DNA from: Klebsormidium nitens
Lineage: Eukaryota > Plantae > Klebsormidiophyceae
Direction: 5' to 3'
DNA: 64,000 bases
Assembly: GCA_000708835.1 (NCBI GenBank)
Contig: DF237190.1
Span: 1 to 64,000 of the forward strand
Part shown: positions 1 to 64,000 of the stretch, in pieces
Numbering within the stretch: position 1 is the first letter of the stretch
Layout of the letters: every line of letters begins with the position of its first letter
Program-made: the position numbers and the translations under genes
The notes under the pieces: generated by a model
The model's database searches: none
Seen by the model: only the letters and a program-made list of their open reading frames with translations
What the model was told of the DNA's origin: nothing

Positions 1-800
1 GAGGAACTGGAAGGGGTCGGGCCCTGCGGGCCCGACCCCTTATCGCCTCCGGCGATGGCCGGCCCGACCCCCCGAATTTTCGCCAGTCGACATCCAAACC
101 GATCAGGCCCGGGCTCAATATTCTCGGGCCCGAAGACCATGATCGAGTCGACGGTGCTCGGCCCCGAGCCTGAGGGCCGACAGTATTCAAACGGTACCGG
201 CCAAACGCGAGCCCGGTCAGGTTCGGGTGGTCCGGGTCTTCAAATTCAGAAACTATAGTGCGAACACACTACGAGATACCGGCCAATTTCGCACACAGGG
301 GCCTTGAACACTGGTCGAGACCACCGGGACCCAGATCCCGATCATTTGGATGGTGCACGCTGTTACGGTACTGAGGCTACCGTACAGTACAGCTACGATA
401 CGGTATTTTAGTGCCTATAGTTAATGGCCGAAGGGGACGGCCCGTGTCCGGTCCTTGACAGGGATGTACCGGTAATACACTGGAGATTGAAAAACGGCCC
501 GAGACCCATCAGCTGCCATCAGCCGGACCTCCGGCTCACCGATCAGGCTGAAATTAAAAAAAACTTGAGTGGGTTACCCACAACCCGATGCCCCTTTGGT
601 TGCGACCCGACCCGACATTTGCCCAAGACCCCGACTGATTTTTGGCACCCTCGGCAGCTGCCAAATTTGCGCTATGTAACCAAGATGGAGGGCATTTGCC
701 CGAGCCCGATCGGGCTCGGGAGTCGGGTCGTCTCGGTCAAAGTGAAACCATTCCTTTTGACGGAAACACAACCCCCGGGCCCCGGGACGGAAGGTCACGT
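1..800. repeat. GC-rich hairpin/palindrome-rich repeat region, probably the subterminal part of a non-autonomous DNA transposon cut by the window edge
   Basis: Perfect 14-bp stem hairpin at 11-41 (aaggggtcgggccc-tgc-gggcccgacccctt). Perfect 22-bp palindrome at 699-720 (cccgagcccgatcgggctcggg). Many cccgac/gggcccg/accg motifs in both orientations. No credible ORF. The transposon identity is inference. Confidence 0.45.
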
Positions 801-1895
801 GCGGACTGTACGGTCAATGATGGTGCACCGTGCGCCCCGAAATTTTCAGATGTGACTGCCCGACAGTGCCCGTAACTTGTCGCGGTGCGGAATGTTCAAT
901 TTGGCACTGGCCACGCTCGCTTGCACCAAGATACATACCGGTAGCTCCCGGGCAATCAAACTAGAAACCCTAACCAAAACAATCACTCGCTCCGCACCCG
1001 CACTCACCCTAACCCCCAAACTAACCCCACCCGTCCCCCGGGTGCTTATCTTTGTGCAAGCTGCTCTTAGTGCAAGCTAGCCTTGCCAGACTCAACTGGT
1101 CGCGACTCGCTGGCGGGTTCGGCAATTCAAGTTCGTACCATACGTACAGCGCGTAACTTGCGCTCCTCGCCACTCGCTCGTGACCGTACAGCACTGGTCA
1201 GTGGTCGCCGTGCGGCGTGCTGACTCTGCTCAGTGCTGAGTGCCGGCCGAATGTCGACAAAAACCGCGTCTCAGTGCGTCAGTGTTGTCAGTATTTTCTG
1301 GACAGACGTGTACAATGATCAATCGATGTCAGGATATTTAAGTCCTGTGATTGTCAGGACCCGGCTATTTGGTACTACTATAGACTATAGTAGTACCAAT
1401 GCAAGTACCGGTAATATTACCTACTAGGTATTGACCGCGTGGTCGAAGAGTGAGCAGGCTTGAATGTTACGGTAGTTTGGTGGTTGTATCTTACTTTCCT
1501 ACCCAGGTATCTGATGACTCATAGAGAGTTATACTAGGTAATAGACTTGACTTTCAATCTCAAGTGCTACACGTGGGTTTCCTTGGCAGCATGAAGCTGT
1601 GAAGCTAGCATGCCAGCCATGCAACAGCTCACGGAATTCATGCATAGCCATATATGTAATCTTAAACACGTACACTGCTGTACAGCTGGTCAAACACTTT
1701 GACCAAAACCCAACTACAACATAAGGGGAAGTCTGGCGTCAGATGAGGGGAAGACATTGAAGGTGCCGCCTACAGAAGTGCAGGGGCGATAGTATTTAGC
1801 CGCTGCTATATCGCGCCCGCCATTTTCCGCTCAGAAGTTGCTAGGCTGGGGCCCGAGAGAATTGTACTCACTGTTTTCTAGGCTCTGCTGTTGCC

Positions 1896-4110
1896 ATGGA
1901 GGGGCGACTGAGCTGGCGACTGCAAGCCACAGCTTCTAACCTTTTGCTCCTGATCATTACAGTGATGACTTTCTACAATTTTCCTTGCCCTTGCCTGGCC
2001 ATCCCTGCTGGGGTTCCCAGCCACCTCTTAACCGACAATTGCACAGTGGCAAACGTTGAATACTATACTGCGCAGCCGCCTGGGAGCTTCTATTTCTATG
2101 ATGGGACCCTGGACACCTACTGCTACGACAAAAATAGAAAAGATCCCCCAACTTCTGGATGGAAAGTATGCGGAGTGGGTGCTGCGCCCGCTTGCACAAC
2201 TGCAAACGCCCCTTCTGGCACCAGGACAGAGGCGTGCAAGATCGGCTACTACCCATCATCTGTTGAATTCGATGCTTGCCAAAGATCAGTGAGGATGTTT
2301 TTTGTCAACTACGATCTCGACTGCGATCGGGTGGTAATTTGCGAGTACTTCAATGGCCCGGTCGTGGCCACAACGGGGACCACAGCTCCACTAGCAACCG
2401 TGGGGTCACCTCCAGCGGTCACTCTGCCACCGACGTTGCCCACTGTGCCTCCGGCCCCGGTGTTGCCTCCATCCCCCTCTCTGCTCCCAAAGGCGGACGA
2501 TGTTGTGGTGATGTCACTTTATGCTGTGGGATCTGTGCAGTATTCCTGCATTAAGGGTGAGGCCTTGGTAGCGCTGCAATCCTTGGTATTAAGCAAAAGA
2601 ACGAACAATGGGTGCCCTGTATGCTTTGCATTTGTTTTGGGAGGAGTCGTCATGCCAAGAAAGCTTTGTAGGAGTTCGTGACATATAAGCGTACCTTGCA
2701 GCACTGTCTGGAGTCTGACTGGCTGGCAAGCTATTAAGCATGTCAGGCAGCAACCAATGAGGGTTGTGCAATCCCAGTTGACTGAATGGTTGTCTCTGAT
2801 TTCCGCTGTAAAGTCACCAGCCAAATTTGAGTTAGGGATCCGGCTGTCAGGCCCGCAAACCGAGCAAGAACCTCATGCAACCTAGTTTCAGAACCTTCAG
2901 TATGCATAAGTATCCCATTGGACATGATTGCCGCACCTTCTCAAAAAATCACCAGGTTTGCCAAGGAGCTCTTCTGAGCTTTTTGGTGATTACTGGCGGC
3001 CTAGGCTATTACATTCTGGTTTGTTCGAATAGATTGACTAAAGCACACACAAACCATATTGTGGTTTGCACTGAAGGTCTCCAGCAAGAAATCTCTTGCC
3101 TCTGTGATTCCGTTGGCAGGATCGAGGTTGCTAGTAAAAGTATTGTATATGGGTTGAAAGCACTTAATTTTTCAACATTTTTTGGGCATAACACACCTGA
3201 TCCGGTACCAATCTGAATGGCCGAGATATGGGAGTTGTGTCGCTCATTAACCTTTCTATATCTTGGCAGCGTCCGGCCTGTTCTCCAACATGACCATCAG
3301 CGCCAATCTGTACGCAACACCATTGGCGAATGCATCTACTGGCACATACTCGAAGGCCGACGGTTCGCAGGTCTTCAATTTGGCAGATGGAAGCAGGGCC
3401 CTGGTCGGTCCCAGGGACATTGGCAACTCCTACGCCCAAAATCCAAATGTTCAACTGGATGGTGAGAGCTAGGGCTGGGCCGTTTGTTGACTGATTCAGG
3501 TGGTGACAGAGTGGCTGGTTTTAACAGACCGAAATCCGAGTCTTTATTGGGTAAGGACAAAACTGGACGAGCGGCCTGCTTTTGATTCAATTGTCAAGGG
3601 GTGGGTCTTGGAGCCATTCTTGAGTATCAAATGGCAGCATCATTGTGCAACCCAACGAGACCATAAACCTGTGTAGCAATCATCTCAGCTTGACTCGCGG
3701 CGGAGGCCCGTAGAACTGACAGGACGCAGGAAATAGTAATCGTAAGATCTTTCTCAGTCAAAGATTTTTTCCATGCACTATCATGCCCGGCCAAATCACC
3801 TCATCAAAAAGATGACTCGACCCCTGCATAAACAGCTACGTTGTCCTTGAGCAAGCTTAATGACCATCAATGCATGTGCCTTTCTCTGCCAGGTGGGTAT
3901 GGATCCTTGAATCAGAGTTACTCGACGGCCACTGGGAATCTCAGCCTCGCTAGTGTTTCTTACGTCACCGTTACAGCGACGATCGGGGGCGTTCTCCCAA
4001 GCAAGGCCCCGTGCACCAAGGTGCCCGAGTCAGTGATTTTGTATCCCCCTTGGTCAATCCCGTTCGAAGCTAACATCACCTTTCTGAGCAGGTTTACCCC
4101 ACCAGTCTAA
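1896..4110 (+). CDS. Secreted protein: signal peptide, 8-Cys domain, Pro-rich linker, C-terminal DUF3455-like domain (3 exons)
   Basis: Exons 1896-2556, 3270-3461, 3893-4110 have GT-AG ends and consistent phase. Hydrophobic N-terminus (LLLLIITVMTF). The C-terminal part resembles DUF3455 by eye: SLYAVGSVQYSC ... DGS ... VSYVTVTATIGGVLPSKAPC ... IPFEANITF. Confidence 0.7.
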
Positions 4111-6780
4111 TCTAGCAGATTCTATACTTCAACGCCATGTTGTGAACCGTGAAGTATGGAAATTCCAGACGGCATCTGAGAGCAGAACCTGTAAAATGGT
4201 GGAATTGTCGAGCTTTACTGCCATGGGTAGCAAGAGGCGCCCACAGCTAGCGCAATCAGCCTGGCTGTCTGAATCAACTTTGGGCCAGGTTTACGTCTTC
4301 AGACCGTACTTGGGAACGTCCTAGCTCTTGGAACTTCGTCACTGCTTCAACATCTTAATAAGCCTGAAACTAAGCGATCAGCAGACCCATACTTCATGCC
4401 CATCCGTTTGCAATGTCGCAGGAATTCGGTTGCCAAGGCTAGCCTGAGCCTGCTATGGATATCATGGAGAACTGCTGTCATGTGGATTAGAGATTGCGAC
4501 TTTCCATGCCATCATGAACTTCAGCCGATTGCAAGCTTTAGAAATCACTGGCGCAGCCAAGAAAGTGTTTGTGTTACTACGATAGCGTCAATCAAGTCAA
4601 TTTGGGTGCATATTGTACTATTCCAAGCCTGAAAAGTAGGTGCTAGACGCTGAAAACTGGATGCTCACAAAGAGCTGTCTTTTGCGAGGCTACCACAGTG
4701 AATTTCTGACGTCCCGCGGACGTGTCTCTAGGACTAATATGTAACTCATTCGGGTCGACTATCTTGTGTAATCGCGTCTGGCGGCCTGATTTGCCGTTTC
4801 GTATGGACGCCCACTATCGTCCAATAGTTTTCCCGCCTGAGTCTCATCCTCAAGGTCCAAGTTTCGCAGAAAGAACGCGCGCCTGCGCGCCATATGCATC
4901 TGCGGGGAACTTCGGGAACCTCCTACCCGCTTCAATGGGACACTTCTCTCGATTTTGAACACCGGCTGAGAATCGACCCCTGTTGGATTCTAGGCGTCGG
5001 TCCTTCTATCGACCTCGTTCTTAGGGGCAGACCATTCTGCAAAGGGTCGTGCTCCGTGACAGCGCAACTTTCCTCGACAAGAATCAAAACGCGGTCCCAA
5101 GAGGCGCCGAGCGCGGCGCTTGCTGGCGGCGCCCTTAGACCATCAAGCAGGCTTTCTGAATGACATAAACAGTACACCATGAATGACGTTAGCCGGTACA
5201 TGTGACCGCATTGAGATTATTTTAGATGCTCATTTTAGATACTCTTTATAAGAATCAGGGCCCCAGTGCCAGCCGGTCAATAAGTCGGGGAAGGGATCTG
5301 GCCACTACTGACGTAGTTTCTGGCAGCTTGCGCAGCGCTTAATGCTCGATCGTGAAAACCGACGTACACGACAACCATTCTCAGCCCTGCACGTCTTTTT
5401 CTTTTCCCGTTCGTGGGCATCTTCACCGTGATGCATCATCTGATTCAGTGCTGAAATGAAGCTGGAAAAGTCATTGGGAAGTCTCAAGGCCGCACGCCTC
5501 CCACACAAGATGCGGTTTTGCGTGTGGGGTCTCTTTCCTGTCCTCCCCACATGTTCCTGTTTTTGCCGCTGAAAGTTACGCGGACTTCAAAAAATGAGGC
5601 TCTGATCGGATCGATCGTAGAAGGGCAGGTTCCAACTAATGTGATTGACGGGCCGAGAACACTCCCTGATGCGACTCATCCGCTTTCATCTCGGTGTCTC
5701 AAAGGAATGAACCACTGAACGAACAAAGAGGCGAAAGGACTCTCATAAGACTCATCCAGTGAACGTGGCCCGTTCCTCGGGCGCCCATCTCAATTGAGAG
5801 GCTTCTAAACCGAACCTGGAGTTACCAGAGACATCAGGTCGTCAAAATTCCTTGGAAATCTTTCTCAGCTTAGCTTTCTGATGCAGGAGCTGGACCTTAT
5901 GAAAGAGGCAAAAACTCAAAACGAGGGCTATCCCCGAGGGGTCGACAGGGCCTTACGACGCTTTCACTGGTGGGAGTGTGAAAGCGCACCGGATATCTGC
6001 CTTTACGTGGATCGAAACATCCGCATCTCGCTCTGGCCAATGCTACGCATATCGTGCATCTGCTCGTGAGCCGCAACGCATTCATGGGCCTTTTCTGAAA
6101 TGACGAGACTCATTTGTTTGTATCCAGATGACGAGAATCATTCCCTCTTTCCGGAGAACCAAAATCCCCACATGAGGAGAAGAATCTCCCTGTTTCCAAA
6201 GGACGGGAACCGTTTCCTTGTGATCGAACTAAATACCGCTTCATCTTGGCGTTCATCAGAAGAGTGGTCTTGCAACTTGCACCCGGTGCTCCTTGTTTCA
6301 GAAAGAGGTTGCACTTGAGGTTGCACTTGACATTCTGTCGCTTTGGCTCTCTCACAAGGTCCGTGGTCAGATAGATGCAAACCCCCTCGTTTGCTCGTGT
6401 AGACGGCAAACGGTGTGAAGATTCAGATCCAACAAACGGGCGGACGGATCAGGAGCTTGCCAGAGTGAGTGTGAAAATCCTGGTCGACAAGCCCTTCAGG
6501 TCCTAGCACTGCGGGTTGTTGTTTGAGCCCGGAAACTTCCAGTCACTGGACTCTGGCCGTGAATTTCTTTGAAGCTCTCCGTTTGTCGTTGCTGGGAAGG
6601 TTCTGGAACGCATCGTGTGAGGCTCGCTTGAGTTGACGCGGTTAGAGATCGGACAAACGAAGTGCTGAGGAGCAACCTAGCAATTTCGGTAGCTCTGTGC
6701 AGTCCAGAAGAATTCTGGAGAAAGACGCGGCGGGTGCCGGGCCCTCAGCCTTGCGAGATCCTGGTGAGGGATCCCATACT

Positions 6781-6815
6781 CGACTTGTGACTTGTGACTT
6801 GTGACTAGTGACTTT
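6781..6815. repeat. Short tandem repeat (gacttgt)n, about 4 copies
   Basis: cgacttgtgacttgtgacttgtgactagtgact is read directly from the sequence. Confidence 0.8.
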
Positions 6816-8287
6816 CTAAAGAAATTCAAATGCATGGAACGTCAACGCCCGAAGGGTTCTGCTTTCGAACGTTGTACCCGTTGATTCTCTCTGGGCTAGA
6901 TCTGTGGACCACGTTATTGTGAAGGTCTGGTCCTGTGCAAGAAGTGTTTCTTATGTTCATCTCTTCGCAACTCCACTAACGTCTGCACTCATTGCACGAC
7001 AAGCTGCCTCATACTCGTTTCGGACGTGACAGCTGCTCTCACATCTTGCATGTGTTGGTCGAGATGATCCAAAGGCCCCTTGTATGAGGCCTTTAGGGGA
7101 CACCGCATTCGTTGTCATCTAGACATTGACTCGGTCGTGGATGCTTGCACCATTCCGCAAACGAGCATTCCGTCCGCGCATATCACGGAGTCCATCCGCG
7201 TACTTTCTGACATCAGCAGCCTGATTGCGTCCGCAGATGAACCGGTCAGCCAATGCTGTGGCTTCCCGCCGCGAGCAGAAAGACTCACCCGCCGTTGAAA
7301 CATTGGGACTTTGGAACGTGCTGACGTCAATATGGCGAGGGTTTAGCCCATGGGACGTGAGTGAGAGCCGGGACGAGGGCCATTGCCTAGTTATCCCCTT
7401 GGAGCAAGATGCAAAAGCAGAAACACAAGCTGTACGTGCGGCTCGAGGAGGACAGGGGCTCCCGTTGCCAGCGCCGAGGCTGCCAGAGCGCTAGAGACGA
7501 CGCTGGCGCAAGAAGCCTTGGGGGTACAGGCCGGTACTAGGCCGGAACCCAGTTGTGTCGTTCCATAATTAAGCATGCAACGCCATCCATTTGCGTGCAG
7601 TTTGATCTGGATAACTAGTGTAATGTCTAGCTGAGCAACATGATTATCATAGTATGCCGGTTCAAGTGGCAAATTTTCGATCGGATCGAAGCCTGCTCCT
7701 CTTGTGATCATTCGACTCGAGATTACTGATACGCGGCGCGCTCGATCCATCTTGATTCGATCTTTTCTTGACCGTGGTCCATCCCCAAAGAAGATTGAAC
7801 CCAGTCGTGAAGACTTCGCGTTGGTGCCACTTAGGGAGTCGTGGCCCTACATGTGCTATAAATGATTACACCATCTAGGCTAGCAATGAACGGCAGACGC
7901 AATTTGAATTCAGCTGAGCTGAGCTACATCGTCGTATTAAATCACATATGCAGACCTAGTATATAGATAACTCAAAGAGACATATAAGTGCGCATGCAGA
8001 CCCACTATGGAGATTGCGGTCTTTCCTTCGGGGTCAGATACAACCCACTTGATCGAACCGTGATCAAGCAGTTCTTCGGGCACTGAAGTGCGGAAGTACG
8101 ACAATCGCTAGGATCACTCGGATCGTACGAAATTCAAGGGCAACGCAAGGCCAGAGTCGCGCCAAATTCTGGTCTCAAAAAAGCCCACAATAAGCTTGCC
8201 TCCTTCCAAACAGCTGCCGATTCCAAGTTCAGCAGGACCTCATTACGTACTTTACACACAGTCCTAGAATCATGTTCGAAACAAGTC

Positions 8288-11200
8288 TCATTGTATAGCC
8301 GCCCCAAGTACGTTGTTGATCTCGCCTATGATATTGACAGGCCGCCCGTTATACTGCTGCGAGAGCACCTGTTCCGACTCGTGTTTGATCTGCTTGACCC
8401 GGAAGACTAGCGCTTTCTCAGCTGGCCACGTGGCTGCTAGAGTGCTCCGCAGCTGCAAGAAGGAAAGGGTTGCTTACCATCAGAAAACAGTGGACCGTTT
8501 CTGACTGTCTTTAATACTTTTCGGGCTTGTAAGCAAAGGACCACATCTGGGTTATGAATGCGGGGAGTCGAGTAGCTCACAATTTGCATCATTATTAGCG
8601 AGTGCTTTCTAGCTGTGAAAGCATTGGAGGTGTAGACTTTGCATCCTTCCAAGCCCCTTCCCCCAGAACAAAAGCGCGCCTTTCGAGTTTTGAATTTTCT
8701 TATTTGACTTACTACGATCGCTTTTGCCATGAAGCCTCATCAAAAGACCCACAGTTCCGCAAAAGCGAGACGTGCCAAACCTACTTCTTATGGAATCTCC
8801 AGACAAGCATCGGCCGAAAAGATAGGTCTGTGAGGTCAGGCGATCGGAGCCAACTAAGAATCATCTGCAATTGCAAGAGCGCTTTCAACATTTCTGGGTG
8901 CCGCAGTCCGCAGGAAACCGCTAGTAACGGAGTAGCAGTTCCCGTCCTCTTGGCTCGAAGTAGCTGCCCCCAAAAGCTTTGTTGGTAAAAGAAAATATCA
9001 ACATTGGGACCGACAACAGCGAGCCGTCTTCTCACCTCGAGGCGTTTCCGGTCCACGTCAGCAATGCTTTCCAGGGACTTCTTCTCCTGGGCGCGCCGCT
9101 GGTGCAGGGACGACTGCACCCGTTCCAACAGCCTGCGAAAGGGGGGGTAGATATTGAGGGACAACTAGGGGGGGTGCAACGGCGGCTCTTTCACGGGGGT
9201 ATCCTGTGTGACGAACAGCCCAGACTCTCGAACACCCCTGCATGAAAACCTCGACCAGACCTCAGATTTCAGCCGAGAAATCTCTACTTAGATGATCCCG
9301 TGAATGTTCATCTCCTAGCCGAACACAATAACGGTGCGCTACAGGATACGATCACGAGTCTCGAAGAGCACGCGGAGACTGGATCCTCAAACCCTTAAAC
9401 CCTCAAAACTAGAAGAAACCTGCGATCTAGTACTGCAAAAGCTGGAGACCTCACTTGGGTGAGTGCGTAATCATGATGAGGTCCCGCGTCCGGCGGTTCG
9501 TCAGCAGCCCGATCGCCTCAGCCACGTGGGTCTCCATTGCCCTCACAGAGTCCACGGTTGCTTGCTGGAGTGAAGTGGCGGCGGACACCGCGAGCTGCCC
9601 CGCCTGGGACTCCATTTCGCTAACCCGCTGGGTTAAAAAGGCGCGCAACTGCAAGGCAGGGGTAAAGGGTAAGGAAGAGGGCAACGCGTCCGGAATTGTA
9701 GACAAGCACTGGGTTTCTGAAGCGTGCAATTGGATGAAGGAGGGGGCAGAAAACTGAAGGAAAGGATGCGCTGAACCTCTAAAAACTGAGCAAAAAGGCG
9801 GTCGCACTGGGCACTGGATCTGTGCAAGAGAAGTTCCTTACGTCTCTCCAGAGAAGGCTCTTCCGAGGACGCGGTAGTTTGCAGCAATCATTAGATCGCA
9901 TCCAAACGGCATCCTAAAAATAAATTTGGTCCTGACGCACCTCGAAAAGGTCGTCCAGCAGAGCCCTCCTGAAGTCAGCTTTCGACAGCGGATGCTCCAC
10001 GCCCGCCCCCTTCTCTTCCCGCGTTTCCAACCCCCCATTCGCATTACTTTCTCCGCCAATGTCCCAATCGATTTCCGCTGGGCTATTCGCCTCCGCCGCT
10101 TCCGTCAAATCGATGTCCCAATTGATCGTAGGCCCACTCCCGGCCGTCGGATCGGCTCCATCTGACGGCTCAGGAACCTGCACGTCCCAATCGATCTGTG
10201 GTGCCCCTGACGCTTCCTCGATTCCTAGCGCCGATATGTCAATCCCCCAGTCGATCCCAGGGGGCGCATCTGCCCGGTTTTCACTACCCCCTTCTGCGTC
10301 ACCACTGGCCTCTGCCAAGTCTACGTCCCAGTTTATCCCTGGGGGTGCAGCGTCGGGCTGTTCCTGACCCCCTGAAACGTCGACGTCCCAGTTGATTGAC
10401 GCAGGAGCTTCGGCGAGGGTGGTCTCGGAGGCGTCGATGCCCCAGTCGATCGTCGGGGGGACGGGCGACTCGCTGGGGCTTGCAGCGGTCTTGGCTGACG
10501 TGTCTTGCACGGTCTTAAGGGTGACGTCATCTGCGAGCGTTTCTGGAGGGCTGGCTCTCAAGCCCGAGAGCGTGGGGAGGATGAGCCCGGCGGTCTCCTG
10601 AGAGAGTGAAAGGAACAGCTGTCAGACTGGCGCCACGTGGTCTGTGTCGAACAGATTTTGATATTTTGTGCAAAAAGGAAGGAAGGAACAGATGGGTGCA
10701 CATAGGACTATGCAGACTGTCCGCTTCACAAGCTCTGGCCTTAAGAACGGAGACATGTTTGATAGGCCCGTTGACTTATTGTGCATTGTCTAATTTGACC
10801 TGCGCTAGGTCAAGGTTCCAGTGGACAGGCATACCTATACCTGCGTGTTGCCTTGGAAAATTTGGACTTGTCTGATATAAAGACGCGAGGAGGAGGAAGC
10901 AACACGTTCGAACTTTCCAGCTGTAAGAATGCATAAATAGACTGATTTCCGCAGAAACCCTGACACCTGCGAATGGAGTACTCAAGCTTCATTATTGGAA
11001 GACCGAATAACTTGTAACATCGACAGCTCAAGCGGCAATAAGGCCGAGTGCACCTCTGACTTGGCAACCCAAAGGTTTGCGAAACCTCATGCTGCACTGG
11101 AACTTGGAGAACCTCAGGTTGTTTAGAAAAGCCAACTGTTGGGACGCAGCTTGGAAGAGGTTTCTATTACCTGCCCCGATAGGAATTGCGTGTCTACTCA

Positions 11201-12940
11201 GGAACGCCTCCAAAGTTGGCATTAGTCAGTTGTAAGTTTGGCCGAACAACTTCCTGTAGAGGTGTGCGTTCACTTACAGTCGTTGCTAAGCAAGACTGAT
11301 GCAGAGAAGGAATCATTTATGGGAGGGAAGAGAGCGCACCTCAGATTCAGTATGTGCATACTTTACAAACGCCTGGTAGAATTCCCCGGCCTCCCCTAGC
11401 TCCTGGGAGCACAGCTTAGAGACCACCCGGTTGAAGACCCCGGGGAGGTGACGGGCGAGACCAAGCAGCTCGGATCGAACGTCAGTACCCTGGCAAAAAG
11501 AAGACAGGGTAGCTTTGATGTCCTCCTCAAACAGCGTCCAAGAAGCATTTCGAGGTTGCAAACGACTGCTCCTGTAGAAGCAAAATAGGACAAGGTACCT
11601 CTTGTCTTTCCCAAGTGACGTCAAGGAAAAAGAGCTGAGTACATTGTAGGCGATCACCAGAAGGTAGAAAGAGGTTACTGCATCTGTCAGGAGAATGATT
11701 GTTAAGAGCCTTCCTAGACGGCACATCTGATCGTCCTTCAAAGGCAACAAAGAGCAGTCGTAGAGTGTCGTGCACTGACAACTGATTGACGTTGTCAAAG
11801 ACTCAAGCCCTGAAAGATGCATAAGCGACTCATCGCCCGACACGACGCTCAACATGTGACCAAACTCACCAAAAAGCGCACTTAAAGTCCCAACACCAAG
11901 AGATACCACACATCCTACATAGAATCCTGCCGCAATCACATAACCTGCCACAAATCCCCCGAATATCTGGGCACAATGCTGAGAATCAGAACCGCGAGAC
12001 CCTTACCTGGATTCCCAGCTCTTCGCACGCCTGCTTGTACCGCTGCGCGGATACGCCCGCGTTCTTCCGGAACTCCGCCTCCTTCTTGTCGAGGTCCGCC
12101 AGCTGCTGCTGCCACCTGGCGATCTGCTTCCTCTGGAACGGAACCTCGTAGTTAACCAGCCTAACCAGGTCCAGCGCCGCCTCCCCCAGAAACAGGGCCC
12201 CTTTCTCATACGCTTGTACGACCGCGTCCCACTGGCCGGCGGCCCCCGAGAGGCGCCCAAAAAGGCCGCGCGTTTCAGGGTTGAGCTCCGCGAGGGTGTC
12301 ACGCACGTGTTTGACCTCCAGGTAACCCGTGGTTTCGGAGGAGAGGTTAAGGAACGAGGGGTCCAGGGTTTTGGGGAGGGCCGTCAGAGCGGCGTCACGG
12401 AGATGATGTACTGCAGACAGCTTCTTGCGCCAGTCGGAGGGGACCCTTTTGCGGTCGACCAGCCAGTCTGCAGGGAGGGTGGGGCTGAGGGGGTGAACTG
12501 CGTGTTAGCAGACTGCCAGCGCCTCAGCGCCTTCAAGTTGTGGTCTTGATGCAATCAGAGGCACATGGGATTACTACCAGGCGGTGAAGGCCATAGAGAG
12601 GCTAGCAAGCTATTTTTGCGAACAAAACCACAGAAAGCTGAGTTCGATAGAACTCTGGCAATGAAAGACTCTACAGTGGTCTAAGCGCTCAGCTGTCAAA
12701 TGATACAGAGGACCAGAACAGCGCAACAACGCAGATCAAGGTGACACTGCATTGCAGACGAGGGCTACATTTTTCAGGACTTCTGCAACTAGACACGGAC
12801 GCTACAATTTTCAGATTGACAATGCTGCAGCACCTACCGGCGAGCTTGGAGTAGTTGATGTCGATGGGGAGCTCTTGTTCAGCCTGTTTGCTCGCGGACC
12901 CAGGAGCCTCGGACAACTTCTGAATCAGCGCAGCCGCCAT
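8288..12940 (-). CDS. CDK5RAP3: CDK5RAP3/C53 (ER-phagy receptor, UFMylation adaptor), 7 exons, about 608 aa
   Basis: Exons 12838-12940, 12007-12467, 11340-11489, 9941-10597, 9455-9648, 9036-9132, 8288-8452 sum to 1827 nt in frame. N-terminal ELPIDINYSKLADWLVDRKRVP, central I[DN]W[DG] motifs, C-terminal GRPVNIIGEINNVL. Confidence 0.95.
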
Positions 12941-14187
12941 GATTGATCGGCTGCTTGGATCCTTGGAATTAGCTCACAGCTGCGCCATGTGCTATGAAAT
13001 GAATTGAATCTGGAGCATGCATGACATGCCAACACTGTCGCCCGCGCAGCTTGGGCCTGCAGGCTGGGCGCCGGAGTCAGGCTCATGCAACGCGCGCGCG
13101 AGGGCGCGTCCTGTGACCGCCGTGCCCGGCCGCGCACCATGCTGTATCGGGTTGAACCTTTCTGAAACCCTGCAAGTGTGCACCCGGGAATTTCGACACG
13201 CGGCCGGGCCGGCGCGCGGCGCTGCGACGTTGTCATGCCCGGCAACGTTTCTAGTCAGTTGTAGTGCGCGCACTTGACCATCAACGCCCGGCCGTCATGG
13301 CGGCAGCGAGCTGCATGCGTTTTCCCCTGACAAACCCTGTTTCCATCAAGCGGCGAGCACTTCAGGGCTGCCCAAGCGGAGTCCGACCCAATGAACTCGC
13401 CTAACATAGTACGGTAGGATTATCTTGAGATACCGGAGGCTGTTGTCAGCTTTCCAAACGCTTCGCCTTGTATGGTGCAAGCCAGCTAGAATCTATTCGG
13501 GGACGCTTTTTGGAAAATTCTCCTATTCTTAAAATAGGAACAATAGTCCCACTTTACAATGCTGTGTCAAAGCTGCCAGGTATAAGCAGGCCAAGGGCCA
13601 TCGAGTATTTGTCAATCTTTGTCAATTGGCAAAGTTGAGAGCGCTGCTAGAAGACAATGTAAGTTCAAACCTGTGTGCCAAGCTGCTGTTTTGCACATTT
13701 CTCTTCCATTAACCTGCCCTAGTAAGCAGGCGTTTCTGGGCAGTTCATGGGCTCTTTTGCTGACACTATGGCATTTTTCAGGTGTGTTTTCGCGCAAGGA
13801 CGAGCTTATCTTTGTCTCGTGTGCTTGTAGAATGGCTTCCGGCGCCTCAGACGTCGCCCCCTGCAATGCGCTGCCCGCCGAGTCCCTAACAAAGGGTGTG
13901 AATCCTTCATGACCACTGACCTGACTGTAATGAACTAATATGAGTATTTGATCGCGCTTTTCAATTTGAGTAAGTAGTTGCATTTGCTGCTGTGAAGAAA
14001 GTCGCAGGTAACTCTCTGTGCCTTTCTCGAGGATTTAAAGATTGTAGTAGAGATTGCTCTAAAGTAGAGTCCAAAAAAGCTTGTATTTTCAGAGTATTGT
14101 TTGCTTTGCTTCTCATCACGTAGAGTCACCATCCGCTCTAAAGCGGTACACAGCGTTTTCAATCAGACGCAGATAAACGCGAGGGCA

Positions 14188-17100
14188 ATGTGCAAGAAAG
14201 TTGAGCTCTTTACATCAAAAAGCGACTCGATAGATACGGCCAATTGTATGTTCAGTTGCGGTCAGTCGTCCGTTCGGAAGATTGAGTCCCCCCGTCCGAT
14301 TCGCCGACTAAGCTCCGAGTGAGTTTTTGAACAAGACTTGATGAAAGCTACAGTATAACGCTGGTGGCGATCATCACCTGGCGTCTTCTCATTCGTGGCG
14401 ACGTTTGTCTGACACGTGGCATCCGACCACTGCATCAACCATTTTCTGTGCTGTTTTATATCAGGAAATTTGCAGCATTCTTTCAAGCAACCCTTCTCTT
14501 TTTACTTGGCAAACCGGTCTTTTTCCAACAAGAGCGGCAAGTCGCCCACAGTCTTAACAACATCTCTTTCTCAGGTTCGCGGAGTACGATGCCGCTTTCC
14601 AAGAGCAGCTCGAGCGGTTCGAACGTCTGATCAGTTCCGAGGAGCGATTTTCTCGCCCGTATCAGACGGGCATCAGAATGGGGCTCGACGATTTTCGGAG
14701 TTGGGCGGCAAAAAACCATGGGGATATGATGCTGTGGTTTGATGAGGGGGATGTTTCGATCCTGGGGCGCCGGGCCAGTCGGACGCACAGGATTGCTGAC
14801 GTGGCTGTCCACGTGCTGCAGAGCGGCATCCGAAACGGTGAGCGATCGATGTGGGTTCTTCCGTCGAATGTTTTGATTGCCCTCGAGTTCTGAAACAATG
14901 ATGTCGTAGAAACGTTCTGCCCGGTGCGAGGCGCCGCGATCTCTTTCACACCCCCAAAAGGAGGGCGCCCCTTCGGATTCCCCGATCCCTGCACATGAGG
15001 TCTCTAAGTTGTTGCACGAAAGTGGACGGTAAGTGCAGCCGCTTCCTCTTTGGTTAAACCAAGCAAAACAGTGGGTGAAATGGGGATAAGTCGTTTGGCG
15101 AGAGGATGAGGTTTCAAAGTAGAAGGTATTGGGTGCTCACAACATACTCGAGCTTGGAATCTGGAGTTTGCGCAAACGCGGCGTATTCACGTAAAAGCTC
15201 AAAGCGTGAGCCTCTCAGGATGCTAGTGGTGTCCAATAGGAGACCTACTTTGCTTTCAGAATAAGCTGGAGATCAGCAGGCTGGCAGTTTCTCGGATGTT
15301 TTACGTGTCGAGCGAAATTTATTGAAGCTTCGGATTTGAAAAGAGCTCTGCGTTTGCTTCTCTTAAAACTCACCTTCATATGAGCCCTCGCAATTGTCCT
15401 GAATTTAGCCGCAAATGGAGCCCGATAATCCAGTCACTGTTCTGCAAACCCCGCGTCACCCTTTGGAAATACAAATAGGAAGCATTCAAGCGCCAATTTG
15501 AGGTTCACAAATCTCTGGGTTCGGAAGAAGATTCGTTGAGACGATCGAGCTGTTCGACGACATGACCGCACGCTTGCGTGCCTAGGTTTGGCACGTTTGC
15601 AACCTCAGAAACGATCTCTCTTGCGATATCCATCTTTCGTTTACTACGGCTTCTGCGGAGCGGCCAACAACGCCCTCGGAGCATGTCCGTTTATTTGGCC
15701 ACTTCTTATCTTGCTCACCTTTACTTAAAGGGAATCTTATGAACCTCCAAATTGGCCAAGGAATGTTAAGGTCGATTCTTTGCCTTGTTTCCCGTTCCTC
15801 ATGCTTCCACAGGCGCAAACGAAACCCTCCGGAGCATGCCCATCCAGAAAAAATTTGGTCGCGTCTACAAAGCGCAATTTGATATCAAAAGAAGATCGGT
15901 ATTCTCGCACTTCATCCCAGCAATCAGAATCTATCTAAACCTCCATTCTAATGCGCATTCCCAGCGGCCAACGAAGTCCTCCGGAGCATGCCCGTCCACG
16001 GCATGTTCGGCCGCTTCCCTACCGAGACCGCGTTCTTCGAGACGTCCGCGGCCGCGTTTCGCGACGGCGGCGGGCCGGCCGCGAAGCGCGCGCCCAACAT
16101 CGCTTTGCATGACGGCTTTGAGCCGTGGGCGGATCGCTCCTGCATGACCTTCGTCGGGTCCCGGTGCGCTTCTTCGTTTCTATTGCCACTCCGTTTTACT
16201 GACCCGCCTTCCTTTCCAAGAACGTCTGACTAAATCTTGATGTGTGGAGTCTGGCCGATCAGCATTGCAAGTTTGTTTTCGCGTACTCTTCGAAGTCACT
16301 CGATGATTTGGACACAAGTCTTATTTGGACACAGGTCTTATTTGAATCTCTCAGGCGGAGCTTGGATCCCGCCTATTGCTCCACTCCTTCACAGTGGCTC
16401 GTCAGCCTTACCTGCCCCGGTTTAAGCCCCTCTAGAATCTGAATCAGGAAAGTCAGATCAAGAGAGCAGAATACTTCTGAGGACTGGCTTATTGTCACGA
16501 CTGTTCTCAACGACGTCGAAATATACCACAAAGCTCACCATGACTGACGCTTCATTCTCTTATACCCTCCTCGTGCGCGTCTGAAAGTCAGGTTGAGTAA
16601 AACCACACTGAGACACACGCTTGGACCAGGAAGAAGCACGGAAACAAAAGTCCGTAGAAGCCCACGCGCTCGCACTTGCATTCAGCCTTACCGTCCGACT
16701 AGCCCTACTCGTTCCCCGAACTTCGAGGTCTGTCTTTACTGGCTTCATTTATCTCAACCTGCCTGTATCTCGACCAATCTATACTTCTTCTCATCCGCAG
16801 ATTGCTCGCGGCAGTGCCCGGTTGCAGTCTATTCCTGGGGCTGCAGCCCTTCGCGCGCGCACTGGAAGCGGTGGTGATGTGGCAAGATCCGGAAGACTCG
16901 ACCGCGGCCGTTGTGACAGAGTGGGGCAATCTGGATTCCAGCCCGCGTATTCCGTTGTGGATCATTTTTGAGGGGGAGCGGAACATTCCGGCGCAAGTGA
17001 AGGTACGAATCCGCCGGCGCCGCCACCTGCATTGTGTTGGCGGAACAGAGATCAACCCGATGTTGTATACGTCAATCTTGCTGTTTGTGAGTACGGGCCG

Positions 17101-17627
17101 GCTTTAACCAGGAACGTCTTAGTCGGCGCCCTTGCATATTTCCGATTATCCCTGGGCCAAAAGCTACAGTTCTAACCGAATTGTTGTTAGCTCGATGTGG
17201 TTCCACTCAACCAATTCTCTTGTTTTCAGTATCTCAGTTGGATACTCAGAGCGCGCCTCAAGATGGCGAGATTTTGCCACCTTTCAGGGCTCGCACATGC
17301 ACGGGCGGACCGTTTTGTTGGACTTGGAGAAGCTGCACTCGTTCTTCTAACTACGGGGGTAAGAACCTGCCCTGTTTTCCAACGTCTCGAAACGGGCCCT
17401 GTTTGTTTCCCTATTCCGATCCTCCTCCTTTTGAATGTGCCGGGGTACGAAGCCTCGTTCTCCTTCCGTTTGGTGCACTCAGCCGGTCGACACAGCAGGA
17501 CTCCCCTTCCCGTTACGTTCTCACTTGCTCTCAGGTTATCAATTTTAATAGATTCTCGTTCCATAAAATCACGCTGGATAGCTCTGAGTTCGTAGAGACA
17601 GGCGCTCACCATCTGACTGTCCGCTAA
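14188..17627 (+). CDS. Multi-exon gene of unknown function (5' end uncertain)
   Basis: Phase-consistent exons ?-14318, 14575-14837, 15965-16163, 16801-17002, 17230-17358, 17535-17627 give an open reading (FAEYDAAFQEQLERFERLI...WAAKNHGDMMLWFDEGD...VMWQDPEDSTAAVVTEWGN...). No family recognised. The start at ATG 14188 is a guess. Confidence 0.65.
15650..16010 (+). repeat. Degenerate tandem triplication (152-nt period) of a 3' splice site plus exon start
   Basis: ag|cggccaac..cggagcatg at 15661, ag|gcgcaaac..ccggagcatgccc at 15813, and the real exon ag|cggccaac..ccggagcatgccc at 15965. Confidence 0.8.
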
Positions 17628-19090
17628 CGGCCGTGCGGACGGGGTATAAGGTATCTCTGTCACGCGTTTGAAAGGACGACGACTCGGTCTGCTGGACCGT
17701 GCTGTGGCTGCACCTCTTCGTCACCATTTGCAGAAACTTCGATTCTTGACTAAGCGAGCGCTCGCCGTTGATACATTATACTGGTCACATCGTTACCTGC
17801 AGGCTTGTCACGAAATTCGCAGTTGTATCAATCCGATGCTTGAACGGAACCTTGAAACGGAGGACGGGTACACCGTTATTACTGTTGGGAAATTGAAAAT
17901 GGCTTATCAGACGGTCCGGAAGGAATGCACGCAATGGCTGGCCGCAAGCGACGTAGATTCTAGCTTTTGCTTTACAGTAGCTTAATACTCAATTGATCGA
18001 CGCACGCACGCTCGCGCCACAAGCTCTACAGTCAGTCACCTTGATTGCAAAGTACAGACTTGTTTTGGGTCTTTGAAATTCTTTGATAAATTGCAATAAG
18101 CTGAGACCGGACTGGGCCGCTAGGGGTTTCAACTGCCGCGTACTGGTTCGTATTTGCATGAGCAACTATCTGGGAGGATCCGCGAACCAACCTTCCCTGA
18201 GATAAGATTGTAGACTCTGTAACAGCAGGCCACATGAAGAACCAGCAATCGTGCTCTGGAATTACTATGTCGGTATACGTGTATGACGCAAAGAACCGTG
18301 CTTAATTGCTACTCCGTGCAACGAAAATCGCGGGACTTCATCCGATTACACGACAAGTGCTGAAGTGCATGTTACAAGAAGATCACTGACCGGAGTCGGA
18401 CAAGTAGAGCTGCATGCAGGTCTGGTCACATAATCGTTGTAGCCTTGACTGTTGTACCTAGTTTACCGCGTACTGTGGATTGAAAGGGATGAGATGTGTT
18501 CGACTTGCCCCGCGGCCCTGTATTGAACGGTTTGTTCAGCCACGCTGGCTTAATCAATAGCATCATTACGAACATTCAATTTCATATCTGGCCACCTACT
18601 TGTACGTCACCAACGCAACCGCCCAACCTGATGTGGTCAACTGGTGACCGTCAATTTTATTCACCGTGACGGTCGGACTAATTTGCAGTTTGATTTGTAT
18701 TGGGACATGCGAATCCATGTGCTGCGGGGCCAGACGGTATGTTTGGCCACCTGCTTGAGTCAGTACGGTTGGTAGCTACCAGGCTGGTACGATACACATT
18801 TACCAAACTCAAAAACTACGAACTTAACAAGCACTGGTATGCCCGGGACAATTGAAACAAACTAGTTGATGCAATAACTCATTTGTCTTGTTGAAATCTA
18901 TATTCGCATCCTCAATCTACATACACTAATTCTGATATGTTCGATAACTGTGCTCACACATTCATCGCGCATAACCTGCCCGCTCGAGCAACAGCTACTT
19001 GGCCTCCTCATCACACGCACATCACTTCTTCGACAGTCTTCACTAGGTTAGTCACACTCATGTCACATATCAGGCCCATAAGCATAGTCC

Positions 19091-22000
19091 CTACGCGCCA
19101 TGACTGGCAGAAAAGCATTGCCCGCTCCGCTTCAAAGCGAGAGCAATGCACTGGATCGTGCGCGGCGTCGTTCTGCAACAACCCCCGATGATCCTTGCCC
19201 CCGCATCTTTCCACACGGGCACCATCGAAACAAAGTCGTCGTCGGTGGCACCGGTGGACAGGACCCACTCCTTGCGTTCCGCGTCCCAGGACTCGCCAAG
19301 GTTCGGATACACAACGATCGGTTTTGAAGTTACCTGCAAAGGGCGGGTCAATATGATGTTAGCAGGCCGAGAGAAATGAAGGAACAGTCCAGCGTGGATG
19401 CATGGAATAGCCAGAGTCCAAATCACGTCCTAAAGCCCATTTTGACATTTGCCCAGGTGACGTTCTTGCGAAAGCAGCGGTAAAGTGTGATGGTACACAA
19501 TTGCGACCGGACATTTTCTAGTCGATCAAAGACGTCAATTCACCCGCCTCTTATTGCGAACCATCCCCGCGGCTTCATCCGAAGAGCTCCCCAATCCTTG
19601 CAAACTGAAGTTCGCGGTATTTCAATCTGTGAATGTTGTTCTGCGCCATTTTTGTCCCCAGCGAAAAGGACCCACGCAATCCAACCCCTTGTCAGCTGCT
19701 ACCCGCTCACCTTTCGGGCCTCCGTCACCAGACCTTGGATGAATCGAGCTTTCAGAATTTGTTAAAATTGTTCTGCGTAATTTGATTTCAGCGAAAGGAC
19801 CCGCCAATCAACTGTTTGCAAGCGGCTGGCCGCTCACCTTTCGGGCCTCCGTCACCAGACCTTGGATGAATGGAACTTTCAGGATGTGTTAAAGTTGTTC
19901 TGCGGCATTCTGATTTCAACGAAAGGACCCGCCCAATCAACTCTTTGCAAGCGGCTACCCGCTCACCTTTCGGGCCTCCGTCACCAGACCTTGGATGAAC
20001 CGCGGCCAGGTGCAGTTGATCCCCACAGCCGCCACACGCTTGCAGCTCTCCAGCGCGCGGACGCAATCTGCGAGCGTCTCTCCGTGTGACACGTGGCGCT
20101 CGTCTTTGCAGCTGAAGCAGACCCACGCCGGGACGCAGTCCTCGTCACTATCCTCGTCCAGCAGCCGCGCGATCGCCTGCGGTGCGCGGAATGACGTGTC
20201 GCTCACGTCAGCTGATCAGGCCGCTTGGGAGACCGGATGAAACTGCGCAGCAGGCCGCTTGTTTCGAAAACCAAGGAGTTTGGTACTCGACCGTGTATGG
20301 ACGTCAGGTGCTGACGTCAGCAGGCGGGGGTCCAACGAGGGTTGGATTCGAGAAACAGCCTAGTCTTGAGCGTAGCTCGGTGTTAAACCTCGCACCAAAT
20401 AGAAGAAACTTCCCAAAAGGCTGCCGCTGTACTATCGGAATTTGCCCTCACCTCCGCTTCCTGCAGCCTGGGCACTGTCTCGAACGCCAGCACGTCCGCT
20501 CCCGAGCGCGACATCACCCGCAACCGGCGCCTGTGAAACTCCATCATATCTTCCGTGCTGACACCACCATAATCTCCCGAATACTCCGCTCCATTTGACA
20601 GGGACGCCCCATAGCAGCCGAGCGACGCGGCCACCAGCCGTTTCTTTTGACGAAGAGCAGGAGAACCACTGCTTTGAGATTCTTTGTTGGCCTGGTCTCG
20701 CGCCTGAGGAGGACAAAGGGGTGGTATTAGAATAACTTGGCTAAAATTGTTCGACAGCCAGGTGTGGGGCCAACCACTGAACTTCGAATGGTGCACAGCT
20801 ACCAGTTTGACGGCTGTACAAGAATACCTTTCTGAGACCGAAGTGTAAAACAACTAATCAACAAAAGGCAACCCTTTCGCTACCCCATTTTTAGCATTGG
20901 GGTTCTGGTCCTTCTTATTCCGCCACAGATATGTGTGACATGCATTGCCTGAAGTAAAGTCTGTCGTGAGTTCCTAACCCCAAGAGAAAGCTCAATTCCA
21001 CATCCATATGAGGAAGGAAGCGGATTATGAACGAGGACTCCTGGAAACGACAGAAGCAGTACATATGTACATAAATCCAGTTTATGGTTATGTGTCGCAA
21101 GTGATTACAGAAGTGAAGGATCTCGTCATACTGCGGAATTGCTTCAAGGGATACGCCAGCCTTTCAGGCTTTCTCCATGCAAGGTTGCTAAGGCTCAGAC
21201 TCAGGGATGTAGCTGGAGGTCACTCAGGTCTCAACGTTACTTGGCCGTTGCCGAACAAACGCACCGCTCGATCAATGAAAGGTGGGATACATAGATCAAT
21301 CACTTCAACAGTAAAACAGTACAAAGTCTTCAGAAGATGACTGGGCCCTTTAATTTCTTAAGACAAGCACCGCATCTTGCACAACTGAGCTTGAAGAAGC
21401 AGGTTCATTGAACCTGGTGCCATGAACCTGGACAGAAGAAGGATGTGCAAAGAAAAGGGGGGGTAACTCGAAAATCTAGGGCTCACTTCGCATGCCAGCT
21501 TGACGCTCAGGCGCATGAGCTCCTCTGCCTGCTTCTCTCCTAGGCCCTTCTTCTGGAAGCCTTCGAAAGTTGCCTGAAGAGACACAATGTTTTCATCAAG
21601 AAGCGGTACTTCAGAGGCCACGATGTCTCAGTGTCTTGGTGTCTCATTGCCATTCCATAACGCTGTGCTTTCTGAGCCAGGAAAACGATAAGACGGGAAT
21701 TTATGTGAGTGACCATGCAGCAGGGAAAATGAAAAGAAGAAAGTTGATCTCAATATGACTCTCAGCAACAGTATGGGCAACAAGCATGAATTACAAGGGT
21801 TGTGTGTAGAAGAAAGATCATGGAGGCTGGGCAGCTGAATCCCGCATGTGCCAATTGCCACTAGACACCCTACAATTAAGACATTTGAACTGCTTCTAAT
21901 TCAAGGTGGTAGTTATAATGAGTTCCAGAGCAAAACCAAGGAACTTCTGAAGTCTGGAGCATTGAATTGCGCAATTCCAATTTCGAATAATACACTTAAA

Positions 22001-22547
22001 TACCATCATGAAGCATTGGCGTGCCCTATGGAGGTGATTATGAATTTTATCCCAATTGTGGTCCCAACCTCCCTCTGTGTTTCAACTGATGCAATCTGAG
22101 GCCAAGTCTTCCCCAAAGACTTTTCAACTGAATTTTTGGATAGAGGCGTATCACTCTTTTGATCCAAGTCATGGGTGGCCAATGGTTCCTCAAAGTTGAC
22201 ATGCAGTGCCAATTCTCCTGATCCAAGCTATCATGGCTCCAAGACAGGCTGCTGTGAGAGAAACACAATTCCAGGGAACAATTCTGAGCACTTTTTTCAA
22301 GAAAAGTCAAGCATGTCCTTACTTGGTATGAGCAGCTCGTCACGATATCCGCCCCAGCCCGAAAGTAGTCCAAGTGGACTTGTCGGATCAATCCAGGATT
22401 CTCTATCAGGCACTTCGCGCTCCACAATGCATCAGTCAAGTCAGCACCCCTGCTTTCAAGCTCACTAGCGAGTCCCCCGTCAAGGACGGCAACTCCATCT
22501 TCTTCGGATATGAGCCTGTCAAGCACTGTTGCCTTACCAGCCCCCAT
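19091..22547 (-). CDS. HMT: Homocysteine S-methyltransferase, 5 exons, about 338 aa
   Basis: Exons 22323-22547, 21487-21573, 20452-20703, 19967-20176, 19091-19333 (1017 nt). Motifs [43 protein letters not shown] and [10 protein letters not shown] (Zn-binding Cys). Confidence 0.95.
19665..20000 (-). repeat. Three tandem units of about 128 nt, each carrying the last 33 nt of HMT exon 4 plus the 5' splice site
   Basis: gctcacctttcgggcctccgtcaccagaccttggatgaa occurs identically at 19705, 19832 and 19961. The last is the true exon end. Confidence 0.9.
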
Positions 22548-23522
22548 AGCGCAAGGAAGCTGCTGCAATTGCTGGACGAAATGCGAGAAAACGTTGTGCA
22601 ATTCACATGCCTATTCTGCCAATTATGCATGCCGGTTCATGCACTCCGGTCACGGTTCACCCTGGGTTCAACCAACTAGGTGTACCTCCGCGGGGGGGTG
22701 GTCTGGAGAACTAGAGACGGGAGTAAATGTGTTCAGACAAAGTGGGCAACGACCTGCTTACGACACGTGGAAAAGCTGCATGGACTTTCTGACGTGGCTT
22801 GCCTGCGTCGCACGCGCGCACGGAATTCTTCAAGCGCATGCTTCCATGAGGCCCGGCATGGATTGCGTGGTGATTTGCTTATTTACCGGAGTCGCTTTTC
22901 GGGCCAGGGCCCAGGGTTGGTTGCATGGAGATGCCACATGCCCAACCAATGCTACGGTTCAAAGCCCACCGCAACTTGGCAATGGTTATTTTTCCATGAG
23001 ATGATCACCCGTACGGTACTACCTATCAATATTGGAATGTCACAATCCGCTTGCTAGTACGGTACCCTCGGCGGCCGTCATGGTTTTCATGGTTTCTTTC
23101 AGTGTCTTGGATAAATCGGTGCGATTGTAATGCCCATGCAACCGAGGAGATAGCATTGCAATGGCTCTGATGATCGTTTGCGGGCCATGATGATTGGAAG
23201 AGATGCTCGTAAACTCTGTCGGAACATTTGAATTATTAGTTGATCTCAATGTACATTGCAACTACCCCCAAACAATCCGCTCATCTTCTCATCGAAAGGG
23301 TCGAAGGCAACCTGCTTCAGTAACGACCCCTCTCAATATGCTGCTCGGGTTGACATACGCAATATGTCTCGACTCCATCTCTTAGCTAGGCGTCTCTTTA
23401 CAACAATCAAATCACAACAGACCTTCTGAAGCAAATGTCTCCATTCACCTGACGCGCGCTCCTTTCGAGATGTTCACGACTTTTCTCATCCTTGCCAAAT
23501 GTGAATGCGTCAAATTGTTTCG

Positions 23523-26500
23523 TTAGGTCCCCATACACGAGAACATCTTCGCCAAGCGCTTCCCTTTCGACCGCCTGGTCTTCGCACCTGCATCTACTTC
23601 GCTAAGCAACACGGCTGCCGCATCTACCTTCTCTGCCTTCTCCATCCTATCCGTCTCTACCCGCGCGCAAAAATCCTCATCTTTTTCTAAGCTCTCACTT
23701 TCCGACCGGTTAGTACTCCCGGAGTCTGACCCGCCGTCCGACTCTAAATCGCTCTCACCGTTTCCGTTTCCCGCATTCTCTGCCCCAGAGTCCGCTGGAG
23801 CCCCTGGGACATCGTCGCAGGGGGGTTTTTGTTCCGTTTCCGCTCCATTTCCGTTCCCGACCCCGGGGGATCCCCCTAGGGCAACCTCCGTGAGCTCGGG
23901 AATGTCTGCCAGGGCAGCCTCCCGGTCGTCTCGATGGAGCAAAAAGAAGCCCTGCAACTTGGCCGGGGAAACAGTGCTCTCGGGAACCCGGTCGGCAAAG
24001 GCCTGCAGATGCGAAGTACGATCAAAAGCGGTCACGGATAATGGCAAGGTTTTTGGTAAGTAAGATATTGACTGAGGCGCAGAGACGTAGGTTCAATCAG
24101 TCTTCATATAACCATGTCTGGGCAGTCAGCGGGTTACAAACGTGTCGACGCATGGAAGAAACACGAAATCCGGACAAGGAGGGTGGCGCTTATGCATCCT
24201 CGAGAATTGCCAAAGCGCAATTCTTTGTCTGCGATCTTCCAAAAATCACCCTCAACACTTCCAGACAGCTGGCATTTAAAAGGAGCCCAACTCGGGCGCT
24301 TCTCGTACCTCCCACTGATGATCAGCGTGGGCCCGACTACTCTCTTCCCACGGACTCCACAATATAAAAGACGAAGAAACAATAACGGAAAGGACTGAAG
24401 GAAGGAGAAAGTAAAGTCCCTGCACGCTGACGTCATCCACGGGGCGTCCGGGTAGAAGCGGCGGTGCAAAATCGCAACTTCCTCTACTCTCGCGGACTCC
24501 AGAAGTAGAGAAGACGAAGCGATTAACACGGGGAGGATGAAGGGAAGACCAACTTAAACAAGCAACGTAAGCGGTGCTTTTGCTGACTCACGTTGACGTC
24601 ATCTTCCGGGGCGTCCGGGTAGAATCGGCGGTACATGGTGGTAACTTGTGCCCGGGAGGCGAGCCCCAGGCGCAGGTGTACGTCGCACCGCCCGGGGCGC
24701 GTCAAAGCGGGGTCCAGCTTGTCCAGATGATTGGTCGTCATGATCAGAATGCGACCCTCCTGCGAAATCAAGTTAAGCAATTGGGTTAGGCATCGGATAT
24801 GGACTTGTACAGGATTCTGGAAGAGGGCAAGAAGGAAAGAGAGCGACACTTTCCAAATGTTCAGCTAGTCCGGGTGACTGGACGTCATTATCAGATTGCA
24901 ACTTTCCTAGAAAAACAGGTTACATTGACGAGTTGGTTTTCAGGAATCCACTGATTTTCGGACTCACGAGCTGGGAGTGGTGCGAAGACAGCGACAAGCT
25001 AGGAAAGGGGTGTGGGTTTTGAATGAGTCCGGCTTGCGTCCATAACCCCCCTCAGGCAGACGCGGGAGTGTACTGACGTTGCGTGGGACCAACAATTTCA
25101 GCCGCTTCTTTAAGGGGGCGTCCTAGGACCCGTCACGCCTCGGCGACCAACTAGCCCGTATGCCCGTCATTTGGTCGCTAAATCTGGTACCACGTGACCA
25201 AATTTTTGGCGACACAAGATGTGGAGTTGCTGCGAAGGGACCGCCGGAGTACCACGTGGGTAGACGCCCTCTTTAAAGGAACCTTCCTTAAAAGCTGCCA
25301 CAGGAATTGCGAGCAAAAGACGTGTTCGAGAGCTCCCTGCAGAATCGCGTTTCGAAATCTGCGAATAGGATTGTACAAACTCTCATTCGCCTTCTCTGAA
25401 TCCTTACGAAAGCAAGCATTGCACGGCAGCAGAACTGGGCGAGTGGGTGCGCGCGCGCTGACCTGCGCGCAGACGCCGTCGATGCAGTTGAGGAGGCCGG
25501 AGAAGGAGAGGGTGTTGGGGCTCTTGCCGTCGCGCTGCGCGAACGCGGCGTCGATGTCCTCCAGGACCAGAATGGACCGCGCATCGCACCTGGGGGGAGA
25601 GAAGAAACGAGGAATGCGTCAACAAATGGGGGGGGGTCCGAGGAAGCGACAAATGAGTCAACAAATGTGAAGCGTTGTAAAAACGGGAGCGAGTAGCAGA
25701 ATCCAGGTCGGTGTGTTTGTGTCAGCAATTTTGAAGGAGGAGGAGACCTGCCCGCTCTGACGGTGGGCAATTCATTTTGGAAGGAGTCCAAGTCAGAATC
25801 TTAAGTTTGCGAGACATCTCAGAGCAATGGAAAATAAGTGAAGGGAAGGAACGAAGATCATAATGGTCCGATGCATTGAGCTTTGAAAGGGTGGGGATAT
25901 GATCTATCTGACGTTACAGGAGGTTGCGACGGCACGGTCGAGCTTTGGTGAAAGTTCAGGACCTATATCGCAACACAGGAGGAAGTAAATTTCCAGGGCA
26001 TTTCGTGGACCAAGTGCAGCCTTCGTATGGCGCACCTGACACACCTGCAACAACATTCTCGACCAGAAAGACAGAAACAAACTATAAAGATCTTAAACAT
26101 CAGATTAGGAAGACCATGGAGACGGAAAGAATAGATAGAGCTTAGAAGAACAAGAGCCAAAAACGGGACGCAACTGAATGAGTAAAGCATACCTGCTGAA
26201 GGCGTTGTGCAGCATCTCGTCGGTCATGTCCTTGGAGGACAAACCCACCAGGTTAACGTCCAGGTTAAGCTCCCCGGCCAGGGCCAGGATGCTGCTCGAC
26301 TTGCCGCAGCCAGGGGGGCCGTGCAGCAAATACCTGCGGGTTTGCGAAATCAAGGTTAAACTAACCAGAGTATGGCAAGCATGGCTCGCAGATAGACGAC
26401 GGATTAGTGGCGTCGAACAGGAGAAAGCAGACAACGAGTGCACAAACTTCGGCATCGCAGAGATAACACAGTTTCTGACGCCCGTAATCAACCCGAAAGC

Positions 26501-28075
26501 CTGCCTGGTATCCAGACTTCTCTTTGGAATCATTGAAGAATCTACCTCGCTTTTTCACAACCAGCCAATCACACGCAGTCCTCATCCGCGTTCGAAGCCG
26601 TTGGCACTTTCTCTTCAAACTGCCACGTGTCTGTACCTCAGCGAGGAAATATAGCTCAGAAGATGTACGAAAGGAGCTCACCCCCTCCGGTGCGGCACGC
26701 CCCGGTCGCTGTACCATTTGGCGCTGGCCATGAAAGTGCGTGCGTCTTTGACGAGAGTCTCGATGATCCCTCCATCCAGAACGACCGAGTGCAGTGGGCG
26801 AACGGGGCGGGTCCCAATCTGCAGAACGGAAGCAGCGGCCGTCAGTGTCTGGTATTGTTTGAGAGTCCTGAATCCCGTGAAGCATGTGCTTGCAGCTGTG
26901 TCTAACTGACACTACTTTATGGAGAGACGAAGGCGTAAGAGAATCAAGGTCATAAAAGGGTGAACCTGGCAGTGCTCAATGCGGGTTGTGCTTGAACGAG
27001 ATTTTGAAGCTTCTGTTATTGGGGTCAACTGTGTTCCACGTTGAACAAGATGGTTTAACTGTCCGAAAACATGAAGCTTCCGGTTCGACTCTTTGGGCAG
27101 CAAGAAATAGCTAATAGACCAATATGTCTACGATTCCCTCCTCTGATTATTAGAGTTCAAGACTCGTTTACTTCCGAGTCATCACTGCATCAAAAGTGCT
27201 CCTTTCGCACGATGTGCTTGTAAGCAAACAGAAAGCGCTCTGTGGCAGACAGAGGTTTCAGCCTAAGGCAACAGGAATGAAGCGAAGTTACAAAAAGCAA
27301 AATCGGACAAACAACTCACGCAGTCCCAGTAGCACTCCTCGATCGACCACCGGTTGACGTTGGTCACTTTGCGCTCCTCCACAGCCGCCAGCGCGCCCGC
27401 CATTGCCTCCTTGATCAGCTTCTCAATCGTTTCCCTAGTTGTCGCTGTGATAATCAGCGCGTCCTTCGACGCCAAACTCTTGAAAAGACTCGACACGTCC
27501 CCTGACTGCCCCTTGTTCAGAACGTCCGCTCTAGTTTCCAGCTGAAACGTCACGACCTCGCTGTTGTACTCAAATTTCTGCGCTTCTTGAAGCTTCGGAA
27601 CGAAGAACAGATTGTACACCGCTCGAACCGCGCCCCCAGAGGGGTTACGCGACGCCTCACTCTCGCTGTCGTCATCGTCGACGTCAGCGGTGGGCATCTC
27701 GTACCTGGACTGCAGGTTCAGCTGCGAACTATCCTTCCCCAGGTGTTTGCTTAACCACTTCTGTAACCACACGTACGCCGCATCGTCTGGACTTACCGAG
27801 ACCGTAACCACCCCCCGACGCTTTGTCAGAAACTTCCAAGTGTGAGTCACTAACAATCTCCCCCTGGCTGCGCAGGCTCCGATGAGCATAAGCCCGACCC
27901 CCCCCGCAAAGTAGTCGTTCTGGAGGTACTGCCGCTTAACTGCGGCGGTTAGCGTTGACTGTAGGGTCTCCAGCCACTGGGAGGAGGTGTAGTTAGCGGT
28001 TTGACCCAAAAGGGTTTCCTGGGCCAGGGCCCAAATGCCAACGGAAGTGGCGTTGAGCATGGCAGGGGAAGCCAT
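23523..28075 (-). CDS. BCS1: BCS1-like mitochondrial AAA+ ATPase, 6 exons, about 602 aa
   Basis: Exons 27320-28075, 26682-26818, 26193-26333, 25463-25589, 24592-24759, 23523-24002. BCS1_N-like [12 protein letters not shown]...[24 protein letters not shown] (Walker A), ILVLEDID (Walker B), [20 protein letters not shown]. An upstream in-frame ATG at 28147 is an alternative start. Confidence 0.92.
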
Positions 28076-29744
28076 GGCCTGCTGAGTACGGAGACTTTGA
28101 CGCCTGCGATTGTCTTTGGATGTCCTGTAAGAAGGGGAGCAAGGCATGTCAGAATGAAATTCCACAAGGATCAGCAGTGTCTCATTTGATGCCACTCTTC
28201 TATGCAAAGGGTGCTAACTGGCCTGTAATGAGATTGTCATCTTCAAATGTTTGCAGCCAGGATACATCCCAATTGAAGCCATCTTTTTAGTGATGTGGCT
28301 TCTTGAATCTTGAGCATCGACCGTCAAGACAATCAGGCCAGGAGGTCCAATTCTTGAGTGGCTGCTGGGGTGGGCAGAGGCAAAAAGTCCACAGATCCGC
28401 TTTCAGCTTTGAGCTGCCTTCAGCGGGTTCAACCTTGTTAGAATCAGATCTGGACACCTGTGTATCTGGATAGAGCATCTAAAGAATGCGTGTCACGTTA
28501 TGAACACCATCTGTTGTGCTAGCTAGGTGCAAGCAAATAAGACACAGCTGGCGTATTGTATTCTGCGCATCAACAGCTGGCGATGAGATTTGCAGCTGCC
28601 TGGTGGAACCAACGACATTGCTCAGGAAGCTGCTACAGATCAATCAAGCCATGAAAGAGCGTCATGAAAACTACTCATGCGCCTCTATCATACTCTTGAA
28701 GTTGCCTAGCAAGGTTAGATGTAGGAGGAGATCAGCAACGGCATAGGCAAACTCATGCACCGTATCTGCAACACTGATCTGATACCTAAAACCTCTTCTT
28801 GCAAAGTGACAAAATGGTCACTGCCTTGTCTCACCTCTTCAGTTGACAGTCACGCCGTCTCCTTGCTGGTCGTTCCTCAGCACGTTGCAAGCACACCCAA
28901 GACAGGGGGATTGAGCAAGCTGGGCGTGTAAGAACTACAGCGGGTCGGGCATTGGCTTGGGATCAATCTGCTTCTTTAAAGATGTTTGCAACTTATGTAT
29001 GACCGTTCCTGGTGCTGTCAGCTCAATGCAGAGCATGTGGTAAGACATGAGGTTGCACGGCTGAGTGATGCAAGGATGCGTACCCTACCTACGGGAGGCC
29101 ATCAGCATTGCCATCTGCACATCAGTTCTTGGATTTCTCCTGTCCTTCTCACCTTCAAGTTCAGGCTTCAGATTCTACCCGCCAGCTACCCGCTCAAGAG
29201 GGCCACTCCGCAGATGGCGGGGGGAGTTCCGACCATCCAGCAATGGCAAGGGTCGTCACCGGTGACGAACCCGTTGCGTGGCCAGGTCGGCACGCCCGGG
29301 GCTTTGTCCCGGGATACCTTTCAGCTTCAAAGTACACCGTCCGATGATGAGGTGTCTGCTAATATCGAAGGCCTTAATGTCGGAGACCTTTCGAACCGGG
29401 CGCTCAAGAAACCCGGGTTCTTGGCAAACCCAGGGTCAGTGGACACTCTTGAGACTTGACCCGAAACCATCAAAAGTTCAAACTGCCAGCTTGCACACCT
29501 GAGGCTGAGGCTAGCAGTCCAGCTCTCATGCATAGGACATGATAGGAGTTTGTCTCGTTCTTTCTTGAATCTTGCTTGCGCCTTGCTTGCAAATGCGTCC
29601 CTGACGCTGGACCAGAGAACAGCAGGGACAATTGAGCATTGTTCCGTCGTCTTGTCTTCCAACGGGCACTGCTGCTGGCCTGCCCTCAGCGTCGTCACAA
29701 TCACAATCACAAAGGAGAAAGCATCGTATCTCTGAGATGCCACA

Positions 29745-30908
29745 ATGTGGGCGTCCCGCCTGCATTGCGCCATAGCTACTGCTGTTCAGAGCAGACTGGG
29801 AAAAGTCTCAGCAGAGAGTATCAGGTGGCCAGCAACTGCCCCTCGTGCGCTCTTCGCACTCATAGCCGAGGTCACTGAGCAATTTGCCAAACCGCCTAGG
29901 CAGTCGAGCAGTGTCAAGCCTGGTAGACCCCATGATCCACAGCCCGTAGGATATTATTTGAGGAATCTTCCTCGTTGGCTGCCGTCGTCCGCTTATGGAA
30001 GTCCAAGTCTCAAGTTGTTCTCAAACTGGGTGGAAGGTGAGAGTGGTCTGGTGGGAGGCTCGCACTCCATCCGCGAGCATTTGAGCAAGGCGACTGCAAA
30101 TGCACAGCGATTGGGCATGAACATGGGAGTTCATATTGGGATTGGTATTTCCATCGGAGGGGTCACATTACTTCAAACAAGGTCTGTGCATTCTTCGGGT
30201 TCGGCTGGCAAAAAGTGCCCCGAGTGTCAGCGTTTCAAGGACTTGGTGGACTTTGGGAAAATCCATTCGGGGGACGTTCGTGGTGCCTGCAGAGCGTGCG
30301 CGGCTGCCAGCCAAGCAAAGCGCAAAGGGGCCGTGCTTCATCACTTGGGGCTCTCAGTAGAGCAAGCATGGGCAAACGCTCGGAAGTGCTCAAGATGCGG
30401 TGAAACCAAGGAAGTTCGGGACTTTGCTATAATGTACCGGAGCACAGGCAAGCTGCAACCTCATTGTAGGGCGTGTAACTTTGCCTGGGATGAGAAAAAG
30501 CGTAGTAGCAAGCCGCCCGGCACTCTTCTAGAATGCAGGCATTGCCACGAGATTAAGCCGGCAAGCGAGTTCACACGCGGTCATGTTACGACATGTAAGG
30601 TGTGCACCAACAAGCGCTCCGCCGAGCGCTATCAAATGAAGCGGGCAGCGCAGCTCAGCATCCCAGAGAAGAAGCGCTGCACCGTTTGCGGTGAGGAGAA
30701 ACGAGCGTTCGAGTTCCGCTTGAGCAAACGGAGCAACGGCCGCTTGCAGAGTTGGTGCAGGGAGTGCGGGCACACTCTGAGAGCTTTGATTATGCGGAGG
30801 CACGCACAGATAAAGCAGCAACCGGCAGTTAGCCGACGGAAAACATCTGAACCCTCCACTACCGTGGACAATTTTCAGCCACTGCTTGGCCGCAATCGGG
30901 CCGCATAG
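29745..30908 (+). CDS. Protein with four C-x2-C-x3-K-x4-F-xn-C-x2-C zinc-finger-like repeats
   Basis: 387-codon ORF containing CPEC..CRAC, CSRC..CRAC, CRHC..CKVC, CTVC..CREC (30216-30767). The true start is unclear (ATG 30117 or upstream exons). Confidence 0.7.
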   Translation: MWASRLHCAIATAVQSRLGKVSAESIRWPATAPRALFALIAEVTEQFAKPPRQSSSVKPGRPHDPQPVGYYLRNLPRWLPSSAYGSPSLKLFSNWVEGESGLVGGSHSIREHLSKATANAQRLGMNMGVHIGIGISIGGVTLLQTRSVHSSGSAGKKCPECQRFKDLVDFGKIHSGDVRGACRACAAASQAKRKGAVLHHLGLSVEQAWANARKCSRCGETKEVRDFAIMYRSTGKLQPHCRACNFAWDEKKRSSKPPGTLLECRHCHEIKPASEFTRGHVTTCKVCTNKRSAERYQMKRAAQLSIPEKKRCTVCGEEKRAFEFRLSKRSNGRLQSWCRECGHTLRALIMRRHAQIKQQPAVSRRKTSEPSTTVDNFQPLLGRNRAA

Positions 30909-33328
30909 ATTCTACGACGGTGTTGAACCTGCACTTTACTTGCAACTGAGCCCATTGGAGAATATCGTGGGAGGGTCGTGACTCATCAGATACTTGGAGG
31001 ACTTAGGTTTCGAGTAGGCGGATCGTGTTTGGAAACAAAACTAACCAGCACCATAAACCGCGTTGATTGGGCTTGTGCAAAGAGCACAAGGCCTGGACAG
31101 AAGTCGGGTTAAGACTACCAGACTCAGGGCGCTATCACTGGCGGACTGTGAGAAGGGGCGCCGTTCGTGGGGGTCCTCTTGGTCGGGCTCCAGCACGCAG
31201 GTTCGCTGCAGGTAAGGGGATCCAGAATGCGGACGTCCTCTGTTCCGGGTGCACGGTACAGTTTGCGTTCACCGGTGTTTCAAAATTGACACTCTGTCTG
31301 TCGTCCGAGCAATAAGTTGCTGTCGAACGTTGGGCTTCGACAAGACCAGTGTCAAGTGCGTCCAAAGCCCTAGGAGCTGTGTCTTGAAGCACTTTCCAGA
31401 GTGCGCCGTGTCTTGGAAGACGCAGGGAACGGACACTCCAGTCATTTATGATCAGCGTGTTGAGCACGATTGTAGGAAGCCGAAGTCTGTGGTCAAAAGT
31501 TTTGTTTAGTTCAGGAACTCCATTCTGGTTCGCAGTGATTATTGGACCTCATACCGGTCCTAAGTACTAATGTAAATGCGCCTCAGACCCACTTGATCCG
31601 CACTACTGGTTTCATGTCAGTGCAATGACTCATTTGGGAGATAGGATTGGGTGCCAACTTTAGGCACATGGGCCATGGGGCACTTCAGCTCGTTCAGATT
31701 TTACAAGTCAAACAGATACAGGTGCAATAGTTGGCAGGTGCCAGTCGGGTGGTTTTCAGGCGGAGCTAGCTCGCTTACGGATTGATATAAAATTGACTTT
31801 TGCAGGGTTGTGGAGCGTGCTTCGTGAAGAGCATACGAAAGCTCGAGACTTTGCTAGCACAGGGGCTCCATAAGTGGCAACAAGTTCCCATTGGGCGGCA
31901 ACCAGCGCTCTACATTGATAAGGACGCTTGATTCCAGGGGATTCAGTTGTGTGAGGAGATGTACTTCTAGTGATTCTCTTCAAAGGTAGCTCGTAGAATC
32001 AAGATGTTGGAAGATGGGCTTCAAGTAGTGCAAGTAACCTTCAGTTGAACGTTGTACTGACATCACGACGCAGGCGCCCAGCTCTATACTAGTCGGACTA
32101 CTAGCTTTTTTAATGGAACACGTGGGCCCTGCAGCATTCTGACCATGGGATTGAGCTTTTGGCAATTTGAAATCAGAGTGTGTACGCGGCCTGATTGTCT
32201 GGTCTCAGCTGGCGAGCCCTCATGTAGCCTATTGGAATGGATCACACCCATAGTTGGACTTGAAAGCTTGTCATCCGGTCGGATGCATGGTCACTATCTT
32301 TGGTAAGATCGGATGAGTCCGACGCGTGTGCGCTAACTTAAGGAGGCTGCTTTAAGGATCGAGGCTCAGTGCATATGCCGCCAGTTATTGCATCACATGA
32401 CTCATCGCATCGGATGCATGCCGCGCCCCACATATGATGGCCGCCGTTTGCGTTGTTTAAATTGAACGATCCGATCGAAGGTGGAAAGAGCGACTCAGCC
32501 ACGGTCAGCAATATATATAGGCTGAGTCCGGGGTGCCAAGCATGGGTTCAAGATTGAAAGTTCTTGAGTATAAGTTATAACGCCGCGCATGACCATCATG
32601 GGGCGGCCGATCTGCCACTGCATATATATGGGGCAAGCTAGTGTATGCGCAGAAGCCTCGTACATGTGCATGCGCGCATGGCCAATGAAGCTCAGGCGAT
32701 ACTGATGAGTGCGGCAAGCTAGCTCATTGATGCGGGCGGCCCAGGAGTGGCGCCCGGCAATGATGATCAGCAACTTTACACTTGAAGCGCTGACATGTAT
32801 GTATCGCGTTATTTTCTCTAACACGCGCTAGCTTGCTTAAAGGAAACTAAAGCGCGTTGTGCACTAGATAGATCCGATACCGCTTATATGTACGATTGGA
32901 CGGTTACGAGATGGCACTTCATACCGAACAACCACCCCATGCAGTATACGTTTGCAGAAGCCTGGGCCGGCATGCTGCCTCCCGATGGCAACTTCTTTCT
33001 GATTGCACGTATCCAAATCCAAGCCTGTGCAAATTCTCACATGCCCTCAAAGGAGCACGTGACTGCACAACCTTTAGTTTTCAAAAGCAGGATATTGACA
33101 CCCGGTGCGTCAAAACCCATTGTCCAATGCTAGTAGCAGTGCTCTGACTTTCGTTAGCGTCAGGCCTCCGTGGCGCCCTGGTTCTGGGTCTTGTTCTACT
33201 TAATCAATGACCATTCTTTTCCACGACTCCGTGCTTGTCTCATAACATATGCCTATGGAGGTAATGGTGAGCACTTCTGCCACGTCAGATTTATACCCGC
33301 CAAGAAAGATTAGGCAGCGACAGTCGAA

Positions 33329-36300
33329 CTAAGCGAGTTTCTTGATACCCTCGGCTAGATTGGTTAGCAAAGGCCCTCGGCCCCATGGCCCATGGTTTTT
33401 GCCCATCCTAAGAAGTTGCGCCGCGCTTTCGCTTAGAGACCGACTACTTATCTGACCAGATTCCGTTCGGCGGAGGGCAAACAGGATGCGATTCACGTCC
33501 CCGTCGACATCAAATTCGTAAACGTCGTGGAATACCTGGAGACGAACAGACATCTTCAGCAAACAATAGCGAGCTTCAGAGACGTTTGGTCAAGCGCATC
33601 TAGCCGGCGCCATCTCTTCCTTGATGGTACTCGTACTTGGAAATATTGCAATCCACATGTGGAACACAATTGATGTGTCAGAACATAATGGCAGACGATA
33701 TTCGCAACTTCAATCCTATGCCCAATCATCGCGCTTGCGGCCAAGGATAATCGGTTGTGAACCTTAACAATGAGCAACCGTAACCCGGAAGCCCAAAACT
33801 CAGGTCTTGTAGACAAGAACCGACTTCAGGGGAAGAGCTCGTCGCGACCAACTGCACGAGCGTTTGACACGTGGCAGTAGCCAGCAGACATCCACGAACA
33901 CTGAGATACTCGCGGAAAAACCATACATGCTGAGCGAAGAGAATCGCATTGAAGTGTATTTGATAAGAAGCCAGTCTGACTTTTATCAGGCGGTTTTTCA
34001 GAGGTCAAACGGTGGAGGATGCCCGTTTACGTCTGCCTAAAAGTCTGGCAAAGAATTCAGCGTCACCTTCTGACGTCAGGCCCACCTCTTTGAGTATGGC
34101 GCAGGCCGATGCGTATGGCGCTGCGGCGCGGGAGACGACGTTCACCACAAACATGCCGCCGTCACGTAGAGCGGCTCGACACGTCAGCAGAAAGTCCTTT
34201 TCGAGGAACGCGGGTGCGGGGCAGCTCATGCTCAGACTGCAAGTATCGACTTAGTGTATGGTCAGGAGGTTCGAGTTAATGGAGGTCTACGAACAGGCTT
34301 CGTGGGAAGAGCTTTGTGGGAAGCTCAGCGCATGTTCCGTCTGCAAGGAGTGGGAAACCTTGACTCTCCGTTTCGGCTTGATGATTGCATAACATCATCG
34401 TTCTACGTTTCGGCATGATCATTCCACGAGATCCGGAAGATCCAACAAGAAAATGGAGCCTATGGGACAGACACCTCGTCACCGCGCCCGAGGTCATAGG
34501 AAATGCACAGCGAACAAAGCCTCCAAAGGAGTAAATGCTCAGCCGGAGTCACTACTATCTCTATCTGGGGAACTGTGGCACAACGATGACTCATGTAAAC
34601 GACCGTACCGTCCAGAACAGAAGGTGACAACAAGAGCCGACAGGAAAGAAAGACCATGCCTTGTAAAGATGAGGCAGGAACCCTGAACATGTTGCCATAA
34701 ACAACTTGATTCCCTAACACCCATCCAAAAGCATTCTCCGGACCAATTAAAATCGCCCACCTGGCATCCCCCGCGTCCACGTCGATGAACAGTACATCCA
34801 GTCTCTGGTCACGTGCCCCCTCAGGCCGCTCCGGCGAGGCTCCGTTTCCGGTGCTGTTCCCATTCCGTTCCGATGTCCGGTTAACCGGAGAACTCTCGTT
34901 ACGTGGCCTGTCAGTAGACTGGACTGAACCGACTTGGTGGTTCTCTGACGGAAAAGCGCCGTTGCCACATGGCGGCGTTCCATTGGCTGTGGATACGCTG
35001 GCCGTGATGGCGTGCACCGCTTTCAAGCCGTCCCCTATTTCGAGCTGCAATGGTCGGAGCGGGGCTGATAAGCAGAAACGCTATCGCGAGAGAGTTTCCG
35101 CTTCTTGTCTGCTCACCCCTTTAAGTGATTATTTAGCTATTTGTGTTTGAAGCAGATGATGCCAAATCAACATCGGCAGGAACAACAGAGCCTTCGACCA
35201 GCATTTCGAATGAGTTTCCCGCAAGGAATACTTGAAACGTCGAGTAAGATGTCAAAATGGCCCAATGGGCGCTAAACAATTTTTTCTCTCACTTTCACTG
35301 TTCACATCTCTGCAGGGCATCTTTGCCATAACAGTAGACTGCTCGCTTACGCATAAAAGTTGGATGATAGTAGATTCAGTTCTGAAGTTTTATTCGACCC
35401 ACGCTTTGGCCACACAGCGGATGAAGTTTTTCAGAACTCAAGAATGGGACCGAAGACCTGCTGCTGCACAGCTAACGAATCAACTTATGTCACGGATACA
35501 TCAACCAGAGCACGTTGCACCTAGAGCAGCAGTTTCTCCAAGAGAACCAATAAGTAACCCTACCTGCATTCTGTCGTCTTCGACGAAACCAAAGTGACGC
35601 TGCGCCATCTGAGCCACAACAGGGTCCAGTTCGACTACCTGCGGAAAATAGACGAACAGCAGTGCTCGTTTGAGGTGTCGGCAACTTCTACAGCTCGATT
35701 TCAGCACAGCGGATGCAATAGCACACTCATCAGTCGTCCAATCAGGTCATGTCAGAGAACGTCGTCTCAAGAGTGCTCCACTTTTATGTGTGGCCCTCGT
35801 CTACAGAGACCGAAAGGGATGCTCTTTGAAAACCTTACAAATCTCAAGATGCAGCATCTTGATGCAGCAACAAGGGTGGTGAACTCGCTCCCCAGTTTCC
35901 CAATATTCGGAACCGTGAAAGTGTTTCGAGTTTCGGACTTTATGCTTTGGTCCAGCACGTCTGCCCGCTGTCCCGTGCCCTTTCGGAACGGCAGTGCCGG
36001 CTGGGCAGTCGGAAACCAAACCTCCATTTGAAGATGCTGCCAGCCATTCTTCCTCGTTTGAAAGTCAAAAGTTCTCTAATGCTCCCAACATCAGAAGTCC
36101 TGGCTCTGCATATCAAACGGTTAAAAGCCTAAAAGGACGCGAGCAGTTGGATTCGCTGCATAGCTACTATCACTCAGAGTGCGCTTCTATCACTGAAGGA
36201 CAAACCGAAGACAGGGAACTTAGCCGCGTCAGTAGCATTTTTGTCGTGCAGAGGACGGATGTGTGCTCACCTTGACTCGCAGCGGCAAGTGGTTGTGAAG

Positions 36301-39300
36301 AAACATGGGCAGCCCCCCACCACCAAGCCCAATCACCAGCACTCGAGCCTACAAAAATTGGAATGCGTTGTTACGACGACAACTTTGATCGCACCCGTAC
36401 GCTCCGCAGGCTCGATGCTGAAATACCAGTCTAAGTGCGCAGTCGCAGTACTATTCCCGTTGCACAAACTCGAATTCCATAATGACGACAGCAGAGCAAG
36501 AAATTCTAGCATCCAGAAAACTGGATGTGTTGTGCTGTGAGGAGACCACAAGAAACGGTGTGCGATTTTGCGCCATTCAGCGCCACGTGGCAAGCCGCCC
36601 ACCATTCCGTTCGTCTCCTCGTAACCCTCCAGCAGCGGCATAACGAGCGCCAGTCCCGCGACCATCGCCGCGTGATACTCGCTCGTCAGCAGACTGTGGT
36701 CCACCGCCCGCTCTCCGACCTCCCCCCTTTGTCCCCCGCCTTTCCTTCCCCCCTTCTTCTTCGACGCGGCGTCTCCGTTTGCTGACGTGGGTGGTGACGT
36801 CAGCGCGGCCTCGGACTGGACCAGGTTTTGGTTCCGGGTGAAGACGAGGCGCCGGAACGTGCCCTGCGACCCGGAGTCGAGCTCCACGTCTTCCACCACG
36901 ATGGGCCCCGTGATTTGCGACTCCGCCTGGAAACGGCAGGCAAGGAAGGTGAGGACAAGGTTGACAAGGCCTTGAGAACGAGGGCCCCCTTTGGTTGCGA
37001 CCAGGTTTGAAAAGGCAGGCGACAATAAATCAGCGGACGCTTGACGGGGCCTCGAGCTGAACAGGCGCCGATGTAAAGGACTCCCTTGAGGAAACTGTGG
37101 TTGACAAGTACACAATACATTTGGCAAGGCCTCTCAAGCACGACAGGGTCAAAAATTCCGCCAGAAGCGCACGCAACACAAGCACGGACCTCGACCGGGC
37201 CTCGAGCACAAACGACGCTGAGAATGCATGTAAGCGAAACAGACAACGGAACAAGGCGGCTCAGCGAAAGTGGGGGTGCTGGAACATTTAGTGGAAGGTT
37301 ACAAGCACAGTAAACCCTTGTCAAAATCTGCACAATGACCTGCATTTGAAAATGAACTAAACAAAAGCAATGCAGCCAGCAAGGTCTGTCTTCCTCAAGT
37401 AGGGGTCACTCTTCTCCATTCTTTGTGTGCGTGCTACTCAGTCGTTTCACAACGGTGAATTTGCCTTTGACCAACTCATATCCATCCCGTTCAATGATTG
37501 TAGCGAAGAGTATAAGCTTACCTCGTCCAGTATCGTCCTTTTCCCGATCCCGTCGTTCGTTGTCAAGTACGGAATTACCCTCCGCTCCCGTCGGCATGGC
37601 AGCGGCGCTAACCCTTCCACTAACGGGGAAAGCTCCGACTGCACCTCCTCACTGGACCCAAACCGGTGACCCCGGTTAAGCGTAACCAGGATCAACCGTG
37701 CAGCCGAAGCCTGCTCAACTAACTGCCACTGGCCCTCTTCTGAAGCGAATAACCATTCGTGTTCCCGTCCCTGAGGGACAAGGAAAACCGCGCACCGGTG
37801 CGCGCGCGCGGGCGCGCTCCCCATACTCGTTGACGCAGACGACTCGGACGAGCTGCTATCGGTTCCGCTGTGCTTCCGTTCTGTTTCCGCTGCCGTTCCG
37901 TTCTGGTTCGTTGACGCGGCATCAAGGACCGTGGCCGTGTACCGGGCTCGGCTCTGGGTCGGGTTAGCGACCTGGTTATCGAGACCGAGGTAGCAAACCG
38001 CCCTTCGGCCCGGGTGGTACGCCTCAAAGTCGTCGGCCGCCGGCTCGAGGGGCTGACACGCGTCCTGCTGACGTGAGCAACGCTCGTTAAATCGAGCGAC
38101 GGCCGCCATCAGATCCCGCAGCTGGCTTTCTCGCGCCTCCGTGATTTCTGAACCCGCTCTTCTAGTTCCCGCGATTTGTGCTTTGTCGAAAGCAAGGGTG
38201 ACTGGGTAGAAGCGCCGGCCGGCGCTTGGGGAGGTGGCCATGCTTCGGACGTCCAAAAAGTAGGTCCGGAAAGGGGAGTCCGAGCCGTCCGCAGGGAGAG
38301 GCACCTGGTGAATGGTCACGTGCCAGCCGGGGCCGAGCGTCGTGAGGAGAAGATCTGCAGGGCGACGACTGAACTTTCTTATTCCCTTTCGTTCATTTCG
38401 GGAGCATAATTAGAGAGCGTAATACTGACCACAAGCGCGCGTCAATGGAATCTGCTGACTGCCTCACGCAGTCGCGTGAAGATGGCGACAACGAAATCGC
38501 AGCGCTCAGGAGGCATCATTTATCAGCGATCTAAGGGTTGCTTAATCGAGGAAACGAACGGCTCTTTTGCCACAGCTTTTCGTGCGGATACACAGACGCT
38601 GATCCCGACTTGTTCTCCTGCATGTCTGACGAGATTCGTTTTGAGCAAGCAACTATGACCGCCGCCAACCCATCGCCAATCGCCAACTTTTTGGATATCA
38701 CGGAAGACGTCTGCCGCTAGGCCGCTGATACGAATCTCTAACGCCTGTTGCAAAATGAACGGGGGCTTTGCAACAAAGGCAACGTGTCCGCCGTCTCCAG
38801 AAAGTTTGCATGCCTTTCGGAGCAAACCGCTCAGAGATCCTTTAAAGCTGCCGCAAGCTCACCAATGACGTGCTTTTGAGCGAGAGAGACACAGAGGTAC
38901 CGCCCGGACCCGGGCCGAAGAACCCGCTTGACTTCCTTCAGAAATGCAGCCCCCGCAGACGCCCCTTCATCCCCGGGCTCCCCAGTGAGCGCGTCCAGGC
39001 CCCCCTTGTCGATGATGACGTCGAATGATGCGTCGGGGAACTGTGGAACGCTCGGAAACAGAGGCTCTGAGATTAAAACAGATTCGCAAATGACTATGAT
39101 GCTTCAAAACAGCGTGCCCGATTCTTGGTGCTTGGGAACGATTTTTTAACGGATGCACACAGTATCCAGGAAATCTGCGAAGAGCAAAAGGTGTGCAAAA
39201 ATTATGCAAGGAGTACCTCTGTGTCGGCATCTGGCAGAAATCCACAGATAAATGTGTTAAGCTTTTCTACCGATTTAGAAAGCTCTTGGAAAGAGGCCCC

Positions 39301-40960
39301 GAAACAGATAAGCTCCCACGTCCCGGCCTCATCTTCTCGTTCTCCCTATTCATTTAGACCGCCGTCGAGCGAGTTAAGGCTTGGGACAAGTTTTCCAAAA
39401 GAGGTTGACTTGAGCCAGGCTGAATAAATTATGACAAACAAGAGAACGCAACACTATTAAATGACAAACAAGAGAACGCAACACTATTAACACCCTGCTT
39501 ACAAATCTACGGGCTCCGCAACCAACCCTACCCTAACCCCCAACTAACCGCACCTGTACCTCAGACACTGATCTCTTTCAACCTGGCTGCATATTAGTGA
39601 ACTTCAAATACTTGTGAGGATCTAGTATCCATGAGGAAGCACCCGGTGTAATGGCCTAACCAGAAATCCTAATCAAAATGATGGAGCTCTCTGCACCCAA
39701 TCCTACACTGATCACCAGGCCAACCCCACCCGTACCCCGGGCGTGGCCTTATGGGTATTAGATCCTGAGCGGTATCTTCATCGGAAATTGTTGAAACTAA
39801 GTCTAGGCCGTACCTGCATCTTGGTCATGTCCATGACGAGCCATCGCATCTTGGGCCGCGCACGCACGTTCTTCTTGAGCATCTCCACAATGCACACCTT
39901 CGAGAAATCGATGTTGGTGACGCGCGTGCAACCCTGGTCGTAAACTAGAGCCGAGAGCTCCGAGTTGCCACACCCGGCCACCAGAATGTCGAGCCCGGGG
40001 GAGCATGCTGACATCACCAGGTCGCGCAGCTCGGCCCACTCCCCATACCATTCGAAGGCCTTCTTGTCCAACTGGAACAGGGGCACAGATATTGGTTGGA
40101 ATCATTTTAGAGAACCAAGTTAAAGGGTATGTTAGTTGAGGGATTGGTACGAATATTTTTAGGTAGGAAGAGGCTTGGAGGAGCTTTGTTAGGGAGGAGG
40201 TTTCTTCTGAAGCAGGTCTGTATAGGAAGACTTCAGCAAGGGGAATTGAGTTTTCCGTGAGCAATTCTGGGAGTCAGTTTATTCTCTCAGTCGTGCTTTT
40301 GAGGGCTTCTTGCCCAAGCTGTGGGGTTGGAAAGCCAGAACAACGGGAGGTTTTTCATGGAATCTGCCAGACATGCAGCCATTCCTATCCTCACCCCATG
40401 GTTGCGCAATGGCCGAAACTTTTCAAAGATACACTACCTCCTACATGGACCAGAGGCAGCTCACCTCCCCTGATTCCAAATCTTGAAAACTATGAAGTAC
40501 TGCCTCCTTACTTGCATCTCAGGAAAGATAAAACAGCGACTGTTTCAAAGACAGTGGTGATATATGTGTGGGGTCAAAACCAAGCTGGCTTCTGTCTTTG
40601 GCCTGACACAGAGTACTAAGGCAATGAATGATGAAGTGCAGCATACAGACTGACTGAGCGACTGAACCAGGCACTGACTTAAATGAGTGGCTAAGCTGTC
40701 CATGCAATTTGCTGCCCTGAATGATTAACCCTCCTTCACACTTGCAGTACCAACTTGTCCACTGTGAGTGACACCAATGTCCTTAGAACAGATGATAGGC
40801 TGCCACGTTGGCCTAACAAATGCTTTATTTCCTGACCTTTAACGGTTGGAGACTCAGTGAGACGCTGGAAGAGTAGTCTCCTTAGACATACCTTGCGGAA
40901 GAAACTATCCCAATATTCTCTAGAGCGAAACTCCTCGAGTTTTGTAGGTAGAGGGTCCAT
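33329..40960 (-). CDS. METTL13: METTL13/eEF1A-KNMT dual methyltransferase, 10 exons, about 818 aa
   Basis: Exons 40892-40960, 39814-40071, 38863-39040, 37522-38354, 36603-36926, 36271-36348, 35564-35638, 34761-35044, 34086-34236, 33329-33535 (2457 nt). Motifs EYWDSFF..FEWYGEW, LVAGCGNS, FDVIIDKGGLDAL, VPQGREHEWLF, VLVIGLGGG, VVELDP, LFIDVD. Confidence 0.95.
39431..39490. repeat. Perfect 30-bp tandem duplication in a METTL13 intron
   Basis: atgacaaacaagagaacgcaacactattaa occurs twice. Confidence 0.95.
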
Positions 40961-42564
40961 CTGACCTCCTTTAATTGTGCGCTGCAACACGTAAGAATCA
41001 GGATGAGACTCCAGAGAAACCCTTTTGATTGTTGATGCTTTGTCCTTATTCTGGGGTTGCTTAACACGGCAGTGCTAGCCCCAAATGTCATGATCAACAA
41101 TGGTGACCAGAGAAAAGTCCCCAAGTATCAAAACTTTGAGCGTTTGCATACCTTCGGTGAAGAGTTTGACTGTCTCTGTGAATGACCCAGATTTACAGTT
41201 CTGAATGGTGGTACAGGAAGCATATAGGCCACAGCGAAATTGTGAATGACCATAATCAATCTGTTCTGCAGAGCGCATTTACAATGATCAGTCCACAACT
41301 TCAAGAATGCAGGAAGACCTGACAGCCCCAGCAATGCAGCGAAAGGTGCAGTGAGCAGCATCCAATCTTGAATGACTCATGATCACTTGAGAAGTTGTTT
41401 CTGTGCTTTAATCACACACCACCACTTAGATCAGTCCTCCTTGACTCATCTTTCTCAGCTACATTGAGCAATGAGCACCCATACTGTTCCAGGGAGAAGA
41501 AAGGAGCTCACCATAAACTCCTGTGTGCGCTGAATGCAAATTTTGTCAAACTTCCCACCAATCTGCTGCGCGGATGGTCTATCCTGGAGACCACTCTCCT
41601 GCTGTCCTGTCGCTCCTAAGGCTTTGGCATTCCTGTTGCAGAACGTAAGGAATGGAGCTTCCGAGACCTCTGCCACTGGAGCATCCAATCCCATTGCCAG
41701 CACCCTGGAAATCCCCCACGATCGACACGAACGAATGAGAAAATGAAAGATCATGACACCGACGTCAGATGTGCTTATTTTAGTAGGTGGAAGGGAGTCA
41801 GACATGCACCCGGGGGACGAGTGGCTTAGCTTGGTGGTTAGGGTAACTGTCCGTGAGTGGAGCGAGTATGAACCTTGGGTTTGGCAGTTGGGTTTGTAGC
41901 TTGGGGATGCGTTCTACGAATCTTTCTGGGGTACGCAGCGGCCAACTTGCACAGGACTCCTGGCCCCGGGCCCGGGGTCTGGAAAAGCAGTCAATTTTAA
42001 CCTACCTAACAGGTAGTTATGTTTCATTGTACTGACTTATACCGGTAAATCGCCCGATATAGTATTGCTAATATACCACATATATGCGTGGACAACGATA
42101 AGCGCCTACCTTATCCTGCCTATATCAGGCCGTGGTATCGTACCTGAGCTTCCATAATAGATAGCTTCTCGAGGGAAAATGGTAGGTACCGGGTGCACGA
42201 AATAGCATACCTACTATTCTAGGCGAGCCGAATATGTTCCACGATACGTGGTATACGGCAGTCTCTCATTATTTGCATCAATGCATTTTTCTTGATAGGT
42301 GAGAATTTGACACTTGAGTCGGGCATCCAGTCTCGCCAGCTAGGAGTAGGAGTCGGACTGGTGGCGAGGGTGGATGCAGTGGGGTGCCGCGCCGCTTCCT
42401 CCTGTTCTGATTAAACTTTCAAGGAGCCTGAATTTTTTTTGAAGAGACGCAGGAGGAGGTCGGGCGATCTTGTGTCTAGGTAGGTAGTTGTAAACAAGAA
42501 GCCGGAGAGCGGAGAGCGTAGGACAATTGGTTTATTGCTGTTGCTCTCGCAATCGCGTCTTCTG

Positions 42565-45500
42565 ATGGAAGGGAATGACAGAAGCGACGGCAACTCTGCA
42601 ACAAGTGGTTTGAACACAACATTTCCAAAGAGTGGCCTTGCAGACCCATCTGCGGTGGCTCGGGGTTCGGAGCTCCTCTCGCTGTTGTTGAAGAAACCCC
42701 AGGCGCAAGGCGTGTCAGAAAGGTCAAAAACCCCTCCCGTGCAGCCTACAATAAGCAAAGAGGAGACTGCAAGACCACTCACGCCACCAGCGAGGCTGCC
42801 TAAGCATACGCTCAGCGATTCCGCCTTGCCGGCAAGATTAGGAGCCGCATCTAATCGGAACAGGAAGGTGGAGCACAACGGGAACAGGCGTGTTCAGAGA
42901 TTGCCGCCGAAAGGTGTGAATGGACGAAGAGGGGAGAACGAGGATGGAGAGAGGGAGGGCGAGGATGCAAGAACAGTAGAGCAACAGGAGAGGAGGATAA
43001 ATGAGTTGGGATCGGAAGTGAAGGAAGGGACCGCACTAGAGAGCCAACAGGTATTGTCGTTATAGTTTTGTTCATCTTTTATCTCGAGTTTTCTCAGCTT
43101 GTTCAACAGTATGATTGAGGATGGTGTGTGAGATTGATGCTTGATTGAGAAAAGCCAGGTATCTTCTCGTATTGACCACCAATGTCCTCGGGACTTTTCA
43201 TCACGCGGTCCTTGTGCAGTGACACAAGAAATGTTAGTTGTAATCCTTGAGTTGCGAAACTTGCAGGTGTTTTTCGTGTTTTTCAACCCTTGGTCATGAG
43301 GGATTCGCAGAGTCTTGTAAATATTCTTTAGGGTTTCTAAAGTTGGGCCGAGAGGGAATTGTCAGTTTGTCCAGGAGTATGCTACAACAGCCTTCAAGAG
43401 CCCTCTGACATTTCTAATGTCACCTGGTTTGTTCCGATACTCCAGCAACTATCAAGCATAAAAGGGTCGAATCCTGTGTGTCTGGAGTTTCCGTCAACAA
43501 TTAAATGCTCAAATGATGGTGTACGAAGGGTCCCTTCGCGATTCCCTGTTTCTTTGCTGCTATTGCAAGTTCAGGTTGTCATATCTTGGAACACCATTTT
43601 GCAACGTGCCCTTGGCATTTGAGAATTAAGTCTGCAATCAGACAAATCGCAGAGCCTCGAGACTTCATTGCTACCGAAACTCTTCAAGACGTACCTCGTA
43701 CTTCGAATCCTCATCCGAAAGCGTCCCAACATGTTCCCAGCCCTGTGCTCGGTATGTGCACCAGACTCCGGGAGGTCACTCGTCGTGTTTCAAAGAATGC
43801 GAAAGCGGGTATATAAGAACTTAGATGCGATCCGAATTCTCTAGAATCTAGGGTTTCAGGGCTTTGAGTGAAAGCACAGGTGTTCCACTTCCTTGCTGAT
43901 ATCGTCGTGACGTCATTTTTTCCATCTGCAGGGCCCCGTCGCCCGCTGGCGTATCCAGCGTAGCGCCACCCCGGTCGATGACCGCACCCTGCAAAATAAA
44001 CCAAAGGGGCCTGACGGCACCAAGGGCTTTGCGGTGGGTCGCGGCAGACCCCTGAACACCCCCATCGCAGAGCCTCTCAGATCGATCCTGGGGGAGCCCT
44101 CCTCTTCGGCTGGGACCCCGGTTGGGAGCCGACCGACAAGCGCTGATGTCAGCAGACCTGCGAGCGCTGATGCCAGCCAAAAGCACCGCAGAGGAAATGG
44201 TCAGAGTGCTGAGGAACACCAGCAGAGGGATCTGGCGCTCCAGCTGAAGATCGCGCAGATGCTTGTCGGGCGGGAGATGGAAAGCGGGGGATCAAGTAGA
44301 GGGGGGGAGAGGAAGCGGCCGAGCGGCGACGAGGAGGCGCCGTTCGCGCCGCCGCCGTCGCGCCAAGGCAGCCGGAGGGTTGAGGGATCCCCCTCGCATG
44401 GGGAGAGAGCGGAAGTCACTCTTTCTAGTGTGGATGAGAGTGGCCCTATTAGCAACCCTTCGGTTAACGTGGCCAAGCCCGGGGTTAGTGACAGACCCTT
44501 GGTTAGGAAGGAGGAACCAAAGCCCAGCGCGGATCTGCAGAAGCTGACGCAGTTGCTTGAGGGGGCGTTTGGCGGCCGGGGGATCCCTCCGGGGAGCGAG
44601 CTCGTGGCACGGGCGGCTGACGAGTGGCTCGAGACAGACTTGGCCTCCGCTCGGGACAAAGTCTCGGCCGCCCTAGAAAAGAGCATCGGAGCCCCTGGGT
44701 ATGGCGATCTGGTTGACCTAGAAAAGCACCTCAAAGCGACGCTCACGGAGCTGCGGCGCTTCCGTGCGGCCGTCGAGGAGGGGGCAGTTTCCAGTGACAG
44801 ACCAACCCCCTCCGAGGAACGTGCGCGGGAGGGAAAGTTAGAGATCGAGGTGAAACGGCTGAAGTACGAACTAGGGGCGGCGGCGGCGGAGGTTGGGCGG
44901 TTGGAGGCTGAGCTCGCTTTCGAGCGCACCGGGGGGGGTGTGAAAACAGGGCCGGCGGAAGGGGGCGCGGAGAGAGAACTAGAGCGGGTGAGGCTGGAGC
45001 TGCGGGCGTGGCAGGGTGAGGTGGAAAAGCTGAAGGGGGCTCTGGAGAGGAGCGAGGAGCAACGGCAGGCCAAGGGGGCGGCGGCAAGCCAAAAGTTGCA
45101 GGCAAAGGAGGTGAGTGCGTGGATTCTGTTGCCATGGATTGTCATGGATCGTGAGGTAAAGAGTCCGTCATATGAATGTTGCATTTTTATGGGCTAAGCT
45201 GGGCAAGCCATGCGTTGTCAATCCTACACCAAATTGACCCCCCAATCATGTAGTCCACGTGCTGGGTGTTTGTCCTGACTAGATACGAAGGACGTTTCAA
45301 CCCAGGTTGCTCTTTCCCTGTGGTCGCAAAAGATGGATTGTTCAAGTTCTCCAAATGCTGCTCTCGCCCTTGGTTTAGTTGGATTTGGTCTTCGGATTGA
45401 TTAGACGCATCAACTCTATTGCAAAGAAGTCACCACCACAAGATCCGGAGACAACCACACTTTGAGAGTAATGTAATCTCACGTTTTGGTGTTTTAAGCT

Positions 45501-46987
45501 TTGAAATGTTGATTCTGGCCCCGTATCGCTCTGGCAGTCAATCGTGGACATGTGAGGCCTCTCGTCATGTTAAGCCTCTGTTCCCTCAAATCGATCAGTG
45601 CGAACACAATAGACCGTTTGATCTCTGCAGGCCGAGTTCGTTCAGCTCCAACAAGAACTGGGGACGCTGCGCGCCACCGCGCAGAACACAGAGGATGCCC
45701 TGAAGCGCTCGCTCGAAGGAAACCGGCTCACGTTCGCTGCGGAGCTCGACCGGCTGCGTGAGCAGATCACTTCGGACGCCGACGAGATCGGACGGCTGCG
45801 GGCGAAGAACGCGGCCGAGCTCGAGGAAGTCGGACGGCTGAGATCGCAGGTGGCGTCCGCAGACGTGTTCTTCGGACTACCGTCCAAATCGGACCGCACG
45901 GGAGGCAGGGACGCTCAGCTGGGGGGCACCACTCAGCAGCGGCAAGAGGGGGGGGTCCCTGACGTTCTCAGCCAGATCTTCTCCAAGGGGCCGTCGGTTG
46001 CCTCGTCAGGAATGACGTGGCAGCAGCAGGACTTGGCACGTCAGCACGAGGCTCCGTCTTTCCAGCCCAGTGCCCCCCTGCGCCAGCCGGAAGTGCCCGC
46101 CAGCACGCAGCTCACGTGGCAGCAGCAGGAGATGACACGTCAGCAGGAGCAGTCGTGGGCTCCACTACCGATGCCGATGGGGGGGCATTTTGTGGGCCCG
46201 CAGAGACCCCCCGTCCTGCACGAAACCGACCTGGCATTTGCGCACCAGCAGAGGCAGCTCACGCACCAGCGTCACTTCCAGGGGGGGCAATTTTCGGGCC
46301 ATCCTAACCTCCCTTCCGCGCCCCAATTCCCGAGATTCCCGGCGCCGAATCCTGCAGCTTTTTGGGATAACCCGTCTGGCGCAGGTGAGGCGTCATTCAG
46401 AAAAGGCTCCATTTGATTGTTGATGCCTTTTATTGGGAGGTCGTTAGGAGCTTCGCCTAGGCAGGAAGCCGACTCCGACATGATGTCCCAAAGCTTTCGA
46501 GATTGGATTCTTAGACAGTCTCGATGTCTCAAAGACTTTGCTACCGGTTTGTGCGATACAAACAGGTTGGCAAGGCGAAGTTTGCGACTTCCTTGTCGGC
46601 TGAAGAGCCCTAGCAATTATTGCCTGCATTGACATCTCCCCAGTCTTAGATCTGCAAAGCAAAGTTGCAAGCTCAATTTTTCGAGGCAGACACCACGTCC
46701 AAACATTTGAGCCGGAAACATAGGTCGTTGTGGCCGGTGAAAATGGTGTTCTCTCAGGTTTCTCGCCTGATTGGTCGGACGGTCTCGCTCTGTCAGAAAG
46801 CATATACATCGCGTTTTGCTTTGAGGCCTCTTCCCCGTACTCACGAACAGTGTCGAACATACCTCCTGAAGAAGAGTCGCTTCTATCACGTCTCCCCTGA
46901 CTTCTTCGTACGCTGCCGCTGCAGGGGGGCCTTCTCGTCCCTATTCACACCTTGGACCGCAGCCCCACCCAGGGCAGCAGAGAATAG
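42565..46987 (+). CDS. Low-complexity/coiled-coil protein of unknown function with an internal SUZ-C-like motif (about 4 exons; last exon tentative)
   Basis: Exons 42565-43050, 43932-45110, 45631-46384, 46925-46987 are phase-consistent. KPKGPDGTKGFAVGRGRP at 43998-44051, long heptad-rich E/R/L/A stretch, Q-rich repeats MTWQQQDLARQ/LTWQQQEMTRQ. Confidence 0.7.
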
Positions 46988-48292
46988 GCCCTTTTCCACA
47001 GGGAGGTTGGCAGCAGCCCGGGAACCGGGGGCCTGTCGGACCATCGCTAGCTAGGACCGCCAGCGCAGTAGAACAGGAGCTGCTAGGTAGAACTAGGTCG
47101 GGGCCGAGCGCCGCGTTCACGAACGAGATGCCGATCCCTGTGTCCGTTTTGCTTGCTGCGGGGAGAAACGCGGCCAAACAGCCGCACGGAATGCTGACCC
47201 AGCCGGCGACCTCGGAGGAGTTGGGCCTGATAGAGGACGATGAGGTAATCTTCAGGGGAAGGTAGAAGTCAAGTGGGCGGACTTTCTTCGGCGCTGGTAT
47301 GCTCAGACGTCGTGCCTTGAGGGAGAGTTGTTTTTGAAAGCCGTTATTGAAACGGAGGGGATGGTCAGAGCGTGTTCGTTAAGTGCTTTGGGAATTACGA
47401 GCTTTTGGCACTCTATAGAAACGTACACGATGAGGGCGCTTGCCAGCGCCGATGCATCGTCGAAGTATGTGAAGGGATCTTTGAACGGTATACCGGGTGC
47501 GGCTGTCTTTGGTGACCATGCATTCTATTCGTGCACAACCCGCATAATCTGCTTGCACCGGTTTTTAGGCGCCGTGCAAGACAGTTTGAGAAAGTTGCAC
47601 ATGCGGGCCTCTTGTCAGGCAAAGCATTCTATGATCGTCACAGTAAGCACCAGACAGCTTGAAATTGCGCACTAGCCAGATGTAAGCTGTCGAGTACAGG
47701 CTCCTAAGTCGGATACGTGCACTTAGGATCATTCGAGGTGTAATTAAATACGATTGACATTGCATGGCACATGCGCTGTTTTGCAAAAACTAGCCATGCT
47801 ACTGAGCCCGCCCACTAGGCCTCCTGTCACTGCGTGCGGACTATGATATCAACGGGGCGCCAACGTGCCAGCTGGTATACATGGGTTACAGGCACCACGC
47901 GAATGGATCGATGAATCCGACGGCGCGGCGCAAATACGTGCTGTACGGCGATCATTTGTTGATTGAAAATGCCTGATTGACGGTCATCACATGACAGGAG
48001 TCACTTGGTTCGACATTTCTATAACCGCACACGCGTGCCGTTAGATCATGCATGACGTACTAACACCACGTACGATCTATTTGACATGAGGGCGCGACGG
48101 CCATCCTCGCGTAGCTTGTCGATCGGACTCACGCGGTGCAGCGCATGTAAGGCGGCAAGCTGTACGGCACATGACTGACTGATTCGATCAGAGCCTGCAA
48201 GTTACACTACAAGCCTGCATGCAGGCGGGCTAGTGTGGCACATACCTCAGACGAAGTAAGCCCGCGAGGCGTTCAAACAGTTTTTTGATCAA

Positions 48293-48488
48293 AGTTAGGG
48301 GAAGACAATCTAGACCGTTGATATTTCGAGCCTACAGATCTACGCTTCTCCTCGATGGTCTCAAGCTTGAACTTTAGGCACCCGAGGAAGAGGGCAATCA
48401 TGATATTGAACTCTACTCGGAGAGTCATTCGTAGTTTCCTTCGGAGGAGCTTTTCGAGGCGCTAGGGCGCCAGAAAAAATTTCCGTTC
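48293..48488 (+). repeat. Split direct repeat A1 (196 bp, identical to A2)
   Basis: agttaggggaagacaatctagacc...cagaaaaaatttccgttc matches 55573-55768 base for base as read. Confidence 0.95.
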
Positions 48489-48519
48489 GATTTTGGGCAG
48501 CATTGTGCTGTTAAGGTGA

Positions 48520-49344
48520 ATGACCTCACTGGAGTGGGTCGAAGCGGGAGCGGGGCACCGGGCCCCTGCGCAGGCACTCCAGGATCCCCCATTCAATGCT
48601 CTCGTGCTAGGATTTGAAGGCCAAGATTTTTCTGCACTCGAGCATGGGCAAGAGTTTAGCACCTGGCCTCCAAAGCACATTTTCCTAGACTTAGCCAAGA
48701 AAAGGCTGAGTAGGCAATTTCTCGAATCCATTGGACCGTCCTTGATAGCTGCAATCAATCTCTTCGACGCATGCACAGACGTGGGGTTCACAGACTACTT
48801 GTTCCTGGAAGGACTCAAACGGTTCCTGAAGAGCATTGACCTGCTGAAGCAAGAGGACGACAGAATCCTGTCTGACAAGCTCAAATGGAGGCTGGAGGCA
48901 ATGCAGCAAGCTTCCCTGGTCAAGCTCATGGAGGAGAAGTATGCCAGACTGGAACAAGCTGACGAGAGAAGGAGACAAGCCAACAGAAGAGCCAAGCGGG
49001 AGATTGCAGAAGCAAGAGGAGAAACCATCCTGGGAGTTGTAGAACTCCCTGACTTTGTCAGACTGCCACCAGGAGCAGTGATCCTGTCACCATACGAGAA
49101 GAGCTTAATCAAGTCCCTGCAAGACGCGCCCCCTGAGCTGCCTCTGAACTACCCTGCTCTAACCGAGGAATCTCGGTTTAGCGAACTGCAACTCAAAAGC
49201 CTTGGGCTTTCTGAGCTCTCACCGGCAGCAGTAGCTGTGCTGTTTGAATACCCAGAAGGCTTCAGGAACGAGTCGGATAGCTCGGAAGAGTCAGATACGC
49301 CTCCGTTTGGAACCCCTCCGCAGTCTCTCAGGCCTAGTGCGTGA
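48520..49344 (+). CDS. Retroelement ORF1, unknown function (helical/coiled-coil, 274 aa)
   Basis: Long ORF just after A1. Its TGA overlaps the ATG of the next ORF (TGATG, 49342-49346). Confidence 0.65.
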   Translation: MTSLEWVEAGAGHRAPAQALQDPPFNALVLGFEGQDFSALEHGQEFSTWPPKHIFLDLAKKRLSRQFLESIGPSLIAAINLFDACTDVGFTDYLFLEGLKRFLKSIDLLKQEDDRILSDKLKWRLEAMQQASLVKLMEEKYARLEQADERRRQANRRAKREIAEARGETILGVVELPDFVRLPPGAVILSPYEKSLIKSLQDAPPELPLNYPALTEESRFSELQLKSLGLSELSPAAVAVLFEYPEGFRNESDSSEESDTPPFGTPPQSLRPSA

Positions 49345-51075
49345 TGGAGCATCTCAATGCAGAACGTCTGGAAAGGAGGCAGGTGGAGAATCTTAGTAAA
49401 CTAGTTGGGCTGGAAAAGTTCGAAGGTCTAAGGTTCAAGTTCCGACCAGAGGGTCAATTGGGCAGAATTTTTGTGAAGGTGGTAGGAAGGTCGGGAGACA
49501 ACCTGAACCTGAAAGCGGTCGAGTCAGGAGCGGAGTACAAGGATGTTCCGCCGTCGCAGCTGTCTATCGGAATCGGAACAAGGAGAGAGGGAGATCCGCT
49601 CCTCGTAATGCTGAAGGAGAACGGAATGGAGTCGGATCAATACGTGCAGAGACAGTCTCTCGGAACGGAAGGGCGGAGAGCGGAATTCGGAACGCCGATG
49701 GAAGGAGGGGCGGAGTTTCCTTCGGGGGGGATTTAACCAGGCAAGAGGATTCTCAGCCCCGGTCACGGCAGGGCAGGGAGATTTCGGATTCCGCAGAGGT
49801 CCGGTTCCGCAAGCGGAGGTTAGAAGGCCGGTTCCGTTAAACCCAGGGTTCTCGCACCAGTTTGGATTCAGGCAGCACGGACCCGGATTCTTCCAAGCCA
49901 GACAACAACACCCACCCAGAAGAAGTGCCAGCTTTTCAGCCGTTCTTTCCTCCAGCCGCGGGACGTGGTAACCTGGGACCTCCCCCTGGATTCAGGCCGC
50001 GGGAGCAACCTCCGTCTAGAAACCAATCAGCCCAGCGGAGTTTTCACACCCCACCTGAGCAGTACTCGGCAGCCTCCCCCGGAGTCAACAGGAACCTCCT
50101 GACGGAAACCGGAAGGCATTCTGCAACGGCGTCGTCGCGGCCGGCAGCCGCCGCTCAACCCAAAGAGAAGAAGGAAGATAAGTCGGGCGACCCTGGCGAA
50201 GAACTCAGGGCGCGGCTGAAGAATATAGAAAAGCAGCTGAACGCAAACAAGGCGAAGACGGCAATAGAGTCGGAAATGAAAAAGCTGGCGTCAGCAATCA
50301 ACCCGGTTACGGACAGGGGGCTTCTCCTGCAACACGAGATGTATGCGGCCATTTACGCAGCGGAGAAGAATCAAAAGGGGGGGCTCGCGCTGGCAGGAGA
50401 CTTCGGAGTCTTTCTCCGCAATCGCTGCAGAAGGCTGTCTTACATGGCGGAGGATGTCTGCACGTACGCGCAGCAAAAGGTGGCGGAGCTCGGAGAAGAT
50501 GCGACGGACGCCGAAATAGCGGAGGTGGACAAGAAGATTCTCCGCTTCTATCAAGACAAAAGGGTCAAAGCGGAAGAGGTGCTCGGCAAGCACCCTGAAT
50601 GGCTGCGAGATAACAGGTAATTCTTTAAACCAAGATTCCGGACGAATGGAATCTTCTGAATGACCAGAGCTTAGCTCTTCTGAAAGATATGGCCGCAGGC
50701 CATCCCCTTGCTCCTGCGAGCTGGAGCTACGCTCCACAAACTGTCAGGCAGGGCGCGAAGCAAGCCCATGCCACTTTTGATGCCATATTCGGCGGGAGTT
50801 TCTTCCATCTCCCCAAATTGGTCAGTAACTTGACCGCAAGATTCTTAGCGTGAAACACGCTGTACTGATCGCCTTGCAGGCCGTTCTTGGATTCAGCGGT
50901 TGAGAGTGATTGAATTCTTCGCTGATGCATATCGGTTAATCCTTCCAGGCAGAGAGGGGGAGGAGCCGGCCGGGGCAGAGGTGATGGAGACCGAAGATCC
51001 GGTGGTGGGAACCAAGGAAGACCTGGATCTCCGGGGAGGAACAATTCGCCAGGGCGCAAGCGCGGCAGGGAGTGA
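49344..51075 (+). CDS. Gag-like region in pieces (49344-49736, 49862-50620, probable spliced RGG-rich tail 50949-51075)
   Basis: Position upstream of pol and Pro/Gly-rich then helical composition. A candidate phase-2 intron 50617-50948 (gtaatt...ccttccag) joins on RQRGGGAGRGRGDGDRRSGGG...RKRGRE*. Frame breaks between 49736 and 49862 are unresolved. Confidence 0.5.
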
Positions 51076-51525
51076 GTAGAAAGCCAGTCTCCCTGAAAGT
51101 TAGGCAGATTAGTGATACTGCCAAAGTGTATATAGATTTTTGGTGAAAGTCTCTAGTTTAGAATGCCAGAAGGAACTTCGTCTGGTCAGGCCTCCTCTTC
51201 GGAGAGGCAAAGCTTCAGAACCGGTTAAGGTTAGGGTTAAGGTAACCGGAACTGAGAAAGGAGGTTCTGTATTTAGTGTAACATTGGTGACTGTCGGAAT
51301 TAATGAGTGAAGAATTTCAACAAGAGATTACTTCCTCGTCGTGATTCTTCCTCATTCCAAACAGATTCATTCAGATGACGCAACGTGCAATCTCAGCGCA
51401 AAATATGACAAACGCTAACGGCCGAATCTTTGCGTGGTTATGATCTGAACGAGTTTGCACGGTTGCATCTTCACATGCCTATAGCCAGAATGGTTATTTA
51501 ACTGGATTGCCACAATTATAATAGT

Positions 51526-54130
51526 ATGTCTCTGATACTTCCCAGAGAGGAAGAATATGCAACAGAAGCCGAAGAGCCAGCTTCGAAAACGCCGGATGAC
51601 GGGAAGGATGACGTGGCACTGGGGGATCCCCTTCCGCCTAGCCGAAGCGGCGCCGCCGGGCTTAACCCTTCGACGGAAGAACTAGGGCGGAGTGGGAAGG
51701 AGTTAATCCATTCCCCGCCAGATCTCCCGGTCATGAGTCCTGTTCCGGAAAGCCAGCGGTCGAAAGGAGAAGAGCAAGTCGGAAACGATCAGGAAGAAAG
51801 CGTGCTCGCGGACGGAGAATCAGAGTTCCAGGACCAGGTCGGAGAGAACGCCGGAGACGAGCTGGAAGATTCAGTTGATGAAGCAACAGACCCCTTCAGA
51901 ATGGAAGCCCCTCCTAAATCTGAGCAGGAGATTGCAGAGGAGCTCAGTAAGATCCTTCCAAGGAGGTCCGAAGCTCCATCGCCAGAAATCCAAGTGCGTA
52001 CGGTCAAGGAGCTGCTTGAACAGATTAAGACTGAACCATCAGAATTGTCGCCCGATCTAGTTGAGCGAGCGTTAGCAATCCTGGATAACCTGCAGGAGAA
52101 AATCCCGAATCATGAAAGATTCGTCGCTAGTAGCTTCCAATCCTATTACCCAGCTTGGGAAGAGTTACTGAGAGGATCAACCAGAAAATCCTCTAAGTCA
52201 GTACTAAGCTGGCTAAAGCATGGCTTTAGACCGCGCTTTGACAGCGTAGATAAAGCCAGGCCGGATAAACTAAGAATAGTGGAGGCTATGCTAGCCAAAG
52301 TAGTGGGACCCCTCAGAATTCGACAGTTCCTTCAGGGCAAAAGACCTCACCGGATCGAGTTTCCCAACCATAAGTCATTCTATGACCGCTTCGAGTTCGC
52401 GGTCAGTGAAACTAGGAAGAATCTTGAATCCGGAGCGGTAGGTGTCTGGCCAGAAGGACAAGAGCCCCCTGAAATTATTCATCCAATGGGGGTCGTCGAA
52501 TCTGCCGGAAAGCTATGATAGGTACCTGAACATCTTCCTACTCCAGATTCCTTTCCAATACGAAAGACTCAGGGACGTGCTCCTTTTCACGTTCCCCGGA
52601 TCTTTCATGGCAACAGCTGATCTTAAATCCGGGTATTTCCACGTACCCATCCATCCCGCGTACTGGAAGTATTTCGGTTTTAAGATAGGGAAGAAAACCT
52701 TCTTCTACAAAGTCCTCTGCTTTGGCTTTGCTCAGGCCTGCTGGGTATTCACGGCTGTGATGAAAGAGCCGATTCTCGAATTAAGGCGTCTCGGTGTGCC
52801 ACTCTCTGGCTACATCGACGACCTCTTCTCGGCGGCAGAGACTTTTGGCAAGGCGCTCCGTCAGATCTTGTTCACTGTGCTCCTGTTCGCGGCTCTGGGC
52901 GCTTTCTTTGGTCTCCCGAAGTGCCAGCTGAGACCGCTTCAGGAGCTGAAGTGGCTGGGTTTCCTCGTGAACTCGATCTCGGAAAGTTTCTCGCTCTCAG
53001 AAACCCGAATGGAGAAGATCAAAAAGGCGCTTCTGGAAATAGTGAGCCTTCAGCTGACGTCAGCGAGAGCAATAGCCAAGTTGGCCGGAACGTTAGCTTC
53101 CGCAGCGCCCGCGGTTCTCCCCGTCGCAATTTACAGCAGATCCCTCTTCGAAGCCCTGAGCAAGAAAAGCAGTTGGGATGCACTTTTCCCGACGCCGGAG
53201 ACGGTAATTCGGACGGCAGACTTCTGGCTGCATAACCTCGAGAAGTTTAACGGCAGAAGGTGGTGGGCGAGGCCAACCTCGGTTGAGATTACGATGGACG
53301 CGTCGGGAGTCGGGTTTGGCGGTTTTGTGCGAACGGAGACGGGGAGAATCCTCCAGGTAGCGGGAACATTCTCCCAAGAGCAAGCGCTGCAGTCTAGCTC
53401 GGAAAGGGAGGTAGAAGGCTATGTAGCAGCACTGCAAGTAGCAACGGAGCAAGCACCGGACGAGATAAGAAACCGCTCAGTGCTGGTGATCGGAGATAGT
53501 CAGGCCGGGGTTAACGCCCTAACCAAATTCCGTAGCTCAGTCCCGTTCATCAATTCGGCGCTCCGCAAGGTGGTTGAGATGTCCGGGCAATACGACTTCG
53601 ATGTCGTAGCGCGTTGGGTGCCGCGGAAGGATATCACAAAAGCAGATGCTTTGTCCAGAGAGCCTGATCCGTCAGATTGGGGACTATCCCCAGATCTGTT
53701 CCGGCAAGTGACCCAATTCTTCTCAGCCCAACCGGCGATCGACCTCTTTGCTTCCAGAAGCCTCCACGTGGCGCCCGCCTACGTCAGCAAGTACTTTGCT
53801 CCAGGGTGCTCAGGGGTACTTGCTCAGGCCTTGGACTGGTCTAAACTAGTTCCACCAGGAGAAAGTGCATGGGTTTTTCCTCCGGTGGGATTAGCAGGGC
53901 TGGCCTTGAACCTGCTACGTAGATACCAGACGGAAGCACTGGTCTGTATCTGTGCACCAGAAGGATCTTTGCTGGATACCCAAATCAGGTGCATCGCTCC
54001 TAAAGCATTGGAAAAGGTATTCCTAGTCCCTAGGAGGGTCGACAGCTGCGTGCCTAGCCTCAGAGTTCCGGAAGGCACTAGGAATCCGGCTTTCCTAGGA
54101 TTAAAAGTGTTCCATATAATCTGGCAATGA
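51526..54130 (+). pseudogene. DIRS-type pol: RT - RNase H - N6-adenine methyltransferase-like domain, broken by a small deletion/frameshift near 52516
   Basis: ORF 51526-52518 ends GVVESAGKL* and the next frame resumes DRYLNIFL. Motifs ADLKSGYFHV, VLCFG, GYIDD (52811), KWLGF, TMDASG (53297), EREV, GDS, WVPR..KADALSR, IDLFAS (53741), WVFPP (53876). Confidence 0.88.
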
Positions 54131-54323
54131 TAATATGACATGACATTAAACAGGCCTTGATGCATTGCCATCATAATTGTCTTAGCTCCATATCTCATTC
54201 CATACCATGTAAAGAAAGATGAATTTAGTGTTCTGTAGAATGACTCATTTCTTAACCAATTCTCAAAGATCGGATGCATAAGTTCCCAGTACTAAATCTA
54301 ATGTTCCTTATGCTATTGTTCTG

Positions 54324-55382
54324 CTATCGAAGGAGCCGTCGAGGGAATCTGCTTGCTATCTCCTCAACGTAAATCCGAAACGCTGCGTACGAAGACCAAC
54401 GTCCACGGGCCATTAGCCGGGGAACGTCATAACCCTCTATTTCCGCCGCGTGCTGAACCGCTGACCTGCGGAAACTATGCAACGTTTCCCCTTCAAATAA
54501 ACCGGCCTCCTTTAGTCGCTGCTGCACTCGGCGCCGCATCGTTCCGTTTTTCATGGCTTCATTCTTGAATCCGTTTTTCCGCGCATTCAGTGGGCGGAAC
54601 AGGAATCCGCTGCCGACCGCCTGACCCTCGTTTTCACATGCGGAAATGAGTCGTGCAGCCGCCTCCAAAAATCCGCCGCTCACCGGGATCTCTGCGCTCG
54701 GCTCTGTCCGAACGGTCTTCGACCAGCCAGGTACTACGATCTCCGTCTTGAAACCTACCTGGCGTGCTTCTAGCTCGCCACACTCCCTTCCTCGACTCCA
54801 CGACTCCCATAAGTAGTTCACGATCGCTAAATCGGTTAGCGCACAGCACTTTCCCAAACCGCTTTTCTTCTCGACCTCATCCTGCAACCATCGAAGTAAA
54901 TCATTCACCTTCGATTCTGCAAACACCTTTGCTCTCTTCTCTCGAACCCCTAAATCATGCAGCCAGTTCCGGTAACCTTCCCGATAACTCCGCACGCTCT
55001 CTGAGTGCACGGGATTCTCTCCCGCTGATCGCCCGAGCATACTAAAACTCTTTCCCAGATGCGATAAAACGGCCTTGATCGCGGACGCGGACGCCACCTT
55101 CTCGCCCTCTGATCCGAACGTCCGGCAAGCGCCTAGGTGCCGTGGAAGCCAGAATCCCTGAACGAATGCTAGGACGTCGACGTCTGCAGCTTGATCAGCA
55201 GCTATTCCAACGTGCTCACAGAACTCCCTGAATTCACTCCACGTCCGTTTCCGTCCGTCTTCAAAACCTTCACTAACTCCTCGATTCGCGATCCCTGCTG
55301 CTGTCTGCAAGCTTTCTGCATAGAATCGTCTTATCTCGTCATCCCCCCACCGGTTGACAGGCTCTTTCACAACTCCTTCCAC
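54324..55382 (-). CDS. Tyrosine recombinase of the retroelement (antisense to pol)
   Basis: 352-aa ORF with the catalytic set R (SRGRE), K (WSKT), HSFR, W (GRWSS), Y (FRIY). It has no in-frame ATG near its start, so the true start may come from a spliced upstream exon. Confidence 0.92.
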   Translation of the reverse strand: MEGVVKEPVNRWGDDEIRRFYAESLQTAAGIANRGVSEGFEDGRKRTWSEFREFCEHVGIAADQAADVDVLAFVQGFWLPRHLGACRTFGSEGEKVASASAIKAVLSHLGKSFSMLGRSAGENPVHSESVRSYREGYRNWLHDLGVREKRAKVFAESKVNDLLRWLQDEVEKKSGLGKCCALTDLAIVNYLWESWSRGRECGELEARQVGFKTEIVVPGWSKTVRTEPSAEIPVSGGFLEAAARLISACENEGQAVGSGFLFRPLNARKNGFKNEAMKNGTMRRRVQQRLKEAGLFEGETLHSFRRSAVQHAAEIEGYDVPRLMARGRWSSYAAFRIYVEEIASRFPRRLLR

Positions 55383-55469
55383 GCCCCTCGCCCGCTTCCA
55401 TAAGCCCTGCGCTTCCCTGCACGGCCAAAGTAAACCGCTCTTTGCCCGCCATACTTTTGGGCAATTGTT

Positions 55470-55768
55470 TTTGGCGGCTTCGCTCCCGAAATTATAATCG
55501 ACCTCGGTGTGTGGTAAACAAAAGAGGCATGACTTCGACGCAACTGCTAGTCGATACCTTTCCTGTGTCTTCAGTTAGGGGAAGACAATCTAGACCGTTG
55601 ATATTTCGAGCCTACAGATCTACGCTTCTCCTCGATGGTCTCAAGCTTGAACTTTAGGCACCCGAGGAAGAGGGCAATCATGATATTGAACTCTACTCGG
55701 AGAGTCATTCGTAGTTTCCTTCGGAGGAGCTTTTCGAGGCGCTAGGGCGCCAGAAAAAATTTCCGTTC
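55470..55768 (+). repeat. Internal B1-A2 repeat junction (B1 55470-55574, A2 55573-55768)
   Basis: ...tgtgtcttc-AG-ttaggggaag...; B and A overlap at the AG dinucleotide. Confidence 0.95.
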
Positions 55769-56079
55769 CCACCCTCCCACCCTAGATTCAGTTCAGTACC
55801 CGCTCATTCAACTAAGGTAACTGATAACTTATACAGCAACTCACGTTCGTAGACTCCCTTCGTCAAGCGAGCTACTCCTAGCTCCTCCGGTTCCCTCAAC
55901 AGCTCCCCAAGGACGCCAGACGCTGTTCTGCCGCACACCGCAGGCTGCACTGCTCTCGCTCGCCCGCGCGCGCGAGAACACGTCGTCGCCGAACGGTCGT
56001 TCACCGCCGACTCGGACCTGCCATATTCACCCGGCGAGCCTTTTTAACTCAGGCTCACGTGTCTGCGGTTTTACGATCA

Positions 56080-56184
56080 TTTGGCGGCTTCGCTCCCGAA
56101 ATTATAATCGACCTCGGTGTGTGGTAAACAGAAGAGGCATGACTTCGACGCAACTGCTAGTCGATACCTTTCCTGTGTCTTCAG
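56080..56184 (+). repeat. Split direct repeat B2 (105 bp, 1 mismatch vs B1)
   Basis: tttggcggcttcgctccc...tcctgtgtcttcag; A55521 vs G56131. Confidence 0.95.
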
Positions 56185-57321
56185 CTATAGAACGTTGGAC
56201 CATCATTCGTGAAGTTTTCGGACGCGTACTCAGGATTGCATTAGGGTTGTTCTGATTAGGGGCATCAGCAACATGCGATGGGAGAGATGACGTGCGTGTC
56301 CTACGCCCACGTATTCTAGATCGATTACAAGTTAATTGCTGACTTGTCTGTTGTACACTACTGTGTACCCTACGGTGTACACATACCGTAAAGTTAAGGT
56401 GTCAACTAAAGGGGCCGGTTCGACAGTTGCCTTTTTACAAGCTAGCCTGTCACCTGCTCTACTGGGATTAAAGTCTTACATTAAGCCTGGCAAAACCAAG
56501 AAGAATAAGCAACGACAGCGTTTGTCTGTTCAGCTTCAGCAATTGAATACCTGCAAGGTTCACCTTGGTACACGCAATCACTAAGCCGCGTTAGATCCAA
56601 CATTTTAACCAAGGAGTCGTCTACGACCGTCGCGAGACCGCATGCTCTCTTGCAGGCTGACCAACCTTAGGTTAACGATCACAATGCACGTATGCAACCC
56701 ACCAAACCCTGTCTTTCAATACCTAAGACCCATTTAATACAAGGCTACAGTATGCATCCTTACAACCAGGCCAGACTCGTGATCTTCAATGGCTCGTGAG
56801 TTTGAGAGCTGTCCTTGGCAGTGGGAAACTGCTTCGACGATAGACTGTCGTCTGCTCCGACCTTCTTTTCCAAGCTTATCGAACACTAATGGCACAACCC
56901 GACTGCCTTCGAGTGCGCGATAGTCCCTGCCCCTGTCACTGCATCGGTCCACGTGCCGCGTCACCATTGGCCCTGATAGCTGGAAGCGATTGGCTAATAT
57001 CACCCCAATGCCTATAAGTTACAGCCAAGTAGTTGATGAAGCGGAGCCGGGTGACCGTTTTCCGGCAATAATGGTGGAAGTTGGAATGCAATCGGAGTAT
57101 GCCTAATTAATAAGGGTAATACGATACTTAGTGAGCCTGATCCCCCCATCCAGAGAGGCTTATATCAGCTGACGTAACCGGGACGCTATAATTGTACAGG
57201 TTTCTATTCTATTATTCGAGACCCTTATGCAACTCAAACACGTTTGGGGCTCATGAAGGTGTCCCTGGTTTGCCCCGTCAACTCCTGCTCAGTCCTCGGT
57301 TAGCAGCCGGGTTAGTCTGGG

Positions 57322-60300
57322 TTAGCCCGGGTGTCCGGATCCGTAAACCCCAACGGTCCAATCGGAGGAAGAACCGGTTGGTGCAATCGCTGGCCACTCG
57401 GAGTATCCGGCGAGCGTTCCTTTCAGCAGGCCCAGTTCCTGGATGCAAAAGCGTTGTGTGAGACTGCCTTCCGTCGTCAAAGCTTCGCAGCCGGTCAACC
57501 GCCTTAAAAGAAGCGGCTGATCGAAAAGAGATTCACGAGTGTCTTGGAAAGGTCAAGCGCGGGAGGCCAATATAAGTGCTGCTAGAAAATATCACAATAC
57601 AAGCTCTCAAACTCGCTGCATGATGAAAGCGTACGAGCCCACTTGTGAGCTCTGATTGCGATGCCAATACGCTTTTCTGAGGCCGCTTTTTTTTTTGGCG
57701 CCATTCCTGCAAGCGTCGGCTGCAGGCTCGAAGGCACTCTAGCGAGCATACATGTCTTTGGATGGTGTGAACGTGCAGCTTGAGGTTAACGGACCCTACC
57801 TCCAGCGCAAGTTCCGCGTGGCGGGACGTCAGCAAGGCGTCCAGTTCTTCGCCCCACGTCGCCCTCCAACCGGTCTCGCAGGAGGAGAACTGGGCGCTGG
57901 TCCAGGGGGCTGACCCGCCCGGTAATTGCCCCCTTGCTTGCGGATGTGGGCGGTATTGTCCAACCGGGGCACTGTGCGGGCCGACGTCGAATGGGGATCG
58001 CGACCGGTAGGGTCCAACCGAGGCAATTGGTGGGGCCAAGTCGAATGGGGATCGTGACCGGTAGGACCCAACCGAGCCATTTGGCGGGCCGAAATCGAAG
58101 GGGGATCGCGACTGGAGGGGCAACACTGGGGAGAGGTTTGGGAAGGGGCCGATTGGGCTCAGATAAATGTTGTCCGCCCAACTCGCGTCGTAACGGTCCG
58201 GCTCCGCGTCTGGGATGACGAGGCGGGGTGGCGCGGGGATGCGGAGCTTTGTGCCCGGTGAAGACGCACCGGTCGCGGGCTCTGCAATGGCAAAGGGGAG
58301 ACTTGATGGGCGGGGATTTGGACCGGGCGGTGGTTTGTTGGACAGTCAAATGAAGGCATGATGTCACTCCGACGCAAGTAGTTCTGCAGAAGTCGATCCA
58401 AGAAAGCACTTAATCCTTCGGACAAGGCGTTGCCGGTTGGACTCTGTTGCGCAGACGATAATCAAGAAAGCACACGTGCTTCAAACAAAATTCTGCTTCT
58501 ATCTCTTCTCGTGATGCGCCGGAGAGCCCGTTTTGCTTTAAGCTTTGCGGATCTCGAAATCTGTTCTCAACGTTACCTTGAGAGCGAGGTCGGAATCTAC
58601 GAGAGTTGCAGACGATTTGGCTCGCACAACGACAGCTGAAAAGCCCCGCAGGATTCATGGGAACGTGGTGTGCCGGGATTTCAGAATTAGAAGCGGGTTC
58701 ACCGGGCAGCCTACACAGCAGCCCCAATTTGCCAGGAAAGCGGCCTTCAAAAGACGTCCGGATGATGGTAGAATAAAACGGCGCAAAAATGACACCAAGC
58801 TGGAAAGAAAAGCACCCAGAAACATGGATGGCGCGACGAACCGGCAAGAAACGGTGTCGCGAGCCGCGCCGCTTCGAACGGCCACGTGTCCTCCTTCGCG
58901 GCCGCCGAGCAGACGCTCTCCGCGGGACGGGCCCCGTTTTCGCCGCCGTCTCCGACAAAGCTACGCGCTGCCAAGCTTGACACAGACGGTCCCTCGATTA
59001 CGAGGCCTACAGACGCGTCGGTCACGGTGCTCGCGGCCCTCTCCAGGGTTGCCACGTGGCAGCCGTACAGGACCGGCGTGCACGAATGGACGGTCGAGAG
59101 GCTGCCGCTGCTCTGCGTCTTGGGGATCGGTGCCAGCTGGAGGGGTCCGGTGAAGGTCACTGGGGGATAAGCCTGGGGCGAGCACGACTCGCTGGCGGGG
59201 TAGTCGGGCCACTGGGAAAGTGGCTGGTTCCTGCGAATTGAAAACGAGGCGTTATCGAACCGGCCTGACAGGTGTGATCAAGTGGGTGTCCAGAACGTGA
59301 CTTGCAACTGACAGATTGTCACGAAAGGACAGAAGAGCGGCCGCGAAAAGATTCCGTTTTCGCGTGCACTATTTGCCGCGAAGCCTGCTTCCTGATGCAT
59401 GTTACAATCGACATGCTCAACCGTTTCCTTTTGGAGGCGAAAGGGGTGTCAGCTTTTCCGAAAAGGTTCTCGTCTTCGGAGTGATACCTCCCAAGAGTCC
59501 GCTGGAGCAAAGCAAGCGACGAAAGGCACAAAAGCAGACACGACCACATTCCGCATGTTCGTTTGCACGTGGTACCGCAAAAGACTTCGATATCAGAATA
59601 GACGTTAGAACGCGTATAAACAACGTGTCAAAAAGGCCTCACGAACCGGCGCCAAACGAAATCTGCCAGAAAGCGCCGTTGTCTGCAACTCAACAAGGAA
59701 GCTCGCTAAATGAACCAGTTCGAAAGCACCACGGCAAACAACAAGTGAACCCTTTCAATCGTGGGCTGGCAATATCTCAACCCTGCGCAGGTTACTTCGC
59801 AGAAACACGCCGTTCGTCTGTCGCCAGGATCGCTTACCATGGACCGGGGTAGCTCTCGTCCGGCAGCACGAGACTGGGGTGAGTGACCGGGACGTCCATC
59901 CCTAAATGTGCCCCGTAGGCAGCAGCCGGGGGGTCGAACGGACGACCGGGGAGCTGCTCGGAGCAGAAAAGCTCCTGCACGGAACATCGGCGATGTGGTC
60001 AGTGTTGGATACCGCCACGCTAATCTTGACCACAGGGGAGATTTTAAGTTTTCCGCTCCTCCCACGTTTCCGCTCTGCATTCTGATCGGAAGGACTGACA
60101 CTCAGCTACCTGACCAGGCGGACCGACCGACCGCCAGACCGCACTCCCGGCCGCCATGGGCTGCCGGACCAGGCGGACCGACCGACTGCCGGACCGCGAT
60201 TGGCTCGGTCCGCCGGTCGGTCGGTCCGGGAAGTTTTTCCAGATTCAACGTACCAGTATCGGTACGTACCGCGCCACTGCGGGTCCCATCGGGTGGCCCA

Positions 60301-63215
60301 CCCCGGCCGGACTAGCCGGACCGACCGACCGCTAGACCGCTAACTTCAAACCACAGGGTTCATGATCTCTTAACCCTAAGTCGTCCCGCCAGGACCTACC
60401 CTAACCCACCCTAGTAACCACCAAACTTTCCCCACCAAGTCACTGGGAAGTTGACAACAAACTAAAAACCTAAGGGAAAGTGACGACACCCTAACCCTAA
60501 GTCGTCCCGCCATGGCTCACCCCGACCCCCACCCTAACCCCCCACTAACCCCACCATAGTCACAGTCCGGCGGTCGGTCAGTCTGCCGATCGTACGTTCC
60601 GTTTCCACTGCCAAACTTTATTTATGCAATTAATAAATGCTAAAATATTCCAGAAATTGATTGGATTTCCGTTGTTCCGCTGCCGACAAGGACACCGGAT
60701 TCCGACTTAAAATCTCCCCTGTGGTCAAGATTAGCGGGCCCCTAGTGTTGGAGCTAGAGTCAAAGTCGATCCTAAAAGCTTTCTTTTCGTTGCGGCCTTG
60801 TCCCGACCATGTTGCGCTTTGGAACTTTAGGGAATGGTCGAACTTCTGAAAAGGGGTTGAAGGGCCTGTGAAAAGAAATGGTCGACTCGACGCTTATGGG
60901 AAGTGGCCGTGCCTTTTTCGTCTGTCACCATGGCTCTGCATCTGCTTTGAAGAGGTTTTAGGGTTTTAGCTGAGCCGATTCCAGGGGCATCATCATTTGC
61001 AACTTGTTTGAAAGGCAGGGAAGAAAGATGTCCAAGACGGGGTTGAGAGTTGGACGACTTGAACCCGACTGAATCACCAATATGATAGCAACTCGGAGGA
61101 AAGGCAGGGAAGAAAGTGAAAGATTTCCAAGACGGAGTCGAGAGTTGGACCGTTTTGAAGCCCGACTGAAGCAGCGACGTCTCCTCGTTGACGGCAAAAA
61201 GCTTGAATGCTCGATTCTTGCTACTTGATGAGCATGCGAAAGGTGCAACCAATGGAAGACGCACATCCACCAAAAGATGCATCTAATGCAAAACCACCAA
61301 AGGACGTAACCATTGATCACTGGGACCGCATCTATATCCGAGGGAGAGCAAAGGAGGCTTTGTTGCGGATTATACCTGCGTGTAATTGAACCCTTGATCG
61401 GCCATTCTCCAATCCCCTCATGTAGATTTGACACGAATATCATGCACGTCAGAATTTTGGTCCTGGGTTACCAACCTGCGAGCCGTGCGAGTGGACGGCT
61501 CCCATCCCGCACAAGGATGACGCGGCACAACCGCGGCCGTCGATGACGTCCGACCCGCAGCTGGCTGTGCACGCGCCGCTCTGCTCCGCTGCCTGCCACT
61601 TGAGCGCCTTCCTCCGCTCGCGCTCCATCTGACGGCGCCGAGTGTGCCACGCGTTCTTGACTTCGTTGTCCGTTCTGTGAGAGGGGAAGGAGCTTGTAAA
61701 CGTGCGATTGCGGTCTTGATCTCATGAAAGGGGGGGGCGACATGTAGGTCTGTGTCTGGTGAGGGAGGGGGGGGGGAGCATGTAAACATGGAGTTGCGGT
61801 CTTTCAGTGAGGAAGGTGGGGGGGTGAGACATGTAGCATACCTAGGGGATTGCAGGTTGTCATTTGGTGAGGGGGAAAGGGAGAAGCATGTAAACAAGGG
61901 GTTGCGGTCTTGGTTAAATAAGGTAGAGCCTTTGCTGAGGGCCCTTGAGAACTCCGTAATTGTTTCTAGGGGCTTGAGATTGGGAAAGCCATGATTCTGG
62001 TGACAAAGCAATCAGATGCAATAGCATAGATCAGGTTGTTAGAAGGCAGACTACTCCAGAAGCTCAATAGAAGAGGGTTGAAGAAACAAATCAGGAAAGA
62101 ACATACCAGAATGACCAGACCCTGAGCTGAGAGCTTTTCATCGAGGTATATTTGAAGAGAAAAGTCTTGTAGAAAGGCACTATCTCTCAATGCCCCATCC
62201 AAACGACGTCAAGGAGATAAGAGCAAAATGCAAGGTCTGGACAGCCAAAAGTCACGAGAATCTAAGCTTGAAAGCTGCCATTCCAAATTCGTTGCTTCAA
62301 AGCAACAAGGCTACAGCAAGTGAGACCACCATTCGACTGCACAATCTGGTCAGCATAGCCTATCAGTTCCAGCCCAATTTAGTCGCAGACTATCGGAAAG
62401 CACCCCGCATTACTAGCATCTCACAGATCAGGCTCAAAGATCAGGCTTCCAAATGTCAAGTATGTGCAATCTTTTGAGTCCTCGCAGATTAAACAACAAT
62501 CAAATTACAATGATTTATCCTGGCAACTCTTGTGGATCTACTACCTTTTCAAGCACCCCCAGTCTTTTAAGCTCACCAGAGAATGCCTCGCGAGAGACCA
62601 GAGGAAAGGAAAACTGCAGGGCTCGATAAGCTTAGAGCTCTGTTCCCAAATGAAGTATGGGACCTGGCTAGAGCTATATGGATCTGGTCAGTCAGACAAG
62701 GTTAGAAATGGACTTGGTTACCTGTCTATGACGACATCTCTAAACTTGATAAAGTCAGCACCGTCACTCAGACGAGGCTTAAGAGGACTTGATTACCTTC
62801 CTGTGACCTTCTTATGACCTTCTCATGACCTTGCTCTAAACTCTAGTAAGTCAGCCAGTACAGCGCTCATCGCTTCTGAATTTTAATGTTAAAAGCCTGA
62901 TCAGCAGATGGTCAACAACGTTGGTCACTTGATTGGGGGTTTCTGAACGACGTCTTCTGAATATTGATCGAAAAGTCCCCATGAACAAGGGGTTTCCTGA
63001 TTCGTTGAGGGCTAGCCCCTAGTTTGCCCTGTCTTCCCTCACCTCCCCTTGAAGTGGTTAGCAATGAGCGCCCACTTGTTGCCATAACGGCCCTGGAGCT
63101 GCATCACAAGGCGCAGTTCTGCGCCAGTAAAGCGCTCCTTTTTCAGGTGGGGGCGAAGGTGGTTCATGTACCGTAGCCGGCAGCTCTTCCCCGAGCGCTG
63201 GAGCCCGTAAACCAT
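57322..63215 (-). CDS. MYB: R2R3-type MYB transcription factor (5' exon(s) unresolved or beyond the window)
   Basis: Exons 63043-63215, 61476-61674, 59838-59974, 58842-59230, 57800-58281, 57322-57438 are all phase-consistent. GLQRSGKSCRLRYMNHLRPHLKKERFT...YGNKWALIANHFKGR|TDNEVKNAWHT. Confidence 0.9.
57953..58115 (-). repeat. 54-nt coding tandem repeat (3 x 18 aa) in the MYB C-terminus
   Basis: tcgaa[t/g]gggga at 57987, 58041, 58095; encodes SRSPFDFGPPNGSVGSY / RSRSPFDLAPPIASVGPY / RSRSPFDVGPHSAPVGQY. Confidence 0.9.
60018..60736. mobile_element. Non-autonomous DNA transposon/MITE (719 bp) with 32-bp perfect terminal inverted repeats, in a MYB intron
   Basis: cgctaatcttgaccacaggggagattttaagt (60018-60049) and its exact reverse complement (60705-60736). 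The interior is non-coding with gaccg arrays and ccctaac motifs. No clear target-site duplication. Confidence 0.8.
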
Positions 63216-64000
63216 CTGGAATGGGGGAGAAAGTGGTTAGCGTTTGTATTGGGAACTGTATTAGAAGCTGCTGTTTGGATGCATTGGCACCTGAATTAGG
63301 ATGCTTGAATCCCGCATACCATCTGGACTGGGGGAAGAAAGTGAATGACTTTGGTTCCGTGTTATTGTTGTCTGATTCAGAAACTGGAAGGGTTGGGACC
63401 TGTTTCAACTGGGGTGAAGGAAGTGGTCAACTTCTCGCATATCGTCATGGTGTTCTTTTCAGGAGCTTTTAGATCAGCATCTGTTCCATATTAGGAATAT
63501 GGCTCACTCTAGGTCTCATTCTAGTCAAAATACTGAAGATCAGGACAACAGGTAAGAGTTGGTAATCTGTGCAGGCAGCTCAAAAGCTGAGCTTAGAACC
63601 TGCTCATCCGGAATCATCCCGAGTCAACTCAGATTAGCAGTCTGGTTGTTTACTGATGTGTAGCCCGTATGAGCTTCAGGCAGTTCTCTGTGCAGCCAGA
63701 GAACTTGTGTCAAGCCAAGGGGTAATTCCAGCTGGACCCTGTGACCAAGTCCTTAGCCCCAAAGGCAACTGGAATAGCTTCGTGTTTCTGAGAACAGGGG
63801 AAGAGAATCCCAAAGGTGCTACTCCTGCACAACGGGTATCAAAGCCATTGCCATCTGGTGTCCTGTACAGAGCACAACATGTAAGGGCGCACTTAGCTGA
63901 CAAGGCAATTGGGCCATGCAATGTATTGTTGCTGCCAGACACGCAATGCACCACCTTGCAGGGCTGGAAAATCTGGCCCTTGACGGCCTTTCTCTTTGAT

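Follow-up and report, generated by a model that had tools for sequence, protein, structure and literature searches.

Positions 48293-56184 of the 64,000-nucleotide window (the whole stretch of DNA analysed here) hold an element of about 7.9 kb that we read, with a probability of roughly 85%, as one copy from a large Klebsormidium-type radiation of PAT-like (DIRS-order) tyrosine recombinase (YR) retrotransposons, recent but defective. Its best named relatives are proteins of the streptophyte alga Klebsormidium nitens. From left to right it comprises the terminal repeat A1, ORF1, a Gag-like region, a Pol with RT, RNase H (RH) and MT-like domains, a YR gene on the opposite strand, the internal repeats B1A2, a unique 311-bp segment and the terminal repeat B2 (Table 1), with the RVT_1 and Phage_integrase matches both falling inside the A1...B2 frame. 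The copy is genuine and recently inserted, and it is now unable to make its own enzymes. Through it, the structure of a PAT-like element whose recombinase lies antisense is resolved to the base for a streptophyte alga, a lineage whose tyrosine-recombinase retroelements appear in the literature we found only as repeat-class percentages (bioRxiv 10.1101/835561), and it places the combination of an inverted YR and downstream internal repeats, reported from Daphnia, in the green lineage too. The antisense-recombinase layout itself has been described before, in Volvox and Daphnia, and current knowledge is not overturned; what the copy offers for testing is a candidate site of recombination 22 bp long, an orphan ORF1 that is conserved and confidently modelled, and a splice-based model of Gag-Pol expression.

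Table 1. Features of the element, with positions given in the window (a slash within a sequence marks a candidate splice boundary).
Feature	Positions	Strand	Details
A1, 5' terminal repeat	48293-48488	+	196/196 identical to A2
ORF1, conserved orphan accessory gene	48520-49344	+	274 aa; relatives P0241 and P0242
Gag-like region (ORF2 + ORF3)	49344-50620	+	collinear with K. nitens gene model P0014
Candidate intron 1	50617-50948	+	AACAG/GTAATT ... CCTTCCAG/G, read from the sequence
Candidate RG-rich exon	50949-51071	+	40 codons, 25 of them R or G
Candidate intron 2	51072-51524	+	GGA/GTGAGT ... ATAATAG/T
Pol: N-terminal region, RT, RNase H, Dam-like MT domain	51526-54130	+	RVT_1 match
AT-rich spacer	54131-54323	.	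193 bp, 34% GC; pol and YR converge there
Tyrosine recombinase gene, antisense to pol	54324-55382	-	Phage_integrase, E = 1e-6
B1, internal repeat	55470-55574	+	104/105 identical to B2
Candidate recombination site, B/A junction	55566-55587	.	TGTCTTC, 8-bp core AGTTAGGG, GAAGACA
A2, internal repeat	55573-55768	+	196 nt, 0 mismatches to A1
Unique segment between A2 and B2	55769-56079	+	311 bp
B2, 3' terminal repeat	56080-56184	+	104/105 identical to B1

The A-ORFs-B-A-311 bp-B arrangement proposed in an earlier note on this DNA was verified to the base: the sole mismatch between B1 and B2 lies at 55521 (A vs. G), and B1 and A2 share a two-nucleotide overlap, AG. Because the copies of both repeats are nearly identical, the recent insertion that the same note had suggested is backed by the repeats themselves. 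AG is also the only sequence that the flanks have in common with the element ends, and no target-site duplication is seen. The remainder of the window holds no second copy of the element, the ORFs flanking it match no Pfam family, and Rfam and tRNA scans across 44000-60000 yielded no hits. A near-identity of internal and terminal repeats could also arise if the right end (B1-A2-311 bp-B2) were a tandem or assembly artefact, consisting of a full element and a heavily deleted second copy or of collapsed reads. We consider this very improbable, however: PAT, Ngaro and VIPER elements are defined by just this A1...B1A2...B2 arrangement (PMC4157794; PMC6681497), a repeat search matched the 311-bp segment to no other part of the element, and the B/A junction carries a symmetrical site, as expected for a recombinase. 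The site in question is a perfect 7-bp inverted repeat, the like of which appeared in 65 of 20,000 shuffles, and the 22-bp B/A junction is, from its sequence, a candidate for the YR recombination site.

By analogy with published PAT/Ngaro and DIRS-1 models, in the latter of which an internal copy of the joined ends is the template and the proteins act in trans (PMC7192593), we propose that a sense RNA shorter than the element would be transcribed, and that the internal B1A2 copy would be used in reverse transcription to restore the ends, leading to circular DNA closed at the B/A junction. At the proposed site, where the 7-bp inverted arms flank the core AGTTAGGG, the recombinase would exchange strands between the junction and a target having little more than AG in common with it, so that no target-site duplication would be produced. 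Because the YR gene is antisense, it would not be translatable from genomic RNA and would need transcription of the DNA form of the element, from which the recombinase would be made. The defective copy described here may either have been mobilised by proteins supplied in trans or have decayed soon after insertion.

Judged by its repeat layout and domains, the element is a PAT-like retrotransposon of the DIRS order with an inverted YR: its split direct repeats, the presence of RT and YR in one repeat-bounded unit and the MT-like domain bear out the DIRS-order, PAT-type assignment made earlier. Integrase and protease Pfam families were detected neither in the eight largest ORFs (E ≤ 0.01) nor in the re-scanned ORFs (E ≤ 10). 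The opposite-strand YR had also been taken as the hallmark of kangaroo from Volvox carteri, a claim that fails on the Daphnia pulex PAT form, in which the YR is antisense as well (PMC4157794). The likeness to kangaroo is partial: split direct repeats, an MT-like pol, an opposite-strand YR and a Gag without zinc finger are features of both (PMC4157794), with no zinc knuckle (CX2CX3-5HX3-5C) found in any + frame of the element, but the internal repeats of kangaroo lie between MT and YR, whereas here B1A2 lies beyond YR and adjoins B2. The hosts are likewise a chlorophyte and a streptophyte, respectively, and the comparison is one of described layout, not of sequence. Among the PAT, kangaroo and Daphnia layouts described by Szitenberg et al. 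2014 (PMC4157794), the Daphnia pulex ‘novel PAT’ (their Fig. 1G) has both an inverted YR and internal repeats immediately 5' of the 3' terminal repeat; its host is an animal, and the match to our element is one of layout only. The same authors regard YR inversion as homoplasious, and the occurrence of the layout in our element is in keeping with the published idea of a repeated origin for these structural traits. TOC3 (Chlamydomonas) and Pat1-like elements resemble ours in their split direct repeats and RT-RH-MT pol, and TOC3 also in the absence of a Gag zinc finger (PMC4157794), but carry their YR on the pol strand. DIRS-1 from Dictyostelium features an RT-RH-MT pol and a YR as well (PMC7192593), whereas the inverted terminal repeats and internal complementary region of DIRS1-like elements have no counterpart among inverted repeat pairs of at least 30 nt, none of which was found in 46000-58500. 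Ngaro and VIPER differ from our element in being without an MT domain.

The convergence of a + strand pol and a - strand YR on an AT-rich spacer, as read initially, was verified. YR preserves R196, K221, H301, R304, W328 and Y337, as conserved in a 14-sequence alignment; the YR profile matched no PDB sequence, and ALOG_dom was matched weakly by 3 of the 14 YR relatives (best E = 0.022). With pol and YR on opposite strands and YR having no start codon of its own, one could envisage a composite, in which a pol retroelement had been joined by an unrelated recombinase element (e.g. a Crypton) inserted in the opposite orientation. We find such an origin extremely improbable, given that the closest relatives of ORF1, pol and YR occur on single contigs of ~7 kb at matching levels of identity (73/74/81% on one contig and 38/56/59-60% on another), that convergent neighbours are also present in three gene models from other loci, and that YR lies inside the A1...B2 frame and is not bounded by extra repeats. 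Such joint occurrence of the three genes was seen on ~7-kb contigs of three assemblies and also on a single K. nitens scaffold; among the proteins found, the best identities are 74% for pol and 81% for YR. Because the three gene models extend into the antisense of the adjacent gene, the convergent layout is common to the clade.

In a tree with unlabelled outgroups only, the window element is placed within a 28-row clade with a support of 100. A YR alignment scan of the metagenome_contigs and viral_contigs sets returned no relatives, and the corresponding pol scan retrieved distant elements only. The latter, DIRS-like elements from marine metagenomes (L001-L080), have a homologous pol at 24-31% identity and a YR nearby, but in all 56 loci where both genes were found the YR lies on the pol strand, and they fall outside the Klebsormidium-type clade.

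The element had previously been called complete, which is true of its structure but not of its coding capacity, as a 14-nt deletion in pol, two frameshifts in gag and a YR frame without AUG all show. Pol is split into two + strand ORFs (51526-52518 and 52442-54130; RVT_1 E = 5e-9) by the 14-nt deletion at 52515/52516, in RT motif 1. Alignment to each of the 17 relatives tested reveals a 5-7-residue gap with a change of frame starting at 52512-52515, and in 13 of the 17 the match resumes at 52517-52526. Further along Pol, RH and MT are recognised by alignment to parts of P0099 and P0108 that are themselves Pfam-positive, the MT-like residues 413-486 corresponding to their Pfam Dam stretches, while no protein of the window gave a direct Pfam match for RH, MT or ALOG. 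Since motif IV of the MT domain reads FPPV, the domain is probably degenerate and inactive. In gag, two +1 frameshifts are indicated by gene models of a related family, one at the G7 run 49724-49730 and one near 49905-49916, and the three-frame translation aligns collinearly with the K. nitens model with no residues missing; the first of these frameshifts could be a sequencing error. The YR frame runs on upstream, open and with no ATG, to about 55570, and a search for an upstream ATG exon yielded no convincing in-frame donor-acceptor pair. A start codon may have been lost from this copy, although the M that begins the closest YR relatives could itself be a non-ATG start picked by the gene-calling program.

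These lesions could alternatively be sequencing errors or family features of an element that is still coding-competent and is expressed via splicing and non-AUG starts. The position of the first gag frameshift in a homopolymer and the canonical splice sites that link Gag, the RG-rich exon and Pol in frame would agree with this, as would the variability of the residue preceding the conserved W in distant YR relatives (I, A, S, L), according to which the true start may lie upstream generally. The second gag frameshift, however, does not fall in a long homopolymer, and the pol deletion, which takes out ‘RLICN’ of RT motif 1, kept in 17/17 relatives tested, lies in no homopolymer at all. We therefore regard intact coding capacity as very improbable and favour a recently inserted copy with disabled enzyme genes.

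Canonical splice sites may join Gag, the RG-rich exon and Pol in frame, as judged from the candidate exons, which were checked one by one and by phase arithmetic on the sequence alone. The ATG of Gag overlaps the stop codon of ORF1 (TGATG), and the stop codon of ORF3 is located within the donor of candidate intron 1. In the phase that the upstream donor dictates, the candidate RG-rich exon stays open, and no other open stretch of 40 codons on the element's + strand is as rich in R and G; an RG-rich stretch is found at the equivalent place in P0019, after HPEW. Both candidate donors match the frame of the pol ATG (51526). On this model, translation of unspliced genomic RNA would stop at the TAA inside the first splice donor to give Gag, removal of intron 1 would provide Gag with an RG-rich, nucleic-acid-binding tail, and loss of the second intron as well would put Gag and Pol into one continuous frame. 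More tentatively, and with rather more doubt than confidence, we suggest that elements of the clade adjust their Gag/Gag-Pol ratio through splicing rather than through frameshifting or read-through, make their recombinase from DNA forms only, and conserve an orphan ORF1 whose fold matches nothing solved.

As for ORF1, Atlas searches with it and with Gag provided nothing usable, and a preliminary structural model, based on 3 sequences, scored low (pLDDT 50). A subsequent AF2 model reached a pLDDT of 86.8, and searches with it gave no convincing PDB or BFVD match, the hits being generic helical ones only (best Z 7.1, Foldseek E > 0.1). The extra ORF1 of the earlier note is real: P0241 and P0242 share 73-75% identity with it across the same length, it matches only 16 clusters among 1.84 billion representative proteins, and its relatives are located on the same contigs as the related pol and YR genes.

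The A/B repeat layout, the 311-bp segment and the convergent pol and recombinase genes that the earlier note had read from the sequence are all borne out by a repeat search of 46000-58500 and by Pfam (see table). The end of B1 and the start of A2 share an AG dinucleotide, 311 bp of unique DNA separate A2 from B2, and no inverted repeats of at least 30 nt occur in the searched region; RVT_1 and Phage_integrase match ORFs on opposite strands that point toward each other across a 193-bp spacer with 34% GC. The element is real and PAT-like, carries its tyrosine recombinase (YR) in antisense, and has no second copy elsewhere in the 64-kb window. It had been described as complete and young: its structure is indeed complete and its insertion recent, but it is coding-defective, with frameshifts in pol and gag and a YR frame that lacks an ATG. 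Within the 311-bp segment short GT...AG intron-like strings occur on both strands (AAG/GTAACT...TACAG on plus, AAC/GTGAGT...CCTTAG on minus) and are probably too short for introns; repeat families D2 and D4 lie outside the element.

Features in and around the element
Feature	Position	Strand	Description
Repeat family D4	46015-46149		upstream, GC-rich; two 36-nt direct repeats, 89% identical, 99 nt apart
A1	48293-48488		196 nt, identical to A2
gag frameshift 1	49724-49730		+1, G7 run
gag frameshift 2	near 49905-49916		+1
P0014 match, gag	49916-50551
RVT_1 ORF	52442-54130	+
Stop in pol	52516-52518	+
P0014 match, pol	52544-53863
Phage_integrase ORF	54324-55382	-
Small ORF	55336-55452	-	37 codons
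B1	55470-55574		105 nt, single difference from B2, at 55521
B1/A2 junction	55566-55587		inverted repeat around core
A2	55573-55768		196 nt, identical to A1
Intron-like strings	55800-55845	both
B2	56080-56184		105 nt, partner of B1
Repeat family D2	57946-58120		1.8 kb downstream; 3 diverged tandem copies, ~54-nt unit, 75-78% identical

The RNase H and Dam-like methyltransferase (MT) parts of pol give no Pfam match of their own; in alignments they correspond, residue by residue, to stretches of the relatives P0099 and P0108 that match Pfam RVT_3/RT_RNaseH and Dam. Combined with a YR and split direct repeats, this RT-RH-MT pol argues for placement in the PAT-like group. The MT-like domain rules out Ngaro and VIPER, both without an MT, and the split direct repeats rule out DIRS1-like elements, whose repeats are inverted. 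With FPPV as its methylase motif IV, the domain is probably inactive, a state already reported for DIRS methyltransferase domains (PMC3537659). The window YR retains R196, K221, H301-x-x-R304, W328 and Y337 in the 14-sequence YR alignment, and a zinc knuckle is absent from every plus-strand frame of the element. Weak ALOG_dom matches in the N-terminal domain of 3 of the 14 recombinase relatives, P0121 included (best E=0.022), fit the idea that plant ALOG domains originated in DIRS recombinases (PMC3537659); the window's own YR protein gives no Pfam match to ALOG_dom.

Szitenberg et al. 2014 (PMC4157794) define kangaroo by a YR in inverted orientation, a Gag that lacks a zinc finger and internal repeats placed between MT and YR; a PAT form of Daphnia pulex that they also describe has an inverted YR and carries its internal repeats directly ahead of the 3' terminal repeat. 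The window shares both features with the Daphnia form and resembles kangaroo only in the strand of its YR; the label "kangaroo-like" given earlier therefore holds for a YR opposite to pol but not for the internal repeats, which lie beyond the YR, next to the 3' repeat. Nor is the convergent layout unique to this copy, since the tails of K. nitens pol gene models P0005 and P0094 match the plus-strand translation across the window's YR gene, and the tail of P0233, a recombinase model from JGI, matches the pol C-terminus read in antisense. In contrast, YR and pol share a strand in every one of the 56 distant marine metagenome DIRS-like loci where the two were found together. Marine metagenome contigs (OFxx; L001-L005, L023-L028, L038-L042, L066-L073) carry many near-identical copies of several DIRS-like families, with pol and YR all on the same strand and ORFs often overlapping.

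The best named protein matches are K. nitens gene models (pol 56-65%, gag 85% identical), and the nearest relatives of pol (P0001 and P0002, 74%), YR (P0121 and P0122, 81%) and ORF1 (P0241, 73%) come from public assemblies. In the pol tree the window falls inside a 28-row clade of K. nitens, Logan and JGI sequences (support 100), with marine metagenome and fish DIRS-like sequences outside. The three genes travel together, as their relatives co-occur on single contigs of 7214 nt (ORF1 P0241, pol P0001, YR P0121), 7089 nt (P0244, P0004, P0128) and 7633 nt (P0243, P0089, P0223), and two K. nitens proteins, P0245 (GAQ91117) and P0019, lie on one 39-kb scaffold. Identity between the window and the K. 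nitens model P0014 falls from 85% in gag to 65% in pol, reflecting either a chimeric model or recombination between families. That K. nitens contains DIRS and Ngaro repeats is reported in the preprint on the Penium genome (10.1101/835561), and our literature search found no paper describing these K. nitens families themselves.

ORF1, conserved in length and sequence among relatives, is a real gene. In a set of 1.84 billion representative proteins its wider family amounts to only 16 clusters, whose members have an N-terminal domain, a long helix and, at the C-terminus, the motif TPPxSP in common. A model from a 16-sequence alignment is confident (pLDDT 86.8), and its predicted fold has no convincing match in PDB or BFVD; a role in particle assembly or as a nucleic-acid chaperone would be a guess.

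At the B1/A2 junction a perfect 7-bp inverted repeat (TGTCTTC / GAAGACA) surrounds an 8-bp core, AGTTAGGG, whose first two bases are the element's ends; a junction-spanning 7-bp inverted repeat arose in 65 of 20000 shuffles. Such architecture is the usual one for a tyrosine-recombinase site, making the junction a candidate. The AG at both element ends is comparable to the short sequences at junctions that have been proposed to specify where DIRS elements integrate (PMC7192593).

All 17 pol relatives tested carry AGK(L/E)RLICNDRYLN, from which the window departs with GKL, a stop and then DRYLN one frame over: its RT motif 1 has lost 14 nt. The gag region is spread over three successive frames (ORF2, then a middle stretch, then ORF3), whereas P0014 is continuous across all three with no residue lost and the ORF2-like part of P0245, a second K. 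nitens model, runs uninterrupted past the equivalent region, which argues for two +1 frameshifts, the first possibly a homopolymer sequencing error. The YR frame is open back to ~55570. At the position of the window's L(TTA)W its closest relatives begin with MW..ARG, yet the gene caller may have picked a non-ATG codon as their initial M, and I, A or S stands there in relatives further off; a start codon may therefore have been lost in the window, or the start may be supplied another way. The small ORF, opening at the first ATG downstream of the TATA-like ATTATAAT in B1, overlaps the recombinase frame at its 5' end in a different frame, ends at a G6 run and may influence YR translation. ORF1 is intact, and the repeats show 1 mismatch in 301 nt; the lesions could have arisen after insertion, or this copy may instead have moved with proteins supplied in trans, a mechanism demonstrated for DIRS-1 (PMC7192593).

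ORF3 ends in a candidate splice donor, AACAG/GTAATT; the candidate site CCTTCCAG/G opens, in correct phase, a 40-codon RG-rich frame that itself ends in a candidate donor, GGA/GTGAGT, and another candidate site, ATAATAG/T, lies one base ahead of the pol ATG. The sequence shows the two donors to be in phase with pol, and the K. nitens model P0019 has the same order of HPEW, RG-rich stretch and pol, which suggests that alternative splicing may yield Gag, Gag-RG and Gag-Pol.
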